Below are positions 1-32,000 of a DNA stretch of 32,000 nucleotides, piece after piece. This stretch comes from Candidatus Heimdallarchaeota archaeon. Its GTDB lineage: Archaea; Asgardarchaeota; Heimdallarchaeia; Heimdallarchaeales; Kariarchaeaceae. A program made the translations under genes and the position numbers. The DNA is taken from assembly GCA_030149205.1 (NCBI GenBank), contig JASBSB010000004.1:120001-152000 (forward strand). The letters are read 5' to 3'. The notes under the pieces were generated by a model. It did not search any database, had not been told where the DNA came from, and saw only the letters and a list, made by a program, of their open reading frames with translations. How positions within the stretch are numbered: position 1 is the first letter of the stretch; the number at the start of each line of letters is the position of its first letter.

Positions 1-909
1 ATCAAAATTTTGAATTATTGAAACGATATCAAGGTTCAGTATCCATCCTTCATTGGCCTGAAGAAAAATGATAGAGAATACGCTTAGCCAAAGATGTTTC
101 CCATTTGAGTTGATTGAATCATAGGAGATCTGACTGGAATTTAATATATTTTCTTGGACTCTGCTCGTTAGTTGACTACCTTCTGCAATCATTGCGTCAT
201 CCATCCATTGAAGATTTTTTAGATAATTTGAGAAGGTATTGCTTATAGAAGCTCTAGATGCCATCATCATTGGGGCCTGTATCCCCAAGAAAATGATATT
301 TAAAGAAATTTTCTCTGTTTTTTGGAAGAAGCTTAAATCAATATTTCCAGAGCTAATCAGGTTCAATCCAGTCACAACTAAATAAAACCCAAAAGCCACG
401 AAAGTTAAAACTTTGATCAATCTAATAAGTTCTTTTCTGGGGTACAGAAGACCATAAAAAAATGAGGCAACAGTGCCACGTTTTGGTGCAAAAGGATCGA
501 TTGTTAAACTTAAATACCTCATATCAGCGGTCAATTTCCAAGTCAAGAATAATGCTAAGATAATTCGTGAGAGACCTGATAATACCACAGGTTCACTGCT
601 ATGAAGACCCTGAGTCGCAGCGAGAAAAATCCCAAGATTTACACTGGTGAAAGCCACAGCACTAACTGTAATATCAAAAAGTGCAGTAATGTTATTTAGA
701 TAAACAAAAACCAATAGAACTGCTGCGATAATCAATGAATATGTGATAATAATAATTCTTTGATTCTGTATTAAATGTGAGTAATAAATGTTTAAAACAA
801 AGAAAATCAATGAAAGATAAAAGGTAAAATTCGCAACTTTTTTTTCGTTGATATTGAAATTCGCAGGTAAGTTCACAATATATAATATTGAATTTGAAAT
901 ATATAACAT
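1..909 (-). CDS. Polytopic membrane protein of unknown function, 3'-truncated at the window edge
   Basis: Not in the ORF track. My manual translation gives an open frame from ATG 909 (alternative GTG 876) to base 1: ...NLPANFNINEKKVANFTFYLSLIFFVLNIYY...; several hydrophobic segments followed by a more polar region. Confidence 0.7.
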   Translation of the reverse strand, partial: MLYISNSILYIVNLPANFNINEKKVANFTFYLSLIFFVLNIYYSHLIQNQRIIIITYSLIIAAVLLVFVYLNNITALFDITVSAVAFTSVNLGIFLAATQGLHSSEPVVLSGLSRIILALFLTWKLTADMRYLSLTIDPFAPKRGTVASFFYGLLYPRKELIRLIKVLTFVAFGFYLVVTGLNLISSGNIDLSFFQKTEKISLNIIFLGIQAPMMMASRASISNTFSNYLKNLQWMDDAMIAEGSQLTSRVQENILNSSQISYDSINSNGKHLWLSVFSIIFLQANEGWILNLDIVSIIQNFD

Positions 910-1041
910 TTTTTAAATGACAGAGTTACTAGAAAGTGGTATCACCCTTTAATTATAAGAATTTATTAAATTTGTTGAACTTAAATTGTATGAATTTAGA
1001 ATAAATATAATTCTTCTAAATTATTGTTTCAAATATTTCTC

Positions 1042-1890
1042 TTACTCATCCAAGTTAACTAGAAGATTACCATTTTTGTCAAAGAAACGATTCTTATAAC
1101 GCCAAGCCGTTAAAAATCTAAATGTGGCTTTTTTCTGTGTTAGAAATTTTATATACTTATTTGAACCGCTCACTGACTTCATTCTTGGAACTAGAAAGTC
1201 AGCTATAGTACTTGGTTTTTCTGCTAATATATTAAAAATTTTTTTTGTTCTGTTATTTGATCCAGTTAGCAATAAATCAGTTAGCACCATTCCAGGACTG
1301 GCTGTGTGAACTCCAACTCCTGAATTTTTTAGTTCTAGGGTTAATCCTTTAGCAATCATTGGTATTGCTCGTTTTGTGGTCGAATACGGTAAGTATCCAC
1401 GTGTAACTCGCCCATTGCTCCCTAGTCCGTCGATATTGAATATTTTTCCAGAATTTTGGTTGATTAATATAGGTAGTACCGCTCTAGTACAATATAAGGT
1501 TCCTAGCAAATTTGTTTCAACTATTCTTCTAATGGTTTCAATATTATAGTTTGAAAAATCAACATGATCTTCCGAATCAATACCTGCATTGTTTATCCAA
1601 ATATCTATAGCTCCGAGAACCTCTTTTGAATAGGTTACCAAAGAATCAACTGCTTCATATTTAGTAACATCTGCTTGGAATGTGTAAAGTTGATTCGTAT
1701 CCCTAACTGAGTTTTTTGCTTTTGATAGGTTTTCAAGACTCCTTGAAGAAATAACAACAGAATCCCCTAATGAAATAAATTTTTTTGCGAGTGCTAATCC
1801 TACCCCTTTTGACCCACCAGTTATAACCACATTGACCATAATTAGAGGAAATAGAACACCCTTGATAAAGTGCAAGAAATCAGAAATCAA
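1042..1890 (-). CDS. Short-chain dehydrogenase/reductase resembling the NOL/NYC1 (chlorophyll(ide) b reductase) subfamily
   Basis: TGGSKGVG Rossmann motif, WINNAG, catalytic YSTTK (YxxxK), plus IFNIDGLGSNGR, SPGMVLTDLL, NILAE and YIKFLT segments recalled from plant NOL/NYC1. TTG start overlaps the cheD stop; alternative ATG at 1839. Confidence 0.8.
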   Translation of the reverse strand: MISDFLHFIKGVLFPLIMVNVVITGGSKGVGLALAKKFISLGDSVVISSRSLENLSKAKNSVRDTNQLYTFQADVTKYEAVDSLVTYSKEVLGAIDIWINNAGIDSEDHVDFSNYNIETIRRIVETNLLGTLYCTRAVLPILINQNSGKIFNIDGLGSNGRVTRGYLPYSTTKRAIPMIAKGLTLELKNSGVGVHTASPGMVLTDLLLTGSNNRTKKIFNILAEKPSTIADFLVPRMKSVSGSNKYIKFLTQKKATFRFLTAWRYKNRFFDKNGNLLVNLDE

Positions 1891-2393
1891 ATATTGTAGG
1901 TTTTTTTATTCATAACTTGTTTAATTGTCAATAATCCCGATTCTAAGTTAAAAATAATGGTTCTCCCAAAATTTTCCCCTACATCTTTAGCCACAACTGG
2001 TATGTTGTTTTCAGTTAACAATCTCAATACAGCCTCAATATTTCTTTGACCAACATCCATTATGCTTAGGTTCGAAACATCAAACATTCTTGCTCCTCCT
2101 GCAATTTTTGCAATTAGGTTCGACCTTTGTGCTCCTCTCGCCACTGTCATCTTTATTGCTTCAGGTATTGCAGTTGTTGCAAATTTTCCTGGGAGACTAT
2201 TTGATGTTCCTGTGATTTCAGGTAAAAGAATATGGGCAAGAGCCCCAATTTTAGTTGATTGATCATAGATAACCACACCTACACAACTTCCTAATGCTAA
2301 CGCTTGGAGAACATCTGGTGATTTACTCATAACTATCTCTCCAATTTTAGCAGTGTGGGTTGTTGACATTTGTTTAGGGTTCCTCCATTCCAA
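1887..2393 (-). CDS. cheD: Chemoreceptor glutamine deamidase CheD
   Basis: ALGSCVGVVIYD, AHILLP, KFATTAI, AKIAGGARMF, VGQRN and DVGENFGRTI motifs; directly downstream of cheC. Confidence 0.95.
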   Translation of the reverse strand: MEWRNPKQMSTTHTAKIGEIVMSKSPDVLQALALGSCVGVVIYDQSTKIGALAHILLPEITGTSNSLPGKFATTAIPEAIKMTVARGAQRSNLIAKIAGGARMFDVSNLSIMDVGQRNIEAVLRLLTENNIPVVAKDVGENFGRTIIFNLESGLLTIKQVMNKKTYNI

Positions 2394-3027
2394 ATAGATT
2401 AGACATCAAAGATTTCATCGCCATCTTATCAGGTAATAAGAGTATATCTCCTTTTATCGTCTCCTCATCAGTAAACACATCAACTTCAACAAGAAGGAAC
2501 ATATTAGAATCATCAAGGCTATGGGTTATTAGTTCATCTGTTAATGCCCCTACCATATCGATAGCCAATATTGGGGGACTTGGAAACCACTTTGTCTCAG
2601 CAAAGCTATTTATAGCAGAAATTGTTTGCAACAATAAAATATTACCTGTTTCCTTGATTATAGAGGAATTAACCTCATCGAGTTTTTCCAAAGACTCTAC
2701 AGTTGATTTTGTTGTTAATATGTTCAATAAGGATCTAACTGAAAGAGCATTAAATATGAGCAGCATATTCAACATCCCATTGCTGTCCTCTGCTGTTTCT
2801 TGTAATATCCCAGCCACTATCTCTTCAGAACTTTCAGCCAATGTGTCAGCCACATCTGCAACCGAAACAAATCTTACTCTTGGAATACTCATTTCGACTT
2901 TTCGGTTAAGAAGTTGAGAGAGAGCGGTTGCTGCATGTCCAACACCGATATTGCTGATTTCTTGTAATATCTCAATTTTTGGGTTAAATTGAGCATAGAA
3001 ATCATTATCAGGTAAGTCAAAACCCAT
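2374..3027 (-). CDS. cheC: CheY-P phosphatase CheC
   Basis: Two ExxN active-site repeats (QEISNIGVGHAATALSQLL...SIP and KETGNILL...SPP); overlaps cheD. Confidence 0.93.
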   Translation of the reverse strand: MGFDLPDNDFYAQFNPKIEILQEISNIGVGHAATALSQLLNRKVEMSIPRVRFVSVADVADTLAESSEEIVAGILQETAEDSNGMLNMLLIFNALSVRSLLNILTTKSTVESLEKLDEVNSSIIKETGNILLLQTISAINSFAETKWFPSPPILAIDMVGALTDELITHSLDDSNMFLLVEVDVFTDEETIKGDILLLPDKMAMKSLMSNLFGMEEP

Positions 3028-3155
3028 TACAATCTTGTTTAAATTTACTCAGATAAAAACTAAGTGATTGTATGATGATTTAATTGAATTGTTGACTCTG
3101 AAAGCATCAATTACCCCTACGTAAAATGTATAAGTAAATTTTTAATACCGATTTT

Positions 3156-4361
3156 TTGACTAAAAATATGAGACAACAGCTCACCCTGATATTAAGTATC
3201 CAAGTAATGATAATAATGACTGGATTCGGTATTGTGTTTCCTATCATGCCAAAATACTTAGAGCATTTCAATGGTACGGTCTTCGACTTAGGGGTTATGT
3301 CTGCGATGTGGGCTGTAAGTGCATTCATTACTTCACCTATAATGGGTTATCTAATTGATAAGATTGGGGCAAAATACGTGATTATTCTGAATTTAGTAGG
3401 ATTTGCCCTCGTTAACTTTTTATTTGCTTTTGCCCAAAATGTAACACATCTGATTATCCTTAGAACCATTGAAGGCGGAATATCCTCAGGGGTTATGCCC
3501 GCTGCGATAACATTGGTTTCATTTTATAGCTCTGAAGAAACACGCTCTCGCCATATTGGGTACGTGAGTGCAGGAAGTTCAATAGGAATAATAATTGGAC
3601 CTGTTATAGGTGGGGTATTGCTGGAATTGTATTCATTTACCGCACCTTTCATGTTTTCCGGTGCATTAGGCTTACTGGGGGCAGTTTTTGCAATATTGTA
3701 TGTACCAAATAAGAAAGGTGATGGGATTGAAGAAAAATCATTACTTTCAATTTCGACCTTTGACAAACTCCCAAAACCAAGTTATGCATTCACCTTGTTC
3801 TTGTTTGTTAATTTGACAAGCGCCTTAAGTTGGATGTTAATTGAACCGGGTTTTTCATTTTACATTTATAATGTACTCCTGTTGACTCCGATTGATTTTG
3901 CAATTTTTGTTTCAACATATGGACTATCATTAGCATTATTTCAAATTTTATTAGGTGGACTCTCAGACTCCTACGGGAGGAAACCTATTATTTTTATCGG
4001 GTTAGTGCTTAATGGGTTGTTTTATATCCTTATGATTTATTCAACAAATTTGATTGCTCTAGTGCTATCATCAATTGTTGCTGGTGTAGCATTGGGGATG
4101 ATGAGTCCTGCATTGAACGCTTGGATCACAGAGTCTATAGAGCCTGAAAACAGAGGATTCGTTTTAGGACTGACAAATTCTTCGATTGCCTTTGCACAAA
4201 TTATCGGTCCGTTGATTGGAAGTTATTACTATGACTTGTATGGCTCAACTGTTATGATCTCATTATTCATTGTGGGTTCATTAATCTCTTTGATAGGAGC
4301 TCTGGTGGTTATTCCTACGAAACTGAAAACTCAACCATTAAGTACCGAATTAATTACTTGA
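3156..4361 (+). CDS. MFS transporter (TetA/DHA1-like)
   Basis: About 12 hydrophobic helices; motif A in both halves (GYLIDKIGAK, GGLSDSYGRKP); GIIIGPVIGG. Likely start is ATG 3168. Confidence 0.9.
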   Translation: MTKNMRQQLTLILSIQVMIIMTGFGIVFPIMPKYLEHFNGTVFDLGVMSAMWAVSAFITSPIMGYLIDKIGAKYVIILNLVGFALVNFLFAFAQNVTHLIILRTIEGGISSGVMPAAITLVSFYSSEETRSRHIGYVSAGSSIGIIIGPVIGGVLLELYSFTAPFMFSGALGLLGAVFAILYVPNKKGDGIEEKSLLSISTFDKLPKPSYAFTLFLFVNLTSALSWMLIEPGFSFYIYNVLLLTPIDFAIFVSTYGLSLALFQILLGGLSDSYGRKPIIFIGLVLNGLFYILMIYSTNLIALVLSSIVAGVALGMMSPALNAWITESIEPENRGFVLGLTNSSIAFAQIIGPLIGSYYYDLYGSTVMISLFIVGSLISLIGALVVIPTKLKTQPLSTELIT

Positions 4362-4699
4362 GCCAGTTGACTCAACCTAAAAGGTTTGGTGACATAATCT
4401 TTTGCTCCTGCTTTTAAACATGGTTTAACGATATGTTCGCTAGAGATCGAAGTTACCATAACAATTTTAGCTTCAGGATTGATTGTTAAAATTCGTTTAA
4501 GAGTTTGTAACCCGTCAAGTTTAGGCATAACAACATCTAATGTTACTAAATCAATATCATGAAAGTGTTTTGCATATGTGTCAACAGCATCAAGCCCATT
4601 TGATGCTCGATATACCACGGTATGGTTCATCTTCTTGAGAAGCTTCTCAATGACCATTACCATAAATCTCGCATCATCACAAACCATTATCCTGGCCAT
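4331..4699 (-). CDS. cheY: Response regulator CheY (copy 1)
   Basis: Stand-alone receiver domain: DD, phospho-acceptor in LDVVMPKLDG, VT, KPF; 4 bp downstream of cheW. Confidence 0.9.
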   Translation of the reverse strand: MARIMVCDDARFMVMVIEKLLKKMNHTVVYRASNGLDAVDTYAKHFHDIDLVTLDVVMPKLDGLQTLKRILTINPEAKIVMVTSISSEHIVKPCLKAGAKDYVTKPFRLSQLAQVINSVLNG

Positions 4700-4703
4700 T
4701 TAA

Positions 4704-5510
4704 TTATGAACCATCCATAGCACTTTGAATTTTATCGACAAGTTCTTCTTTTTTGCTACGAGTGCTTACTCCATCAATTCCCATTTCAATTGCTATCCTG
4801 AGGAGTTCAGCTTTGGTCAAGCTGGCTAAGTCTAAGGGACTATCACCAAATTGATCATCAGATGTCACCTTTCTCATTCCCTGGTCACTGACTATGTAAT
4901 CATCGTCCTCCAAATCATCATCAGAAAAGTCAACACGGGAATCTGAGATTTGTTGGTCAGTTAAAACAACTTCATCCGAATCTCCACCCTGATCAATTGG
5001 ACCAGAGACCTTTTCTCGAACAGTCGCAAGCTTTTCTAATTCTTTTATATCAAACTGTGAGAGCACATTATCAAGATTAAGTATGATTACGATTCCCAGA
5101 TCTGTTTGAACAACACCTTCCATAAAGTTTGATTTTTCAGTCCCTGAAATCAAGGAAATTGAGCTTTGAATTTGAGTGCTATCAACTGTGATAACTGTCT
5201 CGACATAATCAACTAACAATCCAATTACAGTTTTACCTATGTTAATAATCAATACATAGTTTCTATCTTCCTCATCATAATCACGCTGTGGTTTCGTGGA
5301 TTCTTCAATCAAAAGTCTCCTTTTAAGATCAATTGTCGTTACAATCTGACCTCGAAAGTTGATAACACCAGCCACATATTTTGGAGATTGAGGGATTGGT
5401 GTGATAGAATCAGGGACAAAAACCTCTTTGATTTTATGAACATCTATTGCAAAATATTCATGATTGAGTAAGAACGCAACTAATTTTTGTTGTGAAATTT
5501 GTTTACTCAT
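4704..5510 (-). CDS. cheW: CheW with acidic linker and C-terminal Rho-N/HeH-like domain
   Basis: N-terminal CheW (FAIDVHKIKEV, ITPIPQSPKYVAGVINFRGQIVTTIDL, GLLVDYV); Asp-rich linker; last 43 aa LDLASLTKAELLRIAIEMGIDGVSTRSKKEELVDKIQSA. Confidence 0.92.
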   Translation of the reverse strand: MSKQISQQKLVAFLLNHEYFAIDVHKIKEVFVPDSITPIPQSPKYVAGVINFRGQIVTTIDLKRRLLIEESTKPQRDYDEEDRNYVLIINIGKTVIGLLVDYVETVITVDSTQIQSSISLISGTEKSNFMEGVVQTDLGIVIILNLDNVLSQFDIKELEKLATVREKVSGPIDQGGDSDEVVLTDQQISDSRVDFSDDDLEDDDYIVSDQGMRKVTSDDQFGDSPLDLASLTKAELLRIAIEMGIDGVSTRSKKEELVDKIQSAMDGS

Positions 5511-5621
5511 TTTCTGTGTTCCTGAATCTATGAAAATTTAGCACATAAAAAAGTATTCTACAACCTCTTGAATTATTTGTAAGCTCTTCCCATAATTTCA
5601 CTAAAATTTGCTCTCCTAAAC

Positions 5622-6197
5622 TTAGAACAACAATAATACCGTGAAATAGACAAGTAAAGAGGTACCTACCAGGTCTCCCACAGTTGTTGTAATTGGTGGG
5701 AGTTTGGAATCTGGGTCAAGTCCCCGTGTGAAAATAATTGAACTAAGAAGTGATGCAATAATACTTATTATGAATGTTGACAACACACCCGCTCCAACTA
5801 CAACGACAAGGAGTTTAAACAAGTCCACTGATGAATGGTTTATCAAAATGGCAACCAGATAGGCAACTAGTCCAGCAGCTAAAAAAGAAGTAAATGAAAC
5901 AGCTAATATAGCAGTTAGATTAGTCAAATAAAGAGAGAATGGTCTAAACCTATTGTCCAATTTTCCTGTGTAGAAAAGAGTTGATAACCTTGAACCTAAA
6001 ACATCTGAAAGGTCTCCTGCTATATTAATAAAAGCAGGTACCAGGATTACAATGACAGGTACATTCTGAATTATATGTGTCAAGTTTTGATCAAAGATGA
6101 TTCCTGTAAACGCAGAAAATATCATTACCCCATAGAGAGTTAATAGACTCTGTCTGACTATTTCTCTGACAGTAAATCTGTTTTTTCTTTGAGGCAT
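5622..6197 (-). CDS. MgtE/SLC41-like integral membrane domain protein (COG1824-like), copy B
   Basis: About 5 TM; GDLSDVLGSRLSTLFYTG and LDPDSKLPPITTTVGDLVG motifs. Confidence 0.82.
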   Translation of the reverse strand: MPQRKNRFTVREIVRQSLLTLYGVMIFSAFTGIIFDQNLTHIIQNVPVIVILVPAFINIAGDLSDVLGSRLSTLFYTGKLDNRFRPFSLYLTNLTAILAVSFTSFLAAGLVAYLVAILINHSSVDLFKLLVVVVGAGVLSTFIISIIASLLSSIIFTRGLDPDSKLPPITTTVGDLVGTSLLVYFTVLLLF

Positions 6198-6264
6198 AAA
6201 CCACTAAAGATTACACTCAATTTAAATTTATATTCATGTTCCAACTCATAAATACGGATATAAA

Positions 6265-6981
6265 CTAATAAAAAATAGGAAGTAGTTTGTCGAGGTAAAT
6301 AACCATCTCTAGAACCAATCCTAAGGAGGCTACAGTTAAAATATCTCCCAATGTAGCGATTACAGGGATAGTAACATTATCTGGATCTAAATTGTATTTG
6401 GTTGCTAATAATACAACAAAGATAGCTAATAATGTTAGTACTGTCCCAACTGTCAAAGCGATAGTTCCAACTACTGTAAAATATCCCAACCAAGTCATAT
6501 GGTTAATCCCTAATAAATACGCAACAAAGAATCCCAAAGTTGATAATCCTAAGGATGATAACATGTTTAATAATATTGTAGCGATTACATCTGTTCTTAC
6601 CTCCTCATTGAATCCCAAATCCCAGTTAACCAAACCTAGGTGTACACTTGTCCCTAATCTTTGGGCAAGATTTGATACTATATTTCCTCGACTCTCCATA
6701 ATTCCTGGAATCACCAAAAGAACCCCCGGAATTAATAAATAATACTTTTCGAGTGTGATTAATAAAAAACCAACATAAATCTCCGCAAATATTGTTATAA
6801 TTGTTATTGGGCTAGTTTGTTTATAGATTTTGATAAAAAGCTCAATAAATTCGTTGTTCATAATTTGAACATAAAAGGTTTTGATGAGTGTACCAAATGT
6901 TACCATTGGGGTCTTAATTGAATCAAAAAGCTTTGTCTTATAATTTCTTAAAGAATTCCTAAAACTCCCAAAAATCTTCAT
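6265..6981 (-). CDS. MgtE/SLC41-like integral membrane domain protein (COG1824-like), copy A
   Basis: About 5 TM; GNIVSNLAQRLGTSVHLG and LDPDNVTIPVIATLGDILT motifs. Start may be ATG 6861. Confidence 0.85.
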   Translation of the reverse strand: MKIFGSFRNSLRNYKTKLFDSIKTPMVTFGTLIKTFYVQIMNNEFIELFIKIYKQTSPITIITIFAEIYVGFLLITLEKYYLLIPGVLLVIPGIMESRGNIVSNLAQRLGTSVHLGLVNWDLGFNEEVRTDVIATILLNMLSSLGLSTLGFFVAYLLGINHMTWLGYFTVVGTIALTVGTVLTLLAIFVVLLATKYNLDPDNVTIPVIATLGDILTVASLGLVLEMVIYLDKLLPIFY

Positions 6982-7129
6982 AATGAGTCCTATAATCTGA
7001 TATTTATAAGTTTTGCAAAACGCACTATCCTTGATACTTTACATCTATCATAATAATAATCACAGATAATAGCTAATTTTCCTTTGTAATTTCTATAATA
7101 CTTAATAAGCAAAATTCAAAAACTGATAT

Positions 7130-8242
7130 GTGGCTATAACCGTTTTAATAGCTGATGATTCACCTTTTATTATTAAATTATTAGAAAAGGTAATTTCAAC
7201 AGATTCTAATCTAAAAATTATTGGAGTCGCTAAAAACGGTACAGAATGTATTACAAAGGTCATAACACAAAAACCAAGAGTAGTCATATTAGATATTGTC
7301 CTTCCAGACCTGAGTGGGTTAAATATTGTTAACCAAATAATGAGAGCAAGACCAACACCAGTAATTTTGTTCTCTTCGTTAACACATTCTACAGTTCGTC
7401 AAAATTCCTTAGTTTTTGATTATGGAATGGTTGATTTTATTAATAAACCAACAGCAGAATTAGGTGACCCATATTTAAATCTCAGAAAGGTTTTGATTCC
7501 AAAAATCTACATTTTGTCCAATTTGAAAGTACATAAATTCTATAATCTGATCAAACAGGTTAATGCAGAATTTATACAATCTACCATAGATCAACTTAAA
7601 GACGAGACAACTGATCCAAAAAATGCTGATATTACTGGTTCTTCTACTCCGATAGTTGTTCATTCTAGTTTTAGAAAACTCATAATAATTGGTGCAAGCA
7701 CAGGTGGACCTCATCTTTTAACAGAATTAATCAGGAGAATCCCCAAAAATTTACCTCCAATAATAATAGTCCAACACATGCCGGAAGGTTTCATAGAATC
7801 TTTTGCCACTCGCTTGGATCAACATGCGAATGTGAAAGTCTACGCAGCAGAAGATGGAATGGAACTTAAAGGTTCGATGGTTGTGGTCGCAAGGGGAGGA
7901 AAACATCTTAAGGTCATATCCAAAGGTGGCAAACCAGCAGTTGTCTTTGATAACTCTCCAATGGTTAATTTTGTGAGACCTTCAGTCGACGTAACAATCA
8001 AATCAGCGGTAAATATTTACGGTGGAAGGATTGTAACAGTTATTCTTACTGGAATGGGTAAGGATGGTTTAGCGGGGAGTATTCTTGTCAAAAAACAAGG
8101 GGGAAAGGTGTTAGCTCTAAATGAAAGAGATTCCGTGATTTTTGGGATGAATAAAGCTGTCATCGAGGCGGGAGTTAGTGATGGAGTTTATTCAAAAAAT
8201 GAGATAATTAATGAGATGGTGAAGGCTGTTCAAACCCTTTAG
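7130..8242 (+). CDS. cheB: Chemotaxis methylesterase CheB (receiver + methylesterase)
   Basis: Receiver domain (ADDS, LDIVLP, KP); catalytic triad motifs GASTGGP, VQHMP, LTGMGKDG; RPSVD. Confidence 0.96.
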   Translation: MAITVLIADDSPFIIKLLEKVISTDSNLKIIGVAKNGTECITKVITQKPRVVILDIVLPDLSGLNIVNQIMRARPTPVILFSSLTHSTVRQNSLVFDYGMVDFINKPTAELGDPYLNLRKVLIPKIYILSNLKVHKFYNLIKQVNAEFIQSTIDQLKDETTDPKNADITGSSTPIVVHSSFRKLIIIGASTGGPHLLTELIRRIPKNLPPIIIVQHMPEGFIESFATRLDQHANVKVYAAEDGMELKGSMVVVARGGKHLKVISKGGKPAVVFDNSPMVNFVRPSVDVTIKSAVNIYGGRIVTVILTGMGKDGLAGSILVKKQGGKVLALNERDSVIFGMNKAVIEAGVSDGVYSKNEIINEMVKAVQTL

Positions 8243-8634
8243 GAAGCTATGGTCTTAGCTACTGCTTTTATAATCTCTTCATTTCTAAATGGTTTTATTA
8301 TGAATTCCCTTGCCCCAGACTTAATCGCGTCAAGAACGAAAGCCTCCTGTCCCAATGCAGTAACCATTACAATTCTTGCACTAGGGTCAAACGACATAAT
8401 TTGTTTTACTGCCTCAATCCCATTTTGTTTTGGCATAACAATATCTAGTGTCATGCAATCAGGTTTATCCTTCGCCCAGATCTCAACAGCATCAATACCT
8501 GTCTCCCCCTCAGCAACAATTTCATGTCCTGCTTGTGTTAGAATTCTTCTCAAAACTAATCTCATAAATTTTGCATCATCGACTATTGCTATCCTTGCCA
8601 TATACTTGCCTCTTTTGAGAAAACTACATATCAT
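8239..8634 (-). CDS. cheY: Response regulator CheY (copy 2)
   Basis: VDDAKFMR, LDIVMPKQNG, VTALGQE, IIKPF. Likely start is ATG 8601, preceded by AAGAGG; downstream of cheA. Confidence 0.93.
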   Translation of the reverse strand: MICSFLKRGKYMARIAIVDDAKFMRLVLRRILTQAGHEIVAEGETGIDAVEIWAKDKPDCMTLDIVMPKQNGIEAVKQIMSFDPSARIVMVTALGQEAFVLDAIKSGAREFIIKPFRNEEIIKAVAKTIAS

Positions 8635-8735
8635 ATCAAATAGTCATATTATTTAATTCTTTTTTAGGGAATAAAATTGGATTAAGAAATCAAATCAAAT
8701 TATTAGTAAAAATACGACCTAGAATTGACTTATCA

Positions 8736-10667
8736 TCAATTTATCACTCGGATTTTTTTTCTTGGATTTAGAGTTGTTGGGTCAATAATTAGTACGACTT
8801 CTTCCTCTTTAAGAATTGTTGCTCCACTATATCCTGGGAATTGTTGGATGTTGCTGGAGATTTGCTTAGTAACGATTTCTCTTTGTTCGAGCACATCGGA
8901 AACCTTCATTGCAATTCTTTTACCTCCCTTTTCCCATAAAATTACCTTTTTATTTATACTTTTTTTCCGCCCTGTATCCTTCTTCTGAATTGAGAGTTCG
9001 TTTGGAATCTCCAAATGGTATTCCAAGTCAAAGATAGGAAGTGTATAATCCTCTTCCTTTACATAAGATTCTTGCTCATGAATTTCAATTTCTTGATCTT
9101 TTTCCGAGTAGATTTTAACAACGTTGAGCAGAGGAATTGCAAATACATGTTCGTTTACGATAACAATCAATGCCTCAATTATGGCTAAAGTCTGAGGAAC
9201 TCTTAAGATAAATTGAGTACCTTCACCTTTTTTGGTTCTGAGTTGAATAGATCCCCCAATCTCCTCAATAGTCTCTTTGACAATATCCATTCCAATGCCT
9301 CTCCCTGCTGCTTCTGTTACTTGAGAAGCTGTACTGAACCCAGGATTAAATATCAAAGCTGCAACTTGAGACCTCGTTAATTTGGTATTTTCTGTGATAA
9401 GTCCAAGTTCTATTCCTTTTGATCGGATTCTTTCTAAATCCAATCCAGACCCATCATCTTCAACTGTTATAGAGACCTCTCCCTTCTCTTGAACTGCAAT
9501 TACCCTAACCGTTCCTTCCTTCGATTTACTGAGTTTTTTACGAGTGGAAGTATCTTCGATACCATGTGTAGCTGCATTCCTTATTAAATGTAGAAGTGCT
9601 TCATTTACTTGATCAATAACAGATCTATCCAATTCTATGTGATTCCCTTGTGTAAACAGATTTATATCTATCCCTCTCTTGTTTGCAATATCACGAACTG
9701 TCCTTGGATAATTATCAAAAATTCTAGCCAAGGTAACCATTCTCATTTTCATAAGTTTATCTTGAATTGTTGTGATTAATGAATCAAATTGGTTCAGGTC
9801 TTCAACTACTTCTGGGGTGGTTTGAACTGCTACATGGTTTTCCAATCTGCTTCTCGCTAGGACAAGCTCTCCAAGCAGGTCAACAACCTCATCCAACTGA
9901 TTAAGGTTTACTCGTACAGTTTGAATTCCACGAGTAAATTTAACTCTCTGTCTTTGGGGCACGATTGCCTCTTCTACCACAGAGGTAATTTCCACTTCAT
10001 CAACGTCGGTAATCCCTTCGATAACCTTTCTAAGCGCACCCTCAGTTTCATTAGTAACAAGCTCAAAATGGATCTCACCAAATACTTTACCTTCAGAAAT
10101 ATCGACCTTTGACGGAGTTGAATCCTCGATCACAGCTATCCGCTCAAGATCACGAAGTAATTGAAATGCTCTGGTACTTAAAAGAGGTGCGTTTCTTTTA
10201 AATTTAACCACAACTGTAAATCTATTCTCGAGTTTTAAAAATTCAGAGGGTTGTGATTGAGTATCTTGCTCCAGCTCTAAATCTGTCTGTAGGTTAAATG
10301 TTGATAAAAATTGCACTAAATCATCCACTGGGACTTTGTTTAGATCGCCTTCTTCAACGGCAACCTCTTTAAATTGCTCTAATCTGTCCACAACTTGGAA
10401 CAAAACCTCAAGCAAACTTTTGGTCACTGCTTTTTCTTGTTCAACTTCCCGGATCTTACTCTCCACTATATGAGTAAGGTTTGTTAAATTTGTGTATCCC
10501 ATTGTCGCAGCCATTCCTTTAACTGTGTGAGCTGCTCTAATTACCTCACTAAGTGGACTCACATCCTTGGGATTCTTTTCTAACAAGATCAATGAATCAC
10601 TTAATAATTTGGTATTATCCTCCAACTCTGATATGAAGATGTCTTTGTATTCGTCCAATCTAAACAA
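8736..10667 (-). CDS. cheA: Chemotaxis histidine kinase CheA
   Basis: Hpt (AAHTVKGMAATMG), P2, dimerisation (VRVNLNQLD), HATPase (HLIRNAATHGIE, DDGSG, FNPGFST, GRGIGMD) and C-terminal CheW-like P5 domains. Confidence 0.97.
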   Translation of the reverse strand: MFRLDEYKDIFISELEDNTKLLSDSLILLEKNPKDVSPLSEVIRAAHTVKGMAATMGYTNLTNLTHIVESKIREVEQEKAVTKSLLEVLFQVVDRLEQFKEVAVEEGDLNKVPVDDLVQFLSTFNLQTDLELEQDTQSQPSEFLKLENRFTVVVKFKRNAPLLSTRAFQLLRDLERIAVIEDSTPSKVDISEGKVFGEIHFELVTNETEGALRKVIEGITDVDEVEITSVVEEAIVPQRQRVKFTRGIQTVRVNLNQLDEVVDLLGELVLARSRLENHVAVQTTPEVVEDLNQFDSLITTIQDKLMKMRMVTLARIFDNYPRTVRDIANKRGIDINLFTQGNHIELDRSVIDQVNEALLHLIRNAATHGIEDTSTRKKLSKSKEGTVRVIAVQEKGEVSITVEDDGSGLDLERIRSKGIELGLITENTKLTRSQVAALIFNPGFSTASQVTEAAGRGIGMDIVKETIEEIGGSIQLRTKKGEGTQFILRVPQTLAIIEALIVIVNEHVFAIPLLNVVKIYSEKDQEIEIHEQESYVKEEDYTLPIFDLEYHLEIPNELSIQKKDTGRKKSINKKVILWEKGGKRIAMKVSDVLEQREIVTKQISSNIQQFPGYSGATILKEEEVVLIIDPTTLNPRKKIRVIN

Positions 10668-10744
10668 GTTAACTCATTTTTTCTCTTACTAAAATTTACC
10701 TAGTATTCTGTACCAAAATTGTATAATTTCTTTAATAATCCTGA

Positions 10745-11935
10745 TTAATCCTCATCAAGCTCATAAGAATCATTATAGATTTTTATCATCAGAGAATCAC
10801 CTGATTGTAACCTCGTAGAAGAATCAGGATAGGGGATTACTTTTCCTTTCCTGGTTAGTGTTAAAACATCAAACACGTTTCCACTGTATTGAGTTTCTAT
10901 CTCAGCCTCCCAAATCGATTTATTGAGATAAGGAGAGAGCTGATCAATCACTATCACATCTATGTCTTCCTCTGATTCTTCAAGTACATCATCCATCAAA
11001 TCCAAAGCTTCTAACACCCTGTTTTTGTTTGTGCGAAGTGCTAATCCAAAGATTGAGTCTGCAAGAATTTCGAGCTCCATTCCCATTCTTAAGAATGCAT
11101 AAGATTCAGGTTTTCTTAGTTTTTCATTTTTGTAATAATCTAAAACATGGTTGGATAACTCTAGAAATCCTCTGTCTATTAAATTTTCAAAATCATTTAT
11201 GGCTTTGTAGTATGATTTTTCATGATTGATTTGAACATAAAGTCCTAAATCAATTATTAGTGAAGTGAAATTTATTAAGCGACCTAATGTTTTCTCAATT
11301 GGATTTAAATCGATTACTTGTTCATCATTTGGTTCCTGTAATTCTGACCTTACTTCTTCTATACTATTAATTTTCCCCTCTAAAAACAGTTGAAAAATTT
11401 TGACATTAGTTTTAGGACCTCTTAAATAAAGTACATCATACCCTTGAAACTCGTAGTCGTTGCCCAAGAATATTTGATTTGATCTTTTTAATGCCATTAT
11501 ATCAATTCCTAGTCTTTCTTGTAAGTCGAGAAAATCTTCATTTTTTCCAATTAATGGTGAAGAGCTGGGGATTTCTATTCTGTCGACAAACTCTTTAATT
11601 GATTGTTTAAGCTTTGAAGTTTCATTTAATGGGTTTTTAGACTGTGTGACTATTTCAGCAAGATTAGCTGACTGCTTACTTATGTCATTTATTGATTTGG
11701 CAATAAAGAAGTAAGGTAACAAATCTTTTGCATCATTAGGTGATCTAATCCCAAGGGAATTGTAAATGAATATATCTTCGGTTAGGATAGCAATCTCCTT
11801 TTCCATTTCAAAAATATAATTTGCCAAAGATATGTCATTGTGGATTAATGCAGCGATCGCAAGATCAAACTGAATCTTGGTTTTGCTAATACTTTCTGTG
11901 AGCAGTTGTTTCACATTTTTGAATTTAGAATTCAT
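10745..11935 (-). CDS. Tandem PhoU-like + TrkA-C (RCK_C) domain protein (COG3273-like, duplicated)
   Basis: Two repeats of a helical PhoU-like unit followed by TrkA-C (IEIPSSSPLIGK...IDIMALKR; SPYLNKSI...LTLTRKGKVIPYPDSSTRLQSGDSL). Confidence 0.8.
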   Translation of the reverse strand: MNSKFKNVKQLLTESISKTKIQFDLAIAALIHNDISLANYIFEMEKEIAILTEDIFIYNSLGIRSPNDAKDLLPYFFIAKSINDISKQSANLAEIVTQSKNPLNETSKLKQSIKEFVDRIEIPSSSPLIGKNEDFLDLQERLGIDIMALKRSNQIFLGNDYEFQGYDVLYLRGPKTNVKIFQLFLEGKINSIEEVRSELQEPNDEQVIDLNPIEKTLGRLINFTSLIIDLGLYVQINHEKSYYKAINDFENLIDRGFLELSNHVLDYYKNEKLRKPESYAFLRMGMELEILADSIFGLALRTNKNRVLEALDLMDDVLEESEEDIDVIVIDQLSPYLNKSIWEAEIETQYSGNVFDVLTLTRKGKVIPYPDSSTRLQSGDSLMIKIYNDSYELDED

Positions 11936-12003
11936 TAGAATACTTAACTCTAGATTAGATTATCTATATAAAATATCTAGGGTTTGGAAAACCTTAATCA
12001 TCA

Positions 12004-12912
12004 TTAAATTGGTAATTCTTTTGTGTTTTGAAGATTTAAAATCAAATTAACAAGAGGTTTATCGTGAGCTGCAAAATTTGTCTTTAAATTAACGTAAGAA
12101 CTTCCTGGAATTGAATCAGCAATGGATTTTGCATCATCAGAGTCATGGAGTTTATCTGATTCGGCTCCAATTACAATAAATTTAGGTCGATTTCCATCAA
12201 TCCTTTTAAGATCTTCTCTGAGAGTTGTATTCATCCATGCTTTTAAAACTCTTTTAAATCTTGATCCTAGAACAAGGTTGTACCCCACAAAATATTTATG
12301 AGCCTGAAACGGGTCTTTCTTTTTATCGACTTTATTTCTGATAACTACATAAAGAGTAATGGGTCTGAAAACATATTTAAACACTGTATCTGTTACAATT
12401 GGGAGAAATAATTTAATAAAAGAAGGCACCTTAAAGTCTATTAAAGGACCAACAACAATCACATAATCTACATTCAGCTTCTTACGTGCGCTAGAATGTA
12501 TCAAGGTATTTGAACCCATGGATGAACCTACTACAACTATAGGAACCGATGGGTCTCTGATCTGGTCAATCGAATCTTCAGCATCTAGTAAAAAATCCTC
12601 ATGGGTTGGGAAATTAATGGTTTGGTCAGAATACACTGCTGTGATTTTTTCTCTTGTCTCAATGTAATCAATTTTCACAGGATGTTCCTTCAACAGAATC
12701 AAAAATCTATACCATGACATCAGCAGAGTATTCATCCCAGGTAGCAAGATTACTTGGATGCTGTAAGTTTCAGGTTGGTAACTTAAATGTCTTAATTTTG
12801 TTCCATCCCTCATATTAAGGTAATTTACGGTAAAATCTTCGGGAGGATCAACGTCTTTGTCCAATGTTAACAAATATGAGACTATTGGATCATCATTCGA
12901 GTTTCCACTCAC
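12004..12912 (-). CDS. Alpha/beta-fold hydrolase
   Basis: GSSMG nucleophile elbow; candidate Asp (GAESDKLH) and His (AAHDK) near the C-terminus. Confidence 0.8.
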   Translation of the reverse strand: MSGNSNDDPIVSYLLTLDKDVDPPEDFTVNYLNMRDGTKLRHLSYQPETYSIQVILLPGMNTLLMSWYRFLILLKEHPVKIDYIETREKITAVYSDQTINFPTHEDFLLDAEDSIDQIRDPSVPIVVVGSSMGSNTLIHSSARKKLNVDYVIVVGPLIDFKVPSFIKLFLPIVTDTVFKYVFRPITLYVVIRNKVDKKKDPFQAHKYFVGYNLVLGSRFKRVLKAWMNTTLREDLKRIDGNRPKFIVIGAESDKLHDSDDAKSIADSIPGSSYVNLKTNFAAHDKPLVNLILNLQNTKELPI

Positions 12913-13091
12913 AATTATGCTAGATAAAGGGTTTTAATAATCTTTTCAGTAGAGTAAATGGATGTACGTAGAATTTTAAAAAATCTGTCAAATTCATCGT
13001 AAAACGAAATAATTGAATTGAACAACTATAAGAAATAAATAAGTATTTATTTAATGTAAGTTACCAGAGATTGGACTAAGAGCGAGCATAA

Positions 13092-13802
13092 ATGGATCAA
13101 ATAGACGAAATGTATCGAATTTTCAAAAACGCAAAGCAAAAGGAATTTTTTGGTGAGTTGCAGGCTGCGATTCAACTCTATCTAGATGCTGCAAGTTATG
13201 CCCTTAACATTTACAAACAAGATCAAACAGCAAATAAAAAGTTCGAAAGTCTAGCAATTAAGATAGTTTCTCATGTTAAACAGGTGAAATCTGAGATTAA
13301 ATCACAAAACAACTCAGTTCTCCAATTTTTGGATTCAGATTTCCCGCCACCTCCTCAAAGTGATCAACTCAGTAGCACAGAAGATGACAAAATCACAGAG
13401 ATAAGTTCAATAGACCAATTACTTCTTATTTCTAAGTTTGGTTCACCAATTTTAAGTTATAATTTTAAAGCTGTTGACTCAATGAACCCCCTCTATGGAA
13501 ATGAGGTGCTGTTTTCAGGAGCAATGTCCGCAATTTATTCTATTATTCAAGAGACCATCAAAAGTGATATCCAAAAAATTAGTTTAGATGGAAAAAACAT
13601 CTTGATTCAAAAATCTGATGATCTTTTTTTCATATTGATATCAGATGCTGAAGAGGACACATTTAAAGAAAAAATAACAACTTTTGCAGATTCATTTCTT
13701 AACAAGTTTGATAAAAAGATCTCATCAGCACTAAAGAACGGTGAGATGATCTCAGATGATAAAGAATGTATAGAATTTATACATACTAACCTCGGATTTT
13801 AA
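13092..13802 (+). CDS. MIT-like domain + longin-like domain fusion protein
   Basis: Residues ~3-70 fit a three-helix MIT pattern (AKQKEFFGELQAAIQLYLDAASYAL); Pro/acidic linker; C-terminal half fits the Asgard longin-like pattern (LLLISKFGSPILSYNF...LFSGAMSAI...IQKISL...LFFILIS). Confidence 0.6.
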   Translation: MDQIDEMYRIFKNAKQKEFFGELQAAIQLYLDAASYALNIYKQDQTANKKFESLAIKIVSHVKQVKSEIKSQNNSVLQFLDSDFPPPPQSDQLSSTEDDKITEISSIDQLLLISKFGSPILSYNFKAVDSMNPLYGNEVLFSGAMSAIYSIIQETIKSDIQKISLDGKNILIQKSDDLFFILISDAEEDTFKEKITTFADSFLNKFDKKISSALKNGEMISDDKECIEFIHTNLGF

Positions 13803-13856
13803 TTTATTTCAACAGTGAACAACAATGCTTATTATTTGATTTAATATCTAACGTTT

Positions 13857-14447
13857 GTGAGTTTTCCTTATCCATATCCTTTAGGACTCCCAAAAGGAAC
13901 TGTAAGAGCAACAATTACACTTGCTTTCACAATAGATCTAATCTTTCTAACGCTAAATTCTGAGACCACGGCCAATCTGGTCTCTCCATTGGTATTAGTT
14001 GCTTTAACCTTTTATTTTGGTGGAAGAATGAGGATAAATCCCTCCATCATAGTTCCAAAAGCTCCAGCTGCCGAACGAGCGTGGGGACTTCCTGCTGGAA
14101 CTATTCGATCTTTATTGATTTTTCTCTTTGGGGCGTTCACAGTTTACCTGATTTATGAACGTAGAACACTCCCCAGTTATATTCTGGATATCTTTAATAT
14201 AATATTCGGGTATTTAATTGGATTAATCTTTTTAAAAATCAAGACATGGTACAGGAGGAGAAAAAACAGTGAAATTACTACTAGCCATATAGGTCCATTG
14301 GATCACCTTGTGTCTTTATTAGCCCTTTCAATTTCTGGTACCACTATTTATATTTTGACAGCTACACCTACAGTAAGTTATATCCTCCTTGTTGCTAATA
14401 TCGCCTCAATAACATTAGGGTTTTACTTTGGTGGAAGATCAACTTAA
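13857..14447 (+). CDS. Membrane protein with internal two-helix repeats
   Basis: About 6 TM; repeated LGLPKGTVRA / WGLPAGTIRS and TFYFGGR / GYLIG / GFYFGGR motifs. Confidence 0.75.
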   Translation: MSFPYPYPLGLPKGTVRATITLAFTIDLIFLTLNSETTANLVSPLVLVALTFYFGGRMRINPSIIVPKAPAAERAWGLPAGTIRSLLIFLFGAFTVYLIYERRTLPSYILDIFNIIFGYLIGLIFLKIKTWYRRRKNSEITTSHIGPLDHLVSLLALSISGTTIYILTATPTVSYILLVANIASITLGFYFGGRST

Positions 14448-15790
14448 TTCCTTTTGGATGATTTTTTTCTAAAAGATTTAAAATACGAGCTCTCTTGAAT
14501 GTTTCTCCCAGATTTCTTGTGCTTTCTTTTTTGTTTTGGGTTAAATTTTTTATAGCTATTTTTAAACCAAGATTTATTTAAACCAGACCTCTTTCTCTTC
14601 TTTAGGGGTTGTTTTTCTTGCTTCTTTCGTTCTTTATACTTTTCAATATTTGTCAATCTGATATGTTCTGGAAGACGTTCAAGTATCTTCATTTTAATTT
14701 CAGTCTCTTTTTCGATTTTGCTTATCAAATGTAACTCTTTTGGGCTAACAATAGTTATTGCTTTTCCTTTATTGTTCATTCTTGCTGTTCTACCTACCCT
14801 GTGGATATATGTTTCAATATTTCTAGGGACTTCAAAATTAATAACGTGTGTAAGATGGGGAAGATCTATTCCCCTTGCTGCTAGATCTGTTGCAACCAAT
14901 AGCTGCACCTCTTGGTTTTCGAACATTCTAAGAGCCTTTAATCTTTGAACCTTTGACAAACCTGCATGTAGCTCTTCTACATCTAAACCCTCCCTAAGTA
15001 GTAATTTGGTCAATGTACGACTAGTTTCTTGTGAATGTGCAAAAATAATTCCTGCACCTAAAACTGGAGCTTCAGTGGAAAGAATCTGAAGGAGTTTGTC
15101 CTTTTTCTCATTATATTGAACCTCATAAACATAATGTGATAATCCTTTGGGAAATCCATTATGTTTGATTTCTATTTTAACTGGATGTTTTAGTAGTTTA
15201 TTTGCAAGACCAAACATTTCTGGAGGTAAAGTGGCAGAGAAGAGATTGACTGAGACGTTTTTCTCCTTTGAAAGTCCTGTGACGGCCTCAATCTCTTCAC
15301 TAAATCCAAGGTCCAGAAGCATATCGCATTCATCAATAACAATTATCCCAGTTTTTGAATAATCAATTCCATATTTTGTTTGACTTGTTAGAATATTTCC
15401 AGGGGTCCCAATAACTAGTTCTATCCTATCTTCCTTTGGATGAGTTTTATGGGTGTTATCTCTGCCTCCTAATAGAAATATTGGGACATCCAAATTGTTT
15501 GTCAGAGATTTAGCAACAGTAAATATTTGCCATGCTAATTCTGAAGTAGGGGTAACGATTAGCACCATTGGATCATTATGTTCAACCGGTGTCGTGACTA
15601 TATATTCGATTGCAGGGACTAAAAAAGCCAAAGTTTTACCAGTTCCAGATGGGGATAAACTTAAAGTGGATTCCCCTTTTAGGATCCTAGGAATCACTTG
15701 TTTCTGAATTTCTGTAAGATAATTTATCTCTAACCGATCTACTAGATTTTGTTTGATTTGGTCGTGGATTTGTAAATTTGAAGCCTTCAT
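14444..15790 (-). CDS. DEAD/DEAH-box RNA helicase (DECD variant)
   Basis: Q motif, SGTGKT, PTSELA, TPG, DECD, SAT, ATDLAARGID, YIHRVGRTAR; Lys/Arg-rich C-terminal tail. Confidence 0.93.
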   Translation of the reverse strand: MKASNLQIHDQIKQNLVDRLEINYLTEIQKQVIPRILKGESTLSLSPSGTGKTLAFLVPAIEYIVTTPVEHNDPMVLIVTPTSELAWQIFTVAKSLTNNLDVPIFLLGGRDNTHKTHPKEDRIELVIGTPGNILTSQTKYGIDYSKTGIIVIDECDMLLDLGFSEEIEAVTGLSKEKNVSVNLFSATLPPEMFGLANKLLKHPVKIEIKHNGFPKGLSHYVYEVQYNEKKDKLLQILSTEAPVLGAGIIFAHSQETSRTLTKLLLREGLDVEELHAGLSKVQRLKALRMFENQEVQLLVATDLAARGIDLPHLTHVINFEVPRNIETYIHRVGRTARMNNKGKAITIVSPKELHLISKIEKETEIKMKILERLPEHIRLTNIEKYKERKKQEKQPLKKRKRSGLNKSWFKNSYKKFNPKQKRKHKKSGRNIQESSYFKSFRKKSSKRN

Positions 15791-16081
15791 ATTCTATCAA
15801 AGAATTCTGTAATATTATAAATTATAGATACAGTATCATCCTAAAAAATTTAGAGATATTAAAAGTGGGGGGAGGGAGAGAGACTCCTTAAAAAAAGTAA
15901 GAAGTCTCATATTAACTACAATCGTTCAATTATTTATATTTTACGTTAAGATAACATGAAATACCAAAAAAATTCATAAAATTGGGCAGAAGTGCCATTT
16001 TGAACCATTAGTGTCTAACCCTCATTTTGAAAAGGTTGAATTAACCAAGGAGGACCTTACTAAACTTTAGTCTGAATGATC

Positions 16082-17803
16082 CTAACGAACAATATGGGAA
16101 AGCTCGTGAAGGTAATTAATAAGTCGAAATTGTTCCACGTTTTGTTTGGTTTGAGGGTTGCGATTCATCGCGATATACCATTCACTAAATTCTTGCTCTA
16201 ACCATTTCAATTCTTTCTCTACCTGCTGTTCTAGATATTCTAGGCTGTTCTCCTTAGCAATTCTTTGATTTTCTACCAATATTGTTCTTGCCTCATCAAT
16301 TTCAAAGTTGAGAATTTTCAATTTTGATTTGAGAATACTTACACGAATTATAAGTGGTATTGATTCTCTCAGGGCAATCATACCTGTAAGTTGCTCTACA
16401 AGCTCAACAATTTCATTATTTATTTCTGAGGTTCTGAATATTTTCATTTCTTGTAAAAGTATCTCAACTAAGGCAATTAACGCATTAATTTTAAGGTGTG
16501 TGGGCGTACTCTCATCCTCAATTACAGAATATAAAACAGTGGTTGCGGTGGAAAGAGATTCAAACCTAAGTTTAGATTTCAATATGATTGCTTGAGAATA
16601 TGTAACATATGAGTTTAATAGATTTATCTGAGGAAACTCCTGGGCTAAATCTCTAAGCTTTTCAAAATAATCGTTAGCTTGATCTGGTTTATTCAATTCA
16701 GTGTAAATAGATACCAGATTATACAAAATCTGTGCTTTCATTGTAAAATTGCCAGGTTTGGAAAGAACTTCTAATAAAGAAACTAGGTACTGTATCGCCG
16801 ATTCTGGATGCCCTCGAAAATACGCAATTTTTGCAAGTTGTAATACAGACCTACTAATAAACATGGCATTTTGCTTTTGATAGGCTAAGCTCAGACACTT
16901 TTGAAAGTTTGAGGTTGCTTCTTCAATTTGACCAATCTCAGCAAGATAATCTCCCAAAGCGAGATATGCAAATAAGTTTGAAAACTTATCATCTGACTTC
17001 TCATAGTACTCTATTGATCCGTTGATTATAGATAATCCCTTTGAAATTCTACCTGATTTTAGTAAATAAATCCCTTCCCAAAATTCAATACGTGGTCGCA
17101 AATTTACGAGACCAAATCTGTCAATTACTTTTGCTAAATTTTTTATTGAGTAATTACTATTTATAATCTCATTTTGATCATACTCACAATGGATGTGCTC
17201 AAGATTTAGCATTATATATTGATAGACTAAATTATTTTCAAGTAATTGATTTGAAAGGTAGTCTATCTCAGTTGCATCACATCTACCTTTACGAAGGGAT
17301 ATTATAAGACCTAAGCTATCTATAATGAAAGAAAATATTGTTTCTGGCTTACTTAGAAGTAGATTCAACACATCTGAATGAAATATCTCCGCATCGTCAA
17401 TTTCATATTTATTAAGAGCCAAAAGGATTTTTAATAAATATAGACCTAGTACGAAATAATCCTTTAACTCTTTTCCTAAAATAGAATTTTGTAAAAGTTG
17501 ATTTAATGTTTTTACCTGAAATTCTAATCCGTCATTGTCAGAATTTATTACATGAACTATTCCTTTCAAGATATTCAGGTACAAAATTTGTTCTACCGTG
17601 AGATTTTTACTTTCAAGTGTTTGTAATTGTAAAGTCGCTTCTTTTGCCTTCCCCTCGTTCAATAAACAACAGATATGGTTTAATTTTGCAGTTGGTGACT
17701 CACATGAGCTTAGAGTCTTTTTTAACTCATTAACCTGTGGTAGGGAATCTAATTGGATAAACAACAAAAAGTTGTTATCTAATAGGTCCACCAACTTCTC
17801 CAT
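16082..17803 (-). CDS. TPR/helical-repeat protein
   Basis: Repeated TPR-like units (AYLALGDYLAEIGQIEEATSNFQKCL; LQLAKIAYFRGHPESAIQYL; LYNLVSIYTELNKPDQANDYF). Confidence 0.75.
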   Translation of the reverse strand: MEKLVDLLDNNFLLFIQLDSLPQVNELKKTLSSCESPTAKLNHICCLLNEGKAKEATLQLQTLESKNLTVEQILYLNILKGIVHVINSDNDGLEFQVKTLNQLLQNSILGKELKDYFVLGLYLLKILLALNKYEIDDAEIFHSDVLNLLLSKPETIFSFIIDSLGLIISLRKGRCDATEIDYLSNQLLENNLVYQYIMLNLEHIHCEYDQNEIINSNYSIKNLAKVIDRFGLVNLRPRIEFWEGIYLLKSGRISKGLSIINGSIEYYEKSDDKFSNLFAYLALGDYLAEIGQIEEATSNFQKCLSLAYQKQNAMFISRSVLQLAKIAYFRGHPESAIQYLVSLLEVLSKPGNFTMKAQILYNLVSIYTELNKPDQANDYFEKLRDLAQEFPQINLLNSYVTYSQAIILKSKLRFESLSTATTVLYSVIEDESTPTHLKINALIALVEILLQEMKIFRTSEINNEIVELVEQLTGMIALRESIPLIIRVSILKSKLKILNFEIDEARTILVENQRIAKENSLEYLEQQVEKELKWLEQEFSEWYIAMNRNPQTKQNVEQFRLINYLHELSHIVR

Positions 17804-17869
17804 AATTTATTACTTCTTTTTCATCATTTATATGTTTAGATGTTACATTTTATTTCATAAGATTGTGAA

Positions 17870-18277
17870 TTATGACACATTTTTAGACAGTAATTTCATT
17901 ATCTCTAATTGTTTAGGTAATGTAAAATATAATTTTAATTTAGAAATTTTTACCCACTTTAACTCACTATGTTCAACTACCTTAATGTTTTGTAGATTAT
18001 CAGAGTTACAGATGTAATTAATAAGGACAGCAGGAGCTTCTCCTCTGTAAAAATTATACACATGAAACAATTCATATTGAGATATATTTAGGTTTAACTC
18101 CTCTTTCATTTCTCTTCTTAAACATGCCTCAAGAGTTTCATTTGGTTCCAATCGTCCACTGGGGAACTCCCATATATCGATAGGGAAATCTGGTTTAGGG
18201 ATTCTCTTAGCGATTAAAACTTCATTTTGCTCATTTAGAAATATTCCCGCCACAGCTACAACATAACAATTTTCCAT
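17870..18277 (-). CDS. Nudix hydrolase (MutT-like)
   Basis: WEFPSGRLEPNETLEACLRREMKEELN Nudix box. Confidence 0.9.
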   Translation of the reverse strand: MENCYVVAVAGIFLNEQNEVLIAKRIPKPDFPIDIWEFPSGRLEPNETLEACLRREMKEELNLNISQYELFHVYNFYRGEAPAVLINYICNSDNLQNIKVVEHSELKWVKISKLKLYFTLPKQLEIMKLLSKNVS

Positions 18278-18387
18278 GAATTAATTTTATTAATATTTTA
18301 TATAATGTTCTCGAATCACGATGTTCTAATGCATTTCATTTAGTTAATTACTAAATAGCTTTTTAGGATGAGTAAGCATGTAGAAAT

Positions 18388-19197
18388 ATGAAAGAGTTCA
18401 AGGCTTGGTTGTTTGATGGGGACGGTGTCCTGTATCTTCTCAATCAGAGGATAAAAGGGGGAAAAGAATTAATAAATCACCTTCGCTCTGAAAGGAAATT
18501 AATTTACTTAATATCAAATAACTCTACTAAAACATTAGATCAATATGTTAGTAAACTTCAAACTATGGATATACACATACCCAAAGAAAACATTATTACA
18601 TCAGCATATGTTACTGCTGAATACCTAGCAAAGAACTATGATTTTAAGTTTGTATTCGCAGTTGGTGAAGGTGGGTTAACTGATGCGCTAGTTTCAAATA
18701 ACTTTCTAATCACTGATGAAATTGATAAGATTGAGGCGGTAATTGTGGGTATGGATAGGGCATTCACTTATCGAAAGGCTGAAATTGCCTCAAGGGCTAT
18801 TTTAAGAGGTGCTAAATTTTTTGCTACCAACCCAGATAAAAGCTTTCCAACCCCAGAAGGACTCTCTCCCGGAGCTGGTGCAATGATTGCAACGATTAAT
18901 GCAACTACCGAGCAGAAGCCAGAAATAATATTTGGTAAACCAAACAAATATTTATTTGAAAAAGCTCTTTCCCTTTCTGGTCTTCAAAAAGAAGAAGTTG
19001 TAATGGTTGGAGACAGAATAGACACTGACATTCTTGGTGCAACTAACAATGGAATACATTCAATTCTTGTTAGAACTGGCGTATCCTCAGATAAACCTAT
19101 TGATATCTTAAAATCTGAGATGAATACGTATGGAGTAAACCCTGATGTATTTTCATCATGTGAGGAAATATACCAATTTATTTTGAATAGAGAATGA
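18388..19197 (+). CDS. HAD-IIA family hydrolase (NagD-like)
   Basis: FDGDGVLY, SNNS, ATNPD, FGKPN and MVGDRIDTDI motifs. Confidence 0.92.
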   Translation: MKEFKAWLFDGDGVLYLLNQRIKGGKELINHLRSERKLIYLISNNSTKTLDQYVSKLQTMDIHIPKENIITSAYVTAEYLAKNYDFKFVFAVGEGGLTDALVSNNFLITDEIDKIEAVIVGMDRAFTYRKAEIASRAILRGAKFFATNPDKSFPTPEGLSPGAGAMIATINATTEQKPEIIFGKPNKYLFEKALSLSGLQKEEVVMVGDRIDTDILGATNNGIHSILVRTGVSSDKPIDILKSEMNTYGVNPDVFSSCEEIYQFILNRE

Positions 19198-19228
19198 CAC
19201 CAGATTTTAAGTTGAGAAAGATCAAAAA

Positions 19229-20176
19229 TCAACCCATCAGATTCTGATATAAATTTTCTAAATCTTCATCGGAAGAAACTATCAGATCAACATCATTGAG
19301 TTCTTCAGGAGTTAAACTAAAAGTACCTTGTCCTCCAATGGCGATTTGAACATGATCTCCAAGGTTTTCATGGATAAACTTTACCTGCTTAATCAATGTT
19401 GATGAATACAAAGGAGAAACCAGCGAAAAAAATATCCACACTGGAGTCGTATTGATAATTTTCTTTAGAAAAGTCAAGAAATCTTCTGTGGGGACTTTAT
19501 ACCCAAGGTTAATGATTTGGTAGAAAGGATTAAATAAAAATTCTAGAAATATTAAAGGAAGAACATGTTCTTCACCTTCAGCAGGAACTAGGACTATTGT
19601 ACCTCTTTCTTTTTCCTTCGTTTGCTGAGCAATCAAATAACGAAGGTAAGTTTCAATTCTGTAAGATATTATGTGCTCCTCAGAAATTGTCAAAGTACCA
19701 GTTGACCAATCTGTTCCAACTTTCCTCATCAGAGGGGTCATTAGTCTTAAAATTAATTGAGTATCAGTAAGACCAAATGAATTGACAGTTTTGTCTAAGT
19801 AAAAATTGGAATAGCTGTTATCGAGCAAAAGTTTAGTTAGACCTTCTAGGTCATCTGCATTAAGAACTTTAGTTTTGTTTACCTTTGGCTTTGAGGGTGG
19901 TTGCTTTTCATCAGCCCTAAAGTATTGCTCAACAATTGAATCTCCGACTAATGTGATTACAGTGTATCTTCCCCTTCTTAAATGTCTCTTTTCAACATTT
20001 ATAACCCTTTTAAGCTTGAGTTCCTTCATTGCGTTTGAAATTGTGCTAGATTTTAATCCATACTCGTCTCTGAACTCTGAAATTGGAACCTCTCTTCCCC
20101 GATTCAATTTAAGATGTCTTAAAATCACCTCTTTTGCTGAAAGTTTTTCTATGTTTTGAATTTTATTGTTCAACAT
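19229..20176 (-). CDS. Winged-HTH + cobalamin-binding transcriptional regulator, CarH-like
   Basis: N-terminal ~78 aa wHTH (ISEFRDEYGLKSSTISNAMKELK...RGRYTVI); B12 cap with W157-x9-E167-H168; Rossmann domain with E202-x-H204, NLG and GG; 20 bp downstream of crtB. Confidence 0.8.
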   Translation of the reverse strand: MLNNKIQNIEKLSAKEVILRHLKLNRGREVPISEFRDEYGLKSSTISNAMKELKLKRVINVEKRHLRRGRYTVITLVGDSIVEQYFRADEKQPPSKPKVNKTKVLNADDLEGLTKLLLDNSYSNFYLDKTVNSFGLTDTQLILRLMTPLMRKVGTDWSTGTLTISEEHIISYRIETYLRYLIAQQTKEKERGTIVLVPAEGEEHVLPLIFLEFLFNPFYQIINLGYKVPTEDFLTFLKKIINTTPVWIFFSLVSPLYSSTLIKQVKFIHENLGDHVQIAIGGQGTFSLTPEELNDVDLIVSSDEDLENLYQNLMG

Positions 20177-20185
20177 TTTATCATC

Positions 20186-20199
20186 CTGTTCATGAACTA
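20186..20199. promoter_or_regulatory. Candidate operator, copy 1 (CTGTTCATGAACTA)
   Basis: 12/14 match to the palindrome TAGTTCATGAACTA with a perfect 10-bp core; lies at the crtB stop, immediately upstream of the SD-like AGGATGA of the B12 regulator. Confidence 0.55.
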
Positions 20200-21207
20200 A
20201 AAAGGATTGTTCACAGCTGTCAACGATTGTAAGTTATGACAGCTAAAAACCTCAATTGGCTTCTCCTTTATATTGATCTTGAGTTTCAGGGCTATTGCAA
20301 TTTTTCGAATCTTTGATACGACTACCCTCTTTTTTAATACCGGGTAGTTTTCTCTTTGGCTTTGAAGCACGATCTCCCTGTAAACCTTTCCAGCAAGAAT
20401 TAAAGGATAATGAGCATACTCAGGCAGATGATAGATTGAGTACATAGAATCTTCGTACATCTGAAGAACGAGTTTTGATAAGTATTTCATAAACCCTGTA
20501 AAGTTCTCCTCATATTCATTTCCCTCTATTAGTTCGGCTATGTTGTGAATTCCAAAGGAACTAAGCATTTCTTTTGGTAAATATATCCTACCATTGTCAT
20601 AATCCTCTTTAACATCTCTGAGAATGTTTGTAAGTTGCATTGCCTCACCTAATAGCTTTGCTTTTCTTAAAATTTTTTCATTTGGGTTTTTCATTATTAA
20701 GTGTGTCATTATACAACCCACCGTCCCAGCTACAGAATAAGCATATTCTTGAAGTTCCTGGAAGGTATTAAACTGTGTCATCTCCAGGTCATTCTTCATT
20801 CCTGAGATCATGTCTCTGAAATAATGAATTGGTATTTTTGAGCTTCTAATTGTGTTTTGTACTAATCTTAGAATGGGGTGATTAGGGATAAATGAGGACA
20901 GGTTATTGAGGAAAAAATCAAGTTCAGATAAGTATTGGTATTTTTTAGATTTTTCTAGCTCAATTGAGTCAGTTATATCATCTAAGATCCTCAAGAATGA
21001 ATAGATTACCTGAACCTTCATGTTAACATCTTCAGGAAAGAACTTTGATGCAAAAGAAAAAGATTTGGCCTTTATATTCATTATATCATAACAATATTTC
21101 CTAGCGACCTCTTCCCCTTTGTTCATGTTTACAATTGGATACATTTCAAATAGGTAATGCTCTAGATTAGATAATTCTGTATTGAGCAGTAAATCATAAT
21201 AGTTCAT
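20197..21207 (-). CDS. crtB: Phytoene synthase
   Basis: SFSFASKFFP, ILDDITD (DDxxD), YAYSVAGTVG, LGEAMQLTNILRDVKEDYDNGRIYLP. Confidence 0.95.
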   Translation of the reverse strand: MNYYDLLLNTELSNLEHYLFEMYPIVNMNKGEEVARKYCYDIMNIKAKSFSFASKFFPEDVNMKVQVIYSFLRILDDITDSIELEKSKKYQYLSELDFFLNNLSSFIPNHPILRLVQNTIRSSKIPIHYFRDMISGMKNDLEMTQFNTFQELQEYAYSVAGTVGCIMTHLIMKNPNEKILRKAKLLGEAMQLTNILRDVKEDYDNGRIYLPKEMLSSFGIHNIAELIEGNEYEENFTGFMKYLSKLVLQMYEDSMYSIYHLPEYAHYPLILAGKVYREIVLQSQRENYPVLKKRVVVSKIRKIAIALKLKINIKEKPIEVFSCHNLQSLTAVNNPF

Positions 21208-21213
21208 GAATAA
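21200..21213. promoter_or_regulatory. Candidate operator, copy 2 (TAGTTCATGAATAA)
   Basis: 12/14 match to the palindrome; overlaps the crtB start codon. Confidence 0.55.
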
Positions 21214-21218
21214 TTGAA

Positions 21219-21232
21219 TAGTTCATAAACTT
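21219..21232. promoter_or_regulatory. Candidate operator, copy 3 (TAGTTCATAAACTT)
   Basis: 12/14 match to the palindrome; 19 bp from copy 2 and adjacent to the TATA element. Confidence 0.55.
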
Positions 21233-21235
21233 GTA

Positions 21236-21243
21236 TTTATATA
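21236..21243. promoter_or_regulatory. Probable bidirectional TATA box for crtB and crtI
   Basis: TTTATATA on + and TATATAAA on -; ends 23 bp before the crtI ATG (21266) and 29 bp from the crtB ATG (21207), in a 58-bp divergent gap. Confidence 0.55.
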
Positions 21244-21265
21244 TTAGCTTTTATGACAATCATTA

Positions 21266-22753
21266 ATGATGAAGCAGAAAAAGTCTGTTGTTGTTATCGG
21301 AAGCGGGTTTGGTGGATTAACTACTGCGATTAAGTTATTGAACAAGGGGTTTCAGGTAACTGTTTTAGAGAAAAATGAACAGATAGGTGGAAGAGCTTCA
21401 GTGCTTGAAAAAAACGGGTTTAAGTTTGACATGGGTCCAACAGTAATTACTGTACCAGAAATTTTTAGATCACTTTTTGAAGAATCTGGAAAAAATCTTG
21501 ACAATTATGTAGAACTATTACCAGTTTATCCCTTCTATAGGATTTATTTTGATGATAAAAGTAAATTTGACTATGGTACACCTGAAGACAATATCAGACA
21601 GATTAAAGAGCTAGAACCTGAAGATTTAAACGGTTACAGGCGTATGTTAAAGGATATTGAACCCATTTATAAAAAAGGGTATTTGGAACTTGCTACCAAA
21701 CCATTTTTGACAGTGTTTAGTATGTTAAAGATTGCACCTCTATTGTTTAAGCTCAAGGGCTATTTAACAAATTATCAGTTTGTAAGTAGGTACGTGCAAA
21801 ATAATAAATTAAGGCAGGTTTTCTCTTTTCATCCACTTTTGATTGGAGGAAACCCATTTTCTGTACCCTCAATTTACTCCTTAATTCAATACATAGAGAA
21901 AGAATATGGGATATGGTATCCAAGGGGTGGAACTGGGAGACTTGTGAAGAGTATGGGTCAATTGATTGAAGAGTTAGGAGGGGAGATTAAGCTAAATTCA
22001 GAAGTCGTCAATTTGGAAATTACCGATAAGAGGGTCACAGGGGTCATGATTAAATCTGGTGAAGTGCTTCATCCAGATTTTGTTGTTTCCAATGCCGACG
22101 TTGCAACCACCTACACAAAGTTGATAGACAAAAGATGGAGAAAGAAAAATTCTAATAAGAGATACGAAAAGGCTAAATACAGTATGAGTCTGTTTCTTAT
22201 TTATTTTGGGACGAAGAAGAAATATCCTGAAATGAAACATCACACAATTATCCTCGGGCCAAGATACAAGGGGTTGTTAGAAGATATATTTAAGAAAAAG
22301 ATATTAGCGGATGATTTTTCATCTTATCTACATGTTCCTTCACTAACTGACCCAGAGATGGCTCCAAAAGGGCATGAGGCATTTTATATTCTTGTACCTG
22401 TACCAAATCTGGATGCAGACATCAATTGGAAAGAAATGGGGGCCAAGTTAAAAACAAAGGTCTTAAACTTTCTTGATGAATTCTATTTGGAGGGGCTTCT
22501 TGAAAACCTGGTTGTGGATGAGATCTTTACCCCAAATGACTTTGCTACCAGATATCAATCATACAAAGGCACAGGTTTCAGTTTAGAGCCAACTATGAGA
22601 CAATCTGCTTATTTTCGTCCACATAACAGATCTGAAGATATCACAAATCTATATATCTCTGGAGCTGGAACACATCCTGGGGCTGGATTGCCAGGAGTTG
22701 TAGCCAGTGGCGAGATAACTGCAAATCTGATAGATGAGGATGCACATGCTTAG
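21266..22753 (+). CDS. crtI: Phytoene desaturase (CrtI family)
   Basis: VIGSGFGG FAD motif, EKNEQIGGRA, FDMGPTVIT, FSFHPLLIGGNPF, GAGTHPGAGLPGV. Confidence 0.96.
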   Translation: MMKQKKSVVVIGSGFGGLTTAIKLLNKGFQVTVLEKNEQIGGRASVLEKNGFKFDMGPTVITVPEIFRSLFEESGKNLDNYVELLPVYPFYRIYFDDKSKFDYGTPEDNIRQIKELEPEDLNGYRRMLKDIEPIYKKGYLELATKPFLTVFSMLKIAPLLFKLKGYLTNYQFVSRYVQNNKLRQVFSFHPLLIGGNPFSVPSIYSLIQYIEKEYGIWYPRGGTGRLVKSMGQLIEELGGEIKLNSEVVNLEITDKRVTGVMIKSGEVLHPDFVVSNADVATTYTKLIDKRWRKKNSNKRYEKAKYSMSLFLIYFGTKKKYPEMKHHTIILGPRYKGLLEDIFKKKILADDFSSYLHVPSLTDPEMAPKGHEAFYILVPVPNLDADINWKEMGAKLKTKVLNFLDEFYLEGLLENLVVDEIFTPNDFATRYQSYKGTGFSLEPTMRQSAYFRPHNRSEDITNLYISGAGTHPGAGLPGVVASGEITANLIDEDAHA

Positions 22754-23549
22754 CTACTCTTTGGTTCTGTTTGTATTCGTGGGGATTCCGACTCTTATCC
22801 TGGTGTTCATTTCCCTTTCAGTCAAAGTATTAAACAAACAGACTTCACTCTATTTATTATCTCTATCTGTTATTGCTGTTTTGTATACTACTCCCTGGGA
22901 CAATTATTTGGTGTATCATTCAGTTTGGTATTACGACCAGAATAAAATCTGGAATGTGTTCATTTGGTTTGTTCCACTGGAAGAATACTTATTTTTTGTA
23001 ATTCAGACATGGTTTACAGGGTTAGTAACGTTGTTACTAATACACAACCAAGATAAAATTAAGAACAACCATGAAATTATTAAAGTACCTAGTGAGTCAA
23101 GGGCAAAATTGACCTGGGTAATTAATGAAGCTGTGAATAATGTTAGAGAACCCAAGGCCATACTTTTAATTTCACTCACAGTTATGTCTAGCCTTTTACT
23201 CTGGCTATTTAAATTTTCGACACTTTTTTACTTTTTATTGATAACTGCTTGGGCTTTGTACCCAATCACTCTTCAGTTGGTTGTGGGGTTCAGATTTATT
23301 GGAAGATACGGGTCTTCCCTTCTTGCGGGGGTAACATTAACTTCACTCTATCTTTGTATAGTTGATTATATCTCAATAAACGATAAAGTTTGGGAAATCA
23401 ACAAGTTATACACAATAAATGGTTTAGGAGTCGGGGTACTTCCATTTGAAGAGATCTGGTTTTTCATTATTACAAATGTACTTGTCTCACTTGGAATCAT
23501 TCTGTTCTCTGTTATTGGGGGAATATCTGAATCTGTATCTGTCGATTAG
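22734..23549 (+). CDS. crtY: Membrane-type lycopene cyclase with two cyclase domains (CrtYcd-like)
   Basis: Two repeats with TTPWDNYLV..VWYY / PLEEYLFF and DYISINDKVWEI / PFEEIWFF. Likely start is ATG 22746, overlapping the crtI stop. Confidence 0.85.
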   Translation: MRMHMLSYSLVLFVFVGIPTLILVFISLSVKVLNKQTSLYLLSLSVIAVLYTTPWDNYLVYHSVWYYDQNKIWNVFIWFVPLEEYLFFVIQTWFTGLVTLLLIHNQDKIKNNHEIIKVPSESRAKLTWVINEAVNNVREPKAILLISLTVMSSLLLWLFKFSTLFYFLLITAWALYPITLQLVVGFRFIGRYGSSLLAGVTLTSLYLCIVDYISINDKVWEINKLYTINGLGVGVLPFEEIWFFIITNVLVSLGIILFSVIGGISESVSVD

Positions 23550-24279
23550 TGAGTCTATTCGTTACTAACCTACAGGACACTAAACTTTAACATAATATTG
23601 AAAATCTACTGAGATATTGATACAGTCGGTTGCATAATACGGTCTCTGTGATTTTGTTATCAAATGGAGGTTATCAGATCAAGGACCCTCAATATACAAT
23701 ATCTCATTTTAAACACATGATACACTATACATGTTGCATAATATGTAATACATAATAATTATCACTCAATACATAATACACAATACATGGTGTAATGCAT
23801 GATGTGTAAAGCATGATGTACCAAATAGGGATTACTATGCACAGTAGTTGCTTCCAATTTTGATTTGGCATCCTTATTTTGCTCTATATCGCTGTGAATT
23901 ATATATTCGGTAATTGTCCATATAAGATCATGTTAGAATATAATATATAATACACAATGCACTATACATACTTGGTAACATGCATGTTCGTTCATGCATG
24001 GTGCACGATACAGGTTACATAATGCAGCATGCTCTGACTTTATTGCAGATTATTCAATTACCGTCAGTACAATTAGGTTCCAAATCCTTTAATGTTCGGA
24101 GGAACTGGATCACTAATTAGTATATTTTAATGTATTAAATCGAAAATCAACGGTTAATGGAAACTATAAGTAAATGTATAGAACAGAGGTAACTGTAATG
24201 GACTTGAAGTTAATAGAATCTATTTGGTTTAATTTCTAGGACTAAAAAATTTGTTTAAAGGTTATTCTGGCAAGAAGGC
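23550..24279. other. 730-bp non-coding island with short palindromes and dispersed direct repeats
   Basis: No ORF in the track; dense CATG/TGCA/ATACA motifs; AACATGCATGTT palindrome at 23977-23988; ATAATACACAAT at 23773 and 23947; CACTATACAT at 23723 and 23960. Confidence 0.6.
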
Positions 24280-24597
24280 TTAATTTACCATTACCTGTAT
24301 TTTGTTTCTCTCTACCCTTTCAAAGCCAATTTCGTCAGCTATCATGTTATACTCTGAAATAAGCTTTTTCAGTTTTTGTTCATAATTTTCAGATCTAACA
24401 GAGGAATCCTCAGCCAGCATGTTTTTGATGCTTTTTGTGACACTATTAATTTTTGCAACTTTTTGTTTAAAACAAATTTCACAGTGATTATGTTGAACGA
24501 TTGGATTGCGACCACAAGATATACAATTCATAATTAGATTAGGCATTAAAGTTATAAAAACTCGTTCTACGATTATTCGTAGTAGGTGATAGCGCAC
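24280..24597 (-). CDS. Small CxxC-x10-CxxC (putative zinc-binding) plus helical protein
   Basis: CISC...CEIC followed by a heptad-like helical region. Likely start is ATG 24531, with TTTATAA about 25 bp upstream. Confidence 0.6.
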   Translation of the reverse strand: MRYHLLRIIVERVFITLMPNLIMNCISCGRNPIVQHNHCEICFKQKVAKINSVTKSIKNMLAEDSSVRSENYEQKLKKLISEYNMIADEIGFERVERNKIQVMVN

Positions 24598-24740
24598 TGG
24601 TTGAGTTATTGGATATAGCTCTGATTATACGTAAATCTTGAAAACAAATGGAAGATAGTCAAAATATCATGATAACATTTGAGTAAAATTAAAAAAAATG
24701 GAAAAAGTGGGTATTTTGATTTAAAAAGCATTTAACACAT

Positions 24741-25511
24741 TTACAAGAATATTTTAGAAAATTTGGTTGCGTCCAAAGAGGCTGTTCCAATCAGACCCCC
24801 ATTGATGTCAGGAATTTGTAGCAACTCTTTTGCATTATCAGCATTCATCGATCCACCATATTGTAACGGAAGCAACTTTCCAACATCTCCGAATTTCTTT
24901 ACCAAGTGACTTCGAATAAAGGAATGAGTTTGTTCTGCTTCTTTAGGAGTCGCGGCTCTAATAGTTTCATCTTTGTTTAGAAGGGGGTTATTAATGGCCC
25001 ATACAGGTTCATATGCAATTACAATGTCTTCTAACTGATTACCAGTAACCCCTTGGAGACCAATATCCAGCTGTTCTATTAAGACCTTTTCTGTCATATT
25101 GTTTCTTCTTTCTGCTGCTGTTTCTCCAATACAAAGTACTGGTTTAAGGCCATTTTCCAGTGTGATCAATACCTTTCTGTTCGTAGATTCATTGGTTTCT
25201 GAAAAGATATGACGCCTTTCACTGTGCCCTATAATGACATATTCAACATTAAATTCCTTTAACGAGGCAACTGAAATTTCACCAGTTAGCGCTCCACTGA
25301 CTTTTTCAGAGACATTTTGAGCTGCAAGTTTAATTTGTGTTCCATTTACATTCTCAGCAACCATTGGTATGAATATAGCAGGAGGTGCAACAAAGATTTC
25401 TGCTGATGGATTGTTCTCAGCCATGATATTTTTCAGGTCATTTAACAACTGTTCTATCTCTTGTTTTTTAACAAGTTTTAATTTCCAGTTACCACCGAAA
25501 ATTTGTTTCAT
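24741..25511 (-). CDS. tpiA: Triosephosphate isomerase, long (bacterial/eukaryotic-type) form with altered loop 6
   Basis: NWK, AAQN, GHSERR, CIGET, AYEPVWAI, YGGS; 256 aa. Confidence 0.93.
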   Translation of the reverse strand: MKQIFGGNWKLKLVKKQEIEQLLNDLKNIMAENNPSAEIFVAPPAIFIPMVAENVNGTQIKLAAQNVSEKVSGALTGEISVASLKEFNVEYVIIGHSERRHIFSETNESTNRKVLITLENGLKPVLCIGETAAERRNNMTEKVLIEQLDIGLQGVTGNQLEDIVIAYEPVWAINNPLLNKDETIRAATPKEAEQTHSFIRSHLVKKFGDVGKLLPLQYGGSMNADNAKELLQIPDINGGLIGTASLDATKFSKIFL

Positions 25512-25604
25512 GCAATTCTTTGATCATGGTTTTAATTTAAGTATAATACAAGTGATAAACAATAATTGGTAGATTAGTTCTTTTGATTTTGGAATTCTTC
25601 GAAC

Positions 25605-26303
25605 TTATTGAAATGAACTTTCATCAAAACCAGAATCTAAGTTTTGACTGTTGATAGATAGATATGAATAGATCTTTCTCTCCTTAAACCATTTGCTTGC
25701 TTCATCCACCTTTGTATAGAGCTCATCCAGCTCATTCAAAAAGTTTGAAATTTCAAGTGCAATCGATCCAAAATTGGTTTGTTCTCTTATTTCCTTTGAC
25801 CACCCACGTTTTTCCTCCTCTGGTAATTCGTCAGCAGCAAAGGGTATGAATTCAATTTCAAATGAATTTTCAATCTGTCCAGTCAGCATAAAAAGTGGTT
25901 TTTCATTTTCTGAATCCGTTTCAACCTTAACACTCATATCATTCCACTGAGTGATCAAAAATTCTTCTGCCTGAACAAATTTCCTGGTTACATATTCAAG
26001 TTCCACATCCATCTCCATTTCTAGTTTATATGTTAGATAGGAGATTCCTTTAGTGTTGTAACCGATCTGTTTTTGGACATTAATTGTTAGTTCAAAGGGA
26101 AACAATGAATTGACCAAAATGATGTTAAATTCCGCTTGATCTGGGGTTATTGAGATGTTATCCAATTGATAGTTGTCTAACCATTCAAATTTCTTAGCAT
26201 TTCTAAAAAAATAGTTTGCAATTGATATTACATAGTCCTTAGGCTCTGATAACTCATAACCTAGCCCTCCAAAAATTTCATCAGTTAATGTCGTAACATC
26301 CAA
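25605..26303 (-). CDS. Hypothetical acidic protein
   Basis: 232-aa ORF with TTG start that fills the gap between tpiA and the C45 peptidase; no motif recognised. Confidence 0.65.
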   Translation of the reverse strand: MDVTTLTDEIFGGLGYELSEPKDYVISIANYFFRNAKKFEWLDNYQLDNISITPDQAEFNIILVNSLFPFELTINVQKQIGYNTKGISYLTYKLEMEMDVELEYVTRKFVQAEEFLITQWNDMSVKVETDSENEKPLFMLTGQIENSFEIEFIPFAADELPEEEKRGWSKEIREQTNFGSIALEISNFLNELDELYTKVDEASKWFKERKIYSYLSINSQNLDSGFDESSFQ

Positions 26304-26406
26304 TTTACATCAATTCAGCATTAATTTCATAGTTTAAATATAAATCGTTAACTCTAAAAGAATCAGATTCCTTTTAGGGATTAGTTTAACAATTCAAAGT
26401 CTTGCC

Positions 26407-27432
26407 TTATACTTCATTATTGACCATTCTAATGGTCTCAAACTCATTTTCTAAAGGTGACCCATGAGAAAATGTAAATTGCAGGTTCATTAAGTCCATA
26501 ATTATTGTGCAAACTGTTCCAGCATCGCCGATGATTTCATCAGGGATATAGGTTCGACAGATGGGTAAAGTCATATTTCCACGGTCTAATAGAATATCCT
26601 TCATCTGTTCAATAGATAGGGAATGGGCTTGTTTTACCAGCTCATTTACTCTTCTGAACCTAGAAAAAGAACTTTGAAACTCTGATTCTTCATTTACATC
26701 AACAGTTAGGTAATGATTAGTGTGAAACCATACTGGTTCAATTGAATTATTGATAAATAGATTCTCCCCATAAAATTCAAGATTAACGCATCCAAGATTT
26801 TTATCTGCAAATATTATATTGCTTGATTTCCCCTTCTCATATTTTTTGATTTGCTGTACTCCATAATCAAGTGTGTCACTTTCGATTAAAACACGTAACA
26901 AAACATGAAATGGGATACCATACTGTTTTTGGTTAGAAAGCAGTATGTTCAGTGTGACACCTAATCCATGATTATTCATTCCAATTTTTCCGATAATTCC
27001 CGGTTCTGTTAACATTATGAATCTTTTGTTCGGCAGTGTAACATCAAGAACCACAATTAAGCTTTCAAGTTGCTTTGCCCAGTCCCAGTTTTGAGCCAAG
27101 ATTCCTTGGTCTTTGAAGTACACAGCAGTGCACTCATTCTTGAATAATCCTAAAAGTTCTGTACGAGAGTTTAAGGCAACAATCCATTCTATCTGAAGAT
27201 TTGAACCCTCAGCAATTCCTTGCATCTCTTCAAATAGGTGAGGCAACTCATTTTGAATAGCTTTTGAAAATGGTTGTACAGCTTTGAAAATAGTTTCCTG
27301 TGAAGAGTTGAACAACGATTCATAGAAGGACTTAACACCCCAGATCCTTTCTTTAAGTTTTGTACCAATTAACTTTCCAAGTTCAAAATAACTTGTTGCA
27401 TTTAGTTTAATTACGGGAACCTTATTGTTCAC
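26407..27432 (-). CDS. Peptidase C45 / acyl-CoA:6-APA acyltransferase-like Ntn hydrolase
   Basis: EMQGIAEGS, LNSRTEL, NECT (autoprocessing Cys), LAQNWDW, GKIGMNNHGL, HTNHY, S..R..R. Confidence 0.88.
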   Translation of the reverse strand: MNNKVPVIKLNATSYFELGKLIGTKLKERIWGVKSFYESLFNSSQETIFKAVQPFSKAIQNELPHLFEEMQGIAEGSNLQIEWIVALNSRTELLGLFKNECTAVYFKDQGILAQNWDWAKQLESLIVVLDVTLPNKRFIMLTEPGIIGKIGMNNHGLGVTLNILLSNQKQYGIPFHVLLRVLIESDTLDYGVQQIKKYEKGKSSNIIFADKNLGCVNLEFYGENLFINNSIEPVWFHTNHYLTVDVNEESEFQSSFSRFRRVNELVKQAHSLSIEQMKDILLDRGNMTLPICRTYIPDEIIGDAGTVCTIIMDLMNLQFTFSHGSPLENEFETIRMVNNEV

Positions 27433-27528
27433 AATTTCTATTAATTGCTTCCTTAATGTATGTTGGTATTATCTCTAATAGCTCTTTTGGATTTATTAGA
27501 AACTTTAGAATCAGGCATCTTATTACAA

Positions 27529-28761
27529 TTATTCTCTATTGACCCTAAGCTTAAGATAAATGGTGTATAGAAATGTTGGAAGTGCAATTACCAGCGCTAC
27601 AATAAATGTGCCATTTGGGTTAATCTTATAGAAGTAAGGTGATAGATAGTTCGAAATCGCTGTCCCCAGGATACTCATTGATGATATAACACCAAATGCA
27701 AAGGAAAATTCATTCCGATTTACATTTTTTCCAAGTGCAGTTATCTCCATGGTAAAATAAGTTGACGTAGAGAGGTTCAACAAAACAAAGCCAAGTATAA
27801 AGAATATAACACCGTAATTTGAAAATATCACTGAAATAGAACCTAAAACAGCAATAAACCAACCCAACATCCGAATATCCTCATCTTTCACATAATCATA
27901 CAACTTGCCTACCAACGGTGCCCAAAATACCTGAACCAGTGGTCCTAAACCCACAATAAATCCAACAAAGGTTAAATCCAATTTAAGTATGTTATATCCA
28001 TAAACTGCGTAGACTGAGGATACCATGCCATACATTAGTCCAGCTAAAGTAAAAAGACTCAAGGCAATTATAACTCCATCTTTTCTAAAGACACTTAGCT
28101 GTAATTTTCTGGAACCATTAACTGGAGAATAATCTGTTTCATTAACTAGATTTGGGAATTTCCTCGAAAACAACTTTGGCATTCGTTCAATTATGAAAAG
28201 GAATATGAGTAGATCCGAGACTACCAAGATAAATCCTAGGATTACAATAAATTTTGGCTGAAAATGATCTAATGAATATGCAAACACATAGGGCCCTGAA
28301 AAGCTACCAAGACCAACCATTGCAGATAACAACCCATTTTTCAGTCCTCTGTCTCGTTTAGCAGCAGAGACTATTGCTCTTCCTGTCATTGCAAAAGTGT
28401 TGACACCAAACCTGATGAGACTCAGTGCTAAAGCAAAAATTAGAGGGATGTTAAAGAAGTAAATTAAAGCTAATGAAATTAAGAATATGGTATAACCAAG
28501 AGCAAAGGCTTTCAGACGACCTATTTTATCTGAAAGAAGACCAGCAGGAAGTCTTGATATTGCACCAAAGAAGAAAGCTATAGAACCTATCTCTGACCAT
28601 AGTTGAACTGTCTGAACATCATTCAAGTGGAATTCAAGCTGAAGAAAAAGGGGAAAACTTCCAAAAAATCCACGGAATATGAGGAATCCTAATAGATATG
28701 GAATTAATACAGGAGAAATCTCATACAGTGAAATTAAGCTCGTTGATTCCCCATCACTCAT
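27529..28761 (-). CDS. MFS transporter
   Basis: About 12 TM; AGLLSDKIGR and GKLYDYVK motif A copies. Confidence 0.85.
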   Translation of the reverse strand: MSDGESTSLISLYEISPVLIPYLLGFLIFRGFFGSFPLFLQLEFHLNDVQTVQLWSEIGSIAFFFGAISRLPAGLLSDKIGRLKAFALGYTIFLISLALIYFFNIPLIFALALSLIRFGVNTFAMTGRAIVSAAKRDRGLKNGLLSAMVGLGSFSGPYVFAYSLDHFQPKFIVILGFILVVSDLLIFLFIIERMPKLFSRKFPNLVNETDYSPVNGSRKLQLSVFRKDGVIIALSLFTLAGLMYGMVSSVYAVYGYNILKLDLTFVGFIVGLGPLVQVFWAPLVGKLYDYVKDEDIRMLGWFIAVLGSISVIFSNYGVIFFILGFVLLNLSTSTYFTMEITALGKNVNRNEFSFAFGVISSMSILGTAISNYLSPYFYKINPNGTFIVALVIALPTFLYTIYLKLRVNRE

Positions 28762-28939
28762 TATTCATAAAAAAATTTTGACTTAAATATTAGTTCGATA
28801 AGACCCAAAACCTTGTGTTAATTCATGTTAATTTAAACTTTGAAAATTCAATAAACAATTACAAGATAATTGCCGAAAATTGTAAATAAGGATTAAAGTG
28901 AGATATGTAAATTACAAAATATCAAAACAAAAATTTAAT

Positions 28940-29863
28940 TTATAGTTTTAATGATTTTCGTTTTTTAATGAAAATGAATGTTACAAAAGCTAATCCAAAG
29001 AATAAAGAAAATTCATTTACAGGTGCTGGAGCAGATGAAGATTTGATTGGTGCAAACCATTGAGCTGCGATTTTGTTGTATTCACTGTTTGCTCCACCAG
29101 CAAGAAGTGACTTTAATGCATCGTTGATTGCATTTAAGAGAGTTGTTTCCCCTTTTCTAACTGCAATTCCGAACTGTTCCACACTTCCGAATTTTGCGAC
29201 AACTTCACCTTTAACAGCTCCAGTTGAAGCTGCATAGCCTATAACTGGTAAATCTCCGAGGATTACATCAATTTCCTTGGTGTCAAGTTTCAAATATAAG
29301 TCTGAGAAGTTTTTCAACCTTACAATATTTGTTGAGGTATTTCCTAGCAACTTTGAAATAAAAATATCACTTGTGGTTCCTGTTTGAACACCAATTTTTA
29401 CGTTCTTAGTTTTAAGATCATCAGTTGTATGAATACCCTTGGGATTGCCGTTTTGAACAAGTATAGCCTGTGAAGAATTATAATAAGGTATAGAGAAATC
29501 AACAAGTTTTGCTCTATCTGCTGTAATTGTCATTGCAGAGATTATAACATCAAACTGCTTAGAGTTTAAAGATGGGATAATTGTATCCCAAACTACGGTC
29601 TTAAATTCTACAGAAACTCCCATCTTCTGTCCAATTGCATTCCCTAAGCTTACATCAAATCCAACAGCCTTACCAGATGAATTGAGGAATTCAAAAGGGG
29701 CGTACGTTGTATCACTACCAACAATCATTTTACCAGCAGCTTTTATATCTGCTAATTGGTCAGCATGTATTGTTGCTGGAGTGATCATGATCATTATCAA
29801 AAATAATGAAATTGTTAAAAATAGTTTTCTTTTCATATTTTCACCATTTAGGTAGATAAGCAT
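28940..29863 (-). CDS. Polar amino-acid ABC transporter substrate-binding protein with C-terminal membrane anchor
   Basis: Signal peptide from ATG 29836 (no lipobox Cys); YAPFEF, GFDV, WDTIIPSL, MTITADRAKLVDFSIPY, FGIAVRKG; C-terminal hydrophobic helix followed by KKRK. Confidence 0.92.
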   Translation of the reverse strand: MLIYLNGENMKRKLFLTISLFLIMIMITPATIHADQLADIKAAGKMIVGSDTTYAPFEFLNSSGKAVGFDVSLGNAIGQKMGVSVEFKTVVWDTIIPSLNSKQFDVIISAMTITADRAKLVDFSIPYYNSSQAILVQNGNPKGIHTTDDLKTKNVKIGVQTGTTSDIFISKLLGNTSTNIVRLKNFSDLYLKLDTKEIDVILGDLPVIGYAASTGAVKGEVVAKFGSVEQFGIAVRKGETTLLNAINDALKSLLAGGANSEYNKIAAQWFAPIKSSSAPAPVNEFSLFFGLAFVTFIFIKKRKSLKL

Positions 29864-30054
29864 ATTTCGAACACTATATAAATATTTGAGGTATAGTTTG
29901 AATTTCTATATAAAATTTACTAATTCATTGTAAAGAATCAAATTAATTAAAGCAAATTAGAACAAATGAATATTTTCTCAAAATAATTTCTCATATCAAC
30001 TCTTTAGGTTCCAATTATCAGAAAAGGATTAAAATAGAAAACTGACTCGTATCA

Positions 30055-30843
30055 ATGGTAACTCCATATGATATAATCGCGGCATTTTTTCATAATGTAT
30101 ATTTATCGCTGGTTAGTATATATGTGTTTTTCATACAATATGCTCCACTTTTATGGCAAGGATTCTTAATAACACTTCAAATCAGTGCATTTTCAATCAT
30201 GTTTGGAGTTGTGTTAGGTGTTTTTGCTGCATTAATGAAAATTTCGTCAAATGTTATTCTACGTTCTCTTGCAACAGGATATATTGAAATCTTTAGAGGA
30301 ACCCCATTGGTGGTACAAATACTCTTTATAGCCTTTGGGTACCCGTTACTTTTACAAAATGTATTTAATGTGAATTTAGTCGCTGGTTCTTGGAACAATC
30401 CGACTGGTTTTTGGAAAGCTATCATGGCTTTAAGCTTAAATACTGGTGCATATCAAGCTGAAATTATTCGAGCTGGGATTTCAAGCATACCAAAGGGACA
30501 AATGGAAGCAGCAAGATCTGTTGGTTTAACTTATGGGGAAGCAATGAGGCACATTATCCTTCCTCAAGCATTTAGAATAATTACTCCTCCACTTACTAAT
30601 GAATTTATTAACATAGTCCTAAACAGTAGTCTAGTAATTTTAATTCCAGTTCAGGATTTAACTTTCTGGGGAAATCAAATTGTTTCGGCGACCTTCAGGG
30701 TAATGGAAACATGGACAATAGTAGGGGGTTTATATTTTTCAATGACCTTACTCCTTTCTCGGTTATTCCAGTATCTAGAAGAAAAGTATAGAATTCCTGG
30801 AGTTGGGTTTTCAACAAAGGGTGGAACTCCCAGATTAGCTTAG
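30055..30843 (+). CDS. Polar amino-acid ABC transporter permease
   Basis: YIEIFRGTPLVVQI; EAA loop AYQAEIIRAGISSIPKGQMEAARSVG; ILPQAFR. Confidence 0.95.
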   Translation: MVTPYDIIAAFFHNVYLSLVSIYVFFIQYAPLLWQGFLITLQISAFSIMFGVVLGVFAALMKISSNVILRSLATGYIEIFRGTPLVVQILFIAFGYPLLLQNVFNVNLVAGSWNNPTGFWKAIMALSLNTGAYQAEIIRAGISSIPKGQMEAARSVGLTYGEAMRHIILPQAFRIITPPLTNEFINIVLNSSLVILIPVQDLTFWGNQIVSATFRVMETWTIVGGLYFSMTLLLSRLFQYLEEKYRIPGVGFSTKGGTPRLA

Positions 30844-31593
30844 GTGATTGAAGTGACGAGTCTTTTAGAAATTAAAAATCTTGTAAAAACATACAGCAAA
30901 CAACCAGAGCCAGCTTTGGATGATGTTTCAATTAAAGTAGAAAAAGGTGAGGTTGTGGTAATTATAGGTGCATCAGGGTCTGGAAAATCAACGTTACTCA
31001 GGTGCATAAACAGATTAGTTGAGCCAAATGAAGGTGAAATATTGTTAGAAGGTGAAAATATTTTAGATCCAACTTACAATGTAAATGTCCTTCGACAAAA
31101 TGTTGGAATGGTTTTTCAGTCCTTTAATCTCTTTTCGCACCTCACGGTGATAAAGAATTTGACGTTAGGGTTAACCAAAGTTAAAGGAATACCAATCGAT
31201 GAGGCGACCAACGTGGCAATGGACATACTAGAAAGGGTGGATCTTGCAGATAAAGCAGATAATTATCCAGCAGAACTTTCTGGTGGGCAACAACAAAGGG
31301 TAGGTATAGCAAGAGCACTTGCTATGAGCCCTAAACTTATGTTGTTCGATGAACCCACCTCTGCTTTGGATCCAGAGTTAGTGGGAGAAATTATTAGCAT
31401 AATGTTAAGCCTTGCTAAAGAACATATGACAATGCTCGTGGTTACTCACGAAATTGGTTTTGCAAGAGAGGCTGCAGATCGAATAATTTACATGGACAAG
31501 GGTAAAATAATTGAGGAACAACCGGGAAATAAACTATTAACTGACCCTCAGCATCCTCGAACTAAGCAATTCTTGCAAAGAATTAGGAAATGA
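30844..31593 (+). CDS. Polar amino-acid ABC transporter ATP-binding protein (GlnQ-like)
   Basis: GASGSGKST, MVFQSFNLF, LSGGQQQRV, LFDEPTSALDPEL, VTHE. Confidence 0.96.
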   Translation: MIEVTSLLEIKNLVKTYSKQPEPALDDVSIKVEKGEVVVIIGASGSGKSTLLRCINRLVEPNEGEILLEGENILDPTYNVNVLRQNVGMVFQSFNLFSHLTVIKNLTLGLTKVKGIPIDEATNVAMDILERVDLADKADNYPAELSGGQQQRVGIARALAMSPKLMLFDEPTSALDPELVGEIISIMLSLAKEHMTMLVVTHEIGFAREAADRIIYMDKGKIIEEQPGNKLLTDPQHPRTKQFLQRIRK

Positions 31594-31648
31594 CAATCTT
31601 TTCAAACCAATACCATTTACTTTAAGAAAAATCAGAAAATTGAAACTT

Positions 31649-32000
31649 ATGATCTTCTTATTGTTAGCAGGTCTCTTAGGTGCATTGGGTGTTGGAATTG
31701 GGGCATTTGGTGCTCATATTTTGAAGAGTTCAGTCACCCCTGAAATGTTGAGTATTTATGAGACTGGAGTGTTGTATCATTTAGTGCATTCAGTAGTATT
31801 ACTGGTTATTGCGTTTGCACTTGAAGGAAACCTCCTGAATTCTGAAAAACCTTTGTTGCAAATCTCTTTTTGGTCAATTTTTACTGGTATTATTATATTT
31901 TCAGGGTCGTTATACCTCTTGGTAATTATCAATCAGAGATGGTTAGGAGCAATAACTCCAATCGGAGGTGTAGCATTTATTGTTGGATGGCTGATTCTAG
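31649..32000 (+). CDS. DUF423/TMEM256-family small membrane protein, 3'-truncated
   Basis: Manual translation: GALGVGIGAFGAH...YETGVLYHLVH...FSGSLY...LGAITPIGGVAFIVGW; runs off the window end. Confidence 0.88.
   Translation, partial: MIFLLLAGLLGALGVGIGAFGAHILKSSVTPEMLSIYETGVLYHLVHSVVLLVIAFALEGNLLNSEKPLLQISFWSIFTGIIIFSGSLYLLVIINQRWLGAITPIGGVAFIVGWLIL

Follow-up and report, generated by a model that had tools for sequence, protein, structure and literature searches.

CheW is usually treated as a bare adaptor. [quoted passage not shown] The questions raised by this locus were whether the extension is a genuine and folded part of the protein, how widely it is kept, and to what it could connect the chemosensory array.

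Architecture of P0001 and its gene cluster

The features of the gene and of its neighborhood were collected in Table 1. The Pfam assignments agreed with the preliminary description of this locus, in which a CheW of about 150 residues, an acidic linker and a C-terminal module had been read in one ORF.

Table 1. Window coordinates of cheW-HeH, its segments and the neighboring chemosensory genes
Feature	Position	Strand	Remarks
cheW-HeH gene (P0001)	4704..5510	-	268 aa, ATG start, TAA stop included; ORF list and translation
CheW domain, residues 10-152	5055..5483	-	Pfam PF01584, E 9.8e-31
Helix closing the canonical CheW fold, residues 153-169 (LEKLAxxRE)	5004..5054	-	AlphaFold2 helix 155-168; kept in orthologues
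Disordered acidic linker, residues 170-220	4851..5003	-	pLDDT 35-47
HeH (Rho_N-type) module, residues 221-266	4713..4850	-	Pfam, AlphaFold2, structure searches
Pfam Rho_N match, residues 227-261	4728-4832	-	
cheY, 122 aa	4331..4699	-	Pfam Response_reg, E 9.5e-26
cheD	1887-2393	-	Pfam CheD, E 1.7e-31
cheC	2374-3027	-	Pfam CheC, E 9e-12
cheB	7130..8242	+	Pfam Response_reg + CheB_methylest
Second cheY-like receiver protein, 131 aa	8239..8634	-	Pfam Response_reg, E 3.9e-28
cheA (P1-P2-P3-P4-P5)	8736..10667	-	Pfam Hpt, P2, H-kinase_dim, HATPase_c, CheW; kinase of the same pathway

The CheW profile of Pfam was matched with 106.7 bits (cut-off 23.5) over its positions 2-136 of 138. Residues 5-161 were aligned to the NCBIfam CheW equivalog with 64 bits, under the equivalog cut-off of 260, which is no surprise for a distant archaeal CheW. 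The same residues were aligned by phmmer to the solved CheW proteins 2qdl, 2ho9, 8c5v, 1k0s, 4jpb and 3ja6 with E values from 5e-18 to 9e-12; these chains are 139-167 aa long and end where the linker of P0001 starts, and the alignment of E. coli CheW reached residue 161. Since the alignments span residues 5-161, the canonical protein stops near residue 165 and the remainder is extra. In the AlphaFold2 model based on the orthologue alignment, the CheW domain was beta-rich with a pLDDT of 80-92 over residues 7-144, and a two-barrel SH3-like fold like that of solved CheW proteins is predicted for it. Residues 170-224 were modeled as disordered (pLDDT 35-47), and high confidence returned at the C-terminal end (pLDDT 81-90). 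The CheW domain is preceded by only 9 residues, so that P0001 is without an N-terminal extra domain of the kind found in ParP, and no Response_reg domain as in CheV was found in it by Pfam.

Within the linker, the acidic motif noticed earlier (DFSDDDLEDDDY) corresponded to residues 194-205 (window 4896-4931), the position of the family-conserved motif DFSxDDLxD. The module had previously been started at residue 226, and the tail sequence quoted for it corresponded to residues 228-264 (window 4719-4829). The module itself proved real, but the conserved unit begins about 5 residues earlier, with the motif FGxSPLDL (221-228).

An artefact, a frameshift or a fusion error could be ruled out, since more than 20 orthologues in independent assemblies show the same colinear ORF. 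The 22 homologues compared remained colinear up to the last residues, and full-length orthologues of P0001 showed 48-59% identity.

By the names of the homologues, the genome falls in the Heimdall group of Asgard archaea, close to Kariarchaeaceae, and P0001 serves as CheW scaffold in its main chemosensory pathway. It is encoded alongside cheA, cheB, cheC, cheD and two cheY genes in the window and six MCP genes in the genome, which is 93.5% complete. The order of the cluster was cheD, cheC, an MFS transporter on the other strand, cheY, cheW-HeH, two MgtE-like membrane proteins, cheB, the second cheY and cheA. The ATG of cheY lies 4 nt past the stop codon of cheW, and by tblastn synteny the cheW-cheY pair was kept in the relatives L002-L008, L022 and L051. 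Contig C10 carried a further small che cluster, whose CheW was plain. Neither a second copy of the tail nor any other Rho_N domain was found in the genome, and a homotypic partner encoded elsewhere is thus not supported.

Two settings for the tail were considered and set aside. Cytoplasmic arrays, which would require a nucleoid scaffold, were ruled out, as all six MCPs had 2-4 predicted N-terminal membrane helices. A tie between the tail and the loss of the archaeal CheF-archaellum output was likewise rejected: CheF was absent from all 41 genomes of the order and from 399 of the 400 Asgard genomes, 80 of which carry CheA, and an absence that extends over the phylum is no correlate of the tail.

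Fold of the C-terminal module

The module consists of a short helix in FGxSPLDL, helix 1 (TKAELLRIAIEM), an extended loop of 10 residues and helix 2 (KKEELVDKIQSAM). With the Pfam Rho_N profile (PF07498), P0001 scored 20.3 bits (E 5e-4) as a full protein and 24.5 bits as the tail alone, against a cut-off of 24.9. Rho_N was matched at E <= 0.1 by 20 of the 21 orthologous tails, the best with E 1.2e-6. Scores above the cut-off were obtained for the tail of P0036, the only protein of family f4 that was scanned (36.3 bits), and for that of P0104 (29.6 bits), which also gave 22.8 bits with SAP (cut-off 23.9). The SAP profile (PF02037) was weakly matched by 4 of the 21 tails, with a best E of 0.0011 and under the gathering score. 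The tail is best placed in the wider HeH fold group and not among the SAP domains.

When the tail alone was modeled by AlphaFold2, a pLDDT of 87 was obtained, with a helical turn at 11-13 in the lead-in PLDL, helices at 16-26 and 37-49, and a 10-residue loop between them (tail-model numbering). With this model Foldseek placed Rho first (6xas, E 0.73; top Rho TM-score by query 0.68, for 1pv4_E), followed by the SAP-like domain of MANF/CDNF, the SAP domain of Tho1 and the LEM domain of emerin, and VIA-align against 48,161 chains returned two SAP domains (Z 6.3 for 1zrj, and 6.2), the N-terminal domain of Rho (1a62, Z 6.1) and a LEM domain (7ndy, Z 5.2); for a domain of about 40 residues, a Z of about 6 and a Foldseek E of about 1 are not significant alone, and small helical domains reach such scores by chance. 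T4 endonuclease VII was present in both structure lists. The ranking of these matches to the predicted model appeared coherent despite the modest scores. A shape search of the ESM Atlas with the tail led to Rho_N mini-proteins, Rho, the ribosomal protein fusion bL21+Rho_N and viral DNA methyltransferases with Rho_N. No usable match came from a feature search of the ESM Atlas with residues 195-268, nor from the tail profile against PDB sequences, where the best E values were 0.58 and 1.3.

A profile built from the 21 tails was also searched against 1.84 billion representative proteins, and 137 proteins were retrieved at E <= 1e-3, down to 1e-8. The majority were proteins of the Rho_N type with 40-120 aa. 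The match ended at most 8 residues from the C-terminus in 107 of the 158 matched stretches, and several relatives contained two HeH repeats in tandem, which gave two stretches per protein. Taken together, the Rho_N matches of the orthologues, the retrieval of Rho_N-type proteins by the profile, the AlphaFold2 fold and the structural matches to SAP, Rho and LEM domains place the assignment above chance. The earlier reading of the tail as a helix-extended loop-helix pattern was thus borne out by the predicted structure.

The pattern L..L(T/S)K.EL..IA.E.GI....s..K.eLi..I. and the predicted order helix/loop/helix are shared by the tail with the N-terminal bundle of Rho (PF07498; 1a62, 1pv4) and with SAP and LEM domains. 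In Rho, this bundle is N-terminal and packed on the OB fold that holds the RNA site, whereas in P0001 the module is free at the end of a leash. DNA-binding SAP and LEM-like domains of eukaryotes are basic; the module of P0001 is neutral to acidic.

Conservation and distribution of the tail

The preliminary description had allowed that the tail might be missing from orthologues; it was found on every CheW orthologue with an intact 3' end. The mean pairwise identity of the HeH core was 0.62 and exceeded that of the CheW domain (0.56) and of the linker (0.24). The residues L226, D227, L228, L231, K233, E235, L236, I239, A240 and K254 were invariant or nearly so; K233 and K254 were invariant in the strict sense and position 251 was conserved as Arg or Lys, these sites lying at the N-termini of the two helices. 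Between the CheW domain and the tail lay 57 to 114 aa in the Kariarchaeaceae orthologues, the helix of residues 153-169 included, and 17 aa in the outlier P0022. A two-fold variation in linker length together with a conserved end is what would be expected for a leash that ends in a functional knob.

Of the 41 genomes searched in this order, all that have an orthologue of this CheW carried exactly one tail, always on CheW. Over 400 Asgard species genomes, the tail profile matched only family f1 (7 of 11 genomes) and family f4 (2 of 3), two families of one order, and in every case on CheW; the contig of the third f4 genome breaks off about 110 nt beyond the match to the CheW domain. The fusion was confined to 10 of the 80 Asgard genomes with CheA. 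The f4 proteins P0036, P0175 and P0176 had 220-226 aa, CheW domains 33-42% identical to that of P0001, and a linker rich in Ser, Thr, Pro and Ala that was neither acidic nor basic. A CheW query matched nothing but this protein in two of the three f4 genomes, and the f4 genomes also contained CheA orthologues of 43-45% identity and 5-7 MCP matches each. A third subgroup was represented by P0104, from an unclassified metagenome contig, again with cheY as the next gene. The tail is kept in both families although their CheW domains share only 33-42% identity, so the fusion is old within the clade.

The tail profile also revealed P0061, a CheY paralogue of 193 aa that ends in the same module, with the lead-in FGxxPLDL included. 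The gene order at L022-L025 was cheW-HeH (P0170, 272 aa), cheY-HeH (P0061) and a plain cheY. The tails of P0170 and P0061 were 44% identical, which shows that the copying was not recent. A module that is copied between proteins of one pathway with a short linker most simply carries its own address, and the CheY fusion indicates, as judged from the sequences, a portable module with a putative autonomous targeting function. With its conserved core and its predicted fold, the tail is very probably a functional, folded HeH-type module of CheW.

No paper on a CheW with a Rho_N, SAP or HeH domain was found in the literature search, in line with the earlier statement that no such CheW had been described. 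Precomputed Pfam annotation, however, already gives the label CheW + Rho_N to the f4 proteins; databases therefore show the architecture, although it has not been discussed. In a census of CheW architectures, 16 of 111 Pfam architectures were analyzed and rare ones were set aside (bioRxiv 10.1101/2022.05.07.491035). CheW-HeH is thus a real architecture, undescribed in the papers searched and lineage-wide within two families, which combines two known themes, a CheW with an accessory domain and an HeH tail on a large assembly. Over a long evolutionary distance, two Heimdall families have retained this leash-and-knob extension on their principal CheW. The lineage, among the eukaryote-related Asgard archaea, is of evolutionary interest, and the feature is limited to these two families.

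Candidate roles of the HeH tail

The tail probably ties the sensory array to some partner, and would then be a tether. In such an arrangement the CheW domain would be placed in the array baseplate, and its C-terminus, by analogy with CheV, would point away from the membrane, below the baseplate. From there a disordered, strongly acidic leash of 50-110 residues would lead to the HeH domain. With many CheW copies per array, the HeH domains would form a dense brush on its cytoplasmic face. The tail could act as an autonomous tethering or localization module, in which many weak contacts would sum and so bind the array to a scaffold in the cytoplasm; the CheY paralogue of one lineage would be bound to this scaffold by its copy of the module too. 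Contact with nucleic acid would help to position or partition the array.

Two known systems are precedents for such an array tether or localization arm. In Vibrio, ParP combines a CheW-like AIF domain, a proline-rich linker and a ParC-interaction domain, and couples array formation to localization, its small domain binding the polar anchor ParC (PMC5706961). The resemblance of P0001, a CheW-type array domain with a long flexible linker and a small domain, is a functional analogy only: in ParP the anchor-binding domain is N-terminal and has no relation to HeH, the linker is proline-rich and not acidic, and the partner is known. In Myxococcus xanthus, an appended tail of the receptor FrzCD binds the nucleoid directly and without sequence specificity, and so organizes signaling clusters, whose complexes are assembled on the nucleoid (PMC5716589). 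As a core chemosensory component with an appended tail, FrzCD is the direct precedent for a nucleoid tether. It is a cytoplasmic receptor with an N-terminal, positively charged and unstructured tail, whereas P0001 is a CheW with a folded, slightly acidic HeH module in a pathway with membrane receptors. CheV, like P0001, bears an accessory domain on the C-terminus of CheW, hanging below the array baseplate; in CheV this is a phosphorylatable receiver, and in P0001 an HeH domain of 40 residues on a far longer linker.

As the single most likely class of ligand for this array tether, nucleic acid (nucleoid DNA or RNA) is tentatively put forward. The fusion partners of the domain, namely endonuclease VII, Arc-like repressors, Rho, bL21 and DNA methylases, favor such a putative ligand. 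In the PHROG family of endonuclease VII, the C-terminal 45 positions were matched by the tail with E 8e-7 (6.7e-8 for the f4 tail), and two families of Arc-like repressors were also matched. The conserved K233, K254 and R/K251 stand at the helix N-termini, where SAP-type domains contact phosphate. In some same-genus orthologues, a block rich in Lys, Pro and Thr with a net charge of +3 to +8 stands directly before the HeH module.

Against nucleic acid stands the acidic character of both the tail and the protein as a whole. The net charge of the HeH core was -1 to -2 in P0001 and -5 to +3 in the orthologues, that of linker residues 170-217 was -12, and that of the whole of P0001 was -22, with a pI of 4.37 against a median of 6.4 for the long ORFs of the genome. 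Acidity was also the rule among the nearest relatives of the tail, with a median net charge of -2 and 116 of 158 stretches negative, in a set biased by the acidic profile that served as query. The f4 linker is neither acidic nor basic. Membrane-bound receptors, unlike the cytoplasmic FrzCD, do not need a nucleoid scaffold for their clustering, and solved HeH/SAP-like domains can bind proteins instead.

The last point leads to the main alternative, according to which the HeH tail is an arm that docks a specific protein, be it CheC, CheD, CheB, CheR, a CheA domain, a positioning ATPase, a cytoskeletal anchor or a chaperone. We consider this a possible reading, to be held with some doubt. The NWETF pentapeptide of receptors, which tethers CheR and CheB, can be likened to such an arm. 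An acidic and highly conserved module, in which D227, E235 and E242 lie at the surface, suits a specific interface better than unspecific binding of a polyanion, and a CheY paralogue with the same tail would mean that two proteins of the pathway are drawn to one partner. Protein-binding HeH/SAP-like domains were among the structural matches: MANF/CDNF binds the nucleotide-binding domain of BiP, the LEM domain of emerin binds BAF, and the SAP domain of SLX4 binds MUS81. ParP again serves as a precedent (PMC5706961). The lack of a second copy of the module in the genome weighs against a docking arm, as do the other fusion partners of the domain, which are mostly related to nucleic acid, and the neighborhood of cheW-HeH, where no gene except cheY is conserved in both families. 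The prediction of a complex of residues 186-268 with CheA and the adjacent CheY, run with all three as alignments, gave a score of 0.02 (mark 0.32) and was neutral on partners.

It is unlikely that the CheW-borne HeH module, which by its predicted fold groups with the LEM, SAP and HeH chromatin tethers of eukaryotes, fastens the arrays directly to chromatin or the nucleoid, in which case the CheY with the tail would, in some lineages, deliver the phosphorylation signal to DNA. If true, a direct tie to chromatin would provide a nucleoid-directed output or a partition mechanism for a pathway that is without the CheF-archaellum output.

Quite improbable, in our view, is that the HeH modules bind each other, whereby CheW would be cross-linked, the lattice stabilized and, together with CheY-HeH, a non-covalent, split CheV formed. 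The genes for CheW-HeH and CheY-HeH adjoin in L022, several relatives of the tail carry tandem repeats, and it is established from CheV that a receiver at the C-terminus of CheW is functional; against this, the CheW copy stands alone in most genomes, and solved HeH, SAP and LEM domains are known as monomers. An extension with no specific ligand, be it a bristle that keeps the array away from the nucleoid or ribosomes by entropic or electrostatic means, a solubility aid or a neutral addition of the lineage, would fit the strongly acidic linkers of the Kariarchaeaceae family (net -8 to -13), but is highly unlikely: a bristle would work without a folded end, whereas the HeH core is more conserved than any other segment, persists on CheW domains of 33% identity while the linker shifts from acidic to rich in Ser, Thr and Pro, and was also copied onto CheY with a short linker.

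If the tail is an array tether, as we prefer to read it, CheW-HeH would join ParC/ParP and FrzCD or PpfA as a third, independent way to place chemosensory arrays, and among archaea it would be the first that is built into CheW itself. The isolated tail of 50 residues is small, predicted to fold well and easily tested. It also offers a well-defined case for the wider question of small Rho_N/HeH domains on the flexible tails of large assemblies. The bL21+Rho_N protein of the ESM Atlas, P0073 and P0152 resemble P0001 in that a C-terminal HeH domain is joined by a flexible linker to a host of a multi-copy assembly, although the host proteins differ.

HeH tails beyond CheW

A CheY paralogue (P0061) in a related metagenomic lineage, represented by contig L022, shared the FGxxPLDL motif and the HeH tail with the adjoining CheW (P0170), and a plain cheY gene was found next to it. 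This lineage comprised 19 contigs, and the four shown were derived from four runs whose ERR accession numbers are adjacent. The combination of a receiver domain with an HeH output or address module, as in P0061, is an architecture so far undescribed in its own right.

The same module as in the CheW tail also terminated phage tail tube and baseplate proteins (P0073, P0152), and formed the C-terminus of phage endonuclease VII and Arc-like repressor families (PHROGs 3281, 390, 1539 and 2724). The HeH module therefore moves very readily between phage proteins.

Linker variants and gene surroundings of cheW-HeH

A bipartite linker was identified in the orthologues P0003, P0004, P0005 and P0023, in which an acidic block (net charge -11 to -12) was followed by 40-53 residues rich in Lys, Pro, Thr and Ala (net +3 to +8), the latter resembling histone H1-type tails. 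Similar proteins were encoded by the same-genus genomes G001-G003. The Lys/Pro/Thr/Ala-rich insert was absent from P0001, the protein of the window itself.

Two MgtE-family membrane proteins encoded beside cheW in the window lacked the cytoplasmic MgtE N-terminal and CBS domains, and their placement was not kept in L022. In family f4, the second family with a tailed CheW, cheW-HeH lay outside any che operon. In two of its loci (L026 and L028), the gene adjoined those of large proteins (814-878 aa) with no family assignment, or a weak PCI match at most, and small Ras/Arf-like GTPase genes were located nearby.

Features of the cheW-HeH loci and of the window's genome (G000)
Feature	Location	Strand	Remarks
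MgtE-family membrane proteins (two; 191 and 238 aa)	window 5622-6981	-	separate cheW from cheB; same strand as cheW
cheW-HeH (P0170)	L022:5973-6791		neighbour of P0061
cheY-HeH (P0061)	L022:6874-7455		adjoins cheW-HeH
Plain cheY	L022:7546-7968		next to P0061
363-aa protein	L010:2098-3189	-	Lys/Glu/Ser-rich C-terminal tail; precedes cheW-HeH (f4)
Second chemosensory cluster	G000:C10:2150-9559		contig of 11.9 kb
MCPs (six)	G000: C1:85599-86075; C8:163451-163840; C7:35252-35674; C7:249300-249692; C9:26996-27358; C7:56688-57128

Chemosensory output and receptors

The second cluster of G000 contained a plain CheW frame (153 aa) and CheA-like frames (599-638 aa), and the HeH tail was absent from it. 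Neither CheF nor ArlD/E was found in G000 or the rest of its order, where archaellin exceeded the cut-off in G008 only. CheA (H-kinase_dim) was detected in 80 of 400 Asgard species genomes, but a Pfam CheF match in only one. Asgard chemosensory pathways therefore either use an output other than the classical CheY-CheF-archaellum route, or carry a CheF that has diverged beyond recognition by Pfam.

Five of the six MCPs of G000 were short (frames of 345-404 aa), each with 2-4 predicted N-terminal membrane helices and none with a sizeable extracellular ligand-binding domain. These short MCPs look like membrane-intrinsic sensors or transducers for membrane-embedded partners, a role similar to that of the Htr transducers of rhodopsins.

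Follow-up and report, generated by a model that had tools for sequence, protein, structure and literature searches.

An MIT-linker-longin gene

The window, the whole stretch of 32,000 nucleotides of Heimdallarchaeota DNA analysed here, contains a gene for a 27 kDa protein in which an MIT domain, a flexible linker and a longin domain follow one another. MIT domains are modules that hold the membrane-cutting proteins of ESCRT-III, and longins serve the trafficking GTPases of eukaryotes as docking platforms. An exhaustive search returned 16 further full-length homologues of 221-299 residues (22-36% identity), which match at both ends and differ in the linker. Because these homologues share both ends, the ORF is a real, conserved gene. 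The homologues with names come from records of Candidatus Kariarchaeaceae and Heimdallarchaeota; word-based searches matched the query alone, and Atlas searches led to unnamed Asgard clusters. The protein is soluble, no hydrophobic segment having been found in it. An AlphaFold2 model built with the family alignment places helices at residues 3-19, 23-43 and 49-80, a low-confidence stretch at 80-104 and then a C-terminal domain of the order b-b-a-b-b-b-a-a-a. A bacterial promoter scan, which is ill-suited to archaea, gave chance-level results.

Table 1. Features of the MIT-longin gene and of its surroundings in the window
Feature	Position	Strand	Basis or remark
Gene for 236-aa soluble MIT-linker-longin protein	13092..13802	+	ORF, ATG start, full-length homologues
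MIT domain, residues 1-72, three-helix bundle (helix 3 modelled to residue 80)	13092..13307	+	hhalign, Foldseek, structure Z
Flexible linker, residues 81-104	13332..13403	+	pLDDT under 50 (full model); length highly variable in family
MIM2-like proline motif FPPPP, residues 84-88	13341..13355	+	Family form LP-x-P/A/V-P
Longin domain, residues 105-236, with conserved first-helix motif NE-x-LFSGA	13404..13799	+	Structure searches
196-aa membrane protein	13857..14447	+	54 bp downstream of the MIT-longin gene
Chemotaxis genes (CheB, CheY-like, CheA)	7130..10667		2.4 kb upstream of the MIT-longin gene

Gene neighbourhoods are not conserved in the family. Across 14 loci, neither ESCRT nor GTPase nor roadblock genes were found as conserved neighbours, and an operon with ESCRT or GTPase genes was rejected. 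The only recurring neighbours in these loci were a DEAD-box helicase (three), an alpha/beta hydrolase (two) and genus-level neighbours. The small membrane protein encoded downstream in the window is internally duplicated (GLP-x-GT-x-R and FYFGGR each occur twice), has no Pfam match and is absent beside the homologous genes. The chemotaxis genes are likewise not conserved beside the homologues, save for a CheY-like gene in L111.

The original prediction read the N-terminus as an MIT domain from a residue pattern, which is indeed present (A14, E18, G21, A26, L29-Y30, A33, L38, K42), though its Leu falls one position further on than stated. The MIT domain, residues 1-72, is related to that of Vps4. 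A profile of these residues retrieved, among the 8234 ORFs of its own genome, the Vps4 of the complete ESCRT operon (E 1e-5), and the family profile retrieved Vps4 genes across Asgard archaea at E 4e-8 to 3e-5 per genome. When aligned by hhalign against ten Asgard Vps4 MITs, the domain matched at 96.8% (E 2.8e-10) over 65 columns that take in all three helices. With the domain folded alone (pLDDT 91-97), the top 26 Foldseek rows were all MIT and the first TPR stood at rank 36, none of the MIT rows being at E under 0.001, as is usual for so short a domain. The best structural match was the Sulfolobus Vps4 MIT 2w2u (Z 11.1, rmsd 1.4 over 69 residues), and the VPS4A MIT superposed with a TM of 0.80 by target and an rmsd of 1.9. 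Since TPR-like rows tie on structural Z, the MIT call is carried by the sequence evidence. This protein misses the gathering score of Pfam PF04212 (13.9-16.4 bits against 30 bits, E 0.06), Pfam matches MIT in 5 of the 17 family members (best E 7.2e-7), and a profile search of PDB sequences reached no better than E 0.1, for the calpain-7 MIT. A TPR fragment was rejected, as there is a single three-helix unit in place of the tandem 34-residue hairpins of a TPR, and TPR_2 appears in 2 of 17 members at a best E of 0.056; a generic coiled coil was rejected on the profile homology and the Foldseek matches.

The domain shares with the MITs of Vps4/CdvC (Asgard Vps4, VPS4A/B, Sulfolobus 2w2u) the three-helix bundle, the core and the helix 2/3 face, with clear profile homology. 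Unlike Vps4/CdvC, the protein lacks the AAA+ ATPase domain, its helix 1/3 (MIM2) groove is changed, and the MIT is followed by a MIM2-like motif of its own and a longin. As in MITD1, Vta1/LIP5, SNX15, NRBF2 and VPS9D1, the MIT would be a docking module on another functional domain, and VPS9D1 and NRBF2 connect their MITs with small-GTPase regulation. To our knowledge none of these eukaryotic non-ATPase MIT proteins is fused to a longin. We claim no orthology with them, and, although most human MIT domains bind ESCRT-III tails, those of NRBF2, VPS9D1 and ULK1 bind none (PMC9477494). The MIT of Asgard Vps4 binds ESCRT-III by ITC (PMC7240154).

The longin domain and the linker motif

The C-terminal half had been called longin-like, and structure searches and topology bear this out: in the model, residues 105-236 have the longin fold. 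The best match was the TRAPP core chain 7b6d_C (Z 14.0, rmsd 2.8 over 124 residues), followed by the VAMP7 longin (Z 12.4), sedlin and AP sigma subunits, and Foldseek returned zeta-COP at E 7e-5. Longins align at Z 11-14 over 115-130 residues, roadblocks at Z about 10 over 93-104. A longin is defined against a roadblock by the order b-b-a-b-b-b-a-a, by having no N-terminal helix and by an extra C-terminal helix (PMC10933270). The model has no N-terminal roadblock helix and carries extra C-terminal helices, as in longins, and a roadblock was thus rejected on topology and aligned length.

In the family alignment the first helix is the best-conserved stretch of the longin. The equivalent helix in eukaryotic longin pairs is the helix of the dimer and of the GTPase platform. 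Fold and topology are shared with the longins of TRAPP small subunits, VAMP7, AP sigma/zeta-COP and Mon1-Ccz1, as is a first helix of small residues that would suit dimer packing. Identity to these longins is, however, 9-20%, and the nearest relatives are not known GEF subunits but membrane proteins of 412-417 residues (Heimdall 7TM-longin fusions), so that a GEF or GAP role would be an analogy. About 26 other proteins of this genome have the same longin type, and roughly half of these have 5-8 hydrophobic segments. By motif, the genome also has about 22 small GTPases. Longins serve as dimeric GTPase platforms, and the numerous longins and GTPases of Asgard archaea are without assigned partners (PMC10933270). 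Directly upstream of the MIT-longin gene, one genome encodes a membrane protein of 376 residues that ends in a longin (L015:189-1319 / L036:4698-5828).

The stretch between the domains had been described as a low-complexity linker. It is a linker, but one with a conserved proline motif that the description had missed. The pattern phi-P-x-phi-P is present in 18 of 22 distinct linkers, whereas shuffling each linker gives an expectation of 1.5; the pattern was picked after viewing the alignment, with any x allowed, and the homologues are related and so not independent. The motif, usually 8-11 residues past the MIT core, has the MIM2 core with a charged middle residue in only 3 of the 18. The full MIM2 consensus, with its charged x and second proline repeat (PMC8970359), is absent, the present protein having a run of prolines. 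The motif resembles the MIM2-like elements (LPxP / LPxA/V) in the ESCRT-III tails of the same family. As in the MIM2 elements of yeast Vfa1 and IST1, an extended proline motif follows a helix and lies outside the core ESCRT-III polymer; unlike in these, it is shorter, lacks a second proline repeat and is a putative binder.

Such a motif could make the protein a cofactor of Vps4, its linker docking on the Vps4 MIT as does yeast Vfa1 and delivering or stimulating the ATPase at sites chosen by the longin, with its own MIT in a secondary role. The frequency of the motif and its spacing from the MIT core, which implies a preceding helix as in Vfa1 and Vps20, speak for this, as does the helix 1/3 face that Vps4 keeps invariant. 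We nevertheless consider it quite improbable, as 4 of the 22 linkers and most members of a second MIT-longin family (see below) lack the motif and only three linkers have the strict core of PMC8970359, x being rarely charged. The motif might also sit in the remodelled helix 1/3 groove of its own MIT, a self-closed switch or decoy that would compete with Vps4 for ESCRT-III tails once a longin partner opened it. Residues 81-94 do rise to pLDDT 65-70 when folded without the longin, from about 40 in the full model, and an antiparallel mode of binding in the helix 1/3 groove exists in Atg13. However, the rise may be an effect of truncation, and canonical MIM2 runs parallel to helix 3 (PMC9477494), an arrangement that a motif placed directly after that helix could hardly adopt; we think this reading decidedly improbable. 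Either can coexist with the ESCRT-III adaptor considered next.

ESCRT-III and other candidate partners of the MIT domain

A complete ESCRT run lies on another contig of this genome (L027:6454-11823; G000:C8:40453-45822), with UEV-type, Vps28-like, Vps22-like, Vps4 and Vps25-like genes and two Snf7-family genes. Both ESCRT-III subunits (C8:44529-45149 and C8:45151-45822) end in a MIM2-like element (in the family, LP-T/M/A-P and LP-E/D/T-A/V) followed by a conserved MIM1-like terminal helix, and in both tails Glu stands where Arg is usual. On the ESCRT-III tail profile, the genome's other tails all scored no higher than shuffles. Charge complementarity between a Lys at the E68 position and the acidic ESCRT-III tails was considered and is not claimed.

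The groove sites were mapped with the VPS4A/B numbering and a VPS4B alignment. Over position sets inferred from helical spacing after the column table had been seen, and in part buried, the helix 2/3 face compares with Asgard Vps4 at a mean BLOSUM of 2.4 (3.0 within Vps4) and the helix 1/3 face at -0.4. The equivalent of L64 is Ile or Val in 17 of 17 members (V59 in this protein, where F11 corresponds to V13), the equivalent of the MIM1-contacting Glu37 is mostly Ser or Thr, and the Vps4-invariant A13, Y62 and R65 are replaced. In VPS4A, L64D blocks the binding of MIM1 (helix 2/3) and V13D that of MIM2 (helix 1/3) (PMC11218997), with equivalents in yeast. Because the sets are post hoc and every non-Vps4 Asgard MIT shows the same pattern, a Vps4-like helix 2/3 face beside an altered helix 1/3 face is a hint of MIM1-type binding and may be structural.

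Co-folding of residues 1-74 with the C-terminal 40 residues of the Vps2-like subunit gave 0.44, rated weak, against 0.01 for the best of three controls. Of 80 solved pairs 58 reached this mark, and of 110 mismatched pairs 2 did, but only 7 of the solved pairs and both mismatches did so at 0.60 or under. The runs agree in at least 90% of contacts, with a partner pLDDT of 56-57. Since MIT-MIM complexes have been solved, this pass may be memory and indicates likeness only. Binding of ESCRT-III by this MIT domain is thus only weakly suggested by the modelling.

The reading that we tentatively favour, at a little short of an even chance, is that of a soluble, non-catalytic adaptor for ESCRT-III tails, its longin paired with the longin of a membrane protein or with one linked to GTPases. 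In its helix 2/3 groove the MIT would hold the MIM1-like helix at the C-terminus of polymerised ESCRT-III. The longin would use its first helix to pair with a second copy of itself or with another longin protein of the genome, and this pairing would connect ESCRT-III with a receptor in the membrane or with a platform for small GTPases. The linker motif would add a further contact, either by docking in the MIM2 groove of Vps4 or by folding back onto the MIT of its own chain, and so tune the timing of filament disassembly. The Asgard Vps28-C/adaptin/longin fusions likewise hold an ESCRT-binding module and a longin in one chain, and a coupling of ESCRT with small GTPases has been proposed for them (Makarova et al. 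2024, PMC10936438). They would dock on ESCRT-II by way of Vps28-C, the MIT-longin protein on ESCRT-III or Vps4 through its MIT and MIM2-like motif.

Against the ESCRT-III adaptor stand the lack of conserved ESCRT, GTPase or roadblock neighbours and the presence of the same MIT subfamily on HerA-type ATPases, from which it follows that the ligand of this subfamily need not be ESCRT-III. The Kariarchaeaceae-type subfamily is fused to HerA/DUF87-type ATPases in this genome and in four others of its family, and it lies apart from Vps4 in the tree. The partner might then be another protein, such as the helical tail of a GTPase-roadblock or membrane longin protein, and the fusion a scaffold within longin/GTPase signalling that, like NRBF2 or ULK1, takes no part in ESCRT function. 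The replaced Vps4-invariant residues would fit this, and the NRBF2 MIT acts on the PI3K complex, NRBF2 being linked to the longin GEF MON1-CCZ1 (PMC8463979). A candidate partner, the GTPase-like protein C2:203608 of 529 residues, has a basic MIM1-like helix at its end; its tail, however, scores 0.1 on the local ESCRT-III tail profile. With the Vps4-like helix 2/3 face, the ESCRT-type motif in the linker and the weak co-folding pass also against it, we hold a non-ESCRT partner to be possible, though rather unlikely. Of the predicted adaptor coupling ESCRT-III to longin/GTPase regulation, the two domains therefore stand, its ESCRT-III arm is weakly indicated by the grooves and the co-folding, and the neighbourhoods lend it nothing. 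The GTPase link is an analogy of fold, and the protein a plausible candidate for a link between the ESCRT and trafficking-GTPase systems.

Distribution, origin and related fusions

The full-length fusion occurs in 10 of the 12 genomes of its own, Kariarchaeaceae-type family, the two without it being 80% and 84% complete; 35 other genomes of the order yielded none. With the MIT profile a second MIT-longin family came to light, its members 220-227 residues long, in 4 of 5 genomes of two other families; two of its records bear a Baldrarchaeia label and two bear other labels. Its longin groups with other Asgard longins in the longin tree. Forcing the two families together was rejected by that tree (AU p 0.013, with the group fixed after the tree had been seen and long branches present) but not by a 74-column MIT tree (p 0.37). 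The longin tree suggests that the Baldrarchaeia-type family probably has a separate origin.

An Asgard adaptor built at least twice independently, with the MIT on ESCRT-III tails, a MIM2 mimic on Vps4 and a longin dimer with membrane receptors or GTPase regulators, is compatible with these data though unlikely. If true, signals from receptors or small GTPases would by this route set the sites of ESCRT-III assembly or dismantling in a prokaryote.

Lineage-specific architectures made by shuffling domains of this kind are known from Asgard archaea (bioRxiv 10.1101/2020.10.19.343400). We found no description of the MIT-longin fusion or its MIM2-like linker in the searchable literature, which excludes subscription journals and the asCOG tables, and no such fusion in PMC10936438 (text and available supplements), the Liu et al. 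preprint, PMC10933270 or PMC13734099. Both domains are themselves known; their fusion is real and conserved, an architecture apparently undescribed so far. It bears on how Asgard archaea, which are without CdvA, ESCRT-0 and Bro1/ALIX orthologues (PMC8970359, PMC10936438), aim and regulate ESCRT-III, with candidate ligands named from the same genome. If the protein binds as proposed, a prokaryote would have an MIT cofactor that is no ATPase, and the ESCRT and longin/GTPase systems would have been physically connected before eukaryotes. The narrow distribution limits the evolutionary claim to an invention of the lineage, not an ancestor of a eukaryotic protein.

One genome holds two paralogous MIT-longin genes (G002:C444, G002:C102), where a binning error is possible at 3% contamination. 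The MIT-HerA/DUF87 fusions lie at L026:7957-9504 (G000:C7:129956-131503) and L099-L104, with two in G005. In another Asgard family, proteins of 216-232 residues (L048, L056, L057, L058, L060) join an MIT to a C-terminal four-cysteine zinc ribbon through a long linker with a conserved NLP-x-G motif. A 281-aa protein (L062:874-1719) has a Vps4-like MIT and, after a very proline-rich linker in which PPPP recurs several times, a small helical domain at the C-terminus; it has matches of similar length in 4 of the 11 genomes of its family.

Follow-up and report, generated by a model that had tools for sequence, protein, structure and literature searches.

What the gene directly downstream of crtB contributes to an archaeal carotenoid cluster is the question raised by a stretch of 32,000 nucleotides from a Candidatus Heimdallarchaeota archaeon (JASBSB010000004.1:120001-152000; hereafter, the window). 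The gene (19229-20176, minus strand) encodes a protein of 315 aa made up of a winged helix, a linker, a four-helix bundle and a Rossmann B12-binding domain. The reading that we regard as rather probable is that of a one-component, adenosylcobalamin (AdoCbl)-dependent photoreceptor repressor, which would be released by light and would control both the crtB-regulator and the crtI-cyclase gene pairs. As a one-component candidate the system is complete, comprising a sensor, a DNA-binding head, a candidate operator and target genes, together with a mode of repression predicted for an archaeal promoter.

The initial annotation placed the regulator 20 bp after crtB, inside a carotenoid cluster, and this was confirmed by the coordinates and by Pfam. 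The phytoene synthase gene crtB (20197-21207, minus strand; PF00494, E 1.6e-56) is the first gene of the crtB-regulator pair and is separated by a 20-bp spacer from the ATG of the regulator (20176) on the same strand. Divergent from crtB is the phytoene desaturase gene crtI (21266-22753, plus strand; PF01593, E 2.1e-36), the end of which overlaps by 20 nt with a gene for a lycopene-cyclase-like membrane protein (22734-23549, plus strand; weak PF18916 match, E 0.0037). A cyclase-like gene also follows crtI in two related loci (L003 and L008) and in the P0005 contig. As the 20-bp gap leaves no space for a promoter of its own, the regulator gene is probably co-transcribed with crtB and would hence be autoregulated. 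Downstream of the cyclase gene, the window contains 730 bp (23550-24279) without an ORF of at least 60 aa, located between convergent genes. Elsewhere in the window, three ORFs of 196-236 aa (25605-26303, minus strand; 13092-13802 and 13857-14447, plus strand) had no Pfam match at E 0.01.

A search for the same combination of winged helix and B12-binding domains beside crt genes in other archaea, proposed at the outset, proved productive: crtB was found directly upstream of the regulator and on the same strand in all 16 regulator-positive species-representative genomes, and likewise in nine of ten loci comprising the window and nine metagenomic or MAG loci. In related loci crtI is mostly divergent; in L024 it is located downstream on the same strand. 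Within the two genera that harbour the regulator, it was present in 16 of 17 crtB-positive genomes and in none of the nine crtB-negative ones. Other Asgard families carry crtB without the regulator, and the system is therefore lineage-specific. Of the family members, P0013 (locus L009) alone lacks crt genes in its neighbourhood. No CarS-like partner gene was conserved beside the regulator in the window and the nine metagenomic or MAG loci.

An exhaustive protein search, covering 1.84 billion representatives, returned only 11 proteins (query included) with E < 1e-30 and few more to about 1e-28; short fragments of the family reached about 1e-11, and generic cobalamin-domain regulators followed from about 1e-10. 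No source gives the members a name more specific than 'HTH domain-containing', 'B12-binding domain-containing' or 'hypothetical', and they derive from MAGs of Promethearchaeota, Odinarchaeota and Thorarchaeota, with one labelled Methanobacteriota. These source names and a search of the window's phylum agree with the Asgard-like host suspected initially. In that phylum, full-length members (E < 1e-89) were detected in 16 of 400 genomes, all from two genera, namely in two of four genomes of the window's genus and in 14 of 22 genomes of a same-class genus belonging to another family.

The cobalamin module and its predicted dimer

A scripted residue count of the regulator gave W157, S158, E167, H168, E202-E203-H204 and V205-L206-P207, reproducing the W157-x9-E167-H168 and E202-x-H204 motifs that had been claimed for it, along with the His-His spacing of 36 (H168-H204). 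The first of these motifs is situated in a B12-binding_2-like four-helix-bundle cap (19622-19852, minus strand; aa 109-185) which carries G154-x-x-W157 and E167-H168, and the second in the Rossmann B12-binding domain (19232-19606, minus strand; aa 191-315), with G201-E-E-H204, containing the putative lower axial His, and G225-x-x-x-P229. Upstream of the cap is a flexible linker (19853-19945, minus strand; aa 78-108; pLDDT 61-77) without regular secondary structure, the length of which differs among the members of a 15-member family alignment. In this alignment, where members are 27-39% identical to the regulator of the window, G154, W157, E167, H168 and H204 are invariant, which argues that the cap and ligand motifs did not arise by chance; position 202 is either E or D. 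Aligned directly, W157, S158, E167, H168 and H204 of the regulator correspond to W131, H132, E141, H142 and H177 of Thermus CarH (TtCarH) and to the matching residues of CtMerR.

Pfam searches with the regulator alone left both B12 domains below threshold (21.5 versus 23 bits and 15 versus 32.1 bits) and were silent on the head. Over the family alignment, B12-binding_2 (PF02607) was recognised in 14 of 15 members and B12-binding (PF02310) in 13 of 15, with a best E-value of 1.3e-18. The AlphaFold model computed on the family alignment (pLDDT 86.7, pTM 0.73) had as its top Foldseek matches in the PDB the photocobilins (8j2w, 8j2x and 8j2y), CtMerR (8jbs and 8jbt) and TtCarH (5c8d, 5c8a and 8c76), with E-values from 1e-9 to 1e-8 (about 2e-9 to 4e-9 for TtCarH 5c8d and 8c76). 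B12 photoreceptors occupied the first 11 ranks by a modest margin, as the enzyme-type corrinoid proteins MttC and MetH came next with similar E-values, and TM-scores were lower for MttC. In a profile search of PDB sequences, a photocobilin was the best match (6.9e-12) and AerR a distant one (E 5.6e-4).

Light-responsive cobalamin domains are distinguished by an experimentally validated signature composed of GxxW, EH, GxxH and GxxxP (SignatureFinder, PMC11796333), and all four elements are present in the regulator (G154xxW157, E167H168, G201xxH204 and G225xxxP229). The 94 nearest homologues from outside the family all keep the signature, the W, EH and H204 positions being invariant or conserved in at least 90% of them and G225 and P229 in at least 90%. 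The fold and this signature together bear out the proposal of a CarH-like sensor module. Two further features had been singled out as unusual, the HVLP sequence in place of HxxG and Ser158 at the position of the His that serves bis-His ligation in TtCarH. Both are indeed present; neither is exceptional. The validated photocobilin 8j2w likewise has HxxP (as H-A-L-P), and among photoreceptors that have been validated, the position of TtCarH His132 is occupied by Arg, Gln or Tyr (PMC11796333). We considered HVLP and Ser158 as arguments against photoreception and rejected them, since validated photoreceptors share such variants (8j2w alignment; PMC11796333). With Ser in place of the bis-His ligation residue, the light state of the regulator must nevertheless differ from that of TtCarH, as it does in CtMerR. 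From these sequence features, we infer that the regulator probably binds cobalamin and responds to light.

Two copies of the regulator were predicted to form a homodimer with a score of 0.76, the best of three controls scoring 0.00; three runs shared at least 67% of contacts, with a pLDDT of the partner chain of at least 79. This mark was reached by 20 of 30 proteins whose structures are pairs of one chain and by one of 23 solved as single chains, counts that hold only approximately here because a custom alignment was used. In the modelled interface, which is symmetric, each chain packs its EH helix (163-187) on the GxxxP loop (220-236) of its partner. A head-to-tail arrangement has been described for CtMerR and CarH (PMC11796333), and the interface predicted for the regulator is likewise head-to-tail and CarH-like. 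As CarH-type dimers have already been solved, the favourable score may reflect likeness to these structures and not independent evidence.

The winged-helix head and the candidate operator

According to the initial annotation, the N-terminus of the protein is a winged helix-turn-helix and not a MerR domain, and this view held. HTH_11, MarR_2, HTH_27 and TrmB (and also MarR) were matched by Pfam in 5-9 of the 15 family members, MerR in none of the 15, and Foldseek matches to the head were winged-helix regulators only. The domain (19946-20149, minus strand; aa 10-77) was modelled separately as residues 1-95 (pLDDT 84.9) and has a helix-helix-helix-wing topology, with helices at 14-24, 32-39 and 43-55 and strands at 59-65 and 70-76. 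Its structural matches comprised Stf76, Phr, PadR, ArsR/SmtB, MarR and AbfR2, with weak E-values of 4e-3 to 5e-2. The recognition helix (aa 43-55) contains S47, N48, A49 and K51, all invariant in the family, and in the wing (aa 59-76) G69 and T72 are invariant and R63, R64 and Y71 at least 90% conserved. The basic wing sequence KRHLRRGRY, noticed at the first reading, is found at residues 63-71 and maps onto the beta-hairpin of the model (strands 59-66 and 70-76).

A spacer of 58 bp separates the divergently oriented crtB and crtI genes and contains an A/T-rich, TATA-like element (TATTTATATATTA, 21234-21246), the distance of which to the ATG of crtI is approximately 25 nt and to that of crtB 34 nt. 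Four base pairs from this element is a candidate operator palindrome, P1 (TAGTTCATAAACTT, 21219-21232; core 21222-21229, one mismatch), and 19 bp from P1 is a second, P2 (TAGTTCATGAATAA, 21200-21213; core 21203-21210), which overlaps the ATG of crtB (21205-21207). Read in the direction of crtB, the window thus presents TAATATATAAATA, CAAG, TTTATGAA, 11 bp and TTCATGAA. In relatives the layout is constant, a BRE/TATA-like element (e.g. cGAAAnaTATTTAAAT) being followed after 4-5 bp by palindrome 1 and, after a further 10-11 bp, by palindrome 2, with the crtB start 0-70 bp downstream of the latter. The geometry of the spacer points to transcripts that are leaderless or have short leaders, and perhaps to one bidirectional core promoter for both genes; the TATA-like element may serve both directions. 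A third palindrome (CTGTTCATGAACTA, 20186-20199; core 20189-20196) spans the crtB stop, 13 bp before the regulator ATG, and has counterparts, mostly imperfect, between crtB and the regulator gene elsewhere in the family; it could act as a roadblock or as a fine-tuning site. Loci with long crtI-crtB spacers have additional palindromes near crtI.

Seventeen exact copies of TTCATGAA are present in the window and ten further loci, about 122 kb in all, and 16 of these sites fall in crtI-crtB spacers, in crtB-regulator spacers or upstream of the crt-less regulator gene. In an independent set of loci, from 14 species genomes, 25 of 29 exact sites are located between -200 and +20 relative to crtB, an interval that makes up 5.5% of the sequence. 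The palindrome pair itself, 18-19 bp from centre to centre, was present in 14 of 14 loci, which are kin and not independent of one another, so that nominal P values exaggerate the significance; with most loci deriving from one genus, the conservation of the operator is partly a matter of shared ancestry. The core motif is not rare, with 136 occurrences in the 3.3-Mb genome of the window, but the pair is almost unique there: a position-weight scan for pairs identified five, the crtB promoter having by far the highest score (17.4 + 11.5 bits) and the others at most 11.3. Five relatives (about 23 Mb) contained five exact pairs, four of them in crtB promoters and one intragenic, and no pair was found in the same sequences with a reversed-pattern control. 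The intragenic pair, which is the second exact one in relative G066, was taken as chance because of its location inside an ORF. The only intergenic candidate in the window's genome besides the crtB promoter is a weak pair, 18 bp apart (C4:809886-809917), 9 bp upstream of a gene for an uncharacterised 225-aa protein, behind which genes for a thioesterase and a methyltransferase are located; the pair may mark a minor target of the regulator or be a chance match, and was not counted as part of a regulon. In L009, a single TTCATGAA (4215-4222) is positioned after a TATA-like element and 44 bp upstream of the start of P0013, and its location upstream of that protein's own gene suggests autoregulation of P0013.

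Archaeal repressors that block recruitment of the polymerase usually bind between the TATA box and the start of transcription, and winged-helix repressors of the Phr and Stf76 type bind downstream of TATA; archaeal activators usually bind upstream of the BRE. The features by which a winged-helix repressor is recognised are found together here, namely the H1-H2-H3-wing fold, the conserved recognition helix and candidate sites downstream of the TATA-like element. On the DNA, one dimer might place one winged helix on each palindrome, or a dimer of dimers might place two. In a subgroup of the family (loci L024-L027; P0009 and P0012), the winged helix is duplicated in tandem in ORFs of 366-396 aa which are accompanied by the same two-palindrome operator, and this mildly favours four heads per operator.

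Proposed mode of action and rival readings

In the dark, the C-terminal module of the regulator would bind adenosylcobalamin, with H204 as the lower ligand of cobalt and with the helical cap (G154xxW157 and E167-H168) shielding the adenosyl group. The protein would assemble into head-to-tail dimers, possibly dimers of dimers, and their winged helices would occupy both TTCATGAA palindromes, spaced 18-19 bp, in the interval from the TATA box to the start of crtB, so blocking recruitment of RNA polymerase at the crtB-regulator operon; in the window, the 58-bp region probably controls the divergent crtI-cyclase operon as well. Light would cleave the Co-C bond, upon which the cap would shift, the oligomer dissociate and DNA binding be lost, allowing the carotenoid genes and the gene of the regulator itself to be transcribed. 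The cofactor could be supplied by a PduO-type adenosyltransferase (E 3.5e-58) encoded in the window's genome.

A cobalamin regulator that reports B12 availability or cellular redox state instead of light, the holo form repressing and the apo or oxidised form not, would also be in keeping with the domain anatomy, the ligand residues and the operator; on balance, we think this unlikely. Many Asgard relatives inhabit sediments, and in the window's genome, which is 93.5% complete, no further gene recognisably related to light turned up. Neither heliorhodopsin nor type-1 rhodopsin nor Blh was found in it (control genomes were silent too), a tblastn search with the heliorhodopsin of a relative gave no match, and the photolyase FAD domain was not detected in searches in which controls worked. 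Independent signs of a lit habitat are therefore missing for the organism of the window. However, the target genes make carotenoids and have no B12-related functions, and none of the residues by which light-responsive cobalamin domains differ from those of enzymes is missing or variable. Heliorhodopsin, furthermore, is encoded in 12 of 14 regulator-positive genomes of the sister genus. Over the phylum it was detected in 132 of 400 genomes and in none of the four from the window's genus, and this distribution makes the case for light stronger for the sister genus than for the organism of the window. In a related MAG, a heliorhodopsin gene (L001:872-1684) was seen about 9 kb from the crtI/crtB/regulator cluster.

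That the repressor is independent of B12, with the cobalamin-type domain as an oligomerisation scaffold and derepression by some other signal or partner, appears to us decidedly improbable. Such a route exists among CarH paralogues, as myxobacterial CarA shows (PMC9304148), and the B12 domains of the regulator scored below the Pfam thresholds; but five invariant cap and ligand residues (G154, W157, E167, H168 and H204) at 27-39% identity are hard to explain without a ligand, and a CarS-like partner is not conserved next door in the window and the nine metagenomic or MAG loci. We give still less credence to a light- or B12-responsive activator or antirepressor resembling AerR: the distant profile match to AerR would suit it, yet the regulator has a DNA-binding domain of its own, and the candidate sites occupy the stretch from TATA to the start of the gene, reaching even the ATG, which is where archaeal repressors bind. 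Least credible of all is an unrelated regulator that merely resides beside crtB while the palindromes serve another factor, against which stand the linkage in 16 of 16 genomes and the co-variation of the regulator with crtB, the palindrome preceding the lone regulator gene in L009, and the pairing of an invariant recognition helix with an invariant operator core.

Known systems and the origin of the family

The light-released repressor that we favour has its closest functional parallel in CarH, or class I LitR (TtCarH, PDB 5C8D/5C8E, and the proteins of Myxococcus xanthus and Bacillus megaterium). Both share the module of four-helix bundle and Rossmann domain, Wx9EH and the lower-ligand His, and CarH/LitR is likewise linked to crt genes, with operators overlapping the promoter and a head-to-tail dimer, which for the regulator is predicted here. 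However, CarH/LitR has a MerR head where the Asgard regulator has a winged helix. Its operator consists of 11-bp direct repeats at a sigma-70-type promoter, in contrast to the pair of 8-bp palindromes, spaced 18-19 bp, that follows an archaeal TATA element in the Asgard case. TtCarH has His132 where the regulator has Ser, and the Asgard host is an archaeon with transcription of the TBP/TFB type. We therefore did not assign the regulator to CarH/LitR: a defining feature, the MerR head, is missing, although the light-domain signature is present.

CtMerR of Chloracidobacterium thermophilum (8JBS/8JBT; PMC11796333), a top fold match, has G153, W156, E166, H167, G201, H204 and P228 at the positions of G154, W157, E167, H168, G201, H204 and P229 of the regulator, and the second His is missing in both; it is, however, a bacterial protein with a MerR head, and its identity to the regulator amounts to 17-19% (Foldseek alignments to 8jbs and 8jbt). 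The photocobilins (SasPcob, 8J2W; AbDPcob, 8J2Y; PMC10979010), which gave the best profile and fold matches to the cobalamin domain and have HxxP in common with it, differ from the regulator in possessing a biliverdin-binding domain and enzyme outputs and in lacking a DNA-binding head. Conversely, archaeal winged-helix repressors such as Pyrococcus Phr (2P4W) and Sulfolobus Stf76 (2MLG) resemble the head of the regulator in fold (structural E 4e-3 to 5e-2) and, unlike it, are devoid of a cobalamin module.

Among the 94 nearest homologues from outside the family, the heads were recognised as MerR in 41, HTH_17 in 13, XRE in 11 and winged helix in one or two. In an unrooted tree of cobalamin domains, the regulator family formed a single clade (SH-aLRT 99), and the N-termini of its nearest neighbours lack both MerR and any other annotation. 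The clade and its neighbours fit a separate assembly of the B12 light module on a winged helix, which on these comparisons is plausible. In a general way, light-responsive cobalamin domains fused to various helix-turn-helix heads are known (PMC11796333), and computational work has predicted photoglobin-cobalamin proteins in archaea (PMC8717448). Our search of the literature found no account of the winged-helix form, of an Asgard example, of linkage to crt genes in archaea or of the two-palindrome operator. To our knowledge, experimental characterisation of B12-based photoreceptors has been confined to bacteria.

We are slightly inclined to regard the regulator as the first photoreceptor transcription factor from Asgard archaea, a B12 switch that would have been built independently of bacterial CarH on an archaeal winged helix and would act through a two-palindrome operator on a eukaryote-like promoter of the TBP/TFB type. 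If this is correct, some Lokiarchaeia-type Asgards sense light and respond to it, light-regulated gene expression would be documented in the archaeal lineage closest to eukaryotes, and the cobalamin light module would have come to serve different DNA-binding heads in separate domains of life. The regulator would further provide a compact, orthogonal green-light optogenetic switch with a short operator for archaeal or eukaryote-like transcription.

Proteins of a different build were observed in five loci from other Asgard families (L028-L030, L032 and L033; e.g. L030:1093-2172). They comprise 350-369 aa, with a helical N-terminus of approximately 170 aa followed by a cobalamin domain that contains GRLW..EH and, in four of five, GE(R/L)HxLG (REQHELG in L033), and they retain most of the light signature. 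Judging by these motifs, they look like photoglobin-cobalamin proteins and as such would give the Asgard archaea a second kind of B12 photoreceptor candidate.

Follow-up and report, generated by a model that had tools for sequence, protein, structure and literature searches.

B12-dependent photoreceptor-repressors that control carotenoid genes have been described as CarH and class I LitR (Thermus thermophilus, Bacillus megaterium, Myxococcus xanthus PB; PDB 5C8E; PMC8156234). In these systems the regulator is encoded next to crtB/crtI and has a MerR-type N-terminal DNA-binding domain, and the adenosylcobalamin (AdoCbl)-dependent tetramer that forms in the dark and is disassembled by light binds three or four contiguous 11-bp direct repeats, nAnnTnnACAn, overlapping a sigma-A promoter of the carotenoid genes. 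A Wx9EH motif, which caps the adenosyl group and is reported as diagnostic for light-sensing CarH homologues, and the B12-binding motif ExHx2G...SxV/T...GG are their published signature (PMC8156234). In Archaea, repressors such as Phr of Pyrococcus furiosus (PDB 2p4w), MDR1, LrpA and TrmB bind between the TATA box and the start site, but none of these has a B12/light-sensing module. A further winged-helix regulator adjacent to a carotenoid operon is the MarR-type CrtR of Corynebacterium glutamicum, where the operator lies in the intergenic promoter region and pigment production is light-inducible (PMC5401885, PMC6739363). CrtR is bacterial, senses isoprenoid pyrophosphates and has no B12 domain. 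In the literature that we searched, B12-based light switches are described only in bacteria, with MerR-type heads and sigma-A promoters. We found no paper on an Asgard or other archaeal CarH-like regulator or its operator, and the one paper showing the Kariarchaeum crt operon calls the extra genes 'of unknown function' (PMC12137139).

We examined a 32,000-nucleotide stretch of DNA (here the window; assembly GCA_030149205.1, contig JASBSB010000004.1, positions 120,001 to 152,000) from a Heimdall-group Asgard archaeon of the Kariarchaeaceae, whose taxonomy was not tested here. The genome is 3.31 Mb in 12 contigs, with 35% GC, and was estimated to be 93.5% complete. In the window a gene for a winged-helix and B12 regulator (P0001, 315 aa) follows crtB, and a 58-bp spacer separates crtB from a divergent crtI and a lycopene-cyclase-domain gene (Table 1). 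An earlier note, made from the sequence alone, had reported three 12/14 matches to a 14-bp palindrome at gene starts of this cluster and had proposed that they are the operator of the regulator. The observation held: copy 1 (CTGTTCATGAACTA), copy 2 (TAGTTCATGAATAA) and copy 3 (TAGTTCATAAACTT) are present with the reported letters at the reported positions, as is the further match that the note had listed inside a TPR gene. Copy 1 lies between the crtB stop (TAG, 20197-20199) and an AGGATGAT Shine-Dalgarno-like stretch 5 nt before the regulator ATG (20176). Copy 2 covers the first in-frame ATG of crtB (21205-21207), and copy 3 ends 3 bp from the TATA box TTTATATA.

Table 1. Features of the carotenoid cluster and the repeated sites, in positions of the window
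Position	Strand	Feature	Detail
21219..21232	-	Copy 3, TATA-proximal candidate operator site	Core 21222-21229 (TTTATGAA on the crtB strand); first member of the 19-bp-spaced pair; 6 bp from the TATA box; overlaps the expected BRE position of the crtI promoter
21200..21213	-	Copy 2, TATA-distal candidate operator site	Core 21203-21210 (exact TTCATGAA), followed by CT on the crtB strand; second member of the pair; over or just after the predicted crtB transcription start
21236..21243		Shared TATA box TTTATATA of the divergent crtB and crtI promoters	Starts 30 nt before the crtI ATG; the same TATA-then-site layout is seen in 18 relatives
20186..20199	-	Copy 1, single site	Core 20189-20196 (exact); at the same place in the congener G001, just before its SD
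19229..20176	-	Regulator P0001	315 aa; N-terminal winged helix (about residues 10-80) plus a CarH-type B12-binding module
20197..21207	-	crtB (phytoene synthase)	First gene of the crtB-regulator unit; SQS_PSY 1.6e-56
21266..23549	+	crtI (21266-22753) and a lycopene-cyclase-domain gene (22734-23549)	Divergent from the same spacer; crtI_fam 7.7e-181; CarR_dom_SF 4.2e-28
17546..17559		Fourth 12/14 match, inside the TPR gene	No partner site; probably chance and not part of the system

To assess chance, we counted matches with at most two mismatches to the 14-mer. The window holds 4 against 0.19 expected, and 0 of 100 dinucleotide shuffles reached 4. The whole genome holds 31, or 0.30 per 32 kb, which agrees with the hand estimate of about 0.3 in the earlier note and makes the one extra hit in the TPR gene unsurprising. 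Three matches within 1.05 kb are therefore very unlikely. At three mismatches the signal disappeared (5 found, 3.5 expected), so the information is in the core. The consensus had been derived post hoc, as the note itself had cautioned, and we therefore sought tests that do not use the sites of this genome.

An exhaustive HMMER search of 1.84 billion representative sequences found about 13 full-length relatives of the regulator (E 1e-27 to 1e-56, 26–39% identical to P0001), whereas a search for related loci with the single protein gave only an irrelevant bacterial B12 protein. Every genomic context that could be fetched showed the same arrangement, cyclase-crtI <- -> crtB -> regulator, with the exception of one locus (L014) that has the regulator alone. 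A phylum-wide search found crtB in 47 of 400 Asgard genomes, and tblastn on the 30 loci returned placed the regulator next to crtB in 13 of them, namely one congener (G001) and 12 genomes of another Heimdallarchaeia genus. The regulator was absent from 15 loci, mostly from other families with a crtB-crtI tandem. Within the order of the window's own genome, crtB and the regulator occur in the same 2 of 47 genomes searched. Regulator-less crt clusters from that order were thus not found, and negative controls had to come from other Asgard families. The crtB upstream region of locus L008 is an assembly end that begins with an Illumina adapter-like sequence (positions 1-23) and could not be used.

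Lack of conservation in orthologous promoters had been named in advance as a result that would overturn the operator reading, and the sites proved to be conserved. Marking the 8-bp core TTCATGAA (≤1 mismatch) showed it throughout the orthologous spacers, and 18 of 19 regulator-bearing loci have two cores 18 or 19 bp apart, the first beginning 0–5 bp after a TATA-like box, typically ATATTTAAAT. In an unbiased 8-mer count of the 8 spacers from other genomes, TTCATGAA was the most widely shared word (7 of 8 loci), and none of 1000 Markov shuffles reached 7. The next words were overlaps of the motif (up to 6 of 8 loci), and the best unrelated word was in 5. The crtI<->crtB spacers hold 33 exact cores in 3,619 bp against 3 in 111 kb of surrounding DNA, a more than 300-fold enrichment, and for cores with ≤1 mismatch the Poisson P was 5e-32. 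The regulator lineages are only 26–52% identical to one another, so the spacers are far beyond neutral conservation. All 13 regulator-positive Asgard genome loci have the pair and 0 of the 15 regulator-less crtB loci do. The regulator-less set includes a second crtB copy (L026) in G067, a genome of the regulator-positive genus g14. A second crtB in G066, a genome that does carry the regulator, also has no motif upstream (L015, which holds a second crtI/crtB pair). Regulator-positive and regulator-negative loci belong to different clades with different gene order, however, and the co-occurrence therefore reflects few evolutionary events. Locus L022 has the pair, but its contig ends right after crtB and its regulator status was not established. 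In the regulator-less loci L036 and L039, of one genus, a single TTCATGAA / TTCATGAC lies about 35 bp before crtB, downstream of a TATA-like ACATTTAAATATAG, with no partner site and no regulator nearby; we have no explanation for it. Staygreen-domain (PF12638) genes lie near the carotenoid cluster in two Heimdall-group genomes (L005 56-544; L015 5701-5943).

We next asked whether the motif is spread uniformly through the genome, the other distribution that had been set out beforehand as incompatible with an operator. It is not. A palindromised 16-column matrix built from 30 sites of other genomes, combined with the 18/19-bp spacing rule, gave three hits in 3.3 Mb, of which the crt spacer was first at 27.2 bits and the next two scored 19.8 (intragenic) and 19.6. 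The pair rule was necessary for this result, because a scan with the single-site matrix ranked the crt sites only about 20th, the core being short in a 35% GC genome. The exact core is not enriched genome-wide (136 found, about 117 expected from composition) and occurs in 16 of 2,042 upstream regions, among which only the crt spacer and one weak case hold an 18/19 pair. We therefore rejected a general promoter element. In four relatives of 4.3–5.9 Mb the exact pair TTCATGAA-N10/11-TTCATGAA occurs once per genome, at the crt promoter, plus one hit in G066 that lies inside a coding frame and is taken as chance, and the reversed control pattern gave zero.

Other candidate regulon members in the window's genome were not convincing or light-related. 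The only other intergenic 18-bp pair (contig C4, 809885-809918; 2385-2418 of locus L016; 19.6 bits) lies just before a gene for a 225-aa winged-helix-like protein with no Pfam family, divergent from a Na/Ca exchanger, and that protein shows no significant similarity to the DNA-binding domain of the regulator. At C4 755211-755246 (L017 2211-2246), TTCATGAA and TTCATGAT lie 20 bp apart, the first overlapping the ATG of a 341-aa multi-pass membrane protein of unknown family. The best single site was at 249013 of contig C1, the contig of the window. The earlier note had also suggested examining rhodopsin, blh and photolyase promoters for the motif. No such genes were found in this genome, although the control genomes were also silent for PF01036 and PF15461 and those two blanks are weak. 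On present evidence the regulon is the carotenoid cluster alone.

Across 36 paired sites the core is almost invariant: position 2 tolerates A, and positions 3 and 6 tolerate a transition. On the crtB-proximal side the next two bases are C/G (26 of 36) and T (31 of 36), whereas the mirror positions are weaker (S in 13 of 36 and A in 21 of 36). The 14-mer of the earlier note (TAG-TTCATGAA-CTA) is thus a fair idealisation, but the conserved unit is the 8-bp palindrome with an asymmetric 3' [C/G]T. The sites have polarity and occur as same-orientation tandem pairs rather than as one long dyad. The note had contrasted a dyad site with the tandem repeats bound by CarH; the layout is closer to the multi-repeat operator of CarH than it assumed, although the sequence and the DNA-binding domain differ, and three or four contiguous 11-bp repeats of the CarH type are not what is found here. 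An 8-bp palindrome is short for a classical winged-helix dimer and 18–19 bp is not a whole number of helical turns. The stoichiometry was not measured, and each core might take a dimer (four heads per pair, which fits a CarH-like tetramer) or one head (two per pair).

The note had further read copy 1 as implying autoregulation. A site lies in the crtB-regulator junction in 11 of 19 loci (9.3 per kb against 1.4 per kb background, P = 7e-9), including G001, and in one subclade there is an 18-bp-spaced pair. The junction site is missing in the other 8 loci, and with a 20-bp gap the regulator here is probably co-transcribed with crtB anyway. The stand-alone regulator L014 (49% GC, no crt genes) has its only exact core in 8.9 kb located 44 bp before its ATG and 9 bp after a TATA-like box. 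This is the best single argument that the motif belongs to the regulator rather than to the crt genes.

We then considered promoter geometry. In this genome TATA-like words peak sharply at -30..-26 from start codons (67 against about 10 background) and SD-like words at -13..-8, and both leaderless and leadered mRNAs therefore seem to be used. The position of TTTATATA coincides with the peak for leaderless genes, and crtI is therefore predicted to be leaderless from this box, with its BRE position (about 21229-21235) overlapping copy 3. Read the other way, the same AT-rich box would start crtB transcription near 21214, placing the site centres of copy 3 at about -11 and of copy 2 at about +8. 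This geometry fits that of archaeal repressor sites downstream of BRE/TATA covering the transcription start, but the starts are predictions without start-site or other RNA data, and the match to that class is left undecided. The crtB start is itself ambiguous. The longest frame starts at 21207, inside copy 2, whereas relatives start with M-Y, corresponding to Met22 (ATG TAT at 21144); with that start the pair would lie about 60–85 nt upstream, as in most relatives, and copy 2 would lie in a 5' leader rather than on the start codon. In the spacers of L032 and L034 the pair is flanked by a TATA-like box on each side (GATATAT ... GTTTATAAAT), which suggests two face-to-face overlapping promoters sharing one operator.

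The regulator combines a CarH-like sensor with a different DNA-binding head. W157-x9-E167-H168 is invariant in 14 family members, so that the Wx9EH signature of CarH homologues is present. For the second part of the signature the picture is mixed: E-x-H204 (the axial His) is invariant and S-x-V/T and GG are present, but the Gly after His is replaced (Pro in P0001; S/P/A/N/T in relatives) and the Pfam B12 hit is below its cut-off (21.5 bits against 23). The evidence for this motif does not fall clearly on either side, and cofactor binding is inferred. The predicted structure (pLDDT 85.7) matches photocobilin, CarH and AerR over the B12 module. No MerR hit was obtained, and the modelled head is a generic archaeal-type winged helix whose nearest structural neighbours are Stf76, CodY, PadR, Phr and MarR, all at E > 0.001. 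Its recognition helix S-T-I-S-N-A-I-K-E-L and wing G-R-Y-T are nearly invariant, while the rest of the protein diverges. Some family members (P0009 and P0012 in L011 and L013; P0008 in L015) are 366–382 aa long and carry an extra winged-helix-like unit at the N-terminus or between the head and the B12 module; these may be real second DNA-binding heads or mis-called starts. A homodimer prediction scored 0.75 against 0.00 for the best of 3 controls, a mark reached by 20 of 30 proteins solved as pairs of one chain and by 1 of 23 solved as single chains. Runs agreed in at least 63% of contacts with partner pLDDT of at least 78, and the interface, helix bundle 163-187 against Rossmann fold 220-244, is head-to-tail as in CarH. 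This model may reflect memory of CarH structures and does not show binding, and tetramer formation and its response to light were not measured. A PduO-type adenosyltransferase is encoded in the genome.

These results support the interpretation of the earlier note that the repeats are the operator of the adjacent winged-helix/B12 regulator, with the corrections to site structure and to copy 1 given above, and we put the probability of this reading at roughly 0.7. Sequence comparison by itself establishes a module of TATA box, 0–5 bp, TTCATGAA[C/G]T and a second copy 18–19 bp downstream, kept in the crtI<->crtB spacer of 18 of 19 regulator-bearing loci, with a further copy often preceding the regulator gene. 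The mechanism, in contrast, is inferred by analogy with CarH. In this view the AdoCbl-loaded protein would oligomerise in the dark through its B12 module and place its winged-helix heads on the site pair, which abuts the BRE side of the shared TATA box, so that one bound oligomer could block TFB/RNA polymerase recruitment at both divergent promoters, the classic position of archaeal repressors. Light would photolyse the cofactor, the oligomer would fall apart, and crtB-regulator and crtI-cyclase would be transcribed. The regulator would limit its own level through co-transcription with crtB and through the junction site. No binding, transcription-start or expression data exist, and the third result that the note had named as refuting, that the protein does not bind the motif, was not tested. 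Compared with CarH, the system would share a B12 module encoded beside crtB/crtI and short tandem sites overlapping the promoter, but would differ in its head, its site, its TATA/BRE-type promoter and its Asgard host. Like Phr and the other archaeal repressors it has sites immediately downstream of the TATA box, but their operators differ in sequence, and its motif is unrelated to that of CrtR.

Among the alternatives, the least improbable, though still unlikely, is that the sites are the operator of the regulator but the signal is not light, the B12 module reporting cobalamin supply or redox state, as other B12-binding regulators do, or the protein activating rather than repressing. The replaced Gly, the failure to find rhodopsin, photolyase or blh genes in this genome and the non-uniform geometry of L032 and L034 are compatible with this, whereas the invariant Wx9EH, the photoprotective nature of the pigments and the repressor position of the sites downstream of the TATA box speak against it. 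It is less likely still that a different, unlinked transcription factor binds the motif while the regulator acts elsewhere. No direct link between protein and DNA has been shown, and the pair at C4:809885 does precede another winged-helix gene. However, motif and regulator gene co-occur (18 of 19 loci against 0 of 15), the motif accompanies the stand-alone regulator of L014, which has no crt genes, the recognition helix is conserved in parallel with the core, and that other protein does not resemble the regulator's head.

Because TTCATGAA is a palindrome, two copies on one strand could also pair as an 8-bp hairpin with a 10–11-nt loop in the crtB leader RNA, or as a DNA cruciform. L009 shows one compensatory change and the window one G-U wobble. 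We nevertheless rejected a structural element as very unlikely: of 8 loci with a deviating core 6 break the stem (five A-A, one C-A), the flanks do not extend the pairing, single sites (copy 1 here, G001, L009, L014) cannot form the hairpin, and the first core lies so close to the TATA box that it would mostly not be transcribed. Chance or composition could be suspected from the AT-rich spacer, the common ATGAA (Met-Lys/Asn) start-codon context, the overlap of copy 2 and of one site in G001 with start codons, the frequency of one-mismatch cores (1.1 per kb) and the post hoc consensus. This was rejected by the tests independent of this genome's sites, the enrichment in the spacers, the absence of pairs from regulator-less loci and the fixed spacing and position.

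The conserved element is very probably the DNA target of a previously undescribed archaeal B12 regulator. A site module of about 27 bp and a 315-aa protein make the light-switch hypothesis directly testable. We consider it somewhat more likely than not that this is the first cis-element/regulator pair for light-controlled transcription in Archaea, in which a B12 photoreceptor would have been re-fitted with an archaeal winged helix to switch a eukaryote-like TBP/TFB promoter through a compact two-site operator shared by two divergent promoters. The system could also provide a light-controlled repressor that acts on a TBP/TFB-type promoter, and it offers a genomic marker for light exposure in uncultured Asgard lineages. 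It would give a first handle on signal-dependent gene regulation in the archaeal relatives of eukaryotes, and would imply that these Heimdall-group lineages, including rhodopsin-less ones, experience and respond to light.
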